A stretch of 64,000 nt of DNA from an uncultured virus (IMG/VR IMGVR_UViG_3300024353_000008) (taxonomy: Duplodnaviria; Heunggongvirae; Uroviricota; Caudoviricetes), in IMG/VR virus record IMGVR_UViG_3300024353_000008, one strand, 5' to 3'. The notes under the pieces were generated by a model. That model did no database searches. It saw only the letters and a program-made list of their open reading frames with translations, and was not told the origin of the DNA. Positions 1 to 64,000 of this stretch are shown one piece after another; position 1 is the stretch's first letter, and every line of letters begins with the position of its first letter. The position numbers and the translations under genes were made by a program.

Positions 1-127
1 AAGGAGATTGACGAGGTTGCAATGATAGAAAATGTCTCGGTAGCAATGAGACCGACAATGCAACCTATAAAACGAAGGAGATTGACGAGGTTGCAATGAT
101 AGAAAATGTCTCGGTAGCAATGAGACC
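1..127. repeat. 53-bp perfect direct repeat (1-53 and 75-127), period 74 bp
   Basis: aaggagattgacgaggttgcaatgatagaaaatgtctcggtagcaatgagacc occurs twice; it may extend beyond the window edge. Confidence 0.9.
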
Positions 128-161
128 CGGCACCAGCACAGGATAGGGGGGCTTTTGTGTT

Positions 162-494
162 ATGGAAAAAGAGACGATGGCACAGCATAGAGCGCAGACC
201 TTGGTATACCTCGAGCAGAGGCGTCAGGAATCCTTGTGGGGCCAGCAGGATCACAAGGCTACCAGGTGGGCGCTGATTTTGCAAGAGGAGGTTGGCGAAC
301 TTGCGAAAGCGGTGCTAAACGGTGACGCGCACGAGATTACCGACGAGTTGGTCCAGGTGGCGGCCGTTGCACGCACATGGCTTGAATCGACCATGGGAGA
401 TGACGAGTTTTTCATTTGCATGTGCAAACGCCTTTCTGGAAGAGCGCATGGCGCGCAGGCAGAGCCCGCCCCCGCGCCAGAGGAGGGGGAGTAG
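162..494 (+). CDS. MazG-like NTP pyrophosphohydrolase domain protein
   Basis: ILQEEVGELAKAVL...DELVQVAAVA matches the all-alpha NTP-PPase EExxE/DE pattern. Confidence 0.75.
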   Translation: MEKETMAQHRAQTLVYLEQRRQESLWGQQDHKATRWALILQEEVGELAKAVLNGDAHEITDELVQVAAVARTWLESTMGDDEFFICMCKRLSGRAHGAQAEPAPAPEEGE

Positions 495-495
495 G

Positions 496-918
496 ATGAG
501 CGACGTCACCCACACAGAACTTGTCGCCCGTGCCGAGAGGTGGTTACGCGGGACGATGCGCTGCCGGGTTGTCCTGGCCGAGTTCGCTTTTCTCGGGCCT
601 GAGATCCCCGACGCGATAGGGTGGACGAGCCGGTATTCCTACCTGGTGGAGTGCAAAGCCACCCGTGCCGACTTTTTCCATGACGCCAAGAAGCGCGTGC
701 GCCAGTTCCCCGAGTATGGCATGGGCGATTATCGCGTTTTTATGACGCCGCCCGGCCTGGTGACGATTGACGAGGTGCCCGCCGGGTGGGGCCTGGTCGA
801 GGCCCGGCCCACGCAGGTGAGATTTAAGAAGCTATGGGGAACGCACCAGAAAGCCAACACGCGCATGGAAAGGTGCATGCTGGTCAAGGCGCTGGCTTGT
901 GAGGAGGGGGAGGGGTAG
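496..918 (+). CDS. PD-(D/E)XK nuclease-like protein (MmcB-like phage family)
   Basis: PDAIGW...LVECKATRADF..DAKK motif; start reassigned to ATG 496 after an AGGAGG RBS. Confidence 0.65.
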   Translation: MSDVTHTELVARAERWLRGTMRCRVVLAEFAFLGPEIPDAIGWTSRYSYLVECKATRADFFHDAKKRVRQFPEYGMGDYRVFMTPPGLVTIDEVPAGWGLVEARPTQVRFKKLWGTHQKANTRMERCMLVKALACEEGEG

Positions 919-1145
919 CTGATGGCGATCACAATGAGCAGTGTGCCGCCGACGGCCAGGCACCTAACCATAGGTATCAGGACGTCAACGTGCCCCGACT
1001 ATTCCATGCGTCTGATTGGCGTCATGGTGATTTGGAACCGGGGGAAGATCACATTCCACGTCGGCCTGTGGTGGTTCTCCAAGTGGACATGGGCACGCGA
1101 GGAGGACGGGCGCTGGCGGTTGCAGCGGGCAGAGGAGCAGGCCCC

Positions 1146-1174
1146 TTGACACGCGGGGCCGGGTGTGGTAGAAT
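1146..1174 (+). promoter_or_regulatory. sigma70-type promoter TTGACA-17-TAGAAT with extended -10 TG
   Basis: ttgaca cgcggggccgggtgtgg tagaat. Confidence 0.75.
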
Positions 1175-1191
1175 GGGCATATTAACAAACA

Positions 1192-1328
1192 GGCTTTTGA
1201 CAGGGCCTCAACCCACATGCAGAAAGGCGTTTGCACTCGCGCCGTTGGCCTATGGCTATTTACTCCTACATGTGGGGGAGACTGTCAAAGCCAACGGGAC
1301 CAGCGGCACGAGTGGAGACGCTTTTGCA
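1192..1328 (+). ncRNA. structured RNA leader with interleaved A-B-A'-B' complementarity
   Basis: 1192-1219 pairs with 1269-1292; 1218-1250 pairs with 1296-1328 using several G-U wobbles; lies between the promoter and a GGAGGT RBS. Confidence 0.6.
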
Positions 1329-1342
1329 TTTTGGAGGTAGAG

Positions 1343-1729
1343 ATGGATGGCAAATGTCCACCGGCAACAGGGAAGACGAAAACCTATCGCGTGACATACG
1401 AGATCACGGTAGAGGTAAAGATAGATACAAGCCTTGAACCAGATGACGAATGGCGTAGCGTGTTCTACCCTGTTTATGGCCTGGACAAGATGGCAGCCTA
1501 TCTTGGGTGGAATTGCGGCTTGATGAACTTGCAGGTCATTGATGGACTATATGATGAGCAAATGAAAATGTTTTCCTGCTGCGTTGAGGACCAAGAAACC
1601 TACGAGATCGTGGAGATTGATGAGGAGCACGCCTCCGCGCCAGAGGAGGCTCGGCGCTGCCAGCAATGCGGCGAGATTGTGGACGACCACCTGTGCGACA
1701 ATCCAGATTGCGAGCAGGAATGGTTCTGA
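1343..1729 (+). CDS. hypothetical protein with C-terminal Zn-ribbon
   Basis: GGAGGT RBS, ATG 1343; CQQC...CDNPDC. Confidence 0.6.
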   Translation: MDGKCPPATGKTKTYRVTYEITVEVKIDTSLEPDDEWRSVFYPVYGLDKMAAYLGWNCGLMNLQVIDGLYDEQMKMFSCCVEDQETYEIVEIDEEHASAPEEARRCQQCGEIVDDHLCDNPDCEQEWF

Positions 1730-2001
1730 TGAACAAGGCACAGGCCAAACTTTTGCAGCAAGAACTTGACGAGATGCGCTATCAGCGAGACATTTTCCGC
1801 ACCGATATGCACAAAGCAGAGCAACAGCGCATTAAGCAAGAGAGTGCATACAATAAGCTCCTCGAAGCAGTCAGAGCAGTAGACTTGTTTCTTGACTACA
1901 CCCATGCAGGAGAGGGTGAACAAGTCGAGGCGTATAACCATGTGCGATGCTTGATTGTGGAGGCTCTTGCTGCTGCACATCCAGATGCAGGCGAGGAGTG
2001 A
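1729..2001 (+). CDS. hypothetical coiled-coil protein
   Basis: TGATG stop/start overlap with the upstream gene. Confidence 0.5.
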   Translation: MNKAQAKLLQQELDEMRYQRDIFRTDMHKAEQQRIKQESAYNKLLEAVRAVDLFLDYTHAGEGEQVEAYNHVRCLIVEALAAAHPDAGEE

Positions 2002-2389
2002 GAATAAGGGATAGCCTCTAGTAACACAGATATTCAGTTTTTGACGATGAACGACACAGGAGAAATCTGGGGTTGTTCAAGGTATGATAGCTGCAAAGGA
2101 ACAAGGCCAGGAAATTATTCGCTTATAGAGCAAATAGAAAGACTAGAAACGCAAAATGAGCATTTGGAAAAGAGATATACAAACTCTTCTGATGCACTTC
2201 AGAAGATTCTTGCTGAGGCACAAAAAGAAATTTCTGCAACTGGTAGTATGCAGGAAATAACAGACCAACTTGCACTGATCAAAATACTGGCAAGTGAGGC
2301 ATTATAGCCATAATCAAGCAAGAAACAAGCAAGTGACTAGATCAACCACTTCACTCGACAGGTGAACCATTCGACTACAGGAGTTCATC

Positions 2390-3442
2390 ATGCGGTTAAC
2401 AAACGAGCAAGTCAGGAAACAACAGTATTTTCCATTCCTTCTCGGAGACAAGCCTGTCCACATTCCAGTGGATGAGGACGACAAACCAGAGCAACTTGTC
2501 AAAAGTCCGTTCAATCTGGATATGAGCAGACCAGTCCATATTCCCGTTGACGAGGATGAGGAAGATAGACCAAGGAGTCCATTCAAACTTGGAAAGCAAG
2601 TGGACATCTTTGCCAGAGGTTCCTCTCAAACAGAAACAGAATCCATTACCAAGAAAGAACTTCGTCGCTCTCTCTGTGGACACAGGATCGGACAGGAATT
2701 CAAGGTAGAGAGTGGAGAGTATTACAAAGGTACCTATCACTGTGACCTATGGCGTGATGAGTTCTGTCCTCGATGTTCTGCCTGGCGTTCTAAGAAACGC
2801 AAGAGGCAAATCAAGAAAGCATTTGCTGAGGCAGATGCAGATGGACGCACGCTCAAGCGAATCGTCGCAGATAAGAAAGGTGCAAAGTCCATCTGTGCCA
2901 AACTCACGAAAGACGAGTACCAGCGATTGCCACAAGAGGATGGTACGGTCGTCTTTCTCGTGGACAGCGAAAAGGACATTAGTAACACAGGCCAAGTTGA
3001 AGAATTGACCTGGGACGACCTGGACGAGATCGACTGGGACAAGTTGGTACAAACACCTGACAACCAGAGGATCACAGGTGGTCTCGGGAAGAAAGCAAGT
3101 GCACTCGCAGACGACGAGGTAGAGATCAAGGCTCCTCGATTCGTGGTTCATCCTCACACTACAGCGGACCAGGAAATCGAGGCTCTGACGGAAACACTCG
3201 AAGAAACAGCCCATCTCAATCCACAGACAGCAGAGGAACTAGAAGCTGCACTCGAAGAACGCACCAATGTTTTCATTGCCAAACTCAAGAAAGCAGGAGG
3301 CAAGCTGCTACACAGAGTAAGCCATAAGACTATCAAGGTAAGAATAAGTCGTATATCATGGAGAAATAGTTATACGGATTATATGATAGAAGATATGGTA
3401 CATGTAGATAATATGCCCCCCGAGATACCGCTGGTGGCCTGA
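2390..3442 (+). CDS. hypothetical 350-aa protein with duplicated PVHIPVDED..SPF motif and a Cys cluster
   Basis: AGGAG RBS; internal repeat; CG...CDLW...CPRC. Confidence 0.65.
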   Translation: MRLTNEQVRKQQYFPFLLGDKPVHIPVDEDDKPEQLVKSPFNLDMSRPVHIPVDEDEEDRPRSPFKLGKQVDIFARGSSQTETESITKKELRRSLCGHRIGQEFKVESGEYYKGTYHCDLWRDEFCPRCSAWRSKKRKRQIKKAFAEADADGRTLKRIVADKKGAKSICAKLTKDEYQRLPQEDGTVVFLVDSEKDISNTGQVEELTWDDLDEIDWDKLVQTPDNQRITGGLGKKASALADDEVEIKAPRFVVHPHTTADQEIEALTETLEETAHLNPQTAEELEAALEERTNVFIAKLKKAGGKLLHRVSHKTIKVRISRISWRNSYTDYMIEDMVHVDNMPPEIPLVA

Positions 3443-3517
3443 CCCGGCCAAAAACAATCACTAGTACAAGTGAAAGAGTAAGAAAAAGACCTGCTGAAAG
3501 AGGCAGGAGGAGTAAGA

Positions 3518-3751
3518 GTGAGTATGACACAAACCTGCACTAACGATGGTGGAACTACAGACTACTATCAATTTCCCGAAGGCATAGAACAGTTGCAGGA
3601 CTTGATCGAGTATCGCAACATGAACTTTGCTGTAGGCAACATTTTCAAGGCAGCTTGGAGACTGGGACATGGAAACTCTGATACTACAAGGGACTTGCGA
3701 AAGATCATTTGGTTTGCACAACGTGAGTTAAACAGACTGGACAAGGAGTGA
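3518..3751 (+). CDS. DUF3310-like protein
   Basis: YY...QDLIE..MNFAVGNIFKAAWRLG...DLRKIIWF. Confidence 0.75.
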   Translation: MSMTQTCTNDGGTTDYYQFPEGIEQLQDLIEYRNMNFAVGNIFKAAWRLGHGNSDTTRDLRKIIWFAQRELNRLDKE

Positions 3752-3752
3752 A

Positions 3753-4108
3753 ATGACATCCCTATCAGACAGAATGAAGCACTACGAAAGCCAAGAGACC
3801 AGTAGGCGATTTATGCCTATGCTACCAGTTCTCGCTCGAATGGACGGACGGTGCTTTCGTGCTATAACACGTTGGATGGAAAAGCCATTCGATGGAGTAT
3901 TCAGGAATGCCATGGCAAGCGTGGTGTCTATGTGCAGAGAACAAAGACCACCAGAAAGTTTACCACTGACGAGATCGACAAGTTGCCACAACTACACGAG
4001 GCAAGAAATAATCCAGACTTGGAAGTCGAGAGAACCAACGTTCATACGCTGAAAATGCCACCGATTCTACAGGTTGAAAACATCATGGAGCAGAACCAGA
4101 GGAGGTAA
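3753..4108 (+). pseudogene. internally deleted, frameshifted tRNA(His) guanylyltransferase (Thg1-like) remnant
   Basis: N-terminal SLSDRMKHYE...PVLARMDGRCFRAITRWMEKPFD in one frame; C-terminal KRGVYVQR... in another frame; catalytic middle missing; junction near 3915. Confidence 0.7.
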
Positions 4109-4261
4109 ACGATGTGGTTGAATGAACAGGGATTGTCTGAACGGATAGCACCGTATCAGGACGAAGATGGATGGGACGAGCAGATTGTAGACAAGACTAA
4201 CTATTGCCTATCCTGTGAATGCTCGCTCGACCAGTGCACTTGTGGACAGGAGGATTGATAG

Positions 4262-4567
4262 ATGGAAAGATTGACGAGACGAGAGGCAATAAAACTGATT
4301 GCTGTTGCTGGATTTGCTGTATTGCTATCAGTACTGTCAGGCGGGATTGATCCAGAGGAGAAGATAGAACAGTTGGAGCAACCAACAGAGAAACCAGAGC
4401 TAGGGAATGCAGAGAAATACTATTCGGCTACACTAACAAGTGGTGTTCAAGTTCCTGTTTTTCCTGTTTATACGATTACACCGACATTTCCAAGTTTATC
4501 TACAGAGGGCCGCACAGTGATAACCGAAAAGGCTCTGATACAAGCAGCGTCTCAGAGATATGGTTAA
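4262..4567 (+). CDS. small protein with twin-arginine (Tat-like) signal peptide
   Basis: MERLTRREAIKLIAVAGFAVLL; GGAGG RBS. Confidence 0.6.
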   Translation: MERLTRREAIKLIAVAGFAVLLSVLSGGIDPEEKIEQLEQPTEKPELGNAEKYYSATLTSGVQVPVFPVYTITPTFPSLSTEGRTVITEKALIQAASQRYG

Positions 4568-4581
4568 AGACCCTCTTCTTT

Positions 4582-4601
4582 CATTTTCGGCATTTTCGGC
4601 C
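4582..4601 (+). repeat. dispersed CATTTTCGGC-TTTCGGCC repeat, copy 1
   Basis: cattttcggcattttcggcc between convergent genes. Confidence 0.85.
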
Positions 4602-4647
4602 CACTCTCAGATAATTCTTGAAAGAATCTATGTTGGATTATTCTTTC

Positions 4648-4920
4648 TTAGCATTGTACGGCTACAAATAGTTCATGCTTTTTTCTGTCATTGATTCGTC
4701 TGACCGACCAGACAGAAATCCAGCCTGGCATTATATGTCCGTCTCTTGCTGTGGCAGTATCCTCGATCCTGATCTTGAGCCTAATGCTTTCTGCTGCTCT
4801 CAGGTATAGATGTTTCTTGTCTTGTCTGGCATTTGTGATGAAGTATGCCCGGTCAGGATGTGTCTTTGGCAATACTTGGAACAGTATCTGAATGACTAGT
4901 CTACCAAGTCTGATTCTCAT
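4648..4920 (-). CDS. hypothetical protein
   Basis: AAGGAG RBS; part of a leftward gene cluster. Confidence 0.55.
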   Translation of the reverse strand: MRIRLGRLVIQILFQVLPKTHPDRAYFITNARQDKKHLYLRAAESIRLKIRIEDTATARDGHIMPGWISVWSVRRINDRKKHELFVAVQC

Positions 4921-4931
4921 TACTTACTCCT

Positions 4932-5171
4932 TTAGTCATAGAAATATCTCTTTCTGCAATCTGGGCAGATTGTTGTATTGCAGGATGATCCTATACCATG
5001 TTTCATTGCCTCATCTGCTGTTTTCCAACAGGAAACTGGTGGATCGGGCAATGTATGGTCAGTTGCAGCACTGTGTTTATGATTGCAGTGTGGACAGGTG
5101 TGGATAGCAGTGGTGGGACTGTCGGTGTTGGAGTATTCGATGACAAATCGAGTTTCTGTGTCTTTTTTCAT
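4932..5171 (-). CDS. Zn-ribbon hypothetical protein
   Basis: CPHC and CPDC motifs. Confidence 0.6.
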   Translation of the reverse strand: MKKDTETRFVIEYSNTDSPTTAIHTCPHCNHKHSAATDHTLPDPPVSCWKTADEAMKHGIGSSCNTTICPDCRKRYFYD

Positions 5172-5458
5172 TGCTCGTAGAAGAGTTGCTTGGCTTTCCC
5201 TTTTCCCCTATTCTCATAGTGTTCCTTGACCCATTGGTAACTTTCTCTGGGACTATGAGGCAGGTTGTGCGTTCCTTGCTCGCCTAGTTCACGAAACGCT
5301 CTACCACGGGAGATTGGACCAGGGAAACCATACTCGGTGAAATGCCATTGGCAGGCACAGTGTTCTAGCGCATATTCATCAACTTGTTGTGGTAGATTGT
5401 CCTTTATCTCTCCGTTGTGAATCTTCATGACTGTTGTTCCTTTCAGTTGTGGTTTCAT
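5168..5458 (-). CDS. hypothetical protein, probable paralog of 5493-5765
   Basis: shared C-terminus QWVKEHYENRGKGKAKQ vs KWVEEHFRDHGNGKIKQ. Confidence 0.5.
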   Translation of the reverse strand: MKPQLKGTTVMKIHNGEIKDNLPQQVDEYALEHCACQWHFTEYGFPGPISRGRAFRELGEQGTHNLPHSPRESYQWVKEHYENRGKGKAKQLFYEQ

Positions 5459-5492
5459 TTAGCAGGATAGTTGCTAAGTGGTCTTTGTTCTC

Positions 5493-5765
5493 TCATGATT
5501 GCTTGATCTTTCCGTTCCCATGGTCCCTAAAGTGTTCCTCAACCCACTTTTTTCCATCTGCGAGGCCCCACATACTGAGACCATTCTTGTCTATTCCTCC
5601 GATGGTGCGCATGGCCTTGATACGGGTAAGCTTAGGCTTTACGTTGAGGCTGGTTCCGGTGCGCATGCCTTGGGAGATGGTCTCTACCTGTTGTACAGTC
5701 GGGTTCTTCCTACAGGCGACCATCAACTGTAAGAAAACAAAGTACTTGCCAATATGGAATTGCAT
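5493..5765 (-). CDS. protein with ribosomal bL12 C-terminal-domain-like motif
   Basis: KLTRIKAMRTI...GLADGKKWVE resembles KIxxIKxVR..GLKEAKxLVE. Confidence 0.45.
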   Translation of the reverse strand: MQFHIGKYFVFLQLMVACRKNPTVQQVETISQGMRTGTSLNVKPKLTRIKAMRTIGGIDKNGLSMWGLADGKKWVEEHFRDHGNGKIKQS

Positions 5766-5770
5766 GTCAG

Positions 5771-6418
5771 TTACTCCTTTTCTCTATCTGCCTCTGCTAG
5801 TTCTCTCGTTGCTCTTCTTTTGCCACTTGCAATCTTACTGATCGTGCTGATGTTGACATTATACTCTTCTGCTATTGCAGTTCTAGTCTCACCATTTCTC
5901 ACTCGGTGGTAGATTCTAACTGCATCCTCGTTGGAGATTCTCGCGGGTCGATACGTACCTCTAATCTCGTATGGTTCTACAATCGGGCCACCGCACCAGA
6001 TATAGGTCTCACCACGGCAGATACCCGAGATCACATGGATGCCTAAATCATATTCGTGTGCAAGTGTATAAAATGCAGTTCCACTTTTCCTCTTTTCTCT
6101 GATCTCTACTACTTTGTTCTTTGTCAGTTCTGGTTGATATAGTGCCCAGTGCAGATTGTCAAGTCTATTGTCAGACCTATCTCCGTTCTTGCGGTGGCAG
6201 GTATGTCCGGTTGGAGCAGGGCCAACAAATGTTAGGAGAATCAGACGAGCAACATGACATCGGTGCACTTCGTCATTCTTGCACAGTCCAAGTCCTGCAT
6301 GTCCTCTTTCGTCTACGTGCGGACGCAGAATGTGAGGCTTCGAGCGTTTGAAGCTTCTGATTCTGCCATCTGTACTGGCCTCATAGTCGGGAAAGCCAGG
6401 AATAGGTTTCCAAGTCAT
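5771..6418 (-). CDS. NUMOD4-HNH homing-endonuclease-like protein with C-terminal HTH repeats
   Basis: WKPIPGFPDYEASTDGRIRS (NUMOD4); HVARLILLTFVG...NGDRSDNRLDNL (HNH); two HTH modules. Confidence 0.85.
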   Translation of the reverse strand: MTWKPIPGFPDYEASTDGRIRSFKRSKPHILRPHVDERGHAGLGLCKNDEVHRCHVARLILLTFVGPAPTGHTCHRKNGDRSDNRLDNLHWALYQPELTKNKVVEIREKRKSGTAFYTLAHEYDLGIHVISGICRGETYIWCGGPIVEPYEIRGTYRPARISNEDAVRIYHRVRNGETRTAIAEEYNVNISTISKIASGKRRATRELAEADREKE

Positions 6419-6660
6419 TATATCTCCTTCTTGTGCTTGCCTTTCAGTTTTATCCACAGCAACTCTAGCAATGAGAAGCGAATAGTCGCTGCGATAACTG
6501 ATCCAGCAGAGAATATGTGCATATATCCCATTCCGGTGATTTCGTAGTTTCGCTTTTGTTGGATAGCTTGCTGTAGCCCGTGTACGAATTGCTCAATGTT
6601 ACCTGTGAGAATAGAACGCTTTACCTTTTGCCCATTGCTGAGATATAGTGTGATTCTCAT
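6418..6660 (-). CDS. hypothetical protein
   Basis: AAGGAG RBS immediately after repeat copy 2. Confidence 0.5.
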   Translation of the reverse strand: MRITLYLSNGQKVKRSILTGNIEQFVHGLQQAIQQKRNYEITGMGYMHIFSAGSVIAATIRFSLLELLWIKLKGKHKKEI

Positions 6661-6680
6661 TTGGACTCTCCTTCCTCCTT

Positions 6681-6700
6681 CATTTTCGGCATTTTCGGCC
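6681..6700 (+). repeat. dispersed repeat, copy 2
   Basis: cattttcggcattttcggcc. Confidence 0.85.
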
Positions 6701-6884
6701 CGTTGCAAGAAGTACTTTGCAAAGCCTGCTATCGTCCTGCTATCTCCAAGATACAGTAAATGATGCAGGAGATGATGGGTAAAAGTATGCAGATAGCAAT
6801 GGCAATGACAAACAGTCTTCCGAATCGGTCTTCGTCTTTCCAGTTCATCGTGTTAGTCCTCGCTTTCTTGTAGATTAGATGGTA

Positions 6885-7319
6885 TTAGCAATCGAAGAAA
6901 AAGACAAGGCGAAGGTTCCCTGGATCATCTACCAGTTCTGCCATTGCGTCGAGAGTCTTAGTCCAGCCATCGTAGACACCAGCAGACTTAAAGTCATAAT
7001 TCTGCATCTCTGACAATGTGAGCCAAGAATGTGTGTGTCCGTCAGAGTTCCAATCATCGCTTATTGCCTTGACTGGTTTTGTAATGTTACTTGGCAGTCC
7101 TCGTGGTTTTGATACAGGAATAGTGTTAAAGTTGTTGCGTACACCTGCGAGGGCAGCAAAAAGCGCATAATGTCGTAGAATATGGAGTGGGTCGTTTGTC
7201 ATTCGTTCCCAGTCTAAATGAGACTGGTGCTCACCATAGTTGTGCTTCCTTCTCCAGTTGTAGTATTTCCACTGTCCGTCAGCTTTGACCTCGATATAGG
7301 CGTGAATGTCGCATCCCAT
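6885..7319 (-). CDS. conserved phage protein (MGCDIH family)
   Basis: MGCDIH...YALFAALAGVRN...PRGLP...DGHTHSWLTLSE...RLVFFFD. Confidence 0.8.
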   Translation of the reverse strand: MGCDIHAYIEVKADGQWKYYNWRRKHNYGEHQSHLDWERMTNDPLHILRHYALFAALAGVRNNFNTIPVSKPRGLPSNITKPVKAISDDWNSDGHTHSWLTLSEMQNYDFKSAGVYDGWTKTLDAMAELVDDPGNLRLVFFFDC

Positions 7320-7363
7320 AGTTTCATCTCCTTTTTGTCTGAATGACTGCTTATTCTAGCCAG

Positions 7364-7392
7364 ATTATACCACACCTTAAAACATCTGTCAA
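7364..7392 (-). promoter_or_regulatory. consensus sigma70 promoter TTGACA-17-TATAAT (leftward)
   Basis: reverse strand ttgaca gatgttttaaggtgtgg tataat. Confidence 0.85.
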
Positions 7393-7404
7393 ATAACTCA
7401 TACA

Positions 7405-7522
7405 GGCTCTATATCTCTCGAAACTACCTTCTATCTACCTTGTATCACTCTCCTATCTACTCTGTATCTACCCACTATCTACCTACAACTTATTCCATAT
7501 ACTCTCTATATCTATCTTCTAT
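7405..7522. repeat. G-poor tract with iterated TATCT/CTATCTAC motifs between divergent promoters
   Basis: ctatctac, gtatctac and ctatatct repeated. Confidence 0.6.
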
Positions 7523-7551
7523 TTGATTTAAAAGACAATCTGTTGTATAAT
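7523..7551 (+). promoter_or_regulatory. sigma70-type promoter TTGATT-17-TATAAT (rightward, upstream of packaging genes)
   Basis: ttgatt taaaagacaatctgttg tataat. Confidence 0.7.
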
Positions 7552-7630
7552 GTAAGCGTAACCTCCATGTCGAGGGAGGCGAGGGTCGGTACTCCTCTAG
7601 GCTCTCGTCTCCCTAAAAAGAAAGGTATAG

Positions 7631-7876
7631 GTGATGATGATGAAAACTTACCAGGTCACTTTTCAGTGTTATGATAGCGTCGAGCAAGTCAAGGCAGATC
7701 GGTATTACATACCTGATGATAATCCTCACAGTATCGTGACCTTTTATAGAGGTACAGGCGAAAATACTGAATCTGTTGCCACGTTCTTTCTTGCTCCTGG
7801 TGATTACGTCAAGATGATCGAGACAGACAAAGAATGTTGCAAATGCTCTGAGCAAGACCTTTCTACTCAGACCTGA
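7631..7876 (+). CDS. hypothetical protein
   Basis: ORF downstream of promoter and hairpin. Confidence 0.5.
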   Translation: MMMMKTYQVTFQCYDSVEQVKADRYYIPDDNPHSIVTFYRGTGENTESVATFFLAPGDYVKMIETDKECCKCSEQDLSTQT

Positions 7877-8035
7877 CCATGTAGATAACTTGCTTTGCGA
7901 ATACTGCATGCTTATGTCAAGTTGATGATGGGTCGATGAACATAGCTCACTTATGTCAAGTAGAGTCAGTGCAAGATGATGGTGAGTGCAGTGTAGTTAT
8001 ATCAAGTTGATCATACTCCTTGAACTTGGGATGAA

Positions 8036-8575
8036 ATGCCAAAGACAGGAAAGCGTAGAAGTCAGTCTCAGATACTCCGTGATCGAAAGAGGATAGGCGA
8101 ACTATACCTCCAAGGTCGTTATCAACACGAGATTGCCGAAGAACTCGAACTATCGACTGGTACTATATCCAATGAGTTGAAGCATTTGCATAAGGAGTGG
8201 CAAGAATCTGCTGCAACTGACATCGAAAAGAGGAAATCAGAGGAACTATCCAAGGTTGACAACCTCGAACGCACCTACTGGGAAGGTTGGCTTCGATCCT
8301 GCGAGGATGAAGTCACTACCACTGAACGATTCTTCGAGGTCGATGGTGAACAAAAGTCGGAGACTACTGTCAAAACCAAGCCACGAGATGGCAGTACAAA
8401 GTTCCTCGATGGTGTGGATAAGTGTGTCAAGCAACGCTGCAAGATACTCGGTATCGAAGCACCTACTGAGCATGAAGTAGGTCCACGACTTGGAACGGTT
8501 CTGGCTGCACTGCCTGATACACTAAAGTCCGGTGTGATGGATGTGTTGAGTGGGAAGGTAGAGGAGAAGAAGTGA
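8036..8575 (+). CDS. terS: terminase small subunit (HTH)
   Basis: N-terminal HTH (ELYLQG..QHEIAEELELSTGTISNEL), RCKILGIEAP motif, position upstream of TerL. Confidence 0.7.
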   Translation: MPKTGKRRSQSQILRDRKRIGELYLQGRYQHEIAEELELSTGTISNELKHLHKEWQESAATDIEKRKSEELSKVDNLERTYWEGWLRSCEDEVTTTERFFEVDGEQKSETTVKTKPRDGSTKFLDGVDKCVKQRCKILGIEAPTEHEVGPRLGTVLAALPDTLKSGVMDVLSGKVEEKK

Positions 8576-9696
8576 GTCAAGTACGTGTCTTTAACTATAT
8601 ATCTGTTGAGTCTGCTTGTCCACTGTGTGGCAGCGATGATACTCTAAGAGTTGTAGAGATTGACAGTCTGTACTCTGTTAGGTGTGGAGCATGCTGGATA
8701 CATGGACCAATGGACAAATGTGGCACGGTTGCTGTTGAAAAGTGGAATGCACTAAGTGGTCAAGACGAGACAATCGTGAATGATCCTTTTATAAAGAGGT
8801 GTTGTCCGAATCCTAAGTGTGGTTCTGATGATGTAGTGTTACGAGCAATACCTATTGCCCGTCAGACAGTCTGGCGAATTGCATGTCAGAAATGTCGATT
8901 GCAGGGGCCTCTCCATTCCGTCCAATGTGAAGCAGTACACGCTTGGAATTCTTTGCCTCGAATAGACGGTGAACAAGAGAGAATCTATAATCCTACTCTT
9001 GACATGAACAATTGCCTCAATCAAGAGTGCGGACAGGAACCTGTCTTGATAGAGCGTGATGGATTCTGTCTAGTACAGTGCAATGGTTGCTTCATGTGCG
9101 GCCCGCTTGATAAAGACGTCTATCGTGCTGTTGAAAAGTGGAATGCACTGTCTGAGTCTCCATCACAAGAATGTGCAAATGAATCGCAGGTAGAGGAACT
9201 TGATGGAGTGAATTATTGTCCCATGTGTGGAGAATGTCCAGATGTGCAGGTTGATTGGTGGCCTTCAGGCGGAAGTTCTGCTCAAGTCTCATGTGAGTGT
9301 GGGATGCAAGGGTTGATTGGCCTGAGTGAACAGGAAGCGATAGAGTATTGGAATATGTTGTCTGGGTCTGATGGTGGATGGATCAGTGTGGAGGATAGGT
9401 TGCCAGAACCTCGTGCGACTGTGCTTGTACGAGTGATAGAAGAAAACGAGCCACAAGTTGCATACTTGCAGGATGACTATAAGACTTGGTATGTTCAACC
9501 TCTAATTACTGTGTGGTATAAAACAGTGGAGATGGTTACTCACTGGCAACCACTGCCTAGTCTACCCGCAGTCTGCAATCGAGAGAGTACAGAACAAGAG
9601 CAAGTACCCAATACCCAACAAGCCAAAGCTCTCCTCGACTGGTTGGCTACAGGTCTCGATGCTTGGCGAGAGATTCTAGGTGAGGAAAAGGATTAA
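8572..9696 (+). CDS. multi-Lar (restriction alleviation) Zn-ribbon repeat protein with DUF551
   Basis: 4x CPxCG...CxxC..GP....AVExWNAL, then WISVEDRLPE...VTHWQPLP. Confidence 0.75.
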   Translation: MSQVRVFNYISVESACPLCGSDDTLRVVEIDSLYSVRCGACWIHGPMDKCGTVAVEKWNALSGQDETIVNDPFIKRCCPNPKCGSDDVVLRAIPIARQTVWRIACQKCRLQGPLHSVQCEAVHAWNSLPRIDGEQERIYNPTLDMNNCLNQECGQEPVLIERDGFCLVQCNGCFMCGPLDKDVYRAVEKWNALSESPSQECANESQVEELDGVNYCPMCGECPDVQVDWWPSGGSSAQVSCECGMQGLIGLSEQEAIEYWNMLSGSDGGWISVEDRLPEPRATVLVRVIEENEPQVAYLQDDYKTWYVQPLITVWYKTVEMVTHWQPLPSLPAVCNRESTEQEQVPNTQQAKALLDWLATGLDAWREILGEEKD

Positions 9697-11342
9697 TGGG
9701 AGTACCGTCGTCTATCGTCACTCCTGAAGCGCAGGCTTTGGCAGACAACATTCTTGCTCTCTATCCCAAGAGTGAGATCAAGAAAGCTCTTGCTGAACTG
9801 CGCGTTAGTCCGAAGGAGTTGCGCAAGTACCGTGACGATCCTGCTGGATTCGGGATAGAGGTATTAAACGAGTACTATACACCTGATATTGTTAGAGTAA
9901 TGGAGTCGGTTCGGGACAACAGAATCACGATTGCGAGGAGTTCAAACCAGATCGGAAAAAGTCATTGCGCAGCACGGCTTGCTCTTTGGTTCCTGCTGAT
10001 GTGGGATGATTCTCGTGTCTACACTACGTCTGCTCCGCCAGAGGAAAACTTGAAGCGCATTCTCTGGGGTGAGATTGGATCATTGATAGGCAAACGGCCT
10101 GATTTGGTGTCCAACTTTAAGGTTCGCACGATGCTTGTAGAGCGGTCGCCTGATTCATTTCTTACTGGTGTTGCTATTCCAACCACTGGTACAAAGGAAG
10201 AACGACAGGCTAAATGGAGTGGGAAGCATGCTCCACACCAATTCATCATTGTGGATGAGGGTGATGCTGTACCAGATGAGGTCTATCTAGGTATTGAGTC
10301 GTGTATGTCTGGTGCTCACGTTCGTCTGTTGATCATGTTCAATCCGCGTCGTCGTAGCGGTACCGTGTGGCGAATGGAACGAGACGGAGAAGCTAATATA
10401 GTAGAGCTATCAGCCTTCAACCATCCCAATGTCCTGTATGGTGAGGACCGGGTTCCTGGCGCGGTAGATCGTGAGACTACCGTCCGACGTATCAACGAGT
10501 GGACGCGCCCGCTAGTCGAAGGTGAGAGACCAAGCGAGAAATGCTTCGAGATTCCACCTTTCTTGGTCGGTACGACTGCCAAGAGTCCACAAAGTAGTGA
10601 ATATCCTCCGCTTCCTGCTGGCTGGCGAGAGGTCATCAACCCTGCTTTCTGGTACATGGTGCTCGGGCTCTATCCACAACAGGACGAGAATCAGCTTATC
10701 AGCCAAGAGTGGATCAACAACGCGCGCGTGAGATGGGACACTTACGTAGCTGCCAATGGAATGGTTCCACCAGAAGGTGTTAGACCATTGCAAGGCGTGG
10801 ACGTTGGCGAGTTTGGACCGGACCCGAACGTGTCCTGTTTCCGCTATGGTGGGTGGGTAGATCGGTTCGTCGTGTGGAATGGGCAGGATACGGATGCAGT
10901 TGCAGACAGGTCTCTGGAACTGTATAGGGCAAAGAACTGTCTAAGAGCATACGTTGACGCGACCGGATACGGGAGCAACGTGGCTCCAAAGATGAGACGC
11001 AACAATGCAAATGCAATAGGTGTCAAGGTTGGCGAGGGACCGACGACCAGGCCAGCGGATATGGATGCAGACTTTCTACAGTTGCGGGATCAACTATGGT
11101 GGTCTTGTCGGGAATGGCTGAGAACTGACCCTGGCGCTATGCTTCCTCCTGATGAGATGCTGATTGAGGAATTGCTTGCTCCGACGTACAGCTATCACGG
11201 GACAAAGCGGAAACTAAAGATCATGGACAAGAACACGATGAAGGACATTCTGAAGAGATCGCCCGATAGAGCGGATAGTCTATGCCTGACCTTCGCTCCT
11301 ACAGGTGGGTGGACTGTAGGCGTTGCGCAGATAGGGAGATAA
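9696..11342 (+). CDS. terL: terminase large subunit
   Basis: Walker A-like SSNQIGKS, Walker B IIVDEG, FNP coupling motif, nuclease GVDVG / VDATGYG / SPDRADSL. Confidence 0.92.
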   Translation: MGVPSSIVTPEAQALADNILALYPKSEIKKALAELRVSPKELRKYRDDPAGFGIEVLNEYYTPDIVRVMESVRDNRITIARSSNQIGKSHCAARLALWFLLMWDDSRVYTTSAPPEENLKRILWGEIGSLIGKRPDLVSNFKVRTMLVERSPDSFLTGVAIPTTGTKEERQAKWSGKHAPHQFIIVDEGDAVPDEVYLGIESCMSGAHVRLLIMFNPRRRSGTVWRMERDGEANIVELSAFNHPNVLYGEDRVPGAVDRETTVRRINEWTRPLVEGERPSEKCFEIPPFLVGTTAKSPQSSEYPPLPAGWREVINPAFWYMVLGLYPQQDENQLISQEWINNARVRWDTYVAANGMVPPEGVRPLQGVDVGEFGPDPNVSCFRYGGWVDRFVVWNGQDTDAVADRSLELYRAKNCLRAYVDATGYGSNVAPKMRRNNANAIGVKVGEGPTTRPADMDADFLQLRDQLWWSCREWLRTDPGAMLPPDEMLIEELLAPTYSYHGTKRKLKIMDKNTMKDILKRSPDRADSLCLTFAPTGGWTVGVAQIGR

Positions 11343-11875
11343 GATCATAGGAGGTCATCATGGAGGTTCTAAACGCTATACTTGAAGGTTGTGCAATGGG
11401 AATCATCAGAGCACTCTCTCTAGCTGCAATAATTGGCGTACTCTATCTTGTCTACAGGATAGCAAGGGCAGTCTTTGAGCGATGTTTCAGGGGTGCTTAT
11501 TTTGGCTGCAATCCATTTCGGAGAATGATGAATGGTTTGTTTAACAGGTATCGCTAGGCAAGAGTGGCGCAGATTGGGAGGTAGAATGAAAGGCTTGGAT
11601 ATTCTTGTACTTGCTCTGTGTGATCCAGAGAATCAGCCTCACCAGTGGATGGGAGATTTTGACGCATTACTACAGGAACTAACTGACACGTTTAATGCAG
11701 AAGCAAGCGTGATAGACGAAGGTGAGGAGCAAGAGAAATGTACCAACTAGGCTTCCACATCGGTAAACTATGGTTCTGGACTGGAATCAGTTGTCCAGAG
11801 TGGATAGTTGAAAGTGTCAAGATTGGGTTCTGGCGTGAGTGGTTGGCATATCAGTTTGTGTAGGGAGGTGAAGTA

Positions 11876-12871
11876 GTGAATCAGTCGAACACATATACAC
11901 CAAGCACTGCAATGGCAAGATGTCCAAACTTTGAGTGTGGGAAAGAGGGTGTAAGTCTCATTGATATTGATGGCTTTCGTTATGTAGAGTGTTCTGGCTG
12001 TTACATGCGAGGACCGCGAGACACCGACCCTTACCGTGCAGTAGAGCTATGGAATGCTCTTTCTGGAATAGAGCATGGGTTGGGAGGTAGTTGTGGTGAA
12101 CAAGACAGCATATACAGTGTGGTCAAAAGCAACATGACTAGTTGTCCAAATCCTCTGTGTGGAAGTAGGAACGTGGGTATAGTTCCTACTGCAACGTGTG
12201 CATTCTACTACATAAAATGTCATGATTGTTACATGCATGGTCCGCATGGTGCCAATTCTATTTCCGCTATTGAAGCATGGAATGCCCTCTCCAATCCCGA
12301 TCCTGGCTGGATAAGTGTCAGTGATCGGTTACCGCACCCTGGCGAGTACGTCCATGCTTTCTCGCAGAGAGACGGTCACTTGGTGGCATTTAGGGCTCTT
12401 TCCACAGGAAAGTGGAGAGCAAGGTTGCTGGATGGCCTTCACTGGCACGGACATGACGATGACACGATAACTCACTGGGAGTATTTCAGGTCAGCGCCAG
12501 ATTTGCCAGAAGAAACAACCACACTATCGGAATCTGGCTGGATAAGCGTAAGAGACAAACTACCAGAGAATGGAACTCGTGTATGGATTAACCCAAAGAA
12601 TGCTACAGGCAAGGCACTCACAATGGGAATCACATATACGGATGGTGCAACATGGACAATCATTTCTCCTGGTAGCAACGGATATGTAGTCAAAGCCGGT
12701 AAGAGATTTAGTCCTACTCACTGGCGACCAATTAAGGTTGTACCTTTTCCATCAGATGAGCCAGAGAAATATAAAGTCTCTGACAATGATGTGTCTGGGC
12801 CTGGCTGGACAAGCGTGGAGGATTGGTTGCCGAAGAAACGACATTCTACGCGATGGAGTATGAGGAGATGA
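11876..12871 (+). CDS. Lar-repeat (x2) plus DUF551 (x2 and a truncated third) protein, paralog of 8572-9696
   Basis: CPN..CG...CxxCYM.GP....AVELWNALS; GWISVSDRLP...THW. Confidence 0.72.
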   Translation: MNQSNTYTPSTAMARCPNFECGKEGVSLIDIDGFRYVECSGCYMRGPRDTDPYRAVELWNALSGIEHGLGGSCGEQDSIYSVVKSNMTSCPNPLCGSRNVGIVPTATCAFYYIKCHDCYMHGPHGANSISAIEAWNALSNPDPGWISVSDRLPHPGEYVHAFSQRDGHLVAFRALSTGKWRARLLDGLHWHGHDDDTITHWEYFRSAPDLPEETTTLSESGWISVRDKLPENGTRVWINPKNATGKALTMGITYTDGATWTIISPGSNGYVVKAGKRFSPTHWRPIKVVPFPSDEPEKYKVSDNDVSGPGWTSVEDWLPKKRHSTRWSMRR

Positions 12872-13127
12872 GGGAGCATAGCAATGCAAGAACTGAGAGA
12901 GCAGGTAAAGATGTTGAAGGGAGAAAAGGACAAATGATCTACCATATAGGTCAAGAAATAGAAACAACCTATAGCAATCCTCCTGTTTCTGGGGATCAGC
13001 AATACAATGCAGGTGACATTGTTGATATTTCTGACAGTGATAGAGGAGAGATGCTAGCACAGTTTGAGGTAGCCAGCAGTGATGATCGTACTATCACAGG
13101 AAGGATTGTTCATATAGGAGAGAACAG

Positions 13128-13367
13128 TTGATGTTCAAGCCAATAGCTCGACTATGGCATAGAACGAAATCAGCGGTCGATTCTCTCTATGCTCCGTTTG
13201 AGCAAAGCGGGAAGCTGAGAGAGGCATACTTGGTTGCTATGGTGTGGGGCTACGTTGTTGCTGACGCTCTCCGACATTCCTTTATGCCTATTTCGATATT
13301 GCTACGGACGATATTGTGGGTGGGCTTAGTTGGAATAAGTGGGTATTTCTTTAGGAGCAAGGATTAA
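13128..13367 (+). CDS. small membrane protein
   Basis: two hydrophobic segments. Confidence 0.5.
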   Translation: MMFKPIARLWHRTKSAVDSLYAPFEQSGKLREAYLVAMVWGYVVADALRHSFMPISILLRTILWVGLVGISGYFFRSKD

Positions 13368-13880
13368 ATGAAAACTCTATCCAGACGTGACTTTCTGCAA
13401 AGCCTGCTGGCTGTGATCGGTCTATCTGCGCTCAAGCCTGTGATCGGACCTGCCTCAACCAAGCGAGAAGCAATCAGCGACATTCGGTGGTATTGGGATG
13501 ACTGTGGAGTGTATTGGTCCGCTAAGTGGTTGATAGATGATGGAAAGCAAAAAGGCATTATAGGCAATTACTACTGTGTGAACGATGACATGCTACGCGA
13601 TGATGTCCTAGAACAAGAACACGATATGCGGGAACGGTATGAACTACTCGACGGTGAAACCGGTATCAGGACACTTGACGAACTGCCCGCTGGTTCTATT
13701 CTCGATCTACCTGATATGGACGACTTTCTTGTATTGAATGAGTATCCAGATGGCAAGATCACTACTACTTACTATGCTGGTGAGATGTGGGAGAAAGTAC
13801 GAGTAATAGCACCTGGTGGTGAACAATGGCGGACTGTAAACTGGGATGGAGAACAGGGCAATTTATGGGTGAGGTGTTAG
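13368..13880 (+). CDS. Tat-signal protein
   Basis: MKTLSRRDFLQSLLAVIGLSAL. Confidence 0.75.
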   Translation: MKTLSRRDFLQSLLAVIGLSALKPVIGPASTKREAISDIRWYWDDCGVYWSAKWLIDDGKQKGIIGNYYCVNDDMLRDDVLEQEHDMRERYELLDGETGIRTLDELPAGSILDLPDMDDFLVLNEYPDGKITTTYYAGEMWEKVRVIAPGGEQWRTVNWDGEQGNLWVRC

Positions 13881-14132
13881 ATGACTAATCTAACTCGACG
13901 TGAATTCCTCCGTGGTGCTCTTGCTGTAGTGGGAGCGGGTGTTGGGCTTGTACTCATTGGATGGCTTGCTGATGAGGAGCAAGAGCGAGGAATTGAGAAG
14001 GAAGATTGTGAATCAAAGGCAATGAGCAGGCTTCCGATTTACAATTCATTCTACCGCATGCCATATAGTATCTCTATTTACAAGTCGGCAGTTTTTGACA
14101 GAGGAAGCTCCTATGCTCTAAAGGTACGGTGA
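13881..14132 (+). CDS. Tat-signal protein
   Basis: MTNLTRREFLRGALAVVGAGVG. Confidence 0.75.
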   Translation: MTNLTRREFLRGALAVVGAGVGLVLIGWLADEEQERGIEKEDCESKAMSRLPIYNSFYRMPYSISIYKSAVFDRGSSYALKVR

Positions 14133-14136
14133 GACA

Positions 14137-14352
14137 ATGAACAGACGTGACTTTCTGCGAGGTGTCGGTGCTGCAATTGGCGCTGTGGTGCTTGGGCGTG
14201 TGGTGGGAAGAGATATGAGTACTAAGCCTTGGAATGACTTACTTGAATCAGATGAGTTGGTCAGTTGTTCTATTACCCATGGCGTGGATGGCAATACTAT
14301 CGTTCAGGTTGTCGAGAAGAATGGTACTACTTGGCAGACGGAGGATTTCTAG
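14137..14352 (+). CDS. Tat-signal protein, possibly frameshifted into an Asp-box segment ending at 14546
   Basis: MNRRDFLRGVGAAIGAVVLG; overlapping frame ends WRTVDGGRTWTKV. Confidence 0.7.
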   Translation: MNRRDFLRGVGAAIGAVVLGRVVGRDMSTKPWNDLLESDELVSCSITHGVDGNTIVQVVEKNGTTWQTEDF

Positions 14353-14603
14353 ACGTGGATGATGGTGTAGACGAAAACACAGAATTCAATCTGTCCGATA
14401 GAGATATGGCAGAGTTGCCTTGGCAAGTAAGACTATCACGTATCTTGGGTAAGGGTGATATATGGGCACGAGAGGGATGGAGCAGGGTATACGATGGTGG
14501 AGTTTGGAGAACTGTAGATGGAGGTAGAACGTGGACAAAGGTATAGCGAGCATAGCTTACTTTTTTTGTTGGCTAGTGTCCGATAGCGGACAAGAGGCAA
14601 GAC

Positions 14604-15086
14604 ATGGATGAGAGGGTAGACATGATAGATACAGTAGTTGTCCTTGCTCTAAATGCTGATTCCGAACCCAACAGGTTCTTAGAGGAGGTTACTGGTAGAG
14701 TCTGGTGTCTCATATATGATGGCACCGCGAGAGAGAATATCAAGTTGCTCATAGATAGTGATTCTTTGGAACAACTGTACTCGATGTGGGCCTGTCAATA
14801 TCTCGTTGGTCCTGTTCTTCCTACGACTATAACCCTTTGGAGCCGTCTGCGTATGACCATGGGAAAATTCCGTCGTTGGATTCGTGGACAGAACGAGGAG
14901 CATGCAGAAGCTGTAGCACGGATGCAGACTGTAAAAACAGAGGCGGTTATGAATCTCTGGGAGGAAATGGTATCGAGACAAGCTATTATAGTTGACGGGT
15001 GGTGGTATCCACTACTGATTACTGGCGATAAGCCTGAGTTGGAATGGCGAGGAGTACAATGCTCCCCCTGTACCCAGGTACAATAA
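14604..15086 (+). CDS. hypothetical protein
   Basis: 160-aa ORF in a co-directional cluster. Confidence 0.55.
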   Translation: MDERVDMIDTVVVLALNADSEPNRFLEEVTGRVWCLIYDGTARENIKLLIDSDSLEQLYSMWACQYLVGPVLPTTITLWSRLRMTMGKFRRWIRGQNEEHAEAVARMQTVKTEAVMNLWEEMVSRQAIIVDGWWYPLLITGDKPELEWRGVQCSPCTQVQ

Positions 15087-15160
15087 ACGTCTCCCAAACA
15101 CTCCCGGAGACCCATTCCACTTCCGACTAGAGGTATTATGAATAGGAGAACAGAGACACA

Positions 15161-15604
15161 ATGTCGAACAGAGGATATATAAAGCAACTAGAACAACTTT
15201 TCAATGGTGTAACGAAAAACGAGAAGTTAGTCAATGCTTGCAAGCGAGATAGATTAGTTGCAGATGGCTTTGTAGAAATAGTGCATGACTACAACCTCAT
15301 TACTCCTGATGGTGTACGAGCATTCATCGTCTCGCAAGATTCGACTATAGGTGCTCTTAATAGGCCAGATACGATGAGGCTGCTTGTCGAGGTAGCCACA
15401 AGGAGATCACGTCATGTTTTGCCAGAGGAAATGGGATTTGGCGTTGAACAGTTTTCCAGGGTGGTAGATGACATTCTAAGTCTATCGAATATAGGTATGT
15501 CTACTATTTGCTTCATTTTTTCAGGTAGAGAGTGGATTGAGGTATTCGATGGTAATAGTGAATCGGGACCACGGTGGAAAGTTAGGGAAGGGTGTGAGTT
15601 GTAA
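15161..15604 (+). CDS. hypothetical protein
   Basis: AGGAG RBS, TAATG coupling to the next gene. Confidence 0.55.
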   Translation: MSNRGYIKQLEQLFNGVTKNEKLVNACKRDRLVADGFVEIVHDYNLITPDGVRAFIVSQDSTIGALNRPDTMRLLVEVATRRSRHVLPEEMGFGVEQFSRVVDDILSLSNIGMSTICFIFSGREWIEVFDGNSESGPRWKVREGCEL

Positions 15605-15846
15605 TGACAAACACGAAAGTTAAACAGACCAACAAGGTAGAACTAGAGTGGAAGGCTGCCAAAGATGGCCTGGAAGTCCATGCTGAGATCACAGATGGCA
15701 CAGTATCAAGTGTGACTATTCTAAGTAGGTACCCAGATAAGGGTAGACAGTCCTCGTTTAGTGTTTATTGCAGCAAGGGGTTGAATGACCTTCTCGAAGG
15801 ACTACAAACCATCCGAGACGAGGTTGCAGAGAGATTGAAGGAGTAA
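15604..15846 (+). CDS. hypothetical protein
   Basis: translationally coupled ORF. Confidence 0.55.
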   Translation: MTNTKVKQTNKVELEWKAAKDGLEVHAEITDGTVSSVTILSRYPDKGRQSSFSVYCSKGLNDLLEGLQTIRDEVAERLKE

Positions 15847-16484
15847 GATGACCTTCGAGAAAGCATTACTCAACACACTAGCAGGAGTGATAGTCGGAGG
15901 ATTCTTAGGAATGCTGTTTATCTATCTGGTTATTCAGGGAGGTGGGTGGTTGATGGATGAGATAAGATGGAGATGGGGAAGGGGAAAAAGAGGACGATGA
16001 ATGAACAAGTACAGGCTTTCGTTTGTGGTAGATTGATCTTTGCTGCAATCTTTGCTGTAGCAGGTATCATCTATGGCCTATATCGTCTTAATGCTTGGCT
16101 TGATGATCAAGTTTTGCAGGAGAGAAGATACTGGAAGGAGTATCAAAAGTGCAGGGCAGAGAAGTGGTTGCAGGGACGCGGGGTAGAAACAGGAGATTCT
16201 GAACAATGACCAACGAGCAACTGGCAGTGCTGCTAGATTCGATTGCGGATAACATAGAAGGAGAGATTAGAGCAATAGATAGTGATCTAGGTGAAACTGT
16301 CACACGGTCATCTAGTGGTGATGTGACTGTACTCAATGGTCTCTGCCTTGTTGCACATAACTTGAGACGACACGCCAACACTATGATGAATAGTTCGAGG
16401 AGAAGAACCGATGTTCGTCTACGTCGAAGCACCGCAAGTCCCTGACTGGAATAGTCTGGATGAGCATGGGATACCCCCCCACCC

Positions 16485-16502
16485 CATTTTCGGCCTTCGG
16501 CC
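16485..16502 (+). repeat. dispersed repeat, copy 3 (shortened)
   Basis: cattttcggccttcggcc. Confidence 0.7.
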
Positions 16503-16597
16503 CTTGCGCAGACCTACGATAGAAAGAAACCGACATAACAAGTATGCTTCCTCCCACCGGGGAAGAAATAGTATGTACAATTCGGAGGAAGCATATA

Positions 16598-19255
16598 ATG
16601 TACCAGATTAAAGCATACATCAAACGTACAATAGTAAACATTGTAGCTGTCGTTCTAGTTTGCATTGGATTAGCAGGAAGGGCGTATCGGAAAGCAAAGC
16701 AATACATTGTCAGAGCACTTGCCTTTGCTAAGCAGTATACAAGCAAGGCATTCTATTCTAGCAAGCGATGGACTACTACCAAATGCTTTCCGTGGCTCAG
16801 GAATGCTTGGTGGACTATCGACTATGCTGTTTCTCGTGCTTGGCAGTGGATCAAGCAACAGGTACCGTCCTGGCGTGAGATTCGTGCGCCTATTATTGTT
16901 GCCCTCGTCGTTCTCATAGCTATCTATGGCCCTGGGATCGTTAACCCTCCTCCAAAGCCTACTGTTACAGCAGGTTCCCAATCTCTTCACATAGGACCAC
17001 AGGTGGACCTATCCGACCTCGAATCGGGATCGGACGGTACTAATGCTGCACTGGGTTATACTGGCGACGCCTACTTCGTCTCGCTCACTGGTGACAACTC
17101 TAATTCCTGCGAGAGTTGGGATGAAGCCTGCCTTGGTATCCAGTACGTAATCGACAACAAAGTTACTGATGGGAATGGTGATGTTGTCTACTTGGGAGCA
17201 GGAGAGTTCGATACCGGCGAGATTCTGATCGACAAGTCACTCATGAGTCTGGTTGGCTCGTTCTCGACGATCATCGAGAACAGTGTGGATACCTCGAATG
17301 GTAGTGCAGTATTACGAGTCACAGGCGGTACTGTAACTATACGCAATGTTAACATCTTTAAGGATGACCTTGTTTCTCTCAATAGCTATGGAATCTATCT
17401 GGATGACGTGGGAACTATCCTGCTCGATAACATTCGTATTGTGGTACCTCCTGTCTTTGGTGGACCTCACACAGGCATATTTGTCGATAGTGGGGATGGT
17501 ATAATTATCAATGATGTTACAATCAGTGGCATTGCTGTACCAATTGGGACTGGTATTGTGTTCTCTGATACTGTTAGGTCTGGAGTTGCAGGTGGTCTAA
17601 GCGGAATTGGACGTCTAGGAATAGGAGTTCAGTTCACTGCTGGAACAGATGAAACATTTATTACTTCCGATGTAGTAATTGTCTCTTGCACTGTTGGTGT
17701 ACAACTTGATTCTGGTGTAACAAGCAATTCGATCAATGTCTCGATCACTGATTCTGTAGTCGAGATTCTGGACAACTCTGGTAATGCAACCAATACGGCA
17801 CGTGGAAGCATAACTTCTTTACGTACTGCTACTGAACATTCGGGCGAGATGTTCCCTGGCACATTCTACGTTGTAGATGGTGAGAATGGTATTGATACAA
17901 ATAACGGTAGGTCGCCAGATGAAGCGGTTGCCACGATTGGACACGCATTGGAACTGGTGAGTCCAGGTGATGGTGTAGTCATTCGCGCTGATGGAGTCTA
18001 CACTGAGAACATTGTTGTTGATACGAATGCTGTTCAGATATTCGCGGCTCCTGGTGTCGTGATCAGCGGGACAGGTAGTATAACTCCTACTATTCTTGTG
18101 ACTGGTGACAATGTATGGTTCCGACGTCAGATGGATGTGCTCGGTAGTGGTGCGGCTGTCTGCGTAGAAGCGAATAATGTCAGAATTGATGACATGACAG
18201 TTAATGCTGCTACCACCGCGTTCGACATGGATGGTAACAACATCGTGCTCAACAATACGCGGGCTACCGGATACACCATTTCTGGATATGATATATCAGG
18301 AACAGAACCTGATATATCAACAGCACACGCGGGTGGTTCTGGTGCAGCAACTGTAGGATACGTGATTAGTTCTACTGTCGATGGTGGTCTATTCCGGCAG
18401 TTATCCAGTGTACAGAATGTGGCAGCAGGAATTTCTGTTGCACTTGGTGCAACGAATAACATCTTTGTGGACTGCACGTCTGGCACAGGCGATGGAGACA
18501 GAGTTGACGCGAACCTTACCAACATGTGGTCAAACTATGTCGATACTCAATCTCGCTGGCGGCACGAGCACAACTGGCCTGCACACGCGGGCCAAGGCGT
18601 TGCATCAGACCCAACGACTGTAGACAATGAAGCCACAGACGACACTCCTGTAGTGAGGGATGATCAAGACTATTGGGGTGACACTATTGCACTGATACAG
18701 ATAGGTAATCTGGACACATCTTGGCGTTCTCTTGGCCTAGAAATCATCGCTGGGACTGCTAACAAGAATGCTGAGTGGCAGATTTTCTATCCAACACCAT
18801 CAGCAAGTGCTGCCCGCAATGGTGGTAATGCATGGGACTTGGCTGAGACTGTACTGACCACTGATGGAACATTTACTTTTCTCGTCGATGACGTAGTATG
18901 GATAACTAGTGACAGTGATCCTAGTGGCGAAATCATGCTCGTTACTAACGTTGCAGGGGCTGTCATCACTGTAGCAAGTGAGACACGTGCCAGCGGGAAT
19001 ACAGGATTGAGGTACAATCATGCTGGCAATGAGGTGATGTACTTGGCAGAACGTCCAGGCAATGAAGCCTGGCATGCAACAGAAGGTATCTATGCAGCGG
19101 CATCGAGCAAGGACTTTGACACGATCTACTTTGCCTTTGCACGAGAGAATCAGGCAAACAGTGCAATGGTTATACGGCTCGTGAATGGCAGTGACGATGG
19201 GATATTTACACTCACGATGAAACCGAAATATGAGGCGACCAAGGAACACGACTAA
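16598..19255 (+). CDS. pectin-lyase-like right-handed beta-helix protein with N-terminal hydrophobic/TM segments
   Basis: GGAGG RBS at ATG 16598; two (Y/F)V..G.D.N.G.S..A..TI caps followed by GD.V....G.Y.E; TM segment APIIVALVVLIAIYG. Confidence 0.75.
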   Translation: MYQIKAYIKRTIVNIVAVVLVCIGLAGRAYRKAKQYIVRALAFAKQYTSKAFYSSKRWTTTKCFPWLRNAWWTIDYAVSRAWQWIKQQVPSWREIRAPIIVALVVLIAIYGPGIVNPPPKPTVTAGSQSLHIGPQVDLSDLESGSDGTNAALGYTGDAYFVSLTGDNSNSCESWDEACLGIQYVIDNKVTDGNGDVVYLGAGEFDTGEILIDKSLMSLVGSFSTIIENSVDTSNGSAVLRVTGGTVTIRNVNIFKDDLVSLNSYGIYLDDVGTILLDNIRIVVPPVFGGPHTGIFVDSGDGIIINDVTISGIAVPIGTGIVFSDTVRSGVAGGLSGIGRLGIGVQFTAGTDETFITSDVVIVSCTVGVQLDSGVTSNSINVSITDSVVEILDNSGNATNTARGSITSLRTATEHSGEMFPGTFYVVDGENGIDTNNGRSPDEAVATIGHALELVSPGDGVVIRADGVYTENIVVDTNAVQIFAAPGVVISGTGSITPTILVTGDNVWFRRQMDVLGSGAAVCVEANNVRIDDMTVNAATTAFDMDGNNIVLNNTRATGYTISGYDISGTEPDISTAHAGGSGAATVGYVISSTVDGGLFRQLSSVQNVAAGISVALGATNNIFVDCTSGTGDGDRVDANLTNMWSNYVDTQSRWRHEHNWPAHAGQGVASDPTTVDNEATDDTPVVRDDQDYWGDTIALIQIGNLDTSWRSLGLEIIAGTANKNAEWQIFYPTPSASAARNGGNAWDLAETVLTTDGTFTFLVDDVVWITSDSDPSGEIMLVTNVAGAVITVASETRASGNTGLRYNHAGNEVMYLAERPGNEAWHATEGIYAAASSKDFDTIYFAFARENQANSAMVIRLVNGSDDGIFTLTMKPKYEATKEHD

Positions 19256-19473
19256 TGGGCCAGAGAGCATGGATCGAGTTTGACGAACAGTATCCTTGGC
19301 TCTGTTGTACTGCTCGCTGGTCTCATGCTGGAATGGGTCGGTGGTGGAAGAGGCAGTTGAGCAAGTCGAGAAGGCGAAACGCAAAGAGCGAGATTCGGTA
19401 TGAGCTGGGCATTGATTCGAGACTACGAGAACAGATTCGCTACGAGCGCGAGTGTAGCTGGAAATTGTGGTAG
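19255..19473 (+). CDS. small basic hypothetical protein
   Basis: TAATG coupling; WWKRQLSKSRRR. Confidence 0.5.
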   Translation: MGQRAWIEFDEQYPWLCCTARWSHAGMGRWWKRQLSKSRRRNAKSEIRYELGIDSRLREQIRYERECSWKLW

Positions 19474-19479
19474 GTAAAC

Positions 19480-22400
19480 ATGGAAGAAAGAAACATAGGT
19501 AAAAAGTCAGTAGAGGATGCGGCGGAACAATCCATCCAGTCCCGTGCGACGGATAAGGCGGATGTTGGTCTTGGTGGAATCGGGAGTATTGGCGGTGGCA
19601 TGTTCCAATACCTATTCCGGGCTGGTGAGAACATAAGTCCGTGGTGGAGCACGCAGAGAGATATAAACTTGCGTAGGTTCGTCAAGTCCAGTGATCACAT
19701 GAGTGGATCAGAAGCCTTGCTGACTGCAAAGGTTGTTAATATCCCACTGAGAGTAGAGCCACGCGACCTCTCTCTAAAGAGCCACATGAAGCAGGCAGAT
19801 GAGTACAGCCGAAGGCTTTTCGAGGAAAGCGAGTTTGGACAGGGTTGGATTGCAGTAGCAAGCAAGTGGCTCGAGGACTACTGGAATACAGATAATGGTG
19901 GGTTCTTCGAGGTCATAGGAAGAGGTAAGAAAGATGGACCTATTGTAGGGCCAGCACTTGGTCTAGCGTCTCTGGATAGTACGAGAATCATCAGAAAGAA
20001 GAATCAAGAGTTTCCGCTTGCATACATAGATGAGGATGGACATCAGTATAGGTTGCACAAGTCGCGTGTTGCCTATGCCAGTGATCAGCCAAGTCCTATC
20101 TTGGAGATGAGAGGTGTGGGTTTTTGCGCAGTGTCCAGAGCTATAAATGTTGCTCAACACCTCGTGGACATTTCGACATATAACCAGGAAAAGCTAGGTT
20201 CTAGGCAACCGCGTGGCGTGCTATTCACACCAGGTATCCCAACTGACGTAGTACAGGCTACGTTGAACATGGCATCCGAGATGATGGATAATCAGAGCCT
20301 GCGCAGGTTTGCGCGGATACCGATTCTCGGAGGAGATGATACTGCTGCCACGTTCCAGTTGATCGACCTAGTTTCACTACCGGATGGCTTCGATCAAGAG
20401 ACGAGCACGAGGCTTGGAATGTTCGCTATCGCGCTGGCGTTTGGTGTTCCGATTCGGTGGATATGGCCTGCCGCGACGAGTGGTGCGACGAAAGCGGACG
20501 CGATGTACCAGCACATTGCGGGCCTGGGTGGTGGTGTGGGACGAGTGCTCAAGACACTGACCTTGATTCTCGGTGGTGATCCACGGGGAGCAAGGCACAC
20601 GACGGGCAAGTTTCTTCCACCTCACCTGAAACTGGTGTTCGACTTTCAGGATGACGAACAGGACCGGATGAAGGCAGACATTCGCAAGACGAGAATGGAC
20701 GTGATTGCAACATCACTTGAGACTGGCGTGACTACACTGAGAGTTGCACGGGAACAGATGCTGGAAGCGGGTGACATTACAGAAGCGCAGTTTAACCAGA
20801 TGGAGCTGCAAGACGGGCGACTGCCTAGCGGTGAGGACGTGCTGACATTGTTTTATGCCACAGAGAATGAGTTGCTGGACCTTGGCGTTGATGATCCTCT
20901 GGACGTAGAACGGAACGATGGTATGCAGATGATAGACGCTATCGAGGACAGAATGGCGGAAGTGAGAAAGGGAATGCCGTCTGTCAGTTCCACGAAACAA
21001 AAAGAGGCGAGAAAACAAGCACTGGCTGCACTGGGTAAGCTGAGAGAGGCTTACGAGAAAGTGCATAGCGCACAGCAGCAGGCAACGGATGCAGAGACAG
21101 ATGAGCAAGGACAAGGTGAGGACCAGCCTGGTAAAGCAGAGGACGAGGAAGCGCAGCAGAATGTAGAGACACTGCCACCGAAGCAACCACCGGTACAGAA
21201 TGAGGAAATCATAGATGAGGTGAATGAGGAGGCAAGGAAAGATAGTCGTCTATTGGCTGACTTGTACTCTGGCATCAAAGAAGTGGTGCGGGATGTGATT
21301 AGGACGAGGAGGAAGGGTGGAGCGGGAAGTGGTTGGCATGGTCCACCAAGAGGGACACATGGAGAGGGCAGCGAAGAAGAAAAACTATCTCTTGATGTAG
21401 TTCTTGACAACCTTACATCAGCAGGCTATGATGTTCGTGATCGACCATGGGGCCAGTGGGTTAGCCCAAATGGGAAAGGTATTAGTCCAACTAACAAACG
21501 CGGAATCGTGAATCATTGGGAACTGGCGATAGATGGTGGGTGGCTACCTGAGAGCGAGATTGATAGTCCTACATATTCTACTATGAGCATGGTAAATGGT
21601 CTCATAAAGAAAGGCTGGTTGCGTTCTGTTGAAGGTGGATTTGCCAGTTGGGACTTGCCACGTTTGCACCAAGAAGTAATCATAGACTATGCTACTCGGA
21701 GACCTAAGAACGATACTATTTACCTAGATGTAGCTAAGACTGGTAGGACATATCGGTTTTCACCTCAAGACCTGATTGACAGTAACTTTGATTTGCAGAG
21801 AACCTTAAGAACTGCTGAGAGTACACAATACAGTCCATCAGAACCGTTGGACCTAGACGCACTCACTAATTACAAATCGAGCAAGAACTTTTCTTGGAGA
21901 GAAGAAGAAAGAGAGAATTTGCTGGAATCAATCTTGCAAGGAGTATGGCAAGATAATACCAAAGCTTGGTCATCTCTATCCTCTGTTCCGAAACACCTCC
22001 GTTCTATGAACGATGCAACTCTCTCTCTCGCTCAAGTTAACCATCTCGCTCGAATGGCTGATGCTATCGAGGGCAGTGGACAAGACACTAGCATTGCCTG
22101 GGCGACTGCGAGAAGTCAGTTCAAGAAGCTGTACAGGAAAGAGGGTGATAAGTGGGTAAAGAAAGAGGAGAAGGAGAAGGAGAAGGGTGGACCAGGCTCC
22201 GGTCACCACGGCCATTCAGGAATACCTGGCAAGAGAGGAGGGAGTGCTCCGGGAGGTGGTGTCGCAAGTGGAAATGTTACATACTATCATGTCACAGGTC
22301 CAGAATATCGAGAAGGTGATCCTTTGCTTTCACGTGGCAGGCAGCGAGATGTAGGAATCGAAACTCCATGGAAATGGGGAGAGGCAGAAGAAGGATTCGA

Positions 22401-23928
22401 CGAAGACGCCGTAGCGGTTTTCGATAGTTTGTCTGATGCCCGTAGGTTCAAACTTGATTTTCTGCCCAAGGGTAGAATTCTCAAGATTGTAGTAGATCAA
22501 GAGGATATTGATAATCCTATAAGTTGGCAGACCAGAAGAGGCATAGTTAGCCCGCAGGCCATTACACTTGAGGAAGGGTTTACAGCTTTTACAGAAGGAA
22601 TACCTGCTGAGTGGATACAGGAGGAAGTTAAACAGATAAGTAGCGTGCAGACGTATGTGGAGGGAGAGAAAGGCGGTCCCGGTAGCGGACATCATGGTCA
22701 TGCTGGTGTGCCTGGCAAGAGAGGAGGGAGCAGTCCTGGCGGCGGCTCTATGATTCCTGATTCTATTTCTGTTTCACAGGTAAGGGAAAAACTAGGTAAC
22801 CCTTCGTCTGGAATGACTAGGCTTTATCATGCTACAGGTGGGACACCTTCTGTATCGTTTGAAGGTCCAGAGATTAGTATTGGGCATGTTGCAGGTGACG
22901 AGGAAGATAGGTTTCAGGAATACGTATCTGAGAGAGAAGGAGAAGGATTCGATACTACAGCGGGATGGGCAACCGATGATGAGCTTCTATGGCGCTACGG
23001 TCATTGGGGAACTGTGATAGATGTTCCTGCCAGTACTCAGTTTGGTGGAATTGATGCAGGAGAGATTGTATATGATGTTGGACATGAGGATATAGAATAT
23101 CCTGGAGCCGTTCTTAACTTGACTGCTGCACACAATCGCGGTATCTCTGATGACCAGATAGCTGCTGAGATTGAGGTTGCGAGACAGAACTATGGACAAG
23201 TTTTCGTAATAGAGTCTGAAGATGCAGCTACAGAGATGAAAAGTCTTAGGAGCTACTTATCTACCAAATCCTGGTCCTCCCGTCTCCTCTTCTCTCTCAA
23301 ATCCCTCTCCACTGCTATCAAACAAACTGCTGGTGCGATAAAGTACAAGCGGGAACTATGGTGGTCTGCACAAAACCTGTGGAACGGTAACATCTCTCGT
23401 TCTGACTTTCTGGACATAATGGGACAGGACATCCCTATTGCATTCGAGTTTGCTTGGTTAGAGGCTGTGAGAGACGAAGGAATCACCAGTGTCGATGATT
23501 TAGAAGAGGAAGAGCGAGCAGAGTTACAGAGACGCATTGCACTGGAACTGACATTCGTGGGAGGATTTGCAGATTACATCATTGCTCACTCCAAGGCTGA
23601 GGGATTCTTGCTGAGAAGCCTGGAACCGAGAATCAGCATGTGGGCAGCACGGTACATGGACATTCACGACCAGGCGAGAGTGGCAGCAGGTGGTGTCAAG
23701 AAATACAAGTTCGTCTACGATCCACTGAAGGAGAACTGCTGGTCGTGTGCCAGACTGAACGGACAGATACGTCGAATGAGTGCATGGAAAAAGTTCGATT
23801 GTAGGCCCAAACACTCGGACCTAGAATGTATGCGTAGTGCGAACGGTCCTACAGTTTGCGGGTGTGAGTTCGAGGAGACAGACGAGCCTGCAAGCAGAGG
23901 ACCGTTGCCAAAGTGGAGATCGGTGTAG
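19480..23928 (+). CDS. portal protein fused to cargo domains and a C-terminal MuF/gp7-like head morphogenesis domain
   Basis: portal-like N-terminal ~500 aa (DNGGFFEVIG, IALAFGVP, TLRVARE); 3 KGG(P/A)GSG linkers; C-terminal CWSC..LNG...C...CGC MuF pattern. Confidence 0.8.
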   Translation: MEERNIGKKSVEDAAEQSIQSRATDKADVGLGGIGSIGGGMFQYLFRAGENISPWWSTQRDINLRRFVKSSDHMSGSEALLTAKVVNIPLRVEPRDLSLKSHMKQADEYSRRLFEESEFGQGWIAVASKWLEDYWNTDNGGFFEVIGRGKKDGPIVGPALGLASLDSTRIIRKKNQEFPLAYIDEDGHQYRLHKSRVAYASDQPSPILEMRGVGFCAVSRAINVAQHLVDISTYNQEKLGSRQPRGVLFTPGIPTDVVQATLNMASEMMDNQSLRRFARIPILGGDDTAATFQLIDLVSLPDGFDQETSTRLGMFAIALAFGVPIRWIWPAATSGATKADAMYQHIAGLGGGVGRVLKTLTLILGGDPRGARHTTGKFLPPHLKLVFDFQDDEQDRMKADIRKTRMDVIATSLETGVTTLRVAREQMLEAGDITEAQFNQMELQDGRLPSGEDVLTLFYATENELLDLGVDDPLDVERNDGMQMIDAIEDRMAEVRKGMPSVSSTKQKEARKQALAALGKLREAYEKVHSAQQQATDAETDEQGQGEDQPGKAEDEEAQQNVETLPPKQPPVQNEEIIDEVNEEARKDSRLLADLYSGIKEVVRDVIRTRRKGGAGSGWHGPPRGTHGEGSEEEKLSLDVVLDNLTSAGYDVRDRPWGQWVSPNGKGISPTNKRGIVNHWELAIDGGWLPESEIDSPTYSTMSMVNGLIKKGWLRSVEGGFASWDLPRLHQEVIIDYATRRPKNDTIYLDVAKTGRTYRFSPQDLIDSNFDLQRTLRTAESTQYSPSEPLDLDALTNYKSSKNFSWREEERENLLESILQGVWQDNTKAWSSLSSVPKHLRSMNDATLSLAQVNHLARMADAIEGSGQDTSIAWATARSQFKKLYRKEGDKWVKKEEKEKEKGGPGSGHHGHSGIPGKRGGSAPGGGVASGNVTYYHVTGPEYREGDPLLSRGRQRDVGIETPWKWGEAEEGFDEDAVAVFDSLSDARRFKLDFLPKGRILKIVVDQEDIDNPISWQTRRGIVSPQAITLEEGFTAFTEGIPAEWIQEEVKQISSVQTYVEGEKGGPGSGHHGHAGVPGKRGGSSPGGGSMIPDSISVSQVREKLGNPSSGMTRLYHATGGTPSVSFEGPEISIGHVAGDEEDRFQEYVSEREGEGFDTTAGWATDDELLWRYGHWGTVIDVPASTQFGGIDAGEIVYDVGHEDIEYPGAVLNLTAAHNRGISDDQIAAEIEVARQNYGQVFVIESEDAATEMKSLRSYLSTKSWSSRLLFSLKSLSTAIKQTAGAIKYKRELWWSAQNLWNGNISRSDFLDIMGQDIPIAFEFAWLEAVRDEGITSVDDLEEEERAELQRRIALELTFVGGFADYIIAHSKAEGFLLRSLEPRISMWAARYMDIHDQARVAAGGVKKYKFVYDPLKENCWSCARLNGQIRRMSAWKKFDCRPKHSDLECMRSANGPTVCGCEFEETDEPASRGPLPKWRSV

Positions 23929-23958
23929 TAACTATCATATTCTAAAGGAGTAAGTGAG

Positions 23959-24243
23959 ATGACAGACAAGATGGAAACGAACAATGGTTTGGATCAACTG
24001 TATGCCGAGATGATGGGAGTGTGCCATAGCGATGGATACCATAGTCAAATGCACTGCGTGATCAGAATTGACGATGACGAGAGCAAGCAACACAAAGCTC
24101 TGATTTTCAAGTCGGATGATGTTCTGAATTCACAGATCATGCAGTCGTTTGACGACGAGGGAGATGTTGGTCCTTTGATGCTCGTCGTGCTAATGGAAGG
24201 TGACATGGAGGAGTTTGTAGAAGAGTATTGTGATGAAGAATAA
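23959..24243 (+). CDS. acidic hypothetical protein
   Basis: AAGGAG RBS. Confidence 0.55.
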   Translation: MTDKMETNNGLDQLYAEMMGVCHSDGYHSQMHCVIRIDDDESKQHKALIFKSDDVLNSQIMQSFDDEGDVGPLMLVVLMEGDMEEFVEEYCDEE

Positions 24244-24505
24244 GCTGGTGCACTCAATGAAGCAAAGGTGTCTTAGGAGAATCAAGAGAGTCAGTATAAG
24301 ATATGCTATCGAGCATTTCCTTTTCTGTGCTCCCATCATCGGTCGTGTAACTTGGTGGGTGTGGAAACTGAGGACGAGAATTCAGTTTACACTGACGGGA
24401 AAATGTGGTAACATGTGTAAGACTGTAGAGCCTTACGGATTCGTTCCAGAAGCAGCTTGCCCGATACACGATTGATAGGTACTCTTCAGACAGGAGAAAA
24501 AGCAA

Positions 24506-25132
24506 ATGAGTACAAACGGTCATTGGACGAACACTAACAACTCGCTATACCGTATATTCGCAGACAGAACAGAGGAACGCTGTACCTACGCCGGTATCTC
24601 TCACTTGACTTCTAGCAATGGTGGCGATACGACTATCCCTTGTGCCTACTGTGAACAGACTATTCCTGGAACCGCTGCTAATTGTCCTGGATGTGGAGGG
24701 CCACGTCTTGCACTGGTAACCAAGTGCACTGTTCAGATAGAAGCAATGCTACCGAGTGGTGGTAGGCTGATGGACTTGGACGCACAGTCAGTTCTTGAGA
24801 TCAGACGAGAGAACTGGGTGCTTCATGATGTAGGAAGTCCATATTTTCGTGATGGGGGACTTTCTGTTAGGATGGTGGCAACTAGGTATCAATCTTGGTA
24901 TCCACAGAAACCTGTGTTGCCTTACTCGTCAGAGAAATGGGATGACAAAGAAGTTAAAAGAGATGACAAGTCAGGAGACAAAGAGCAGACTATCATGCGC
25001 CTCAGTGAATTCAACATGAGCACGATGTTCATAGATTCACCAGTCCCACTAGATAGCAGGAGTACAAGTGCTCTAGTGCTGACAATGATGCTAGAGTGCA
25101 AGACAGAGTTCTTCTTTGGTGAAAAGAGATAG
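24506..25132 (+). CDS. hypothetical protein with Zn-ribbon
   Basis: CAYC...CPGCG. Confidence 0.6.
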   Translation: MSTNGHWTNTNNSLYRIFADRTEERCTYAGISHLTSSNGGDTTIPCAYCEQTIPGTAANCPGCGGPRLALVTKCTVQIEAMLPSGGRLMDLDAQSVLEIRRENWVLHDVGSPYFRDGGLSVRMVATRYQSWYPQKPVLPYSSEKWDDKEVKRDDKSGDKEQTIMRLSEFNMSTMFIDSPVPLDSRSTSALVLTMMLECKTEFFFGEKR

Positions 25133-25144
25133 TGGAAGATTATT

Positions 25145-25726
25145 ATGCCTAGCATCAAGGTCACAGGCTACGTCCCGAAGCAACTGTTCAAGATAGACGA
25201 AATCCGCCTAGAACTGCTGAACGCTCTACGTGCAGAAGGCAGACAGATCAAGCGGGATTTCCAAAAGAGCACCAGAACTTGGAAGAATAAACCAAAGTTC
25301 GAGATGAAGGTTTCTCTACGTCGGGCTGTTGGTGAAGGATCAGTTACGGTGTGGACAGACAACGAGATATATGGTTACGTCAACCACGGAACGGGTATTT
25401 GGAGTGGGAGAGGTAAGTACCCAATCCGTCCCAAGGTGCGCCGTCGAGGACCGCGTGGTCGTTTCCGTCGTGGTGCTGGTTCACTGGCCTTTCCGTCAAA
25501 GTTCGGTCCAAAGACGAGACCAGGCCATATCAACGCAGGGTCAGGCAGCAGTGGTGGTCCGATGGTACTTACTAAACTAGTCATGCATCCCGGAATCAGA
25601 CCACGCAAGTTCGACCAAGCTATAGCCAACAGGATCAACAAGACGGGAAGATTCCAGAGAAGGATCGACAGGGCAATAGTCAGAGGGCTGGTAAAGTCGG
25701 ATACAGGATCGAAGGTGATAGGATAG
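25145..25726 (+). CDS. HK97 gp10-like neck/tail-completion protein
   Basis: YGYVNHGT..YPIRPK...LAF...VMHPGIRPRKF, basic protein. Confidence 0.7.
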   Translation: MPSIKVTGYVPKQLFKIDEIRLELLNALRAEGRQIKRDFQKSTRTWKNKPKFEMKVSLRRAVGEGSVTVWTDNEIYGYVNHGTGIWSGRGKYPIRPKVRRRGPRGRFRRGAGSLAFPSKFGPKTRPGHINAGSGSSGGPMVLTKLVMHPGIRPRKFDQAIANRINKTGRFQRRIDRAIVRGLVKSDTGSKVIG

Positions 25727-25734
25727 GAGGATCA

Positions 25735-26094
25735 ATGACACTGCGCACACCATTCTCAATCGCACAGCCAATCGACCAGGTTCTACAAGTGATGAAGCGC
25801 ACGAACCGTAAGCGAATCGGTCTCAGGATAGAGGCTAAGGAAGGCACATTTACCATCGACGCACGACGCAAGAAGGAGAAGCAGATTCAGGCAGAACTGA
25901 AGGGACTTCCCATCGACTTGAAGCAGCGTCTCACTGTCTGGTACTATCTGCCTGACTGCACGTTAAAGTTTACTAGGTATCGTGGGCTCGATGCTAAGAA
26001 CGGTGCTTCGTGCTATCGCATCGTGTCGATTGAGGAACCTTTGACGGCAGAGGAGATATACGGGCAACCACTTGTAGAGTTGCCGGTGAGTTAA
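25735..26094 (+). CDS. hypothetical protein
   Basis: GGAGG RBS. Confidence 0.6.
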   Translation: MTLRTPFSIAQPIDQVLQVMKRTNRKRIGLRIEAKEGTFTIDARRKKEKQIQAELKGLPIDLKQRLTVWYYLPDCTLKFTRYRGLDAKNGASCYRIVSIEEPLTAEEIYGQPLVELPVS

Positions 26095-26112
26095 ATAGGC
26101 GATAGATGCACA

Positions 26113-26148
26113 GAAAGAGCACCCGACTTTCACGCCGGGTGCTCTTTC
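26113..26148. terminator. bidirectional intrinsic terminator between convergent genes
   Basis: gaaagagcacccg/cgggtgctctttc 13-bp stem. Confidence 0.75.
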
Positions 26149-26167
26149 GTTACAGAGTTTTGACCGA

Positions 26168-26533
26168 CTACAGTCCCTCGATCAGCGCCTCCAATTCTTC
26201 CACCGACTTTCCGGCCAGTGCCTCATCCTGCTTGCCTGCAATGATTCCTAGAATCTTCTGCTTGCGCATTGCACGCTCTGCTTCTGACTTGCGTGCCTCA
26301 GCCTCAGCCTGCCTCGTCTCGAAAATGTCCTGGACGATAGCCAGCTTGATGGACAGTTCCTCGCCTTCGAGGGTGGGCTTCTCCAACAAGCTTTCCTGTC
26401 CCTCGCGCCCCCGAGACTTGAGAGCCATGTAGACCCCATTCAGTTCCGTGGTACCGAGATCAAACAAGTCTTCCGTGGTGCACGCCCCGTGGTACGGGTA
26501 GCGCAGTCCCAACGCCAATGCCTGCTTGTACAT
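26168..26533 (-). CDS. conserved phage coiled-coil protein (partner of 26543-28582)
   Basis: LRYPY.G..TTEDLFDL...KLAIV.DIF...KQKIL.IIA.KQDEAL. Confidence 0.75.
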   Translation of the reverse strand: MYKQALALGLRYPYHGACTTEDLFDLGTTELNGVYMALKSRGREGQESLLEKPTLEGEELSIKLAIVQDIFETRQAEAEARKSEAERAMRKQKILGIIAGKQDEALAGKSVEELEALIEGL

Positions 26534-26542
26534 TTCATCCTC

Positions 26543-28582
26543 CTAGAATATGATCTTGACGACCCGCTGGCCGTCCACTCGTGCCAGTACACTGTTTCTC
26601 TTTGTCGAGCTAAACCCTATGCCCGACAGTTGCTTCTCTGCATGTTCAACGCACATCTTGCTACCCAGTGCAGCAAAGACGCGCTTGTGTTCCATAAATG
26701 CCTCCTGTAGAAACTCATTGTAAAACCCGTTTGGGCTATCGTCATTCACACAGCCAGCGAGAAAGAACATATAGTGCCTGTTCCCGATTCCAGACTGGTC
26801 GTCCCAGTAGTTCGGAGAGTAGGTGACAGTAGAAACTGGTTGCCACTGATTCGTCGTCATGCCCCAGGCTTCCTTTGCGCTGGTTGTCGTCGCTAGTGAT
26901 TCTACAAACTTAATGCCGTCACGTCGTGAGAACTGCACCTTGGCAACTGTGACATTCTCGTTCTGACTTAGTTCATTGGGATAGTCATACTCATAGATTT
27001 GCCCACCGTATTCGATCTCAGCACGGAATCCTGTCCTGCCGCCATTATGAGAGTAGTTGTGGACAAAGAAGTGATATACACCTTCTCTCATCTTGTCCAA
27101 GCGTGCCCAGGTAATGTTCTCGACAGCGACCTTGCGTCCAGGGTTAATAATGTCAACGTCCAGCATACCAGTAGAAGCATGCATGTGTCCCTTATTGCTA
27201 AAGTAGATGTGACTGCCTCCTGCTGGCTCAATGCAATGGGCGTCAAAGTCGTTTGGGTTATCAAGTTCCTCGTTCCACTGAATGGAGAACCGCAGGACAC
27301 CTTCGACGTCTCCACCGAGTGCTTTGACGCGGGCCTTCATCGAGTCCGCCACGTTTCCAGCATAGGCCCAGGAAAACCCATTGTCCCACTTGAACAGGCT
27401 TGGTGCATCGCTGTTCTGTGGAGCAATGAGAGAGACGAGGTTTCCCTGGTGGCGATTCTCCAACAACACCTCGACGCTGGCTGCACTTGGTAGCATCTCA
27501 CTGATGAATGTCTCAATCGCCACACCCTGTGCATGCTCAAATCGGCGTGGGTCTAACGTTGCTTCCCGTGCCAGTTCCTCGAAAATACCCAGTCCATCCA
27601 TTTCTTTCTCGGCGTCCTTGTTGGCCCAGATGACATTAGTAATGTTGATGTCATCCAGTCGGGCAAATCTACGCCCCAGAGAATCGGTCAGTCCAAGACG
27701 TTCGACAGTTGCCTGAGCATCCTTGACCATCTTGGCAGTAAAGATAGCCTTGGGTCTCTTGTAGTTGGTAGGTGCAACGATGTGCTCATAGCGACCGACC
27801 GCTTCCAGGATGTCAACGTTGGCAGTAATGTCCTGCAAGAGAACGCCGATGGAGTGATTCCTGATGCGAGATATTGCACCGCTAATCAAAGTGGATTGTT
27901 TCCAGCAGTAGTTGTTGCGCAACCCGTCAGACAGTTGCTGATACTCATACTGCAATCCTCGAAACATCGTGAGTGCACCCTGCCACTCCTCGCCACGATA
28001 AAGGCTCTTTTCAGCAATCAAGTCCAGGATGGTCCCAGTCGCATCCACAGAGATTTCTTCCAACGACCGCTGGAATACTTCCTTGCTTGTCCTGGCTTCT
28101 CCCATCAAGTCAGGAATGGTCTTGTGAGAGTCTGTCACAAAGTGAGTTGGCAGGTCAACCCGAAAGTGCTGCCAGGTATGAACTGAACCGTCGTCAAGCA
28201 TCTCGTGGTTCTCGTCAGTGCCAAACGCACTGTCCTTGGTGACGAACAGGTCGCAGACGGGCTTGTTGCTAATATGCTCTGCCAGAGCATCAACAACGGG
28301 TTGATACGTGTCACTTCCGGCATCAAAGTCCCAGATGGTCACGACCTCATTGTCGTCGTCAATCATTACAACATTACCAAGCCGCTTGATGAAGTGACGA
28401 CAACAAGAGCAATCATGAGCGCGACGTTCTCGGTAGACCTCGTTTGTCCCAGGCGGGAAGCTGTTGAGATACAATTCCCACAATTCGTCCCTGTCCACGT
28501 CTACGACGAACAGATGGTTTTGTCCGTCGAGCATCGTAGCGATGTGTTCTTGATGCCTTTGCTTGAACTGCTTGAAGTTCAT
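26543..28582 (-). CDS. conserved 679-aa phage protein with YfaP/DUF2135-like domain
   Basis: HDCSCCRHF; LRFSIQWN..DFDAHC.EP...LDVDI...VENITW; SPNYW...GNRHY. Confidence 0.75.
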   Translation of the reverse strand: MNFKQFKQRHQEHIATMLDGQNHLFVVDVDRDELWELYLNSFPPGTNEVYRERRAHDCSCCRHFIKRLGNVVMIDDDNEVVTIWDFDAGSDTYQPVVDALAEHISNKPVCDLFVTKDSAFGTDENHEMLDDGSVHTWQHFRVDLPTHFVTDSHKTIPDLMGEARTSKEVFQRSLEEISVDATGTILDLIAEKSLYRGEEWQGALTMFRGLQYEYQQLSDGLRNNYCWKQSTLISGAISRIRNHSIGVLLQDITANVDILEAVGRYEHIVAPTNYKRPKAIFTAKMVKDAQATVERLGLTDSLGRRFARLDDINITNVIWANKDAEKEMDGLGIFEELAREATLDPRRFEHAQGVAIETFISEMLPSAASVEVLLENRHQGNLVSLIAPQNSDAPSLFKWDNGFSWAYAGNVADSMKARVKALGGDVEGVLRFSIQWNEELDNPNDFDAHCIEPAGGSHIYFSNKGHMHASTGMLDVDIINPGRKVAVENITWARLDKMREGVYHFFVHNYSHNGGRTGFRAEIEYGGQIYEYDYPNELSQNENVTVAKVQFSRRDGIKFVESLATTTSAKEAWGMTTNQWQPVSTVTYSPNYWDDQSGIGNRHYMFFLAGCVNDDSPNGFYNEFLQEAFMEHKRVFAALGSKMCVEHAEKQLSGIGFSSTKRNSVLARVDGQRVVKIIF

Positions 28583-28613
28583 TGTGCCTCCTGGCTATCT
28601 TTGCCTGCACTGG

Positions 28614-28642
28614 ATTATACCATGTGTTTTATGGTCTGTCAA
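28614..28642 (-). promoter_or_regulatory. consensus sigma70 promoter TTGACA-17-TATAAT
   Basis: reverse strand ttgaca gaccataaaacacatgg tataat. Confidence 0.85.
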
Positions 28643-28893
28643 TACCAGTCACATGATTAGTAGTTCGTTGGTTGAACCAGGCTGAAAACCTTGGTTTCCA
28701 TGCTTGGAGTTGGCAATTCAGATATTGTCCATTATAGATTGCAAACATTGCAGGATTGTTTCTTCGCCAGCATCCTCCAATATACAGGTGACCAACTTTT
28801 ATCTTGACACTCCTTGGGCCACTCTACTTGCTCACCAAAAACCACTTTGTCGCTTTTTGTGTCTTCTTCACACGTCTCCTTTACATAAGCTAT

Positions 28894-29205
28894 CTAGTCG
28901 GAAGGTAATAGTTTCTGTTTCAACAATCGTCTGGCAACCTGCATACCCTCGCGGAAGCCAATCTCCAGGCACTCACCTTCCAAGGCAAGGTATACAGTAC
29001 TGATACCATCGTTAATGGCCTGCTTATAGACTGCTTCGGCAAGCCTAATTTTGTCCTCGGCATGTTGAACAGCATCAGTGACGTTGCTTGGCCATTCGCC
29101 GGGAGGAAGGCCCGCATCCTCCATGTCGATGGCACGCTTGGCTTCCTTCAGTCCACAATTGTGCTCGGCTCGGTAATCCTGTATCCTCTTGATCTTACTA
29201 TCCAT
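28894..29205 (-). CDS. hypothetical protein with bL12-CTD/UBA-like N-terminal motif
   Basis: KIKRIQDYRAEHNCGLKEAKRAID; GGAGG RBS. Confidence 0.55.
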   Translation of the reverse strand: MDSKIKRIQDYRAEHNCGLKEAKRAIDMEDAGLPPGEWPSNVTDAVQHAEDKIRLAEAVYKQAINDGISTVYLALEGECLEIGFREGMQVARRLLKQKLLPSD

Positions 29206-29298
29206 ATTGAACCTCCCGTTGACCTTCGGCGTGATTTCTCATCTCCAGCGCATGACCCGGCGCGGGGCTATGGCGCCGCGACTAATGCGGCGGCTCAC

Positions 29299-29925
29299 TC
29301 AACACACTGCTATCGGATCTCCCTCCTCTGGCAGAGGATTGCTCGCCCCCTCCGCCGTTGGCTCTATGACGTAGCCGTAGGAGCCGACGAACTTAATCCT
29401 GTAGCTGGTGCGCCCGGTCATCGAGGAGCGGGTGTAGACGCGGGTGGCCGCGTCGTACTCCTCTACGTGGGTGCCCATCCCGTCCACCCATCCCCAGTCC
29501 TGGTCCTCGTCGAGTGACCAGATTTCTTCATCATCTTTCCAGGTGATGGCCTGGATGGTGCGTGCCAGGTCGGAGCACCCGACACCGATGACACAGGAAT
29601 CCGTGCCCCCAAACCCACTTCCTCCAATGTAGATTTGGTCCGTCACCGTCTCCGGGTAACCGGAGAAGAGCGACAGCTCCTGAGCGATCCCTGCGTCAAA
29701 GACACCGACCACGAGGTCGCACCCGACGACCTTCGCCCGTTCCTCGTGCGCGAAGCGCGAAAAGTCCTGATGTTCCTGCCACCGCTCGTGGCTACCCTTA
29801 GAGCCGGTGGCGGAAATAGCCGCCTGGGCAGCGCGGACGACACCCAGGAAAGCCAGGGGCCTCCACTCGCACGCATCTAGGAGCCCGCGCGCGCCCTTGA
29901 AAAACCTCTTTGCTACGGTATTCAT
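29299..29925 (-). CDS. hypothetical protein (GC-rich cassette)
   Basis: GGAGGAGG RBS; ATG 29925. Confidence 0.6.
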   Translation of the reverse strand: MNTVAKRFFKGARGLLDACEWRPLAFLGVVRAAQAAISATGSKGSHERWQEHQDFSRFAHEERAKVVGCDLVVGVFDAGIAQELSLFSGYPETVTDQIYIGGSGFGGTDSCVIGVGCSDLARTIQAITWKDDEEIWSLDEDQDWGWVDGMGTHVEEYDAATRVYTRSSMTGRTSYRIKFVGSYGYVIEPTAEGASNPLPEEGDPIAVC

Positions 29926-29974
29926 CGTCTCTCCTCCTCCGGGCACTGCGCCCGGCTAGCGCCCTGCGGCGCGT

Positions 29975-30202
29975 CTAGTCATCTGTCACGATTCGCGCGC
30001 CTGGGTGATCCTGCGCAAACTCGACCAGGTATCCCTCTGCGCACTCCACCATCTCAGGCGTATCCTCGTTGGAGAAGCGCAGGCGGCGGGTGACGGTCTG
30101 CGTCTCGGTGACTGGTTCCGTGCCGCCGCCGTGCGCGACCGAGACGGCGCGGTGCTCGACGATGCTGCTTTGCTCCTCTTCCCACTCGTAGAATATAGCC
30201 AT
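29975..30202 (-). CDS. small acidic hypothetical protein
   Basis: AAGGAG RBS. Confidence 0.6.
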   Translation of the reverse strand: MAIFYEWEEEQSSIVEHRAVSVAHGGGTEPVTETQTVTRRLRFSNEDTPEMVECAEGYLVEFAQDHPGARIVTDD

Positions 30203-30276
30203 TTATCTCCTTCATCTGTTTCCACTTCTCGCGCCAGGTCGCCACACGGGTGACGGCCTGGGGTGGGGGCGGAGAC

Positions 30277-30474
30277 TCACACCTCCCTGTAATCCACTTC
30301 CACGCGCTGGCCGACTTCGAGCGTCAACTCCGCGATCTGCTCAAGCTCCTGGCGCGGCGCGTCATCCGCCAGATTGAAGATCACGACGTCAGTGTCCAGG
30401 GAGCCGTCCCCGGACACGAGCGAGGTGGAGAGGCACTTTCGTGCCAGTCCCCGGTCGAAGACTTTCCATTTCAT
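30277..30474 (-). CDS. small hypothetical protein
   Basis: AAGGAG RBS. Confidence 0.6.
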   Translation of the reverse strand: MKWKVFDRGLARKCLSTSLVSGDGSLDTDVVIFNLADDAPRQELEQIAELTLEVGQRVEVDYREV

Positions 30475-30528
30475 CGTCTCTACTCCTTCGTCTACGCGCC
30501 GGGGCTCGGGTGCCCGGCGTCTCCTGAT

Positions 30529-30762
30529 TTAGTCGTCGTATGCGCTACTGAGCACGTAATCCATCGCCGCCAGTTGTTCGTCGGTCGGGCACGGCCCGCG
30601 ATTTTGCGCTGCTTGTAGGTTCGTGCGCTGCGTGAGCAATTCCTCGATCTGTGTGTTGATCCGGTCCAGTTGCGCCACGCCACCGGCGTGGACGTCCTGT
30701 AATTCTGCGCCCACCCTGGCGATCTTTGCGTTGATTTCGTTTATCGTCATTTTCTCGCTCAT
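30529..30762 (-). CDS. small coiled-coil protein
   Basis: GGAG RBS directly after the twister-like motif; MSEKMTINEINAKI. Confidence 0.6.
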   Translation of the reverse strand: MSEKMTINEINAKIARVGAELQDVHAGGVAQLDRINTQIEELLTQRTNLQAAQNRGPCPTDEQLAAMDYVLSSAYDD

Positions 30763-30778
30763 TTCAATTTCTCCCTGT

Positions 30779-30845
30779 AGCCCCTCACTCTCCCCGGTCT
30801 CTGTGCCGGTCGCGCGACTTGGGACGCGCCTCTGGTGGGTTAGCC
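30779..30845 (-). ncRNA. twister-like ribozyme candidate (P1-type with P5)
   Basis: GGC-UAA-CCC-ACC...GCGCG-UCCCAAGU-CGCGC...CCGG/CCGG...GAGGG-GCU; P2 is weak. Confidence 0.5.
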
Positions 30846-30886
30846 TGCGCGGTTTTGGCCGGGTCCGCGCGAACCCGGGGGGGGGC

Positions 30887-31072
30887 TTATTTGCCGCACT
30901 TGCACTTGTCGCAACTCTCGCCGCACTCAGCGCAAGTGAAGCGTGAGAGGTATTCAGTGTCTTGCCAGACGACCTTGCCGCCCGCGTAGATGCGAGTGGT
31001 GCGGCGCTTCTCGTTCCACTTGTGCCAGCCTGCTTCCTTTGCACTTCCGCCGTAGTTGCTCGTCTGTTCCAT
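30887..31072 (-). CDS. small Cys-rich protein
   Basis: AAGGAG RBS directly after the hammerhead; CAECGESCDKCKC. Confidence 0.6.
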   Translation of the reverse strand: MEQTSNYGGSAKEAGWHKWNEKRRTTRIYAGGKVVWQDTEYLSRFTCAECGESCDKCKCGK

Positions 31073-31094
31073 TGTCTCGTCTCCTTGATCTTGT

Positions 31095-31151
31095 AGGGTT
31101 TCGGTCCTCCTGGGACCATCGTCAGGCCGGTGTGTTTCTCCCGGCGACCCT
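31095..31151 (-). ncRNA. type III hammerhead ribozyme
   Basis: AGGG-UC|GCCGG-loop-CCGGC-CUGACGA-U-GGUCC-CAGGA-GGACC-GAAA-CCCU: all three stems and the core are present, GUC cleavage triplet. Confidence 0.88.
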
Positions 31152-31284
31152 GTCTCCCCCTGCGCCTCGCTCGTCTCATTTGCTCCCGGCTCCTCGCTCC
31201 TTTTCGGGCTCCTCGGGTTCTTCACTGCGGGCGGTCGGTTTGGATTTTATTCTGTTGTTCAGGTTCTCTTTCTTAACTGTCAAT

Positions 31285-31313
31285 ATTATAGCGGAAAACG
31301 CCCGGTTTGTCAC
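31285..31313 (-). promoter_or_regulatory. sigma70-type promoter GTGACA-17-TATAAT driving the ribozyme-containing cassette
   Basis: reverse strand gtgaca aaccgggcgttttccgc tataat. Confidence 0.7.
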
Positions 31314-32096
31314 CGGTAGAAACTACTGATCTTTTGAACGAGTTTTCCCCGTAGTAACTACGTAGGATAACCGTTCTGTTTTCGCGCCGGACTTTGTTAC
31401 TTTTTCGGCACAATCGCCTCCACGCTCGTGCTCCGCCATCCGCACGCCGGGCACACGAACCAACCTCCTTGTCCATTGCACGGGATGCAGTCGCAGTTGC
31501 AATCACGGCAGTCGTCCCAGGTGGGCTCGTCGTGCGGGCAGGTGGCGCGGGCAGTGGAGCCCACGCCGTCGCAGTGGGCGCACAGCTCCTCGCTGAGTGG
31601 GGCGGCGCAGGTGGGGCAGGTTTCCACTGGAACCATTGAGACAGCCCATATCAAACTGATGGTAGGAAAACCATCATAGACATAAGGTTCCCCGACAACT
31701 GCATGGCCCATCGTTGCGTCCTTGTTCTGATAGGTGAACGCTGTGAGGTACAAATCATTGATGAGAGTGTAGGAGTATCCTTGCCCCTGGTAGTGACCGC
31801 CATTCCCCCATTCGTCTGTGTCCACATGCCAAACTTTGATGTGACGTCCTGGAAATGCGATAGGCAAAAGCGGGGGGACATGCCAATCTTTGACCCCTTT
31901 CAGTTCGTACCCCCATGTTTCAGGGAGAGGCGTTTGATAACCAAGGGCCAGCCTCATCGTTGATATAGCACGCTGTAGGCATCGCCCTCCATGTGAACCG
32001 GCTACGCTTAGCATAGTTTTCTCCTTCATTCCTCTAATCTGCCACCAGTCTACCACAGAAAACAGATTCGCGCATCGGTAGAAACTACTGATCTTT
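31314..32096. repeat. 21-bp direct repeat cggtagaaactactgatcttt at 31314-31334 and 32076-32096 (operator-like)
   Basis: exact match; internal GTAG-aaa-CTAC palindrome; each copy lies next to a divergent promoter. Confidence 0.8.
31397..32014 (-). CDS. hypothetical protein with C-terminal DnaJ-type CxxCxGxG Zn-finger region
   Basis: AAGGAG RBS at ATG 32014; CAHCDGVG, CIPCNGQG; GC content rises in the 3' part. Confidence 0.55.
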   Translation of the reverse strand: MLSVAGSHGGRCLQRAISTMRLALGYQTPLPETWGYELKGVKDWHVPPLLPIAFPGRHIKVWHVDTDEWGNGGHYQGQGYSYTLINDLYLTAFTYQNKDATMGHAVVGEPYVYDGFPTISLIWAVSMVPVETCPTCAAPLSEELCAHCDGVGSTARATCPHDEPTWDDCRDCNCDCIPCNGQGGWFVCPACGWRSTSVEAIVPKK

Positions 32097-32123
32097 CTAT
32101 CTATCAATATACAAAACCCTGAT

Positions 32124-32152
32124 TTGACTTATCTTTTCGGGTAGAGTATAAT
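32124..32152 (+). promoter_or_regulatory. sigma70 promoter TTGACT-17-TATAAT
   Basis: ttgact tatcttttcgggtagag tataat. Confidence 0.8.
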
Positions 32153-32171
32153 AGAAAAAGGAGATAGCTAT

Positions 32172-32441
32172 ATGGTTAATGAGCAAGTGGGACCATTCCC
32201 TGCTGCAAAGTGGCATAACTTCCAACTGCGTGTTACTTCTGTCGCCCGCGACTTTACCAAGCGGTGGAAGAGAGACCGGAGTGGATACAGAGTCGATGGT
32301 GGAGCAGAACTGAAAGTCTCTGTCGTGCTGTACGTGAAGGGTGATGGCGAACTCGTAGGATGGGAAAGTCCCAACGTAGCTGGATTCGAGCCACGGTCGC
32401 GGAACTGGGTTGAGGCAATAGGACTAGACAAAGAGGGATAA
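32172..32441 (+). CDS. hypothetical protein
   Basis: AAGGAG RBS after the promoter. Confidence 0.65.
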   Translation: MVNEQVGPFPAAKWHNFQLRVTSVARDFTKRWKRDRSGYRVDGGAELKVSVVLYVKGDGELVGWESPNVAGFEPRSRNWVEAIGLDKEG

Positions 32442-32468
32442 GTTCCTTGCAGTGGATTCTTTGCAGTG

Positions 32469-32596
32469 GGCCGAAAAGGCCGAAAATGAAGAAGATGAGT
32501 AGGGAGGGATTGTTGGTCTGAGGCACGGGCAAAGACAGTCAAACAGACCTGACGACCACCACTCCCCCTCCCCTTCATTTTCGGCCAATTTCGGCC
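32469..32596. repeat. inverted pair of the dispersed repeat (copies 4 and 5)
   Basis: ggccgaaaaggccgaaaatgaag ... cttcattttcggccaatttcggcc. Confidence 0.85.
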
Positions 32597-32680
32597 ACGA
32601 GTACAGACACTCGATAGAATGATTCTCTAAGATCGACCGAGCACGAGCACAACCGAATACAACCAACCATTAATCTACCC

Positions 32681-32713
32681 AAGACTGGGGGAATCAATCC
32701 TCAGTCTTTTTTT
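32681..32713 (+). terminator. intrinsic terminator-like hairpin immediately before the head genes
   Basis: aagactgggg..cctcagtctt followed by a T-run. Confidence 0.65.
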
Positions 32714-32721
32714 GTTTACTT

Positions 32722-33543
32722 ATGGACAAACAAGCAGAACTCGAACAGGCTCTCAAGAACCTCTCGCAGAACGAGCTAGGTGCAGTTCTCGATGCATTGA
32801 CACTGGTCGCAGGTCAGTATGAGATCGACCAAGCGGACAAGGGCGTGTACCTGAAGGCTCCCTATGGTGAGTTGATCGCTGACGGTACGATGAAGTGCTT
32901 TGCGAGACCTAGTGTCGACGAGAGACTGGTTGGTGTGAGGATTCTGTACTCGGACCACAAGGCTTTTGGCGTGATGAGAGTTGGCGAACCTGTGAAGGTT
33001 GATAGAGAAGAGTTCGACGGGCTGTTTGACGATCACTGTATAGCGAGGAAGGATAGGCTGAGGTGGTGGCCCGAGAAAAAAGCGTTGTGGTTGTATCCGA
33101 TCGAGGAGTGGAAAGGATATGATGAGGCGAGAGATGTTGACTTGCCTGCCGGTGTACAGACGTATGTGGAGAATATAGGAACTTGCAGTGATGAGAAAGA
33201 GCAGAGAGAGATTGAATCTCTTCAAGTTATGGTTGCCTCTACTCCTACCCAATCCGCAAAAGGCTTTTCCAATCGTTCTTCCATCGAACCAACTGAAGGT
33301 CTCCTCATTCCTGTCTCTGGCTCTGTCGGTATCTGGATGAAGGATACTGCTGTTCCTCTCAGTGTGGCATTTCTGGACGAGGACTACAAGGTACTACAGC
33401 TCGACAGCCTAACACCGAATGACGAGACAGTCCACATGGGACCAGATGGCACGACTTGGGCACTGGAAGCAAGTCCTGAATGGTTCAAGTCTGTCGAGAT
33501 GGAAGTGGGAGACAAGATTGCAGGACTATCTGAAATGGAGTAA
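32722..33543 (+). CDS. ASCH/PUA-like domain fused to DUF192 domain
   Basis: GVYLKAPYGELIADG...AFG...WW...LWLY; C-terminal VASTP...KG...GLL...IWMKDTAVPLSVAFLD...ALE...GDKI. Confidence 0.65.
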   Translation: MDKQAELEQALKNLSQNELGAVLDALTLVAGQYEIDQADKGVYLKAPYGELIADGTMKCFARPSVDERLVGVRILYSDHKAFGVMRVGEPVKVDREEFDGLFDDHCIARKDRLRWWPEKKALWLYPIEEWKGYDEARDVDLPAGVQTYVENIGTCSDEKEQREIESLQVMVASTPTQSAKGFSNRSSIEPTEGLLIPVSGSVGIWMKDTAVPLSVAFLDEDYKVLQLDSLTPNDETVHMGPDGTTWALEASPEWFKSVEMEVGDKIAGLSEME

Positions 33544-33548
33544 CAACT

Positions 33549-33875
33549 ATGTCGGGAGATTGTCGCAAGTCAGGTGCACACCTTAAACTGCTTCTCACAG
33601 GCGAGACCTACGACGGACTGCGAGCTGGTACTCGTGACACTGGTGGCGATGAGGATCAAGTTCCGTTGTCCGATGTTTCTATTCCCTGCTGGCAGGTTAT
33701 GCTTCAAGCATCTTTCTCTAATGCCGGTCTCGTTCTGGTAGGCTCTCAGGCAGATGGGTGCTTTGTCGAGTTGAATGCTGGTGGGTCTGTTGATATTCCT
33801 ATAAACAATGTGAACAAGGTGTTCATCAACGACGAAGGCGCAGTTCAGACTGTCAACTGGTTGGCGCTGTTCTAG
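33549..33875 (+). CDS. small beta-sandwich virion-like protein
   Basis: VMLQA..SNAG.V.VG...ELNAGGSVDIPI.NVNKVFI; located in the head module. Confidence 0.5.
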   Translation: MSGDCRKSGAHLKLLLTGETYDGLRAGTRDTGGDEDQVPLSDVSIPCWQVMLQASFSNAGLVLVGSQADGCFVELNAGGSVDIPINNVNKVFINDEGAVQTVNWLALF

Positions 33876-33884
33876 GAGTTAGCT

Positions 33885-36473
33885 GTGTCGATTGCTCAGA
33901 TTCGATCTGGAAATGTAGTCAGACGAGATGACAAGCAGTATCGTGCTGTTGGTTCTGCAACTGTGTCTGACGAGGTCGATGTAAAGTCCTTGCTTCCTCT
34001 GCTAGAGGTTGCGGACAAGGCTTTCGATGAAAAGGCAGTAGAAGGAATATGGTTGCTCCTGTTTCTGCAACCAGAAAATGCACAGACACTAGCAATTGAT
34101 GATCCTACAGCAGAATCGCCAGAGAAGCTACACGTCACGGTTGGCACGGTGGATGCGAGCACGGTGGATGGTAAGCAAGAGATTGTACAGCAGGTAATTG
34201 AGGAAGCAGCTAGCAGACTACCTCCGGTAGTGGGTAAGATTGGCGGATATGGTTCGTTCGTGTCAAATGGTGACACAGTACCTATCATTGCATTGTTCGA
34301 TTCACCAATGTTGACAGACTGGCGCAAGCAATTGATTGATACATTGCAAGCGGTAGGCGTAGATGTGGTGCAGGACCATGGCTATCAGCCACACATTACC
34401 CTGGCGTATGCAGGCAGTCCTGTGGCTACCAAGATAGATGATAGAGAGATTGTGCTGGATAGGTTGTCTCTGGTGTGGAATGGAGAGAGACAGGACTATC
34501 CATTGCAGGGAAGTGAGGAGCAAAGCATGAAAGAAATAACTGTGCTCGTTAATGACGAGCAAGACGAACAACTTGACGAGTGGGAGAAAGACTTTCTCTC
34601 TGACCTCGATACTGCAAGCAAGGAAGTCACTAAACGTGTTGGCAATCAAGACCTTCCTGCATCTGCCTTTCTCGTGGTCGGTGATCCAGAGGCAGTGATG
34701 ACTTGGCATTTGCCTGTGCGTAAGGCGAACGGTGATGCTGATAGACGCAGAATTGGTGCTGCTTGGGCAAGTTTGCATGGTGGCTACCGAGGTCAGAAAT
34801 ACGCTGGTCCCAACAAAGAACAGGCGATTACCAAACTGCGCAAGGTATACGAGGACGAGGAAATGCCTCTACCTGGGACGAAGGAAGAAGAGAAGTCTCC
34901 CGTAGTAGAGATGGACAGGGCCTTGATTAAGAAAACTGCTGGTGAGGTTGAATCGCAGATCAAATCCGAGGACGAAAAAGCAGGTCGTCGTGTACGTGGC
35001 GACAAGGTTGGACTTGTCAAAAAGATTCTGTCCGAGTTCGACGATGTGAAAGCAGCATTGACAGAGTTTCTCGGTTGGGCAGATTATGCTGACGGACAGG
35101 AAAATGACAGACAGGAGAATCCAGAATCACCTGAAGGATTCCTCTCTTGGCTAGAATCCAATGTTGCTACCAAGGCTCTCGAAGATGCAGAGGAACACGG
35201 TTCGTCATTCGTCGCGTTCAAGGCAGCAGACGGACAAGACTGGTTGCTAACCTTTTCCACTAACGCATTCGAGGACCGCGAGGGAGAAATCTTTGCAACC
35301 AAGGCAATCGAGGAGTACGTTGCTCGTCACGAGGACGAGGACATAAAAGGCGAGTACCAATTTTGGCACCTACCGGGCTCAAAGTTCGGTGACATTCTAT
35401 TTCAGGGTATGGAAGGTAGATTCCTAGTCGAAGCAGGCCCGTTTGACGATACGCCCACAGGACGTGCATTCAAGGAATTCTTTTCCGAGAATCCGCGTGG
35501 GCACTCGGTTGTAGCTCCTGATGGTTGGGGATGCTCCCACAAGTACGAGTACAGAAGCAAAGATCGAGAAGATGGTGTGTACAATTGGTTCGATAAGAGT
35601 GAGACAACTGTTCTCCCGCTATATGCTGCGGCCAATGAGTACACCGCCCCACTATTTATTAAGGAGCAAGTACAGATGAATGACAGACAGAAAGCGGCTC
35701 TCAAGCTGATTGGTGGAGACGATCTAGTTTCCATGGTCGAAACCGTAGGCAAGAAAGCCACACAGGAACTGGAAGAGACTGTTGGCTTCAAGGCTGGCAA
35801 CTATGCGGCTATGGTTCGCAAGGTTGCCCAGGATACGGAAGACGAGGCAGTCAAGGCGCAGTTGATGAGCATTGCGTCTGATATAGATGATTCTTACCCG
35901 GAGCAGAAGAAGAAAGAATCCGATCCCGAGGTCGAGCCCGAGGACGAGAAGGCTGCTGGTGGTCCCGCTCTGGGTAAACGTCTCCGAATGCTCGCTGGTC
36001 GCCTAGAAGGCAGTGCCGCCGCGGAACTGAATAAGATCGCGGCAAGCCTGATGGGTGGCGGAGAGATGGAGGATGACGAGGAAAAGTCTGAGTCGAAGGA
36101 ACTGACGGAGTTTGCCGATGCGGTTGGTGAGGGCTTCAAGGCTGTGATCGAAGGCTATCAGACCGAGAATGCAGAAGTCGCTAGTGCTATCACCGCTCTT
36201 GCCAATGCAGTCAAGGGTGTGCAGGAACAGATCGAGAGTCTGTCCCGCACGGACGAGGCAAAGATCGCTGAAAAGGCTGCTGATACTCCCGCTGCATCTC
36301 TGCGCGATATGGTTGACCGTGCTATCGGTTCTAAGGATACGCGGGTCGATGGTCGATCCACTTATGCCAAGGATGGCCCACAGCAAACTCAGCCTGTGGT
36401 AGATGGTCAGACCGGCATCTCTCTGATTGATACCTTCGTTTCTGGTGCAGACCAGAAGCAGCTAGGTCGCTAG
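33885..36473 (+). CDS. 2H phosphoesterase + small linker domain + prohead protease + scaffold polyprotein
   Basis: HVT (34131) and HIT (34392) 2H motifs; TNAFEDREGEIF..WH..GCSH..ETTVLP..AANEYT protease; acidic coiled-coil C-terminus; internal AAGGAG-ATG at 35676; directly upstream of MCP. Confidence 0.78.
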   Translation: MSIAQIRSGNVVRRDDKQYRAVGSATVSDEVDVKSLLPLLEVADKAFDEKAVEGIWLLLFLQPENAQTLAIDDPTAESPEKLHVTVGTVDASTVDGKQEIVQQVIEEAASRLPPVVGKIGGYGSFVSNGDTVPIIALFDSPMLTDWRKQLIDTLQAVGVDVVQDHGYQPHITLAYAGSPVATKIDDREIVLDRLSLVWNGERQDYPLQGSEEQSMKEITVLVNDEQDEQLDEWEKDFLSDLDTASKEVTKRVGNQDLPASAFLVVGDPEAVMTWHLPVRKANGDADRRRIGAAWASLHGGYRGQKYAGPNKEQAITKLRKVYEDEEMPLPGTKEEEKSPVVEMDRALIKKTAGEVESQIKSEDEKAGRRVRGDKVGLVKKILSEFDDVKAALTEFLGWADYADGQENDRQENPESPEGFLSWLESNVATKALEDAEEHGSSFVAFKAADGQDWLLTFSTNAFEDREGEIFATKAIEEYVARHEDEDIKGEYQFWHLPGSKFGDILFQGMEGRFLVEAGPFDDTPTGRAFKEFFSENPRGHSVVAPDGWGCSHKYEYRSKDREDGVYNWFDKSETTVLPLYAAANEYTAPLFIKEQVQMNDRQKAALKLIGGDDLVSMVETVGKKATQELEETVGFKAGNYAAMVRKVAQDTEDEAVKAQLMSIASDIDDSYPEQKKKESDPEVEPEDEKAAGGPALGKRLRMLAGRLEGSAAAELNKIAASLMGGGEMEDDEEKSESKELTEFADAVGEGFKAVIEGYQTENAEVASAITALANAVKGVQEQIESLSRTDEAKIAEKAADTPAASLRDMVDRAIGSKDTRVDGRSTYAKDGPQQTQPVVDGQTGISLIDTFVSGADQKQLGR

Positions 36474-36488
36474 AAAGGATAAAGAACA

Positions 36489-37955
36489 ATGAACGTAGAC
36501 ATGAAACAACTGAAGGAGGAAATCAGTCGAGACGTTCTTGCCTCGCTGATTTCTGCTTACACCGAGAAAGAGGAAGGTGAGAAGCAGGCTACGACCCATA
36601 CTGCTATCACCCTACACGACGGGTCGGGTATCTTCTCCGTCTGTGGCCTGAATCGAGAGGTCATCAGTGCCCACATCGGGCCGGAGGGAATTGCCTCGCA
36701 ACTCCCTCTGTTCCCATCTATAGAGACTGATCCTCGTTATGCAACGCTGACCGGCTTTGCTGGCGCGAGTGGGGCACAGCCGACCAATACGTGTGATCCT
36801 GCTCCAACTGCCTACATGAAAGGTTGTACTCTGACCAATACTTTTGGTCGTATCCGTTTCGATACTAATACTATCGAATTCAACGAGGTGATGAAAAAGT
36901 ACAACCGTGGTGACTTTACCGATCTCAGGTTGATGAACGCTATTACTCAGAGTGCAAATGTGGGTAGTGGTCTGCTTCCAACTGGTCTCAACGACGGCCA
37001 GATTCTCAATCTGATCACTATGGCCGAGATGACGACCGCTGGCATTCTGGCCGAGAGGGAACTCAACCGCCAGATTTGGCAGGGCAACCCGCTGATCGCA
37101 AACGAGTTTCCCGGCCTGGACCGCCAGATCGTTACCGGTATCGTGGATAGTGACACCAACGTCACTTGCCCCGCCCTCGATTCCGATGTGAAGGACTTTG
37201 CCTACAACGACGTGTGCGGGACGACTATGGACATCGTGGAACAGGTTTCCATGCTCGCGTACTACCTCATGTACAATGCACGGAAGATGCAGGTCACGCC
37301 GGTTCAGTGGGCTATCGTGATGCGGCCTGAACTGTGGTACGAACTGAGTGCCTGCTGGCCTTGTCGCTACCTCTCCAACCGTTGCCAGTCGTCTGCTGGT
37401 ACGGAACTCGCAGTCATCAATGACGAGAATAACACTCGTCTCCGCGACCAGATGCGCGAGGGAATGTTCCTGTGGGTCAATGGTGTCAAGTATCCCGTGA
37501 TCACCGACGACAGCATTTTCGAGAGCAATAGCACGAATGACGGCAACCTTGCCGCTGGACAGTTCGCTTCCAGCATCTACTTCGTTCCTCTGACCATTCT
37601 GCGGAACTTCAAGGTGACGTTCCGCCAGTACCTCAACTACCGTGATCCTATCGCTGAAGCGAACGTTGCTCTGCTACGGAACCGTCAGGACTTTTGGACG
37701 GACAACGGCATCTTCACCTGGGCGTACCAGGGCCAGTTGTGGTGCTTCTACCTTGGCCTCAAGACGGAACAGCGGGTCATGCTTCTGACGCCACAGCTCG
37801 CTGGCAAGCTGCAAAATGTCATGTATGAGCCGACCCAGCATCTTCGTTCTTCCGATCCGACGAGTGAATACTTCCTCGACGGGGGCCTCTCGGTCCGCCC
37901 GATCTCGCAGAAATATGCGAGTTGGGCACCTACCGGGATTGGCAGAGACCACTAG
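36489..37955 (+). CDS. major capsid protein (HK97 fold, probable)
   Basis: 488 aa after protease/scaffold; ERELNRQIWQG...EFPGLDRQI; strongly biased codons; followed by a terminator. Confidence 0.8.
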   Translation: MNVDMKQLKEEISRDVLASLISAYTEKEEGEKQATTHTAITLHDGSGIFSVCGLNREVISAHIGPEGIASQLPLFPSIETDPRYATLTGFAGASGAQPTNTCDPAPTAYMKGCTLTNTFGRIRFDTNTIEFNEVMKKYNRGDFTDLRLMNAITQSANVGSGLLPTGLNDGQILNLITMAEMTTAGILAERELNRQIWQGNPLIANEFPGLDRQIVTGIVDSDTNVTCPALDSDVKDFAYNDVCGTTMDIVEQVSMLAYYLMYNARKMQVTPVQWAIVMRPELWYELSACWPCRYLSNRCQSSAGTELAVINDENNTRLRDQMREGMFLWVNGVKYPVITDDSIFESNSTNDGNLAAGQFASSIYFVPLTILRNFKVTFRQYLNYRDPIAEANVALLRNRQDFWTDNGIFTWAYQGQLWCFYLGLKTEQRVMLLTPQLAGKLQNVMYEPTQHLRSSDPTSEYFLDGGLSVRPISQKYASWAPTGIGRDH

Positions 37956-37996
37956 AGACCTAAAGCCAGTCGTGCTTTCTATGATCATGCACAATT

Positions 37997-38038
37997 GGAA
38001 GGCGGAGGTGGTTGAACCACACTCCGCCTTCCTCTTTT
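37997..38038 (+). terminator. intrinsic terminator after MCP
   Basis: ggaaggcggag/ctccgccttcc stem followed by tctttt. Confidence 0.8.
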
Positions 38039-38048
38039 CGATTGGGTA

Positions 38049-38077
38049 TTGACAGGGAATTGAATTTGCGGTATAAT
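38049..38077 (+). promoter_or_regulatory. consensus sigma70 promoter TTGACA-17-TATAAT
   Basis: ttgaca gggaattgaatttgcgg tataat. Confidence 0.85.
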
Positions 38078-38222
38078 GTGTGTACATTGGACGTAGCAGG
38101 AAGCTACTATCCGCGTGGTGCAACTGTTCTTCCGGCCGACGGGTGGGATTCTCTCGGTGGAGACGCATCAGCACAAGCCGCTTGGATTTGGATGAGTGAC
38201 AGCACAAGAAGGAGAGAGGGAA

Positions 38223-38864
38223 ATGAGTGAGAATGACAAACTGATCGACATACCCCCAGGCCCGTTCCTGTACGGAGCCGACCGCGAAACGCGCGAGATC
38301 GCCAGCGCCTACAGCATCGGCAAGTATCCCGTCACCAACGCCGAGTACAGCGCGTTCGTCACGGCGACCGGTCACGCACCGCCACGCTACGACGGCCCGG
38401 ACGACCATCCCATCACCGGTGTCACCTGGCACGACGCCGTGGCATACTGCGCGTGGGTCGGCGCCCGGCTGCCTACTGAGAAGGAGTGGGAACGGGCGGC
38501 ACGGGGCACCGATGGGCGGGAGTATCCCTGGGGGGACTGGGCGGAGGGACGGTGCAACAGTCGCGAGGCGGGCATGGGCACGACGTCGGCGGTGGGGCAG
38601 TATTCGCCGGGCGGCGATAGCCCGGACGGCTGCGTGGACATGGTGGGTAACGTTTGGGAATGGACGGCGTCGGAGCGAGACGGCGGCCGCGTGTTGCGCG
38701 GCGGTTCCTGGCGCTTCATTCGAAGGTACTGCCGTTGCGCGTACCGCGGCGACAACGGACCCGGCTACTTCGACGGCAGTATCGGGTTTCGAGTGGTCTT
38801 CCCTGGCTCTGGTTCCTGCACCAGATTGAACATGTCGTCCAGCGACGACATCAGTTCCATGTGA
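38223..38864 (+). CDS. FGE-sulfatase/C-type-lectin-fold protein, DGR-target-like
   Basis: PVTNAEY, VTWHDAVAYC, RLPTEKEWERAARG, DMVGNVWEW, RVLRGGSW...IGFRVV; GC-rich relative to flanks. Confidence 0.88.
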   Translation: MSENDKLIDIPPGPFLYGADRETREIASAYSIGKYPVTNAEYSAFVTATGHAPPRYDGPDDHPITGVTWHDAVAYCAWVGARLPTEKEWERAARGTDGREYPWGDWAEGRCNSREAGMGTTSAVGQYSPGGDSPDGCVDMVGNVWEWTASERDGGRVLRGGSWRFIRRYCRCAYRGDNGPGYFDGSIGFRVVFPGSGSCTRLNMSSSDDISSM

Positions 38865-39189
38865 AGTCAAGGATTCAAATAATGGAACTTACCTGTCCTG
38901 AATGCGAAGGAGAACTGGACGAATTAGACACTATCGTCCACAAGAAAACACGCGAGACGTTCTGTCTCTATATCTGCCACAATGAAGATTGTCTGAACTA
39001 TGGGACCATATACAATGACAGAACAGGAGATATAAAAGTTGGTGATCCATCTGGGTGTTACTAGTGAACAAGCAATCAAATCAGTTGATGAAGCAATGAT
39101 CCAAGTTCTACTAAGTGAGATAGAATACCTGCGCCTTGCACTTGCAGAGGCTCGTGCAACGATGGCAGAATTGAAAAAGGAGACAGAGG

Positions 39190-40503
39190 GTGAAACTAAC
39201 AAGACTTAGAGTAACGGGTGGGTTCGAGGGGCTTGAATCTCTCGATGAGGAATTTGGACCAGGGTTGACTGTTATCAAGGGTCGAAATGGCAGTGGCAAG
39301 ACGAGCACCTTGCATGCGATTGCTGCTGCCATTGCTAATGCAACGTTCAGTGATCGAACGGTCCTAGCGCACGATGGAGATGACAATGGAGTTATCTTTT
39401 TCCAACTGGACAATGGCTTGGAAGGAAACCGCAAGATCAAGCCAGGAGGTACGAGTGCTGGCCCTATTCAACTACGGCAGGATGGAAAGCCCATCTCTGC
39501 GCCACAGAGTCAGTTGAACAGACTGTTTGAAGGATTTGGTTTCAACCCACTCAGGTTTCTTGACTTGTCTCCCAAGGAGCAAACACAGGAACTCCTCAAG
39601 GTGATTGAAGTTGACCTTCCACTTGAGGAAATGCACCGACTGACAGATGGTGAGGTTGGAGCAGTGGATTATGAAGCCCATCCCATTATCTTCATCAACG
39701 ATGCTGCACAGTACTTGGAGATGTACCGCCGAGACGTCAATAGGGACGCAAAGGCAAATAGGACTACTGCCGAGAAACTGCGAGAGCAAGTCCCAGATGA
39801 TATTGACGCTGAGAGCATCGTAGACTTCGACCTGGGACAAGAGACTGCCAAGTTGGCAAATGCCAGGCGCGTAGAGAGTGAGATTGAGAGTCAGAGTGCA
39901 AGGTTTGGCGAGATTGACGGTCGTATCACTGCGCTAAAGGAAGAATTGATTCGACTGGAAGCGCAGAGAGAAGAAGTGGCTACCTCTCTGGAAAGTCTGC
40001 GTTCGCAACGGGTGGACGTGGAACCCATCCAGACCAGCATCGAACTGTTCCAGACGAATCGTGGCTATTTGCAGGATATGGAGACTGCGAATGAGAAGGT
40101 CCGAGAGGCTATCCAGCTTGAGACACGGGCCACAAGATTGACCGAATTGCTAGAGGAAGTCCGAGAAAAGCCCGCCGAATTGCTCAAGGCTGCTGCACTG
40201 CCTGTTCAGGGTCTTGGTATCAACGAGGATGGGTTGGTTACAGTCGGTGGATTACCAATCTCCTCTCTGAGCACGTCGGAACAGTTGAGGGTTGCAACCG
40301 AGATTGCTATTCGCACATTGGGAGAGTTGCAGATTATCCTGATTGATGGTCTGGAAGCACTGGATAGCGAGAATCAAGATGCTCTGCTGAGTCGGTTGGT
40401 TGAGGCTGGTGTGCAAGCATTCATTACCAGAGTTGCGGATGGTGAATTGACGATTCTGACAGATTACGAGCCAGGAGAGATGAACGAAAACATTCCTTTC
40501 TAG
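39190..40503 (+). CDS. SMC/Rad50-like ABC ATPase with coiled coil
   Basis: Walker A GRNGSGKTS, LSTSEQ signature-like motif, IILIDGLE Walker B. Confidence 0.8.
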   Translation: MKLTRLRVTGGFEGLESLDEEFGPGLTVIKGRNGSGKTSTLHAIAAAIANATFSDRTVLAHDGDDNGVIFFQLDNGLEGNRKIKPGGTSAGPIQLRQDGKPISAPQSQLNRLFEGFGFNPLRFLDLSPKEQTQELLKVIEVDLPLEEMHRLTDGEVGAVDYEAHPIIFINDAAQYLEMYRRDVNRDAKANRTTAEKLREQVPDDIDAESIVDFDLGQETAKLANARRVESEIESQSARFGEIDGRITALKEELIRLEAQREEVATSLESLRSQRVDVEPIQTSIELFQTNRGYLQDMETANEKVREAIQLETRATRLTELLEEVREKPAELLKAAALPVQGLGINEDGLVTVGGLPISSLSTSEQLRVATEIAIRTLGELQIILIDGLEALDSENQDALLSRLVEAGVQAFITRVADGELTILTDYEPGEMNENIPF

Positions 40504-40588
40504 GTTTCTAGTTCTCCTTTTGAACGTGAGGAGGTGGGCCTATTTCTCTCTTGGGTCCATCTCCTCACTGGATTTATTGAGGTGATAT

Positions 40589-41287
40589 ATGGATGAGTTA
40601 TTGCAACGAGCGAAACGTCTTATGATGACAGCAGAGAATGCAATCAAGACGAAGTGTGAGGAGAAACGACAGACGAGAAGAGTACCACGGCAGGTTATTG
40701 TCCCAGATTGGGCATGTCAAGGAATGGATGGTGTTAGATTTGACTGGGGTACTTATGCAGTTTCAGCTCTGACAAGAAGTAGTCTTACTTATATTCCTGC
40801 ATACCTTGACGAAATCACACAGTATGCCAAGCATCAGGCTGGCGACCTTTGCTGGATAGCAGAGCCATACCGAATTGCAAACAACTACTGCAATCCACAA
40901 CCTTGTGGTGGTCTTTACGTGCGTGGGTTTTATGGAGATAATTCTGTCTTTGCTGTAACACTAGTGCCGAGTGAAAGAGCCAAGTTTCAGATACGCAAGT
41001 ATCCATTTCGTTACTCTCCTGGTCGGTTCATGTACAAGTCTCTCGCTCGCACAATCGTGGAGATCAAGCGGGTATGGACAGAGCAGGTACAGGATATTAG
41101 CGATGAGGATGCTTACGCAGAAGGTATAACAAAAGAGGAAGCAGAAAAGCACTGGTATGATGGTCCTCAGCCAGTCAGTGCATTCATGGACCTCTGGAAT
41201 TCCATCAACAAACGTCGTGGCTATGGATGGGACACTAACCCATGGGTGTATGCCTACGAGTACGAGTTGGTGAAGGTCTTGCGCTAA
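40589..41287 (+). CDS. ASCH/PUA-like phage protein
   Basis: KRQTRR...GD..WI.E...QVQDISDEDAYAEG...LWNSIN...WDTNPWV. Confidence 0.75.
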   Translation: MDELLQRAKRLMMTAENAIKTKCEEKRQTRRVPRQVIVPDWACQGMDGVRFDWGTYAVSALTRSSLTYIPAYLDEITQYAKHQAGDLCWIAEPYRIANNYCNPQPCGGLYVRGFYGDNSVFAVTLVPSERAKFQIRKYPFRYSPGRFMYKSLARTIVEIKRVWTEQVQDISDEDAYAEGITKEEAEKHWYDGPQPVSAFMDLWNSINKRRGYGWDTNPWVYAYEYELVKVLR

Positions 41288-41553
41288 TCCCAGAGAGGGT
41301 TTTCAATCTCGTCGCCTGGGAACATGTCAGCATAGCCACAGACAGAATAGCCAATGTTTTGATAGATAAATCTTATATCATTCTCTGGGATACAGCCTTG
41401 GGTAACTAGTTCCATTAACTTGCCTAGATCAACTCTAGCATTTTCCATCAAGGCCCGGATAACCCTATGGTTGGGTAATACTTGAACTCCTCTCTTGTCA
41501 ACCGTCGTCTCGATGGACTTCCCGTTTATTCTGACAATGATGGGCTCTTTCAT
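41284..41553 (-). CDS. hypothetical protein
   Basis: coupled to upstream HTH gene; YQNIGYSVCGY. Confidence 0.55.
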   Translation of the reverse strand: MKEPIIVRINGKSIETTVDKRGVQVLPNHRVIRALMENARVDLGKLMELVTQGCIPENDIRFIYQNIGYSVCGYADMFPGDEIENPLWD

Positions 41554-41753
41554 TTTCTCCCTCTTATGTACCGCTCCACTTCTGCCCTCGTAAAGAACCA
41601 CATAGAGCCTATCTTGTGGCCCTTCAGCGTTTCTCTTTCTGCTGCTTTCAATGCGCTCGTGTGCTGGATGCCAAGTAGCTGTGCTGCTTCCTTCGCATTG
41701 AGCACGTCTGATTCTTCTACTTTGAGTGCAAGGGCTATAAGTGTCTTGCTCAT
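41550..41753 (-). CDS. excisionase-like HTH DNA-binding protein
   Basis: LNAKEAAQLLGI...LKGHKIGSMWFFTRAEVERY. Confidence 0.75.
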   Translation of the reverse strand: MSKTLIALALKVEESDVLNAKEAAQLLGIQHTSALKAAERETLKGHKIGSMWFFTRAEVERYIRGRK

Positions 41754-41902
41754 ACGTTTATCCCTCCCGGACAGAAAAGCATACTCGTATATCGTCGTGG
41801 TGGCAGGAACTCTCCAAGAAGAAAGCAGAGAAGGAAATAGGAGATTCCCAGACATAGAATGATAGTGAACTCATTGTGAGAAAGATTCATGATGTTCCTC
41901 TT

Positions 41903-42259
41903 TTAGATGATGAAAGCAAGGACCATGAAAGAAATCAGGATAAGCAAGGGAATTGCCATGAGAATACCAACAACCAACTGTGCAATGTTCACTCGTGGCT
42001 TGAGCAACCCGTGCTCACTCTGCCTGTACTCAGTTGCAACGATCTTTGTGTGATTAGCGATCTTTGTGTGATTAGCTCTAATATCTGTCTCTATCATCCA
42101 AGACGGTTCTGGGTCCATTGCTGTTCCAAACCGGTAAACCGTGGTTCGTCCTTCGTCTTCCAGATTGCCAACTGCACTGACGAAATGTTCCTGACCACCG
42201 AATACGCTTGAGGAACCGATGGATGCTGTGACAATCCATATACTGCCAATCTCGATCAT
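41903..42259 (-). CDS. hypothetical protein with C-terminal TM
   Basis: AAGGAG RBS; hydrophobic C-terminus. Confidence 0.5.
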   Translation of the reverse strand: MIEIGSIWIVTASIGSSSVFGGQEHFVSAVGNLEDEGRTTVYRFGTAMDPEPSWMIETDIRANHTKIANHTKIVATEYRQSEHGLLKPRVNIAQLVVGILMAIPLLILISFMVLAFII

Positions 42260-43629
42260 TGTGTCTCCTTTTCGTCTAGCCACTTTAGGGCTGAATCTAA
42301 GTCTGTTATCACTCCGTCTAGCTGCAACTCGAATGCTTCTTTCAGTGTGACACCAAAATGCGGTCCTGGCTTCCATTTTTTCTTGATCAGGTGACGTCCC
42401 TTCAGAATGGGTTCTGGCCCGCTTTCTTCCACTCGCATGGTCTCTGCAAGTTCCCGGATTGTGTGGATCGTTTCTGGTAATGGTGCATCGAAATCACCAC
42501 GTCCTCTGTGGTCACACTCCATCACGCGCAAGAGTTGAGTAATGTTAGCTGGCTCAAGTCTCTTTGCCAATCGACGCACAGACCTTGGTGTGGGCTTTCG
42601 CGTGTGGACGTGTACCATGTGCTCACGCACGAGAAGTGGTACGACTTCCTGTAACCACAAAGGAGCACCGATGCTTGCCAAGAACTGTTTGGCTAATGGT
42701 TCTCCTGCCCCGTCGTGTCCGGGAGAGCGAATGTGTCCGTCGTCACAAAGTTCTGTTGTGCTTACCTTGCCTACATCGTGCAGGAGGACAGCGAAGAAGA
42801 GAATGAGACGTTCTTTGTCGTCCAGATCAAACCTAGTCGAGTAATCAAGTGCTTCTCTCAGATGTTGACGCACATTTCCTTCCGGGTGCCATTCTGCGTC
42901 TTGCTCAATAGAAAGGCAGTTTGCCAAAGCAGGAAAGTGCCAAATCCACCCAGTGCCGGATAGGAAGTTAAGTGCGGCAGATGGTTTTATAGCATAGAGT
43001 GCTAGCTTTTCCCACTCATCCCAAACTCTCTCGACTGGAAGTTTTTTGTAAGCATTGATTAGTTGATTGCATAGAGTGATGGTGGAAAGGGATGCAGTAA
43101 GATCAAATCTTCCAGCAAACTGCATTCCTCGAAGAACCCTAAGAGGATCATCTGCAAACTGTGTCGATGTATGTCTAAGTTGTTTTCCTTTCAGGTGGGG
43201 AATTCCTCTGTATGGGTCAATGTACTCATTTGTCAATGGATTATAGGCAATGGCGTTGACTGTAAAGTCTCGCCGTGCCAATGCCTGTACTATGGTCATA
43301 CTAGAATCAACCGATACATCGAATCCCTTGTGTTCTTCTCCCGTCTTGGTCTCTGTACGAGGCAAAGAACAGTCAACAGTGATTCCATCAACTTTGACCT
43401 TGACCACAGAGAAACTTGCACCGTGTTCGTCAATGACTTCTCCGAACTGAGAGAGCCAAGGCGTTAGTTCCCGTAGGTTGCTTGGCCCAAAGAATTCTAC
43501 GTCTAGGTCTTTGGAGTCTATTCCTAGCAGTTGGTCACGCACCCATCCACCAACAGCGTAGACTTTCCAGTCCCGTTGTTGTTCGGCTGCCTCTGCTATT
43601 CTGTGGAGAATCGTGTGTTCTGATGTCAT
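42256..43629 (-). CDS. cca: CCA-adding tRNA nucleotidyltransferase (class II NTase + HD domain)
   Basis: VGGWVRD.LLG...DLD, RRDFTVNA, DDPLRVLRG..FA, H.EG..., LLHDVGK, GPHFG. Confidence 0.85.
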   Translation of the reverse strand: MTSEHTILHRIAEAAEQQRDWKVYAVGGWVRDQLLGIDSKDLDVEFFGPSNLRELTPWLSQFGEVIDEHGASFSVVKVKVDGITVDCSLPRTETKTGEEHKGFDVSVDSSMTIVQALARRDFTVNAIAYNPLTNEYIDPYRGIPHLKGKQLRHTSTQFADDPLRVLRGMQFAGRFDLTASLSTITLCNQLINAYKKLPVERVWDEWEKLALYAIKPSAALNFLSGTGWIWHFPALANCLSIEQDAEWHPEGNVRQHLREALDYSTRFDLDDKERLILFFAVLLHDVGKVSTTELCDDGHIRSPGHDGAGEPLAKQFLASIGAPLWLQEVVPLLVREHMVHVHTRKPTPRSVRRLAKRLEPANITQLLRVMECDHRGRGDFDAPLPETIHTIRELAETMRVEESGPEPILKGRHLIKKKWKPGPHFGVTLKEAFELQLDGVITDLDSALKWLDEKETQ

Positions 43630-43630
43630 C

Positions 43631-44122
43631 TCATGTCAACCCAAAGTTAGCCCGTGCTCGTTCTGCCATTGCTGCCCGTTGTGCAGGGCTGATGTTTTTC
43701 TTTGCACACCATTTGACACTATGCTTACGGTATTCCTCTCGCAGCATTTGTTTTGCTTCTGGGCTTATGAAACGGCCTACCATATCGAGCATGGTTTTGC
43801 AAAACTCCCTGCCGTGAGAAGCATATTGCCAAGGAATGACGAGATGGCATAACTCGTGGAGTATAGTTACTTTCTCGTAGTGACACTTCGCTATCCTTAT
43901 TCCTCCATCCTCTAATGCTAGTGACGTACAACTGTCACTCCGTGGTTGCTTCATGTATACTTGCTTTTTAGAATAGTGTTCTTTCCACCATCGCGTGCCG
44001 GTTACTGCTTTAGCATAATCACACACGAGACTAAAACAGTCTAGTCTGACGGAGGGTAGCCTAATGACCAGTGCATCCTCTGCATCGAAAACCTTCTGAC
44101 GTTGTGAGTCTCTAGCTCTCAT
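43631..44122 (-). CDS. HExxH zinc metallohydrolase (SprT/TIGR04338-like)
   Basis: RDSQRQKVFDAE...ILHELCHL...SHGREF. Confidence 0.75.
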   Translation of the reverse strand: MRARDSQRQKVFDAEDALVIRLPSVRLDCFSLVCDYAKAVTGTRWWKEHYSKKQVYMKQPRSDSCTSLALEDGGIRIAKCHYEKVTILHELCHLVIPWQYASHGREFCKTMLDMVGRFISPEAKQMLREEYRKHSVKWCAKKNISPAQRAAMAERARANFGLT

Positions 44123-44357
44123 TGGCTTCTCTTTCCTCGCCACCATCTTCTCTGACAGCTTTCCTGACGAGCAAATCAAGATGCAGGTTTGCCATTTTCC
44201 ACATTACACAGTGGATGATTCGCTGTGCAACTCTTACTCTCGGACCATTCTTTCCTGGATCAGCAAGAAACTCATCTACTTCATAGCGAATGGTATCTTG
44301 AATCTCGTCAAGCATTGTGATGATTTTGTGACAGTACATGATAAAGTCGTCATCCAT
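44112..44357 (-). CDS. hypothetical protein
   Basis: GGAG RBS. Confidence 0.55.
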   Translation of the reverse strand: MDDDFIMYCHKIITMLDEIQDTIRYEVDEFLADPGKNGPRVRVAQRIIHCVMWKMANLHLDLLVRKAVREDGGEEREANES

Positions 44358-44367
44358 TAGCTTCTCC

Positions 44368-44574
44368 TCACAGCGAAAGCTCTAACTGAATCATTGGAGC
44401 ATGGACCTCTGCCCAAATCTGAAACAGTCTGCGCCCGCCCACGCATGCGCAAAGAGTCTCACGGGCTGCTTCAATGTCAGTAGGGTCCACACTTTCAGCG
44501 CACAGCTTGGCGTTTGCCATTTCGCGCCAGTGCTGATTCCGCCGCTCAACCGTCCTGATAAGTTCTGTGTCCAT
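44368..44574 (-). CDS. hypothetical protein
   Basis: TAATG coupling. Confidence 0.5.
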   Translation of the reverse strand: MDTELIRTVERRNQHWREMANAKLCAESVDPTDIEAARETLCACVGGRRLFQIWAEVHAPMIQLELSL

Positions 44575-44849
44575 TACGCCTTTCTCACGGCCTCTCTCAC
44601 GAGCCTGTCATAGCCTCTATCAGACAGACCCATATAGTAATCCCACACCTTGCCACCTTCCTGCTTTGCCAATCCTTCCACTAGACCGTTCATCTTTGCT
44701 GTACCAGGTTCAATTGGAGAGAACTTGACGCGGATTGCCTCTCCACCGAACTCCATCATGCGACCATTAGGATAGAGCATGCGGCGAGCATGATTGCCTG
44801 CTAGTGCTATTTCGAGACGGGATAGGAGTTGCTGGCGTGGTGTGGTCAT
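44574..44849 (-). CDS. hypothetical protein
   Basis: GGAG RBS. Confidence 0.55.
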   Translation of the reverse strand: MTTPRQQLLSRLEIALAGNHARRMLYPNGRMMEFGGEAIRVKFSPIEPGTAKMNGLVEGLAKQEGGKVWDYYMGLSDRGYDRLVREAVRKA

Positions 44850-44878
44850 TGACTATATCTCCATGTAATGCTGATATA

Positions 44879-45256
44879 TTACCTATACCCACGACTTATC
44901 ATCCAGCGTGTACGGTCTCTCTTTGCCCCTCCGATGATATTGAGAGCCTGCCATTCTGGTATGTCGCCTCTAGCGCATTGCTCAATAGCATCAAGCATTT
45001 CTCGGTCCCAACTTGCCAACTTTCTACCGCTTGTCTCCTTGTCTATGATTCTCTGATGCTCGCTCACAAGAGACGACCAACTAAATAGCCTGATACAACC
45101 AGACATTGCCTCTCGTGTCGTGCCATCGTCGCAACGGAATCGGTAGACGTAGCGACCTTTCGCTCCACAATGCGGACAGTTGGTTGCACCACCCTCACCA
45201 AAGTCGTGTTTTGCCTCTATATAGATAATTGTTGGTAGAGTCTCTTTTAGCGCCAT
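44879..45256 (-). CDS. Zn-ribbon hypothetical protein, first gene after the leftward promoter
   Basis: GGAGG RBS; CPHCG...GCI. Confidence 0.6.
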   Translation of the reverse strand: MALKETLPTIIYIEAKHDFGEGGATNCPHCGAKGRYVYRFRCDDGTTREAMSGCIRLFSWSSLVSEHQRIIDKETSGRKLASWDREMLDAIEQCARGDIPEWQALNIIGGAKRDRTRWMISRGYR

Positions 45257-45289
45257 TTGCGCCTCCTGTCTAGCCATTCGACTACCAGC

Positions 45290-45318
45290 ATTATACCACA
45301 TTCTAAAAACCTTGTCAA
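45290..45318 (-). promoter_or_regulatory. consensus sigma70 promoter TTGACA-17-TATAAT (leftward)
   Basis: reverse strand ttgaca aggtttttagaatgtgg tataat. Confidence 0.85.
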
Positions 45319-45359
45319 TACGCAACCATAGTACTATAGTACTACTTTCTCCCAACCTC

Positions 45360-45388
45360 TTGACGAGCTATAAAACCTCTGGTATAAT
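45360..45388 (+). promoter_or_regulatory. sigma70 promoter TTGACG-17-TATAAT (rightward; leaderless ATG 7 nt downstream)
   Basis: ttgacg agctataaaacctctgg tataat agtactg ATG. Confidence 0.8.
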
Positions 45389-45395
45389 AGTACTG

Positions 45396-46091
45396 ATGAA
45401 CGTGACAGAACTCCCACCAGTAACTATCCTCATCGTAACCTATGATCGCCCGCAGGAGATACGACGAACTATCAATGCACTCCTCCATCGTATTCAGTAT
45501 CAAGGCAAGCTTCGCTGGCACATTGCTGATGATGGGTCTCCTGGCAACTATGTTCCCGACATCCTCGACGAATTCCATCACCTCGACGTTCATCATTCTA
45601 TTACCAATCGCAAGGGATGGGGAGCCAACGTCAACAAGGCTCTAGCTTCTATCCCGACTGACTACATCTTTCTCAACGAGGACGACTACGTAGCGTTTCG
45701 AGACATGGACCTCACTCACGGAGTAGCACTACTAGAAGCCAACAAAGAACTTGGTGCAGTTCGATACGATGGTCTTGAGGGCCACAAATTGAACTTGAAA
45801 CTACGTGAGTCTGAAACCACAGTAGGAAGGCTAAACTACCTTCGCATTGTCAAAGATTCTCCCGACTTGAACGTCTACAGTCACAGGCCACATCTCAAGC
45901 ATAGGCGACTACACGACCAGCTAGGAACGTACACAGAGAACATTTCTCTTGGTGAAACAGAGGACGACTTTGCTCACCGAGTGAAAGACCACGAAGGACC
46001 ACCACATATTGCTATTCTGCCAAGTGGGATACCGCGTGCGTATGATCACATTGGAAAATCGCGGCAGGGCACTTCCTTGGATCAGCTATGA
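45396..46091 (+). CDS. GT2 family glycosyltransferase
   Basis: VTILIVTYDR, IADDGS, GWGANVN, FLNEDD. Confidence 0.85.
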   Translation: MNVTELPPVTILIVTYDRPQEIRRTINALLHRIQYQGKLRWHIADDGSPGNYVPDILDEFHHLDVHHSITNRKGWGANVNKALASIPTDYIFLNEDDYVAFRDMDLTHGVALLEANKELGAVRYDGLEGHKLNLKLRESETTVGRLNYLRIVKDSPDLNVYSHRPHLKHRRLHDQLGTYTENISLGETEDDFAHRVKDHEGPPHIAILPSGIPRAYDHIGKSRQGTSLDQL

Positions 46092-46568
46092 AATTCCTCC
46101 TAGTCTCTGTCACAGGCGAAGGACATGCAGAACCAGTTGAAGTAGAATCACTGGAAGAACTGGTGGAATTCATCGACCACGATGGTGGACAGAACGATGT
46201 ACTTATCTCCAAGCAATCACTCATCAACTTAGCACACGATAAGAAGCAAAGAAAAGCAGGTTGCAGGTATGTACTATGCTTGCTCGATGACTTTTTCGAG
46301 GACAGAAAGATAGCAGTAGAGGAGGAGAGAGAGCAATGAGTAAGATAGTGACAACGACCTACAAGTGCAATAACTGCCCGAAAGAAGAAAGTGACCGCAC
46401 CAAGGTTCTCAACTGGCTTGTGGTTACTCTCATGAGAGATGAGATTCTGACACAAGAGGGAACCGGAATACTCAAAGCAGTCAATCAGATCAAGCACCGT
46501 TGGGACTTTTGTTCGAAGGAATGTCTTGCTACATGGGCGATGAGAGAAAAAGGGAGACGCAATGACCC

Positions 46569-46994
46569 ATGAAGATAAGTAAACTGTTATCCTGGATTCT
46601 CCTCCAAAGAAAGTATTACAGAAGCCTCTCACAACTAGAATTCATAGAAAGAAAAGAAGCAGAACTGTCTGCTTTGCGAGAAGAATTCTCTAGCCTTGGC
46701 CTTGGCAAATTCGTGAGATTAGGAGACCCGACTCAGAACATTGGGACTGCATTAGAGCTAGTAGATCACTTTGGCTTGATCCTTAGTCGTGGAACTTGTT
46801 TTGGTGACTGTGTAGCCTGCTTGAACAAAGAGAACTGGAAAAACTCTATCAGTGAGATTGCTGATGTTTGGGATTACTGCACTTGGGTGGAAAAACCGAG
46901 AGGAGAAGTCACTTACATTGACGGCTATGGACGGACTGTTCCGATAGCTGTCTGTAGGTGTCTCGTGAGTGCAAGACGGTCTGGTGTCATCTAG
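46569..46994 (+). CDS. phage ABA-sandwich-like protein
   Basis: PTQNIGTALELV...TVPIAVCRC. Confidence 0.5.
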   Translation: MKISKLLSWILLQRKYYRSLSQLEFIERKEAELSALREEFSSLGLGKFVRLGDPTQNIGTALELVDHFGLILSRGTCFGDCVACLNKENWKNSISEIADVWDYCTWVEKPRGEVTYIDGYGRTVPIAVCRCLVSARRSGVI

Positions 46995-47008
46995 GAGGTA
47001 GCGAAGCA

Positions 47009-47419
47009 ATGATTACAAAGAAGATCGGGATTAACGACTTTCCTGCTGGCCCTCGACTAGATGCCGAAGTCGCAAAGATTCTAGGCTGGACCGAACTGCG
47101 TAAGATGGACAACTGCGACGACTGGAAGGGTAAACCACCCGGTGGGCCTTGGTACGTGATACCAAGGTATTCAACGGATATTGGGGCAGCGTGGATGCTG
47201 CTAGAAAGATGGCCTTCAGGAACTTTCACGGTACAGCGACACGATGAGCATGGTTGGCAAGCAGGGGGTTCGTGGCATCCAGAGGGAGAAGTAGACAGCA
47301 AGTATCTCACTCAGGCCCAGACAGCACCACTCGCTATCACGAGAGCGTTCTTGAAGACAAATGGAAGAGCGTTCTTGAAGACGAATGGAGTAGAAGAGGT
47401 CGAGGTAAAGGATGAATAA
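47009..47419 (+). CDS. phage ABA-sandwich domain protein
   Basis: LDAEVAKILGW...PRYSTDIGAAW...TAPLAITRAFL. Confidence 0.75.
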   Translation: MITKKIGINDFPAGPRLDAEVAKILGWTELRKMDNCDDWKGKPPGGPWYVIPRYSTDIGAAWMLLERWPSGTFTVQRHDEHGWQAGGSWHPEGEVDSKYLTQAQTAPLAITRAFLKTNGRAFLKTNGVEEVEVKDE

Positions 47420-47978
47420 AGTCTGTGCAACCTGTGACCATCTAAAAAGAACCCAAGACATGCATGATATTAGTAGTCCTGACATGCATGGTCATAGAGT
47501 TGTACTAGAATGCAAGCTAACTTATCTCCCGGATGGAAAAACACGAAGTGGTCGAGTCCCATCCATTCTAACTGTTGTCGAGAGACAATCCCGTCCTTCA
47601 ATGTCGGAGCATGATTGCTTTGCCCAAGTGTTCGGTTGCAACTTCTGGAAGGGAGAAAACGGAACTAGGGTTGTCTTTGAGGTAAACCATACTTGCGCAG
47701 AATGCAGATGGTTTCACACTCGCAAAACATCAGATGGGAGCAACTTTTCCTCTTGTGGTAGATGGCTACCTGGCCTCATGGGAGAAACAAGGAAAGACGA
47801 GCGCAACGTACCAGTAATGGGTAATTGTTGGAATGGAGAAGGTGTGCCTGATTATGCACAGACCTTCGGATGCAACTTTTGGGAGGAAAAGACAAATGAC
47901 CAAGAAGCATTCACTTCTGAGCAGACGAGCGAAACCGAACAAGGAACCAGTCCAGGGTCAACCACAACCACCACTTGA
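47412..47978 (+). CDS. Cys-rich protein with duplicated CxxC...FGCNFW module
   Basis: CATC / CAEC; AQVFGCNFW / AQTFGCNFW. Confidence 0.55.
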   Translation: MNKVCATCDHLKRTQDMHDISSPDMHGHRVVLECKLTYLPDGKTRSGRVPSILTVVERQSRPSMSEHDCFAQVFGCNFWKGENGTRVVFEVNHTCAECRWFHTRKTSDGSNFSSCGRWLPGLMGETRKDERNVPVMGNCWNGEGVPDYAQTFGCNFWEEKTNDQEAFTSEQTSETEQGTSPGSTTTTT

Positions 47979-49164
47979 ATCTACACCTGAACCTGTCCAC
48001 GTCGCTACGCCAATCTCTGAACCTGCAACGAGCGTGGCTTACGCAGATGATGACAGGTTGAGAGAGGTTCAGGATCGGTGTACGAACATCGAAGAACAAT
48101 ATCCAAATCAAGCAGTCCTGTACATTGGATCAGAGCAGTATGACGCAATGACCGTTACTGTCATTGAAGGACTGCGAGAACTTGGCTTTACAGTCTACAC
48201 TCCCGACAAGCCTAACATCAATTCCTGGTTCTGCAATTCAATAGCTGAGACAGAAGAAATCGCTGATGGTACTATTCCAATCGACTTTGCGATTTCCAAT
48301 CTCGGTTGGGGTGTCCAGTGGTCCATGTACGACAAGGACGAAGGGATTGTCCCGAATGTGCCAAGGATACTGATTGACAGCGATGTCGCTAGAGGAAACT
48401 TGACCTGGCAGCAAAAGGCCAGCAAGTTGAAGGAGAAGCTACTGGAGATTCCTCCCGAGGAAATGAGCATCCTAGATATGCCAATCCAACCCTATCGTTG
48501 GACTGAGGACGAAGGTGACTACATTCCCGACGTGATTTTCACTGCACAGCCTTTCGACGAGTATGATGCAGTCTATCAGCCAATCGGAATCCAGCGGGCG
48601 TTCGATGACGTTGCCAGTTCTCTGCCACAAACCGAGACAATCCCATTTGTCTACATTCCTCTGAATCGGAAACGACGAGTAGATGACTGGGTTGTAGAAC
48701 TGGACAAGCCTGTCATCATCGAACGAAACATCCGAGGAATGACCATCGTAGACCCGGACATCGCTCAGTTGGTTGCAAGTGGTGGTAAAGATGGCGTACA
48801 CGGATGGGACCAGTGGATGTTCTATGAGGGATACTACGACTTACTGAACAAGGCCCGCTGTGTTATCTATCCCGACCACTGGGGCAGTAGACGGCCATGG
48901 GAAGCACTAGCCTGCAATGCCTTCCTCCTGATGGAGAAGCCAAGCATCGACATGAGTGACTATTCTATCATCGACGCTATGCCATTCTGTACATTCGGGT
49001 CGAAGGAAGAACTGGCAGGAAAGGTATCCTGGCTCTCTGCCCATCCGAATCAAATGGAGAAGATGAGGATTGACGCAGGCAGGATGGCTAGTCAGTACTT
49101 TGACTGTGTACCACTGGCGAGAAGGATGTTGTGGTATATCTCGCAGAAGGTTGGAGCAGGATAG
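47896..49164 (+). CDS. GT-B glycosyltransferase (CgeB/YkvP-like C-terminus)
   Basis: YYDLLNKARC...SRRPWEALAC..FLL...EELAGKV.WL; Pro-rich N-terminal extension. Confidence 0.65.
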   Translation: MTKKHSLLSRRAKPNKEPVQGQPQPPLESTPEPVHVATPISEPATSVAYADDDRLREVQDRCTNIEEQYPNQAVLYIGSEQYDAMTVTVIEGLRELGFTVYTPDKPNINSWFCNSIAETEEIADGTIPIDFAISNLGWGVQWSMYDKDEGIVPNVPRILIDSDVARGNLTWQQKASKLKEKLLEIPPEEMSILDMPIQPYRWTEDEGDYIPDVIFTAQPFDEYDAVYQPIGIQRAFDDVASSLPQTETIPFVYIPLNRKRRVDDWVVELDKPVIIERNIRGMTIVDPDIAQLVASGGKDGVHGWDQWMFYEGYYDLLNKARCVIYPDHWGSRRPWEALACNAFLLMEKPSIDMSDYSIIDAMPFCTFGSKEELAGKVSWLSAHPNQMEKMRIDAGRMASQYFDCVPLARRMLWYISQKVGAG

Positions 49165-49188
49165 AGAGAGGATGGGGCTGAGGCTTAT

Positions 49189-49296
49189 GCCGAAAGGGCC
49201 GAAAATGGAAGAAGAAGGAGAGAGGCACGGTTGTCTGAGCGAGTCCCTACGAACAATGCACCCACTTCTTTTCTTCCATTTTCGGCCCTTTCGGCC
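49189..49296. repeat. inverted pair of the dispersed repeat (copies 6 and 7), 25-bp perfect IR
   Basis: gccgaaagggccgaaaatggaagaa (49189-49213) / ttcttccattttcggccctttcggc (49271-49295). Confidence 0.9.
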
Positions 49297-49339
49297 ATAG
49301 TCTCACACACGTTCTTGAGATCAACCATAGGAGTTACCG

Positions 49340-49795
49340 ATGATTACCATTCCTGATTCTGAGGGTCTATCGAGACTGCTGTTTCTGAGTGACCTGTATG
49401 AGATGGTCCTTGGTGTACAGGGTGGCATTATCCACGTTGGTTCAAGGGATGATGATGCTGACCTATGGGATTCCTTGCATGAAGTCTATGAGCCAACGAG
49501 TGGACGCAGGAGGCTTGTTTGTGCTACGTGTGAGGATGTGCTGGAATACTTCGAGGACCATGCTAGTTATATGACAGCACTTGTCTACTTCGATGACACC
49601 GCTGGTCAGGATAAGGAATCCGTCAAGAATGTTCTTGGAGTTGTTGTACCTTATCTTGTGAGAGGGTCGGTCGTGGCGTTCAATCGTCTGGACATTGGCG
49701 AACAGCTTTTTGCAGTGAATGAGGTGATTGGGTTGAACAACTTGGCGTTGCAGAAATGGCATCCAGGGAGAAGGGATTGCTATGCAGTTGTGTAG
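49340..49795 (+). CDS. degenerate TylF/MycF-like sugar O-methyltransferase
   Basis: LSRLLFL..LYE..L.V.G.II..G; ALVYFD; YLVRGSVVAF; short for the family. Confidence 0.5.
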   Translation: MITIPDSEGLSRLLFLSDLYEMVLGVQGGIIHVGSRDDDADLWDSLHEVYEPTSGRRRLVCATCEDVLEYFEDHASYMTALVYFDDTAGQDKESVKNVLGVVVPYLVRGSVVAFNRLDIGEQLFAVNEVIGLNNLALQKWHPGRRDCYAVV

Positions 49796-51431
49796 GGTTG
49801 CCAAGGGTAGCATCGAGAGGTTTTGTGAACACTATCACGGACAATTGTTTCACGCAGTCTTGTGTGATGCTCCCTACGAAATGTCGTTCATGAATAGTCA
49901 ATGGGATGGTACTGGTGTGTCGTTCGATTCTGAGACTTGGAAAGGAATTGCCAAGTTGTTACATCCTGGCGGGTTTCTGTTCGTGTTCGCTGGAACTGTG
50001 AACGATGACCTGATTAGCGTGGCGATGAGGAAAGCTGGTCTGAGAAAGTTTCATTGTCTGAGAGGGTGGGTAAACGGTTCGGGATTTCCAAAAGCAACGA
50101 GAGTTGACGTTCAAGTAGACCAAGCAGCAGGAGTAGAACGTGAGGAGATTGGATGTCCTTCCCATATTCACAGTAGGGGAAAATCAACGTCCTTTCCAAA
50201 AAGGCCGGGAGAAAAAACAGTTGAGGAGAGTGGTAGGAAAAAGCCACAAGTAGCTGATTTCCAGCTTACTGCTCCTGTTACACCTCTTGCTAAAACCTGG
50301 GAAGGCCACCGCTATGGCTTGCAGGCTATCAAACCGGCCATCGAGACAGTTCTCGTGTTCCAAAAACCGTATGAGGGTAGAGCAGTCGATTGTATTACAG
50401 AGACGGGCGCTGGTGCATTGTGGATAGATGGCGCGCGCTTGGGTGGGAGATGGTGGAGGAGTACTACAACTAGAGATGATATGCGAGGTGGTAACTACAT
50501 TAAGGATGAGAGAAAGAGAATTGATCTTGGAGAACCACAAGAATCACATTCTAAAGGTCGCTGGCCTGCCAACTTCTTTCTTGAACACCATCCAGGTTGT
50601 AGATATGTTGGCACACGAAAGATTAAGGGAACAGGAGAAGTTACACAAGGTGGCAGGAAAAGTGTTGGCGGTATCATGAATGCAATTGGTGAATTACGTA
50701 ATAGTAAGCACCAGGGTTTTTCTGATAGTGATGGACTGGAATCTGTTGCTAACTGGGAATGTGTCGAGTCGTGTCCTGTGCAGAAGTTGGGAGAGCAGAG
50801 TGGAGAAAGGCCAAGTGGTGGAAGGAGTGGAACGTATAACGGACAGGGATTTATGGGACATCGGCGGTCACAAGATGGCAAGCCTGTTCGTTCGGTTGAA
50901 TCAAGTACTGGCACCGCTTCTCGTTTCTTCTTCCAATCTCACTGGATGCATGAACGACTTGAACAATCTGATCCAGTATTCTACTGTGGTAAAGCAACGC
51001 GAAAAGAACGTGATGCAGGACTTGATGAGTTACCACTAAAGATGCGCCACCGTGTGAATGGTGGACATGGCCTAGAAGATGATCCAAAGTTCGCACCAGT
51101 AGAAGCACGGAATATCCACCCAACTGTAAAGGCCATTGCTCTCACGAAATGGCTTGCAACCTTGCTTCTTCCACCAGAGGAATACGCACCTCGCAGACTG
51201 CTTGTTCCATTCGCTGGCTCTGGTAGTGAGATGATAGGAGCACTTTTGGCGGGATGGGAAGAAGTGGTAGGAGTCGAGTTGTCACGAGAGTACACGGACA
51301 TTGCTCGTGCTCGTATTTCTTGGTGGCAAAAGTGGATTGAGATGGGATGCACGGATGTGAATGCTATTCTGCAAGATGGTGTAAAGTTAGAGCAGGAAAG
51401 ACCAGAAGGACAATTGAGTATGTTCGAGTGA
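49782..51431 (+). CDS. N6-adenine/N4-cytosine DNA methyltransferase (beta class)
   Basis: CDAPY, GSGFPK, GRWPAN, HPTVK, PFAGSGSE. Confidence 0.88.
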   Translation: MQLCRVAKGSIERFCEHYHGQLFHAVLCDAPYEMSFMNSQWDGTGVSFDSETWKGIAKLLHPGGFLFVFAGTVNDDLISVAMRKAGLRKFHCLRGWVNGSGFPKATRVDVQVDQAAGVEREEIGCPSHIHSRGKSTSFPKRPGEKTVEESGRKKPQVADFQLTAPVTPLAKTWEGHRYGLQAIKPAIETVLVFQKPYEGRAVDCITETGAGALWIDGARLGGRWWRSTTTRDDMRGGNYIKDERKRIDLGEPQESHSKGRWPANFFLEHHPGCRYVGTRKIKGTGEVTQGGRKSVGGIMNAIGELRNSKHQGFSDSDGLESVANWECVESCPVQKLGEQSGERPSGGRSGTYNGQGFMGHRRSQDGKPVRSVESSTGTASRFFFQSHWMHERLEQSDPVFYCGKATRKERDAGLDELPLKMRHRVNGGHGLEDDPKFAPVEARNIHPTVKAIALTKWLATLLLPPEEYAPRRLLVPFAGSGSEMIGALLAGWEEVVGVELSREYTDIARARISWWQKWIEMGCTDVNAILQDGVKLEQERPEGQLSMFE

Positions 51432-51456
51432 CGAGTAGGCAATTCCATGCTATAAT
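51428..51456 (+). promoter_or_regulatory. promoter GTGACG-17-TATAAT with extended -10
   Basis: gtgacg agtaggcaattccatgc tataat, upstream of the sulfotransferase block. Confidence 0.55.
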
Positions 51457-51466
51457 ATGATGAGAC

Positions 51467-52159
51467 ATGAATCCTTACTTCTTCGTCGTTGCAATGGGTC
51501 GTAGTGGTACAAAATGGTTAGCGGACCTGCTGAACTGTTCGCCAACTACGAGTTGCTATCACGAACCATTTCCAGGAGTGGACAACGAGCAATCCTGTCA
51601 TTGGTTCTGGTCGGATGGTAACAAGGCAACAGAATACTTGAGGTGTCGAAAGGCGCTGATGGACCAGATGCGTGATGGACAGCGATGGGGAGAAGTCAAC
51701 AGTTACCTTCGGTTTGGCGTGGTCCATCTTGGACGTGTGTTCGATGGTTGTAGAATAGCTGTACTTGTTAGAGACGGTCGAGAATCGGTCAAGTCACTGA
51801 TGACGAGGAACATTTTCAAGAATGACCAACAACCGCCTATCTGGTGCAAGTCGGTTCAGCCGCCACGATCATACGAGGACAGGTTTGAAAAGGTAGTCTG
51901 GTACTGGTCTCTTACGTATCGGTTCTTGCTCAATAGTGGTATTCCCATCTTTCGTTTGGAGAATCTGAACGAGGACTATGGCAGTTTGTGTGACTTGTCT
52001 GCCTATCTTGAGATAGAGCTACCAGGCAAGAATGATTGGCAAACTAGGGCAAGGAAACCGCTTAACTGTGAAAAGGTAGACGTTATGGACTGGACCGACT
52101 ATCACGAGGAACGCTTTCAGCAAATCGCTGGTCGTATCCAAAAGGAGTTCTATGCCTGA
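51467..52159 (+). CDS. sulfotransferase
   Basis: 5'-PSB loop MGRSGTKWL, HEP, 3'-PB LVRDGRESVKS. Confidence 0.8.
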   Translation: MNPYFFVVAMGRSGTKWLADLLNCSPTTSCYHEPFPGVDNEQSCHWFWSDGNKATEYLRCRKALMDQMRDGQRWGEVNSYLRFGVVHLGRVFDGCRIAVLVRDGRESVKSLMTRNIFKNDQQPPIWCKSVQPPRSYEDRFEKVVWYWSLTYRFLLNSGIPIFRLENLNEDYGSLCDLSAYLEIELPGKNDWQTRARKPLNCEKVDVMDWTDYHEERFQQIAGRIQKEFYA

Positions 52160-52715
52160 ACTGGTCGAGTTGAGAGAGCCATATAGACCATTGCTTCCGC
52201 CTTGTGCAAACAAGTTCCTGTCTAAAATTGTTGGGAGTGGCATTCGGGTGCTTGAGTTTGGGTCAGGTGCTTCAACACTGTGGTTTGCTCAACAAGGATG
52301 TGAGGTTGTGTCGGTCGAGCATAACAGGCAGTGGGCTGCATACCTAAAGAAGTTGATGCGTGGGAAGGGATTCAATGTTGATCTTGTCGTGACAAAGAAA
52401 GAGCAGTTTCCTGATGTGGTGTCACAGTGGGATGATGATTCTTTTGATCTCGTCTTTGTCGATTGTTGGAGTAGGATCAGGAATCAATGCGTGGATGCTG
52501 CAATGTGGAAGATGATGGTTGGTGGCTGGTTGCTCCTAGATGATACACAGTGGTCATTATTGCAACTCTCAATCAAGCGAATGTCAACCCGGAATAGCAG
52601 AGACTTCTATGGTATTGTTGTTCGTGATAGTAAGCAGATTATCAAACGCAATGTTGAACACTTGAATCCACAGGCTAAAGTCGAAGTCACGAGGTGCACA
52701 TTTTGGCAGCGGTGA
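52152..52715 (+). CDS. class I SAM-dependent methyltransferase
   Basis: VLEFGSGAST, VSVEH, FDLVFVD, GGWLLLDD. Confidence 0.85.
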   Translation: MPELVELREPYRPLLPPCANKFLSKIVGSGIRVLEFGSGASTLWFAQQGCEVVSVEHNRQWAAYLKKLMRGKGFNVDLVVTKKEQFPDVVSQWDDDSFDLVFVDCWSRIRNQCVDAAMWKMMVGGWLLLDDTQWSLLQLSIKRMSTRNSRDFYGIVVRDSKQIIKRNVEHLNPQAKVEVTRCTFWQR

Positions 52716-53371
52716 TTTCCCTGACGACCATACCGTCTCGCGTGAGACATATTGAACCCTGCATCGAAAGTCTACTATTGCAGGAGTTGCCTGTTCTACT
52801 CTGGATACCAATTCACGTTGAGCGCACAGGCAACACGTTCGATGGTCATATTCCTGACTTTCTGAAACATACGTCAATCCAGGTAAGAATTGTCCCAGAC
52901 CAAGGACCGATTACCAAACTGTTGCCAGCGTTGAGGGAGGGACACGAGGCTATCGTCACGGTAGACGACGACGTGACTTATGGTAAGGGATGGGCAAGTC
53001 ATCTACTAGAAGCACTGAATGAGCACGAGTGTGTGGTTGGCTACCGAGGGAGGATCATTGGAAGTGGTAGTTACAATACTTCACGGTTAGTCATTGATCC
53101 ACCAGGACCACGAGAAGTTGACTTAATCACAGGAACTTGGGGTCGCGCTGTTCGGTCCGAGTTTTTCAAGGAGAGTATTAACGAGGAATGGAAGCAATGT
53201 CCATTGAATGACGATATAGCAGTGGATGCACACTTGAGGAGGAATAGTGTACGTCGGGTAGTCGTCAAGAGGCCCTGTGCTATCAGGCCGTATCGAGTCC
53301 ATAAGATTCACTCTCTCTGGACTGAGAACAAGGGACAGAACGATGATATGTTGAGGAGGGTTGGGTGGTAA
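52712..53371 (+). CDS. GT-A glycosyltransferase
   Basis: SLTTIPSR, GPITKLLP, IVTVDDD, NDDI. Confidence 0.8.
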   Translation: MISLTTIPSRVRHIEPCIESLLLQELPVLLWIPIHVERTGNTFDGHIPDFLKHTSIQVRIVPDQGPITKLLPALREGHEAIVTVDDDVTYGKGWASHLLEALNEHECVVGYRGRIIGSGSYNTSRLVIDPPGPREVDLITGTWGRAVRSEFFKESINEEWKQCPLNDDIAVDAHLRRNSVRRVVVKRPCAIRPYRVHKIHSLWTENKGQNDDMLRRVGW

Positions 53372-53997
53372 AGGTCTATGGGCATCCAAGAAGTGGTTGC
53401 AACTTTGCTGTGAATTTCATAGCGAGTGCATTCTATCCAGAGATTGCACAGGAGACCAAAACAGCCTGGACAGGACATTGGTCTAGCAGGACCAAGGTTG
53501 AGGCTCGTGCTCGTAAACTGTGGGGTAGTCATAAACTCTGGCATGGACAGGAGAACGGTATTCATATCGTGCGGAATGTAAAGGATATGGCTCTGTCTAT
53601 GCACCGCACCAAGCAATTCCAGCATCCATCTTGGCATGAGTTAGACTTTAGTGCTTTTATTAGAAAACCTCTTGATTGGTATGAAACACCGGGACATAGA
53701 GCAAGTTGTGGACTGAATATCATTGAGCATTGGTGCTCTCATGTTTCGTCTTGGTATGGACGGGACAATGTTCTTCTTGTTCACTACGAGGACTTGGTAA
53801 CATCACCGGGCGAGGTGATTGCTGAAGTCTCAGAGTTCATTGGCCGCGAACCCGTGAATGATCCTGATATGTCTTTGGCTGGTCCATTCCCAAGCAACAA
53901 CATAGGGACTGATAAGTGGAAAGGTGCTGTGTCAGAAAAGGACTTGAGGTACATTGACAGTATTATCAAAGGAAGGACATGGAGGCTATGGGACTAA
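53365..53997 (+). CDS. sulfotransferase
   Basis: GHPRSGCNF, IHIVRNVKDMALS, WCSHVSSW, VHYEDL. Confidence 0.85.
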   Translation: MVKVYGHPRSGCNFAVNFIASAFYPEIAQETKTAWTGHWSSRTKVEARARKLWGSHKLWHGQENGIHIVRNVKDMALSMHRTKQFQHPSWHELDFSAFIRKPLDWYETPGHRASCGLNIIEHWCSHVSSWYGRDNVLLVHYEDLVTSPGEVIAEVSEFIGREPVNDPDMSLAGPFPSNNIGTDKWKGAVSEKDLRYIDSIIKGRTWRLWD

Positions 53998-54650
53998 TAA
54001 CATTCGTGACTAGATGCTGCAAACGACCAACAATGCTTTCTCGGAACATCGAGTCTGTTAGAGCACAGACCTCGAAAGACTGGGAACAGTTGTTCATCGT
54101 GGACTCGAAGGGAGACAATGGTATACCTTGGGCCAACGAGCAGCTTTCCAGATTCAAAAGCTATATCCAGGGAGAATGGGTATTCATCTTGGATGATGAT
54201 TGCAGGCTAACTGACTTCGAGTTTGTGTCTAGTGTTCGGGATGCTCTCGTGCCCCGTGCAGATATGGTGATGGTACGGACAAGGCGACCACAGTTAAAAC
54301 CTTCTCTATTGCCACCAGATGGCAAGTGGGGAATGGAGAACAGGGAAAAGCTAGAGAAGCATGAGGGTATCCACGTCAATTGCTTGACCTATGTTGTGCG
54401 GCGCGGTCTGTGGTTGAACACGATTCACGAATTCAAAGGTCACTCTGGTGCTAGGACTTTCTTCCAGGCAGTTATGCGGGTAAAGCCTCATATCGTCTGG
54501 CTGGATAGAGTTATGTCAACTACTCAACAGTTGGGACGTGGCAAGAACTTTGAGGAATGCGAGCCTCGATGGTTCGATAGGATTGCCAAAGAATATGATC
54601 TCAAGAAGGTTGTTCCCATTCATCAGGTATGGAAGGCTACAGGGAGATGA
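53988..54650 (+). CDS. GT2-like glycosyltransferase
   Basis: SVRAQT.KDWEQLFIVD, WVFILDDD. Confidence 0.8.
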   Translation: MGLITFVTRCCKRPTMLSRNIESVRAQTSKDWEQLFIVDSKGDNGIPWANEQLSRFKSYIQGEWVFILDDDCRLTDFEFVSSVRDALVPRADMVMVRTRRPQLKPSLLPPDGKWGMENREKLEKHEGIHVNCLTYVVRRGLWLNTIHEFKGHSGARTFFQAVMRVKPHIVWLDRVMSTTQQLGRGKNFEECEPRWFDRIAKEYDLKKVVPIHQVWKATGR

Positions 54651-55273
54651 CAACTGTCATTGTACTCGGAATGCACAGGACCAGGACAAGTCTGGTTGCT
54701 CATATCTGCCAAGCACTGAGCGTGAATATGGGAGACGAGATGCTAGGCTCCCATCCCAGTCAACCTCACGGGCATTTCGAGGATGTGGAGTTTTACCAAC
54801 TCAATCAACTTGTCCTGCAAGGATGTGGTGGAAAGTGGGACAACCCACCCACAGTGCATGCAGTGGAGTTTGCTCGGGAGATGTATTCGAGAGATGCAAG
54901 AGAGTTGGTTGCACGAAAGTCTGCCAGTAAGTTGTGGGGTTGGAAAGACCCACGAACGTGCTTGACGTTACCTGTATACTGGCCCTATCTTACTGACGTA
55001 AGACTTCTGTTTATTAAGCGGAATCGAGTAAGTATCATCCGGTCTCTGATGAACCGCAGTGGAGGAAATCGCCAGAAGTGGGAACGAGTCATGAGTATAT
55101 ACGAGGAAGGAATGAACTGGGCCAGGAAACAGAATGTACCACAACTTGAGATTGATACAGACAGACTTGTGAATAGGTCTTGCGGCAAGGTAGAAGTCGG
55201 CAAGACAACAAGATTCCTTGGCAGACCGGTCTCTTTGATTGACAAGGCTGCCCAAGTAATAGCATTTAGCTAG
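54647..55273 (+). CDS. sulfotransferase
   Basis: VLGMHRTRTS, GHFED, WGWKDPRT. Confidence 0.85.
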   Translation: MTTVIVLGMHRTRTSLVAHICQALSVNMGDEMLGSHPSQPHGHFEDVEFYQLNQLVLQGCGGKWDNPPTVHAVEFAREMYSRDARELVARKSASKLWGWKDPRTCLTLPVYWPYLTDVRLLFIKRNRVSIIRSLMNRSGGNRQKWERVMSIYEEGMNWARKQNVPQLEIDTDRLVNRSCGKVEVGKTTRFLGRPVSLIDKAAQVIAFS

Positions 55274-55282
55274 GAGAGTAAT

Positions 55283-55837
55283 ATGCAAGATAATGATCTC
55301 GTCTATGGACGCACAGCACTTCGTGAAGGAATCCCTTGGATCACGCCAGGAAGTTTCGAGGTATTGGAGTCCCTAGTCCAACCGACTTGGGACGTGTTCG
55401 AGTGGGGCGCAGGTGGCTCTACTTGTTATTGGTCGAAGAAGTGCAATAGTGTGATCTCCGTCGAGCATAACCCGGAGTGGGTCACGCGGGTGTCTGGAAT
55501 GCTGATGGAAAGGAATTTGCATGCACTACTGTTACCAGTGAAGAAAGGTCCAGATGATACCTTCTACAACTATGCAGACACAATCTTGAGATACCCGGAT
55601 GAATCATTCGATCTCGTCTTTGTCGATGGTGAGGCTAGTTGCCGTGGGCGCTGTATGCTCAACGGAATGCCGAAAGTGAAACCTGGTGGCACCATGTTAA
55701 TTGACAACTCTAACTGGCTGAAGCAACGGGATTTTGAAGGGTGGGAACGACAGGACTTTATCGAAAGGGACTTGAAGTGGGTTGGACAGGAAGGGACGTT
55801 CAACTGGTGGACTAGCATTCTTGTAAAACAACACTGA
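55283..55837 (+). CDS. class I SAM-dependent methyltransferase (paralog of 52152-52715)
   Basis: PWIT, VFEWGAGGST, SVEHN, FDLVFVDG, PGG.MLIDNS. Confidence 0.85.
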   Translation: MQDNDLVYGRTALREGIPWITPGSFEVLESLVQPTWDVFEWGAGGSTCYWSKKCNSVISVEHNPEWVTRVSGMLMERNLHALLLPVKKGPDDTFYNYADTILRYPDESFDLVFVDGEASCRGRCMLNGMPKVKPGGTMLIDNSNWLKQRDFEGWERQDFIERDLKWVGQEGTFNWWTSILVKQH

Positions 55838-55841
55838 GGCT

Positions 55842-56147
55842 ATGATGAATCAAGAAGTTGAGTGTATATTACTGGACGAAAATACGCTAGAAGTCAATGG
55901 TAGCGTGAACGAGTGTGCTCGGATAAGAGAGAAGCCAGGAAATAGATTCTATGTATCATTCTATCATGACTTGTATCGACACTGGGCCAACTGGGTAAAG
56001 ATTGGCAAACCATTTCTTGCCAGGAGAACAAAGGACTATAGATTTAGTGGAGGTGCAAATAGCAGGTCACGGGCAATGAGAGACGAGCGTGCAATGCGTT
56101 CAAATGCTGCTTGGTCACGTCGTACAGGTCGTTCGATGTACAGTTAG
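55842..56147 (+). CDS. hypothetical protein
   Basis: co-directional ORF with GAGG RBS. Confidence 0.5.
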   Translation: MMNQEVECILLDENTLEVNGSVNECARIREKPGNRFYVSFYHDLYRHWANWVKIGKPFLARRTKDYRFSGGANSRSRAMRDERAMRSNAAWSRRTGRSMYS

Positions 56148-56154
56148 GATACAA

Positions 56155-56943
56155 ATGAAACTACATTCCCATCCTACCTTGCGAAACCAACGGGTGTTGC
56201 GAAGGACGACGAATAGACCTCCGTTAGTCATAGAGAACAGTCAAGCAGTTGTTGAACCTATCATCAATGCTGCTGACCTCGTGACCTGCATCATCGTGAA
56301 CTTTAAGACTGCTGAACTAACTGAGACTGCCTTGACCTCATTCTTACTACAGTATCCATTTGTGTCTGTTCTGCTAGTGGACAATGGCTCTAGCGATGAT
56401 TCTGCCCGCTACGTTAAAATAGCCGGCGATTCATTCAGTACAGTGACTACAATCCTTCATGACGAGAATATAGGTCACGGTCCCGCAATGCACAGAGCAA
56501 TTCTACAAGCCACCACTCGTTATGTGTTCACTCTAGATTCTGATTGTGTTGTGGAGGAAGGTGGCTTTCTCGAAAGAATGATCAAGGATTTCCAATCGGA
56601 CGATGGGCTCTATGCTCTTGGTTGGCTGAGAAAGGTCGATCCATTGATTGGCGTTCCTGTACCAGATAGAACGAGTAACTATCTTGAGTACATCCATCCA
56701 TCTGCTGCACTGTACGACCGGGAGAAGTATTTGCAACTGGCTCCGTTTCGACATACTGGTGCGCCTTGCACAGACAACATGCGAGAGGCAAAGAAGGCAG
56801 GATTCAAAATGCAGTCATTCCCGATTAGTCAGTACGTGGAACACTTGGAGGCAGGAACTAGGAGAATGTTTAAAGGTAAGTGGAATCCAAAAGTAGATGA
56901 GGAAGCAGGACCATGGGAGAAAGAAGGAAACTGGCCTATATAG
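56155..56943 (+). CDS. GT2 glycosyltransferase with basic N-terminal extension
   Basis: IIVNFKT, VDNGSSD, NIGHG, FTLDSD. Confidence 0.85.
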   Translation: MKLHSHPTLRNQRVLRRTTNRPPLVIENSQAVVEPIINAADLVTCIIVNFKTAELTETALTSFLLQYPFVSVLLVDNGSSDDSARYVKIAGDSFSTVTTILHDENIGHGPAMHRAILQATTRYVFTLDSDCVVEEGGFLERMIKDFQSDDGLYALGWLRKVDPLIGVPVPDRTSNYLEYIHPSAALYDREKYLQLAPFRHTGAPCTDNMREAKKAGFKMQSFPISQYVEHLEAGTRRMFKGKWNPKVDEEAGPWEKEGNWPI

Positions 56944-56950
56944 AAAAGTC

Positions 56951-57451
56951 ATGGAAATCATCATTCAGAGAAGGATTGAAGTTGATGACAATGTTGCTGA
57001 CGAGATTCGTTGGCTTAACTCTCAAGGAGTTGCTACTGAAGGCTCTTGCTCTGGTCATGGTAAAATGGCTCCCAATGCTGTAATTCGACCATCTAGCAAG
57101 GATCGCGCCATTGAACTGGGTTATTTTCCTGTCTATGACGAAAGTACTTCTTTCTTCGTCATAGAGCTAAATGGAAATGAATTCGATTGTCGATTCCCAG
57201 TGGAACTTGACGATGGCCGTGTCGCTCGATGTTGGGAAGCTCAGAGACAGCCTTATACTAACTGTGTTCTGAGTGCAGGACTTGTCAATGGAATTGAACC
57301 TGATACTGTCTACTTGAGGATGGACAAAGAGAACGAAGAACCACTTACCTTGTTTTTGAGACCAGATGAGATGCAAGCACTTGCATGGCTACTGAATGGA
57401 ACGTTGTGGTCACTTTGGACAACTAGAAATGGCAGAAGGATAAAAGTATGA
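56951..57451 (+). CDS. hypothetical protein (GSCSGH motif)
   Basis: VD...I.WLN..G..T..SCSGH. Confidence 0.55.
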   Translation: MEIIIQRRIEVDDNVADEIRWLNSQGVATEGSCSGHGKMAPNAVIRPSSKDRAIELGYFPVYDESTSFFVIELNGNEFDCRFPVELDDGRVARCWEAQRQPYTNCVLSAGLVNGIEPDTVYLRMDKENEEPLTLFLRPDEMQALAWLLNGTLWSLWTTRNGRRIKV

Positions 57452-57585
57452 TAACTAAACATTCACATCCAGTTCTCAGGCGACAACCGCCACCGAGACA
57501 GAGTGTACCAAAGGTGATCGTGCAGGCAGAGAAGAAACTGACAAGGCCAATTGTAAGAAAAAAGCGAGTGGGATGTTGTGGATAG
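57448..57585 (+). CDS. 45-aa basic peptide ending GCCG (below the ORF-track cutoff)
   Basis: MITKHSHPVLRRQPPPRQSVPKVIVQAEKKLTRPIVRKKRVGCCG; ATGA overlap with the upstream gene, ends 4 nt before the next ATG. Confidence 0.6.
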   Translation: MITKHSHPVLRRQPPPRQSVPKVIVQAEKKLTRPIVRKKRVGCCG

Positions 57586-57589
57586 AAAT

Positions 57590-60500
57590 ATGAAAGTACT
57601 AATGCTACCTTCCCTCTCTGACTTTGGTGATCCAGGGTCAGAATCTGGAATCCGTCGAGTCGTAGAGGCATACGCGAAACACCTGCCGCAGTTCGGCGTG
57701 GAACTGGTCGAGAAAGGCCAATCGTATGACGTGATGGCTATACACGCGGGCTGCTATGAGCTTTATGCGCCAAATGAACGCCTTGTCGCTATCAGCCATG
57801 GGCTCTACTGGTCCGGGGATTACGATGCTCCGAGTTGGGAGCACAAGACTAATGCACGGGTAATTAGGTCTGTCCGATACGCCAGAGAAGTCACGGTTCC
57901 GTCACTTTGGGTCGCAGAGGCATTCCAGCGAGACATGCACTTTACTCCTCGTATCATCCCACATGGCATAGACTGGCAAGATTGGCAACATGATTTCCAA
58001 CCGGGTGACTATGTGCTATGGAACAAAAATCGTGATAAGGATGTTTGCTCGACCGATCCACTCTTTAGCTTGGCTTCACTGTTCCCAAACTGGCCTTTTG
58101 TAAGCACAATGCCAGTAGACCTACCGAATGTCCAAGTAACAGGAACCATTCCACATGCTCAGATGAAAGAAGTTGTACAGCGAGCTAATGTGTATCTCAG
58201 TACCACGAAGGAAACTTTCGGAATTGGTGTCTTAGAGGCAATGGCTTCTGGTGTTCCAGTTCTTGGTTTCCGATATGGTGGGAATGTGGACCTGGTAGAA
58301 CATGGTGTTTCTGGCTATCTGGCGGAACCAGGAAACATAGAGGACTTGGCAGAGGGATTGAGCTATTGCTTACAGCATCGAGATACACTAAGTCAGAATG
58401 CGCGAGAGGCAGCCAAGGCTTGGGCGTGGGAGTCTGCTTGTGAGAAGTTGGCTGGTGTCTTCGAACTAGCGATGGTTGACGAACCTCCCACCGCTGCTAT
58501 TGTCATCCCGACGTTCAACTATGGAGAGCTAGTCAATGGTGCAATCGAGAGTGCAGTAAACCAGACGTATACCGATCTTATTGACATTATCGTAGTGGAC
58601 GATGGATCAGAGGATGATACAGAACAACGTGTTAAGGAATGGCTAGAAAAAGATAGCAGGGTTAGTTATGTCAAGCAGTCGAATCAAGGTGTAGCAAACG
58701 CACGCAATACAGGGATTTCCAAGACTAACGCCAAGTTTATTACCTGTCTCGATGCGGATGATGAGATGGAACCTGCATTCCTTGAAACCTTAGTCCCACA
58801 TCTGGAAGCAGACAACTCGCTTGGATTGGTCTATAGTGGGATCAAGGTTCTAAGACTGCACAACAACGAATTGTTGGAGTTCGATAGTCCGTGGCCTCCT
58901 GATTGTGACTTTGATAAGCACATAGTAGGAGACTGCCAAGTACCCACTTGCAATGTCTTTCGTCGTAAAGCCTGGGAGCATCTTGGTGGATACAGACAAC
59001 GTTATGCTCCTATCGGAATGGGAACAGAAGATGCAGAATTCTGGTTGAGAATTGGCGCGTCTGGATGGAGCATTAAACAGGTCACCAAAGAACCACTGTT
59101 CCGCTATCTGCTAGGCGGTCGGACGACAGGAGATCAGAGTTACAAGGAAGTCGATTGGCTGGAATGGCATCCATGGACCAGGGATGGTTGGCATCCGTTT
59201 GCATCTATCGCTACACCAGACAATCTTAGCCACGAGGTAAGACAATACGACGAGCCTGTCGTCTCTGTCATAGTCCCGGTTGGACCAGGGCACGAAAGGG
59301 ATATAATTGATGCATTAGATAGCTTAGAGGCACAGACATTCCGAAAGTGGGAGGCTATTGTAGTAGACGACACCGGGTCCGACAAGCTAGACCTAACTGC
59401 ATTTCCATTCGCTCGACTAGTCAAGACGCCAGGAAAGATGGGTGCTGGTTACGCTCGCAATCGAGGAGTTGAGATAGCAAGAGGACAGTTGCTTGACTTT
59501 CTCGACGCAGACGATTGGTTCTATCCTGATACACTATGGAGAAAGGTAGAAGTCTACTCAGCAGAGGGTGGTGACGTTGCTGTATACGGAGACCATCATG
59601 GAATAGCCATTATCAGTGAGGACTATGCTCGGAAGATGAAGTCGAACAAGAAACTACTTCAGTACCGACCAGAAGATGGTTTCTCTTTGATTGCTTCATC
59701 TAACCTAGACTTTGATTGTCCCAGAGCAATCCAGCAGCCAAGCACGAATAGACAACCTTATATCTGGTGTGACATCTCAACTCTCATTCCCAAGTCTTGG
59801 CACTTCGAGATAGGTGGATTCGATGAGAAGATGGAATCCTGGGAAGATTGGGACTACTGGATCAGAATGGCGCAGATAGGCAAATGTTTTACACACGTCA
59901 ATGAACCATTTCTAGTCTATAGGTTCTACTCTGGCAATCGTAGATGGGCAGCCCACCCAGAACACGAGGAGGGTTTACAATTAGCGCAAAATCTGGTACA
60001 ATATATGCAAGACAAGTATCGGAGAAATGACACGGGAGGTCCGTCTGTGTGTCGAGGATGTACGAAGAAAAGAGGCCCATCAGTGCATGACAGTATGAGT
60101 AGACTATCAGCGACTAGAAATCAAAGAGCCAGTACTACTAGTGCACCAAGTGATAGTGACTTTGTAATGTGTGAGTACCAAGGACAACCGCCAGGGAACC
60201 GAGGGAATCACGGTGTTGTGGGAATGACTGTGTTCCCTGCACCATTTGTGGGATTCAATATGAAGCGGACAAGCGAGGGTTATAGGATTGACTATGGCTA
60301 CTGGGGAGCAGGTGGTCAGTTCTATGTTCACCACGACGACATTGCTAAAACACCGAATCTCTTTCGTCCTGTCGAGCTAACCAAGACCAACGTTCAGGCT
60401 GCACTTCCAAAACAGAGACGACCTGAACCTACTCCTCCTCCTGCACCGGTTGTGGTGAAACCTACGCCAGTCGAACAGGCTATTCCTGAACCACTTCCAC

Positions 60501-60841
60501 AACCTGCACCAGAACCATCAGGGCCAAAGTCTGTTGCTCAGATTCTCAACGAGACGATTGGACCTGTGGCCGAAAAGGCCGAAAATGAAGAAGATGAACC
60601 GGTTACTCAAGAAGTAGCAGTCGCCTCGATGTTTACTGCGATTCTCGAATCGGGCGACTTGCAGAAACTCCCCGGTGTCAGTACAACCATAGCTGAACAG
60701 ATGGAGGGACAGGGAGTCCAGACTTTCCAAGACATTCTTGACTTGGGAGTTGATGGACTTTCTATCTATCCAGGCATTGGAGCAACGAGGGCACAAATCA
60801 TCATTGACGCAATCAACGGACTAGCAGCAGGAACAATGTAA
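57590..60841 (+). CDS. tri-domain glycosyltransferase GT4-GT2-GT2 with Pro-rich linker and C-terminal helix-hairpin-helix
   Basis: ETFGIGVLEAMASGVP; two VVDD..ARN.G..LDADD domains; LQKLPGVS and YPGIGATRAQ. Confidence 0.88.
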   Translation: MKVLMLPSLSDFGDPGSESGIRRVVEAYAKHLPQFGVELVEKGQSYDVMAIHAGCYELYAPNERLVAISHGLYWSGDYDAPSWEHKTNARVIRSVRYAREVTVPSLWVAEAFQRDMHFTPRIIPHGIDWQDWQHDFQPGDYVLWNKNRDKDVCSTDPLFSLASLFPNWPFVSTMPVDLPNVQVTGTIPHAQMKEVVQRANVYLSTTKETFGIGVLEAMASGVPVLGFRYGGNVDLVEHGVSGYLAEPGNIEDLAEGLSYCLQHRDTLSQNAREAAKAWAWESACEKLAGVFELAMVDEPPTAAIVIPTFNYGELVNGAIESAVNQTYTDLIDIIVVDDGSEDDTEQRVKEWLEKDSRVSYVKQSNQGVANARNTGISKTNAKFITCLDADDEMEPAFLETLVPHLEADNSLGLVYSGIKVLRLHNNELLEFDSPWPPDCDFDKHIVGDCQVPTCNVFRRKAWEHLGGYRQRYAPIGMGTEDAEFWLRIGASGWSIKQVTKEPLFRYLLGGRTTGDQSYKEVDWLEWHPWTRDGWHPFASIATPDNLSHEVRQYDEPVVSVIVPVGPGHERDIIDALDSLEAQTFRKWEAIVVDDTGSDKLDLTAFPFARLVKTPGKMGAGYARNRGVEIARGQLLDFLDADDWFYPDTLWRKVEVYSAEGGDVAVYGDHHGIAIISEDYARKMKSNKKLLQYRPEDGFSLIASSNLDFDCPRAIQQPSTNRQPYIWCDISTLIPKSWHFEIGGFDEKMESWEDWDYWIRMAQIGKCFTHVNEPFLVYRFYSGNRRWAAHPEHEEGLQLAQNLVQYMQDKYRRNDTGGPSVCRGCTKKRGPSVHDSMSRLSATRNQRASTTSAPSDSDFVMCEYQGQPPGNRGNHGVVGMTVFPAPFVGFNMKRTSEGYRIDYGYWGAGGQFYVHHDDIAKTPNLFRPVELTKTNVQAALPKQRRPEPTPPPAPVVVKPTPVEQAIPEPLPQPAPEPSGPKSVAQILNETIGPVAEKAENEEDEPVTQEVAVASMFTAILESGDLQKLPGVSTTIAEQMEGQGVQTFQDILDLGVDGLSIYPGIGATRAQIIIDAINGLAAGTM
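60568..60597 (-). repeat. dispersed repeat copy 8, inside a CDS; 30 bp identical to 32469-32498
   Basis: ggccgaaaaggccgaaaatgaagaagatga. Confidence 0.85.
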
Positions 60842-60889
60842 CAATCTGAATACAACAGCATAGCGGTCTGATTAGACTAGATCAGACTA

Positions 60890-60936
60890 AAAAAAGCAGT
60901 TCACCCGACCGGTGAAATCGGGTGGACTGCTTTTTT
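60890..60936 (+). terminator. intrinsic terminator (A-tract/T-tract, possibly bidirectional)
   Basis: aaaaaagcagttcacccga/tcgggtggactgctttttt. Confidence 0.8.
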
Positions 60937-61339
60937 GCATGGAGAGCATTCATTGGACATCAGCACAATCGAGATAGCGATACTCGTTCTTGCAGTTTGG
61001 AGACTATCGTCACTATTGGCGGACGAGGACGGACCGTTCGACTTCTTGGAGAAACTGAGGACTTGGTTCTGGATCAGAGAAAGGGATGGAGAACGCTTGG
61101 TTGCTCCACCGCCAACTGATGGAAGAAGTATCATAGCGAGACTGTACATTACAACCAAAAAGACGCTAGCTGATGGAATGCTTTGCAGGTGGTGCAGCTC
61201 GGTATGGTTCGGAATAATCTTTACAGGTATCTACTTTATTTGGCCTGGTGTAACTTGGATTGCATTTCCATTTGCACTCAGCACACTTTCGATAATGGTT
61301 GATGCTGCAATTACGAACTGGTATAGAAAACGCAGATAA
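60935..61339 (+). CDS. DUF1360-like membrane protein (true start may be ~60953)
   Basis: LAVWRLSSLL..EDGPF..LR...CRWCSSVW. Confidence 0.75.
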   Translation: MHGEHSLDISTIEIAILVLAVWRLSSLLADEDGPFDFLEKLRTWFWIRERDGERLVAPPPTDGRSIIARLYITTKKTLADGMLCRWCSSVWFGIIFTGIYFIWPGVTWIAFPFALSTLSIMVDAAITNWYRKRR

Positions 61340-62661
61340 TGACATTCGATATTGCGCAACCGCTACCGTACACATTACTATCGCTACCAAGATATGCAAG
61401 TATCCTGGGTATCAATCCAGTACATTTCCAAAGAGCAACGGCAATCGACGTGTTTCCAGTAGCACAGAATGCATGCACTGATCTGTGGCCTAGACATTCC
61501 TGGCAGTACTCCGACCACGTAAGTCACGAGGATTTGTCACGGGCCATTTATGATGCAGAACAGGACATTGCACGAGAATTAGGTTGGTATCCCGCTCCTT
61601 GGTTTGTGAGCGAGGAAATCCAGAAGTGGCCGAGACATCATAGACCAGAAATGATCAGACATTGTGGTCAGAACGTTCGCGGGATGAGACTCAGTGTCGT
61701 TACCGACTTTGCCAAATTCATAGCAGGTGGTAGACGTGGAGTTGAGTTAGTTGGGACTGCGATGGTTGCAGGTGGGACTTTAACATACTCAGACGAGGAC
61801 GGAGACGGATTTGCAGAGCGAGCTACTATAGCGGTGCCAACCACTCTTGCCACAACTCAGGCAAAGAATATTAAAGTCTATTTTGCTGATGTGGACGGTG
61901 ACCAAGAGTGGGAGATTCGTCAGGCGAATACCAAGACAGTTAGCGGTGGAACGTTCACTGCAACCTTTCCTTCATGGCTATTTATCAACACGGACTTGCA
62001 GGCACAATATCCAACAGCTGACGGGTTTGGTGCAATTGATATAAGTTCAACGACTAACTACGTCACAAGCGTAGACGTGTACTGGGAATACGTAGATGAT
62101 ACGGTTGACAGCGCAGAGTTCTATTGGGAGCCCTGTCCGGGTGGAGCGATTCTGTCAGGTGTCTGCTCGTGCGGTCAAGGAGAAAGTTGTGCGGCTTGCG
62201 CGTATACAACGCAGGGCGGTTGTCTACACGCGAGAGACCCGGAACTTGGAATAGCCGTCCCACAACCTGCTACCTACGATTCAGATGAGAACCAGTGGAC
62301 GATAGATACTTACCAAGCATGCAGAGACCCGGAGTTTGTCAAACTCTGGTACTATGCAGGAGAGATCGAGGACAGGTTTCTGAATGGGAGACTGCTCGAC
62401 CCGCTTTCCAATTACTGGGCACAGGCAATAGCGTGGTACGCGACGACGAAACTGGAAAGACCATTCTGTTCTTGCGGAAATGTGCAAGCACTTGGCGAAC
62501 GATTGAGACAAGACTTGGCTTTCACGGGAACTGATACAGCATACCAAGTTGATCCAGAAGTACTCAGTAATCCGTTCGGGACACAACGTGGTGCAGTAAT
62601 GGCTTGGCAAAGAGTAATGAGGTTCGCCAGGCATAGACGTTCACAACCAGGACTAGTGTGA
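61339..62661 (+). CDS. virion structural protein, probable head-tail adaptor
   Basis: AIYDAEQDIARELGW.P; VKLWYYAG; AIAWYA; position in the structural module. Confidence 0.55.
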   Translation: MTFDIAQPLPYTLLSLPRYASILGINPVHFQRATAIDVFPVAQNACTDLWPRHSWQYSDHVSHEDLSRAIYDAEQDIARELGWYPAPWFVSEEIQKWPRHHRPEMIRHCGQNVRGMRLSVVTDFAKFIAGGRRGVELVGTAMVAGGTLTYSDEDGDGFAERATIAVPTTLATTQAKNIKVYFADVDGDQEWEIRQANTKTVSGGTFTATFPSWLFINTDLQAQYPTADGFGAIDISSTTNYVTSVDVYWEYVDDTVDSAEFYWEPCPGGAILSGVCSCGQGESCAACAYTTQGGCLHARDPELGIAVPQPATYDSDENQWTIDTYQACRDPEFVKLWYYAGEIEDRFLNGRLLDPLSNYWAQAIAWYATTKLERPFCSCGNVQALGERLRQDLAFTGTDTAYQVDPEVLSNPFGTQRGAVMAWQRVMRFARHRRSQPGLV

Positions 62662-62670
62662 GGAGCGAGC

Positions 62671-62946
62671 ATGAAACAAGTTGAATGGATAGACGAGAAT
62701 GGCTGGAAACATCTGTCATTGATCAGGGATAATGATCCAGACGAAATGGCTCCTCACGGGATCAAGAGTGACCCGCCAGACATCGGGCAACTAGACTGGG
62801 ATCAGATCAAGAAGGAACTGCACAACTCGCTGGTCAATCGTCGTCTGGTAAGTTGGACAGATGTACAACAGCAACGTGAAGGACTAAAAGGAGCGATACT
62901 AGGTACGCTCCGACGTAGGATCGTAAATCTGTACAAAAATAAGTAG
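62671..62946 (+). CDS. hypothetical protein
   Basis: GGAG RBS. Confidence 0.6.
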   Translation: MKQVEWIDENGWKHLSLIRDNDPDEMAPHGIKSDPPDIGQLDWDQIKKELHNSLVNRRLVSWTDVQQQREGLKGAILGTLRRRIVNLYKNK

Positions 62947-62955
62947 GAGGACATT

Positions 62956-64000
62956 ATGTCAAACGGAACAACTTCTTCATATACGCCAGCCAAGACTGGA
63001 TACTCTCGCGTGTTTCTGATTGAAGGTCGAGCGCGACCTGACCATACACCAGTTTTTCAATCTTGCCTGAAGGCTGGTGCACTCGAACAGTCGTTTGGAG
63101 ACATCGAGAAGATCGAGTGTCCATCGGCTGCGGAATACAATCAGTTCGATGAAATCGGTGAAATCCAGGGCGCAATCGAGCGAGTGACGACGACCCTAAC
63201 CGGTCGATACGCGGCGGACCTGGCAAGTGAACTGTTGAGAATTGCAAAGGCACGATGTGATTCTGACATCCACGTTCACTTTGGTGCTTGCTCTGACCCA
63301 CGAGACTTTAACACGTTTACCAAGGCAATTATCATAGAAAAGTCGCGCTCGACTAACTGGTCCACGGAGGACGTGGGTGCGCTGGGCAGTGACGAGAATG
63401 CCAAGGTTGACGAAAGCTCGGACATCAGCGGGCGCAATATCTACGAGGCACTGCCACTTACGTTTGCGGAACGTTGTGGTGACGTAGTTACAAATCCAGT
63501 CATCGACATTGTAATCTGTGACACGCCAAGCTGTGGTGCTTGCACAGACGAGAGCGATGGATGTCAGAATGTCTTTGCACTGACGCAACAGACAGTTGGC
63601 AGTCCTGGTACTGTGGCAGATGTAATCTGGACACGAGACTTATTCTCGACGCAGTGTAACTCTGACAATATCGACTCACTGGCTGTCAACCAGGATGCAA
63701 ATGCTCTGGCCTGCATCGGTGACTATCTGGCTGTCGTGAGTAATGCTGCTGGCAATTTGCACTACAAGACTAAGACGGACATCTGGAATGCTGTTGTTGG
63801 TGGCTGGACTGCTATCGCTACAGGCTTTGTTGCTGGTGGTGAACCGAACGACATTTGGAGTATCGGAACCTATGCCTTCGCAGTTGGCGATGGCGGATAT
63901 GTCTATGGGACCGACGACCCGACCGGTGGAGTGGTTGTGCTAGACGCAGGAGTTGCAACGAGCGATAATCTCAATGCAGTACACGCCATTGGCGATAACT
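62956..64000 (+). CDS. partial virion protein: tail-tube-like N-terminus then beta-propeller-like repeats
   Basis: AGGAGG RBS, MSNGTTSSYTPAKTGYSRVFLIEG...; AVGDGGYVY, NLNAVH; open to the window end, absent from the ORF track. Confidence 0.6.
   Translation, partial: MSNGTTSSYTPAKTGYSRVFLIEGRARPDHTPVFQSCLKAGALEQSFGDIEKIECPSAAEYNQFDEIGEIQGAIERVTTTLTGRYAADLASELLRIAKARCDSDIHVHFGACSDPRDFNTFTKAIIIEKSRSTNWSTEDVGALGSDENAKVDESSDISGRNIYEALPLTFAERCGDVVTNPVIDIVICDTPSCGACTDESDGCQNVFALTQQTVGSPGTVADVIWTRDLFSTQCNSDNIDSLAVNQDANALACIGDYLAVVSNAAGNLHYKTKTDIWNAVVGGWTAIATGFVAGGEPNDIWSIGTYAFAVGDGGYVYGTDDPTGGVVVLDAGVATSDNLNAVHAIGDN

Follow-up and report, generated by a model that had tools for sequence, protein, structure and literature searches.

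Cleavage by a hammerhead ribozyme leaves a 2',3'-cyclic phosphate on the 5' fragment and a 5'-hydroxyl on the 3' fragment of the RNA. In prophages, hammerheads have been found to flank genes, and some of these have been reported to cleave in vitro and in vivo (Perreault et al. 2011, PMC3088659). In three Legionella strains ardA lies directly downstream of a hammerhead, in a halovirus the cut falls within three nucleotides of the mapped 5' end of an early transcript, and it has been proposed that hammerheads process long phage transcripts (PMC3088659). The function of bacterial and phage hammerheads has been described as an open question (PMC6155905; PMC6765202). Self-cleaving RNAs in the 5' leaders of bacterial mRNAs are known also in the form of the glmS ribozyme (PMC6765202), and RiboJ, which joins the sTRSV hammerhead to a hairpin, has been associated in E. 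coli with an about twofold transcript abundance on average and with two- to tenfold protein, an effect that its authors tentatively ascribe to the terminal hairpin (PMC6206723).

The locus described here lies in a 64-kb stretch of a large uncultivated phage genome, to which we refer as the window. Just 5' of the first gene in a minus-strand cluster of small genes, this stretch very probably encodes a self-cutting RNA, and there are good grounds for regarding it as a genuine type III hammerhead of a phage-associated variant with an extra U between A9 and G10.1, situated in the 5' untranslated leader of the cluster and within a high-GC island. Like the hammerheads of Perreault et al., it is DNA-encoded, belongs to a phage, is intergenic and on the sense strand, and transcript processing can be proposed for it, but it is a single copy, not a clustered one, and lies behind a promoter of its own (PMC3088659). 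The likeness to glmS consists in a self-cleaving RNA in a 5' untranslated region, the cut of which leaves a 5'-hydroxyl on the coding fragment, but the glmS ribozyme has another fold and depends on a metabolite. With RiboJ the locus has in common a type III hammerhead between promoter and ribosome-binding site (RBS), where cleavage discards the leader and leaves a hairpin at the 5' end, but RiboJ is a synthetic construct in which a further hairpin of 23 nt precedes the RBS, where the window has 8 unstructured nucleotides and no predicted hairpin, and the likeness is one of the mode of working, not of family membership.

The element occupies positions 31095..31151 of the minus strand. Read from 5' to 3', the 5' strand of stem III (31151-31148) is followed by U16.1 (31147) and C17 (31146), by stem I (31145-31141 paired with 31130-31126, 5 bp) with its loop 1 of 10 nt (31140-31131), by the core box C3-A9 with the sequence CUGACGA (31125-31119), by the extra U (31118), by stem II (31117-31113 paired with 31107-31103, 5 bp) with its loop 2 of 5 nt (31112-31108), by the core box G12-A15.1, GAAA (31102-31099), the last A of which (A31099) pairs with U31147, and finally by the 3' strand of stem III (31098-31095). 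Stems I, II and III have 5, 5 and 4 bp in addition to the A15.1:U16.1 pair; stem III is open, stems I and II are closed by loops, and the pair G10.1:C11.1 (G31117:C31103) closes stem II. All conserved positions of the hammerhead core are intact, with the extra U as the sole deviation from the consensus core, and the GUC cleavage triplet (31146..31148) satisfies the N-U-H rule and places the scissile bond 3' of C31146. A first-pass annotation of this DNA had claimed a complete type III hammerhead with stems of 5/5/4 bp, CUGACGA plus U, GAAA and a GUC site on the minus strand, which is borne out by the sequence, by the fold and by a motif scanner, and the cut that it had predicted between 31146 and 31145 agrees with the anatomy as re-read here. 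The type III hammerheads of Rfam RF00008 resemble the element in the open stem III junction, CUGANGA and GAAA, the GUC triplet and the G10.1:C11.1 and A15.1:U16.1 pairs, whereas the window copy differs from them in having the extra U, no Rfam score and no recognisable loop-loop contact.

Folded as an isolated element of 66 nt, the RNA has the exact hammerhead three-way junction as its minimum free energy (MFE) structure at -22.3 kcal/mol (z = -1.74; 12 of 200 shuffles fold equally well or better). In the secondary-structure predictions made here, which leave out tertiary contacts and folding kinetics, the hammerhead fold is also the MFE structure of a transcript ending at 31090, with an ensemble probability of about 0.49; the probability is about 0.19 with 40 extra downstream nucleotides and 0.03-0.09 for transcripts of two other extents. 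Stems I and II are predicted to be robust and stem III to be a weak helix, which has to compete with a pairing between the GUC and the GAC of the core. With a scanner of our own, which covers hammerheads of types I, II and III, 31095..31151 was the only site found in the 64-kb window. Among 1000 dinucleotide-preserving shuffles of the window there was one match with stems of at least 5/5/4, and 30 matches had stems of at least 4/3/3; the first 60 shuffles contained none. By chance the bare hammerhead motif turns up about 0.001 times per window, which is rare, yet not negligible in a large scan. As the bare motif is expected about once in 1000 windows, the case must rest on more than the motif, and it is the position of the element and the evidence at the level of its class that add to it. 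Beyond what the scanner requires, the window copy has the extra U and a GGNCC stem II, as in the phage class described below, and it lies on the sense strand.

The check proposed in the first-pass annotation, a search with Infernal and the Rfam hammerhead models, gave no match to the element at any setting: RF00008 and the other hammerhead models did not match at the gathering threshold in the whole window, nor at E up to 10 on 451 bases or on 78 bases around the element. In a control at the gathering threshold, however, type I or type III hammerheads were reported in none of 16 phage loci, 11 of which hold a type III copy, while in one of the 16 loci the same run picked up a twister-sister, a RAGATH-5 and a hammerhead of type II. 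At E up to 10, type III copies were missed in 3 control loci, one of these copies having a consensus core with no insertion. Since the same models, as run here, miss comparable phage hammerheads, the negative Rfam result is uninformative, and after the control loci had been missed as well, the absence of an Rfam match was dropped as evidence against a ribozyme.

An additional nucleotide at this position of the core has precedents. In the CChMVd(+) hammerhead, A9 and G10.1 are separated by an extra A10 (De la Pena and Flores 2001, as cited in PMC3705267), the change of which to U is reported to have increased the rate of trans-cleavage 3-4-fold (PMC3705267), and the hammerheads of Penelope-like elements (PLE) conserve a nucleotide at the A9/G10.1 insertion position (PMC4209133). 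The position of the insertion is the same as in the window element in both cases, but these are ribozymes of a viroid and of a eukaryotic retroelement, respectively, and their topologies or loops differ from those of the window element. As to phages, the A9/G10.1 insertion is not discussed in the covered sections of PMC3088659, the Dataset S1 alignments of which may already contain the variant. When IMG/VR was searched with a pattern of CUGANGA, then U, then a GGNCC stem II, then GAAAC, at least 120 loci were found. The 130 matches listed in these loci comprise 96 distinct complete hammerheads, 23 duplicates and 11 matches that were not parsed, and the 96 among these listed matches divide into 85 of type I and 11 of type III. 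Each of the 96 has stem I, stem III and the U-H site correctly placed, none of which is required by the pattern, and the one stem II pair that the pattern leaves free is a standard pair in 113 of the 114 distinct matches listed. As a natural variant, the extra U between A9 and G10.1 is widespread. A second metagenome scan, of JGI data with a GGTCC stem II in the pattern, gave at least 67 loci, almost all of the listed ones being AT-rich minimal type I hammerheads in the style of eukaryotic retroelements; these look like PLE-style hammerheads and are unrelated to this phage, and among the matches listed only one (L177) is a clear prokaryote-style type III copy.

The type III copies were gathered with a reverse-complement form of the pattern in which also the GUC was required, which gave 53 IMG/VR loci. 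Six IMG/VR type III copies (alignment A2), not including that of the window, were the basis of a covariance model (R1). In the window, R1 has a single match at 31094-31152 on the minus strand with 42.9 bits and a rough E of 1e-10; this match is full-length and falls inside the range of the class under R1, which is 38.8-79.3 bits. Applied to 57 sources (the window, the 53 loci, L120, L177 and L182), the model gave 36 matches at E up to 1e-6, which were parsed into 26 distinct type III copies including that of the window, 3 duplicates, 6 partial matches that could not be parsed as type III, and 1 second hammerhead, without the extra U, at L240. When the 26 type III copies were aligned, 95.7% of the cells were paired, and two-sided changes were found in 11 of the 17 pairs, namely in every one of the six pairs in stem I, in four pairs of stem III and in a single pair of stem II. 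The score for covariation, 0.645, compares with 0.134 for shuffled alignments, was reached by none of 500 shuffles, and is at most 0.098 when the partners are slid; in a smaller alignment of 12 sequences, the covariation picture was unchanged. The class was gathered with patterns that had been derived from the window element, so that the core, the extra U, the GUC and most of stem II agree by construction, whereas the collecting pattern left stem I, stem III and the free stem II pair unconstrained. As no homologue of the window copy was found, the covariation is shown for the class and not for this locus. The class extends to cellular genomes: in GTDB contigs (one genome per species) the pattern was found in 17 loci, and 8 type III copies with at least 37 bits come from Myxococcota, Longimicrobiales, Allorhizobium, Martelella, Rhizobium, Rhodomicrobium, Inquilinus and Planctomycetota.

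Loop-loop contacts are stated to be required for hammerhead activity at low Mg2+ and to be the reason why natural hammerheads are fast at cellular Mg2+ (PMC3088659; PMC13725137), and in many natural type III hammerheads such contacts are of a non-Watson-Crick kind (PMC2632901). In 14 of the 25 other class members a covarying Watson-Crick pseudoknot of at least 3 bp can be formed between loop 1 and loop 2, whereas in the remaining 11 a pseudoknot of that length is absent. In the window copy the longest Watson-Crick match between the two loops is 1 bp, with non-Watson-Crick contacts being invisible in the sequence. One pseudoknot-free copy, found in identical form in the Inquilinus limosus genome and an IMG/VR contig, has a long A/C-rich loop 1 similar to that of the window.

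On the minus strand, a sigma-70-type promoter-like site (P2; GTGACA-17-TATAAT, 11 of 12 consensus positions) is found at 31285..31313, from which transcription would start near 31278; the predicted cut is about 133 nt from this putative start, in agreement with the promoter that had been placed about 135 nt upstream of the ribozyme. Directly abutting the -35 element of P2 there is an 18-nt exact repeat with an internal inverted repeat (31314..31331, minus strand), the second copy of which is at 32076-32093, 5' of the upstream gene; two exact copies compare with 0.03 expected, and the repeat is a candidate binding site for a regulator. The purine-rich 5' leader between start and ribozyme (31152..31278, minus strand), which together with 31151-31146 would make up a 5' cleavage fragment of about 133 nt, is unusually rich in purines and contains several Shine-Dalgarno-like runs, and its fold is no more stable than that of shuffled sequences (z = -0.07). 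On the other side of the element, the RBS AAGGAG (31081..31086, minus strand) begins 8 nt after the ribozyme and lies 8 nt before the ATG at 31072, in keeping with the earlier claim of such an RBS some 10 nt downstream.

This placement turned out to be common in the class. Of the 25 IMG/VR type III copies other than that of the window, 19 have, 8-46 nt further downstream, a Shine-Dalgarno sequence and the start codon of an ORF that is 35 codons or longer; the window copy shares this layout, with a distance of 22 nt. Positions taken as controls from the same strand of these loci passed this test in 1048 of 4545 cases (23%), which makes 19 of 25 a deviation with a binomial probability of 3e-8, if the relatedness of the loci is ignored. 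The layout is found also in 5 of the 8 GTDB type III copies, and 17 of the 19 ORFs downstream of the IMG/VR copies belong to no Pfam or PHROG family. The placement before a start codon is the most telling feature common to the class, and because the same variant is met again in phage contigs, where an RBS and a start codon follow it directly, the processing of a leader, which had been suggested for the window copy at the outset, fits. In the part of the open-access literature that was covered, we found no statement that type III copies with the extra U are positioned as a rule just before start codons.

The genes downstream of the ribozyme have no recognisable relatives. The first of them (30887..31072, minus strand) encodes a protein of 61 aa with a cysteine-rich C-terminus and without detectable relatives, and it is followed on the same strand by five further small genes at 30762..30529, 30474..30277, 30202..29975, 29925..29299 and 29205..28894, each with its own Shine-Dalgarno sequence and none with a family match below E 0.01. 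The 125-nt spacer that follows the first gene gave no sign of a structured RNA (z = -0.49). For the 61-aa protein there was no tblastn match, the 61-, 205- and 208-aa proteins have no relatives in IMG/VR, and in a set of 5.8 billion proteins, searched with the default length range, there was no homologue of the 61-aa protein, and the 208-aa protein matched only itself. At the level of DNA, no match to the locus was found in a phage collection, the exact 35-nt ribozyme stretch is absent from IMG/VR, and no JGI metagenome contig matches a pattern in which the core and both loops are fixed. Upstream of the promoter there is a gene for a 205-aa protein (31397..32014, minus strand), and no terminator-like site was found on the minus strand between its stop (31397) and the ribozyme, so that a read-through RNA would be cut too.

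The ribozyme lies within a high-GC island at approximately 29150-31700, in which the GC content is 0.59-0.65 as compared to 0.44-0.50 in the flanking DNA, and which takes in the end of the 205-aa gene, P2 with the leader and the ribozyme, and five small genes that have strong Shine-Dalgarno sequences. Outside the island, the terminase (9696-11342) has its best identity, of up to 43%, to Salinibacter phage proteins, and for a widely conserved phage protein of 679 aa (26543-28582, minus strand) the highest identities are 53% to Bacillus phage proteins of the phage collection and 58% in IMG/VR. In 31 IMG/VR loci with the 679-aa neighbour, no hammerhead of any type was found within up to 8 kb on each side, and the ribozyme thus belongs to the island and not to the phage lineage. 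The window also encodes an 862-aa protein with a LigT-like RNA ligase domain and a protein resembling CCA-adding enzymes; tRNA genes were not found in the window.

From this layout we infer transcription, cleavage and an effect on the mRNA; the single sequencing run found with this stretch is a DNA run. RNA would be transcribed from P2 (31313..31285), probably with a contribution of read-through from the upstream gene, and the ribozyme would fold as soon as its own 3' strand has been transcribed. Self-cleavage after C31146 would then occur co-transcriptionally and remove the purine-rich leader of about 133 nt together with any RNA upstream of it, as a fragment ending in a 2',3'-cyclic phosphate. 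G31145, which sits at the foot of the stem I hairpin, would carry a 5'-hydroxyl and become the first nucleotide of the remaining mRNA, 59 nt upstream of the RBS. The likely benefit would be a uniform, hairpin-led 5' end of the mRNA wherever transcription began, as with the RiboJ insulator. Co-transcriptional removal of the leader, leaving a 5'-hydroxyl mRNA that starts at a hairpin, is the likeliest role of the element, and if the element cleaves, the 5'-hydroxyl on the downstream fragment follows from the chemistry of hammerheads. The first-pass annotation had gone further and described this mRNA as stabilised. In Bacillus, the 5'-hydroxyl product of glmS cleavage is degraded faster (RNase J1), and as such an end can thus lead to faster decay, stabilisation is not a safe default. 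By analogy with RiboJ the cleaved mRNA may be stabilised or better expressed, with the outcome depending on the RNases of the host.

Other readings have to be weighed against this one. The element could descend from a hammerhead and be catalytically poor or dead in the cell, a relic, brought in with the high-GC island, of little consequence for the mRNA. We regard this as unlikely, but several observations are in line with it: a pseudoknot between loop 1 and loop 2 as in 14 of the 25 class members is missing while loop contacts have been stated to be necessary at low Mg2+ (PMC3088659; PMC13725137), stem III is weak, the hammerhead fold is a minority of the predicted ensemble in longer transcripts, and conservation of the window copy was not found in the searches. 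The core, however, is intact throughout, whereas decay would be expected to bring changes also there, and 11 of the 25 class members, including the Inquilinus limosus copy, likewise have no pseudoknot of at least 3 bp. Many natural type III hammerheads use non-Watson-Crick loop contacts, which the sequence by itself does not reveal (PMC2632901). The ribozyme could also be active but serve mainly the RNA upstream of it, by forming the 3' end of the upstream gene's mRNA or by releasing the purine-rich RNA of about 133 nt. The lack of a terminator-like site on the minus strand from 31397 to the ribozyme, the purine-richness of the leader with its several Shine-Dalgarno-like runs, and the proposal that long phage transcripts are processed into gene-length mRNAs (PMC3088659; PMC6765202) would all agree with that. 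A strong promoter sits between the upstream gene and the ribozyme, however, so that most transcripts reaching the ribozyme need not contain that gene, the tight placement of the class 8-46 nt before start codons (19 of 25) points to the downstream message, and the leader folds no more stably than its shuffles, all of which makes a service to upstream RNA quite improbable.

That the element is a chance match in a GC- and purine-rich stretch, possibly inside a longer reading frame, is very hard to reconcile with the extra U and the GGNCC stem II (42.9 bits to R1) on the sense strand, 8 nt before a strong RBS, even though equal stem quality was seen in 1 and looser stems in 30 of 1000 shuffled windows, the Rfam models are silent, and an open frame that starts from a GTG at 31225 crosses the element in phase with the 61-aa gene; the AAGGAG at 8-nt spacing favours the ATG at 31072 as the start of that gene. 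A switch, in which the RBS is masked before cleavage and exposed by the cut, might be suspected from the 3' strand of stem III ending just 8 nt 5' of the RBS, but the predictions speak so clearly against it that we give it hardly any credence. The predicted probability of being unpaired is 0.75 for the Shine-Dalgarno sequence in the uncleaved RNA from P2, 0.72 in the read-through RNA and 0.67 in the cleaved RNA, and for the AUG it is 0.57, 0.69 and 0.66, respectively; moreover, a purine-rich leader cannot pair with a purine-rich RBS. As predicted accessibility shows no unmasking by cleavage, this mechanism was rejected. Also rejected was the idea of one ribozyme with many targets, the substrate-arm motif (up to 2 mismatches) occurring 12 times in comparison to 9.9 expected occurrences.

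Phage and prophage hammerheads and a role for them in transcript processing are already known, and against this background the window copy is real but fairly ordinary. As a putative example of leader processing it is a clean and simple case, with one promoter, one ribozyme, an RBS 8 nt further on and small genes that have no relatives, and such a simple layout makes a direct reporter test easy. For annotation it may be of practical use that an extra U follows A9 in dozens of phage hammerheads, that those of type III are usually right before start codons, and that the Rfam models as run here reported none of the extra-U hammerheads that were tried. Somewhat speculatively, the type III copies with the extra U might be a portable phage cassette, a natural counterpart of RiboJ that moves with small accessory genes and is kept at a fixed short distance before their starts, with the window copy standing for a pseudoknot-free subclass that has a long A/C-rich loop 1, in common with the Inquilinus limosus copy, and a different loop contact, and with Rfam models missing the class systematically. 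If this were true, accessory genes would gain a defined, hairpin-led 5'-hydroxyl end of their mRNA behind any promoter or operon into which they are brought.

The hammerhead ribozyme of the window lies in an island of high GC content (0.59-0.65 at about 29150-31700, as opposed to 0.44-0.50 in the flanks), which starts within the cysteine-rich C-terminal part of the upstream 205-aa gene (31397..32014, minus strand) and ends past the 208-aa gene (29925..29299, minus strand) of the downstream small-gene run. No detectable relatives were found for any gene of this island, and it looks like a module that has been gained from a phage of higher GC content. An 18-nt repeat with a short internal inverted repeat occurs on the minus strand in two exact copies, one of which (31314-31331) adjoins the -35 of P2, the promoter-like site for the ribozyme leader, and the other (32076-32093) lies, at an equal spacing, ahead of a weaker hexamer of the -10 type that precedes the 205-aa gene. 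The repeat looks like a candidate binding site for a regulator common to two successive transcription units. A perfect TTGACA-17-TATAAT promoter sequence with an extended TG (28614-28642, minus strand) directly precedes the gene of a 679-aa phage protein that is widely conserved and belongs to phrog_1735, a family annotated without function.

Elsewhere in the window, an 862-aa protein (33885-36473, plus strand) has an N-terminal LigT/2H-phosphoesterase-like (RNA ligase) domain; 2',3'-cyclic phosphate ends are substrates of 2H enzymes. A CCA-adding-enzyme-like protein with a PolyA_pol head and an HD domain is encoded at 42256-43629 (minus strand), and ARAGORN found no tRNA genes in the window. 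Two paralogous proteins (8572-9696 and 11876-12871, plus strand), each with a Lar restriction-alleviation domain and DUF551, are encoded on either side of the large terminase gene (9696-11342).

The nearest counterpart in style of the window copy is a type III hammerhead, likewise with the extra U, that is identical in a contig of the cultured alphaproteobacterium Inquilinus limosus DSM 16000 (L279) and in an IMG/VR viral contig (L221/L037). It has a GC-rich stem I of 5 bp and an A/C-rich loop 1 of 11 nt, and a 76-aa gene (phrog_4068) lies next downstream.

In the IMG/VR contig L032, a twister-sister ribozyme, a type II hammerhead, a RAGATH-5 RNA and an extra-U type I hammerhead lie inside about 2 kb (about 386-2363), and on the minus strand of L240, also from IMG/VR, two type III hammerheads (697-753 and 223-276, the second without the extra U) are about 420 nt apart and enclose a 122-codon ORF, similar to published gene-flanking hammerhead arrangements. 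Among the JGI metagenome contigs listed as matches (L152-L218), more than 60 AT-rich ones hold minimal type I hammerheads that are almost identical to one another, share this extra U and have a helix III of very few pairs; some are arranged as inverted pairs, and they resemble hammerheads found in eukaryotic Penelope-like retroelements.

Among the IMG/VR copies that were run (from L032-L151 and L219-L271), the Rfam hammerhead models, as applied in this analysis, reported none of the extra-U type I/III hammerheads, and one type III copy whose core matches the consensus (L120, 417-470) was likewise unreported. This may point to a gap in how phage ribozymes are routinely annotated.
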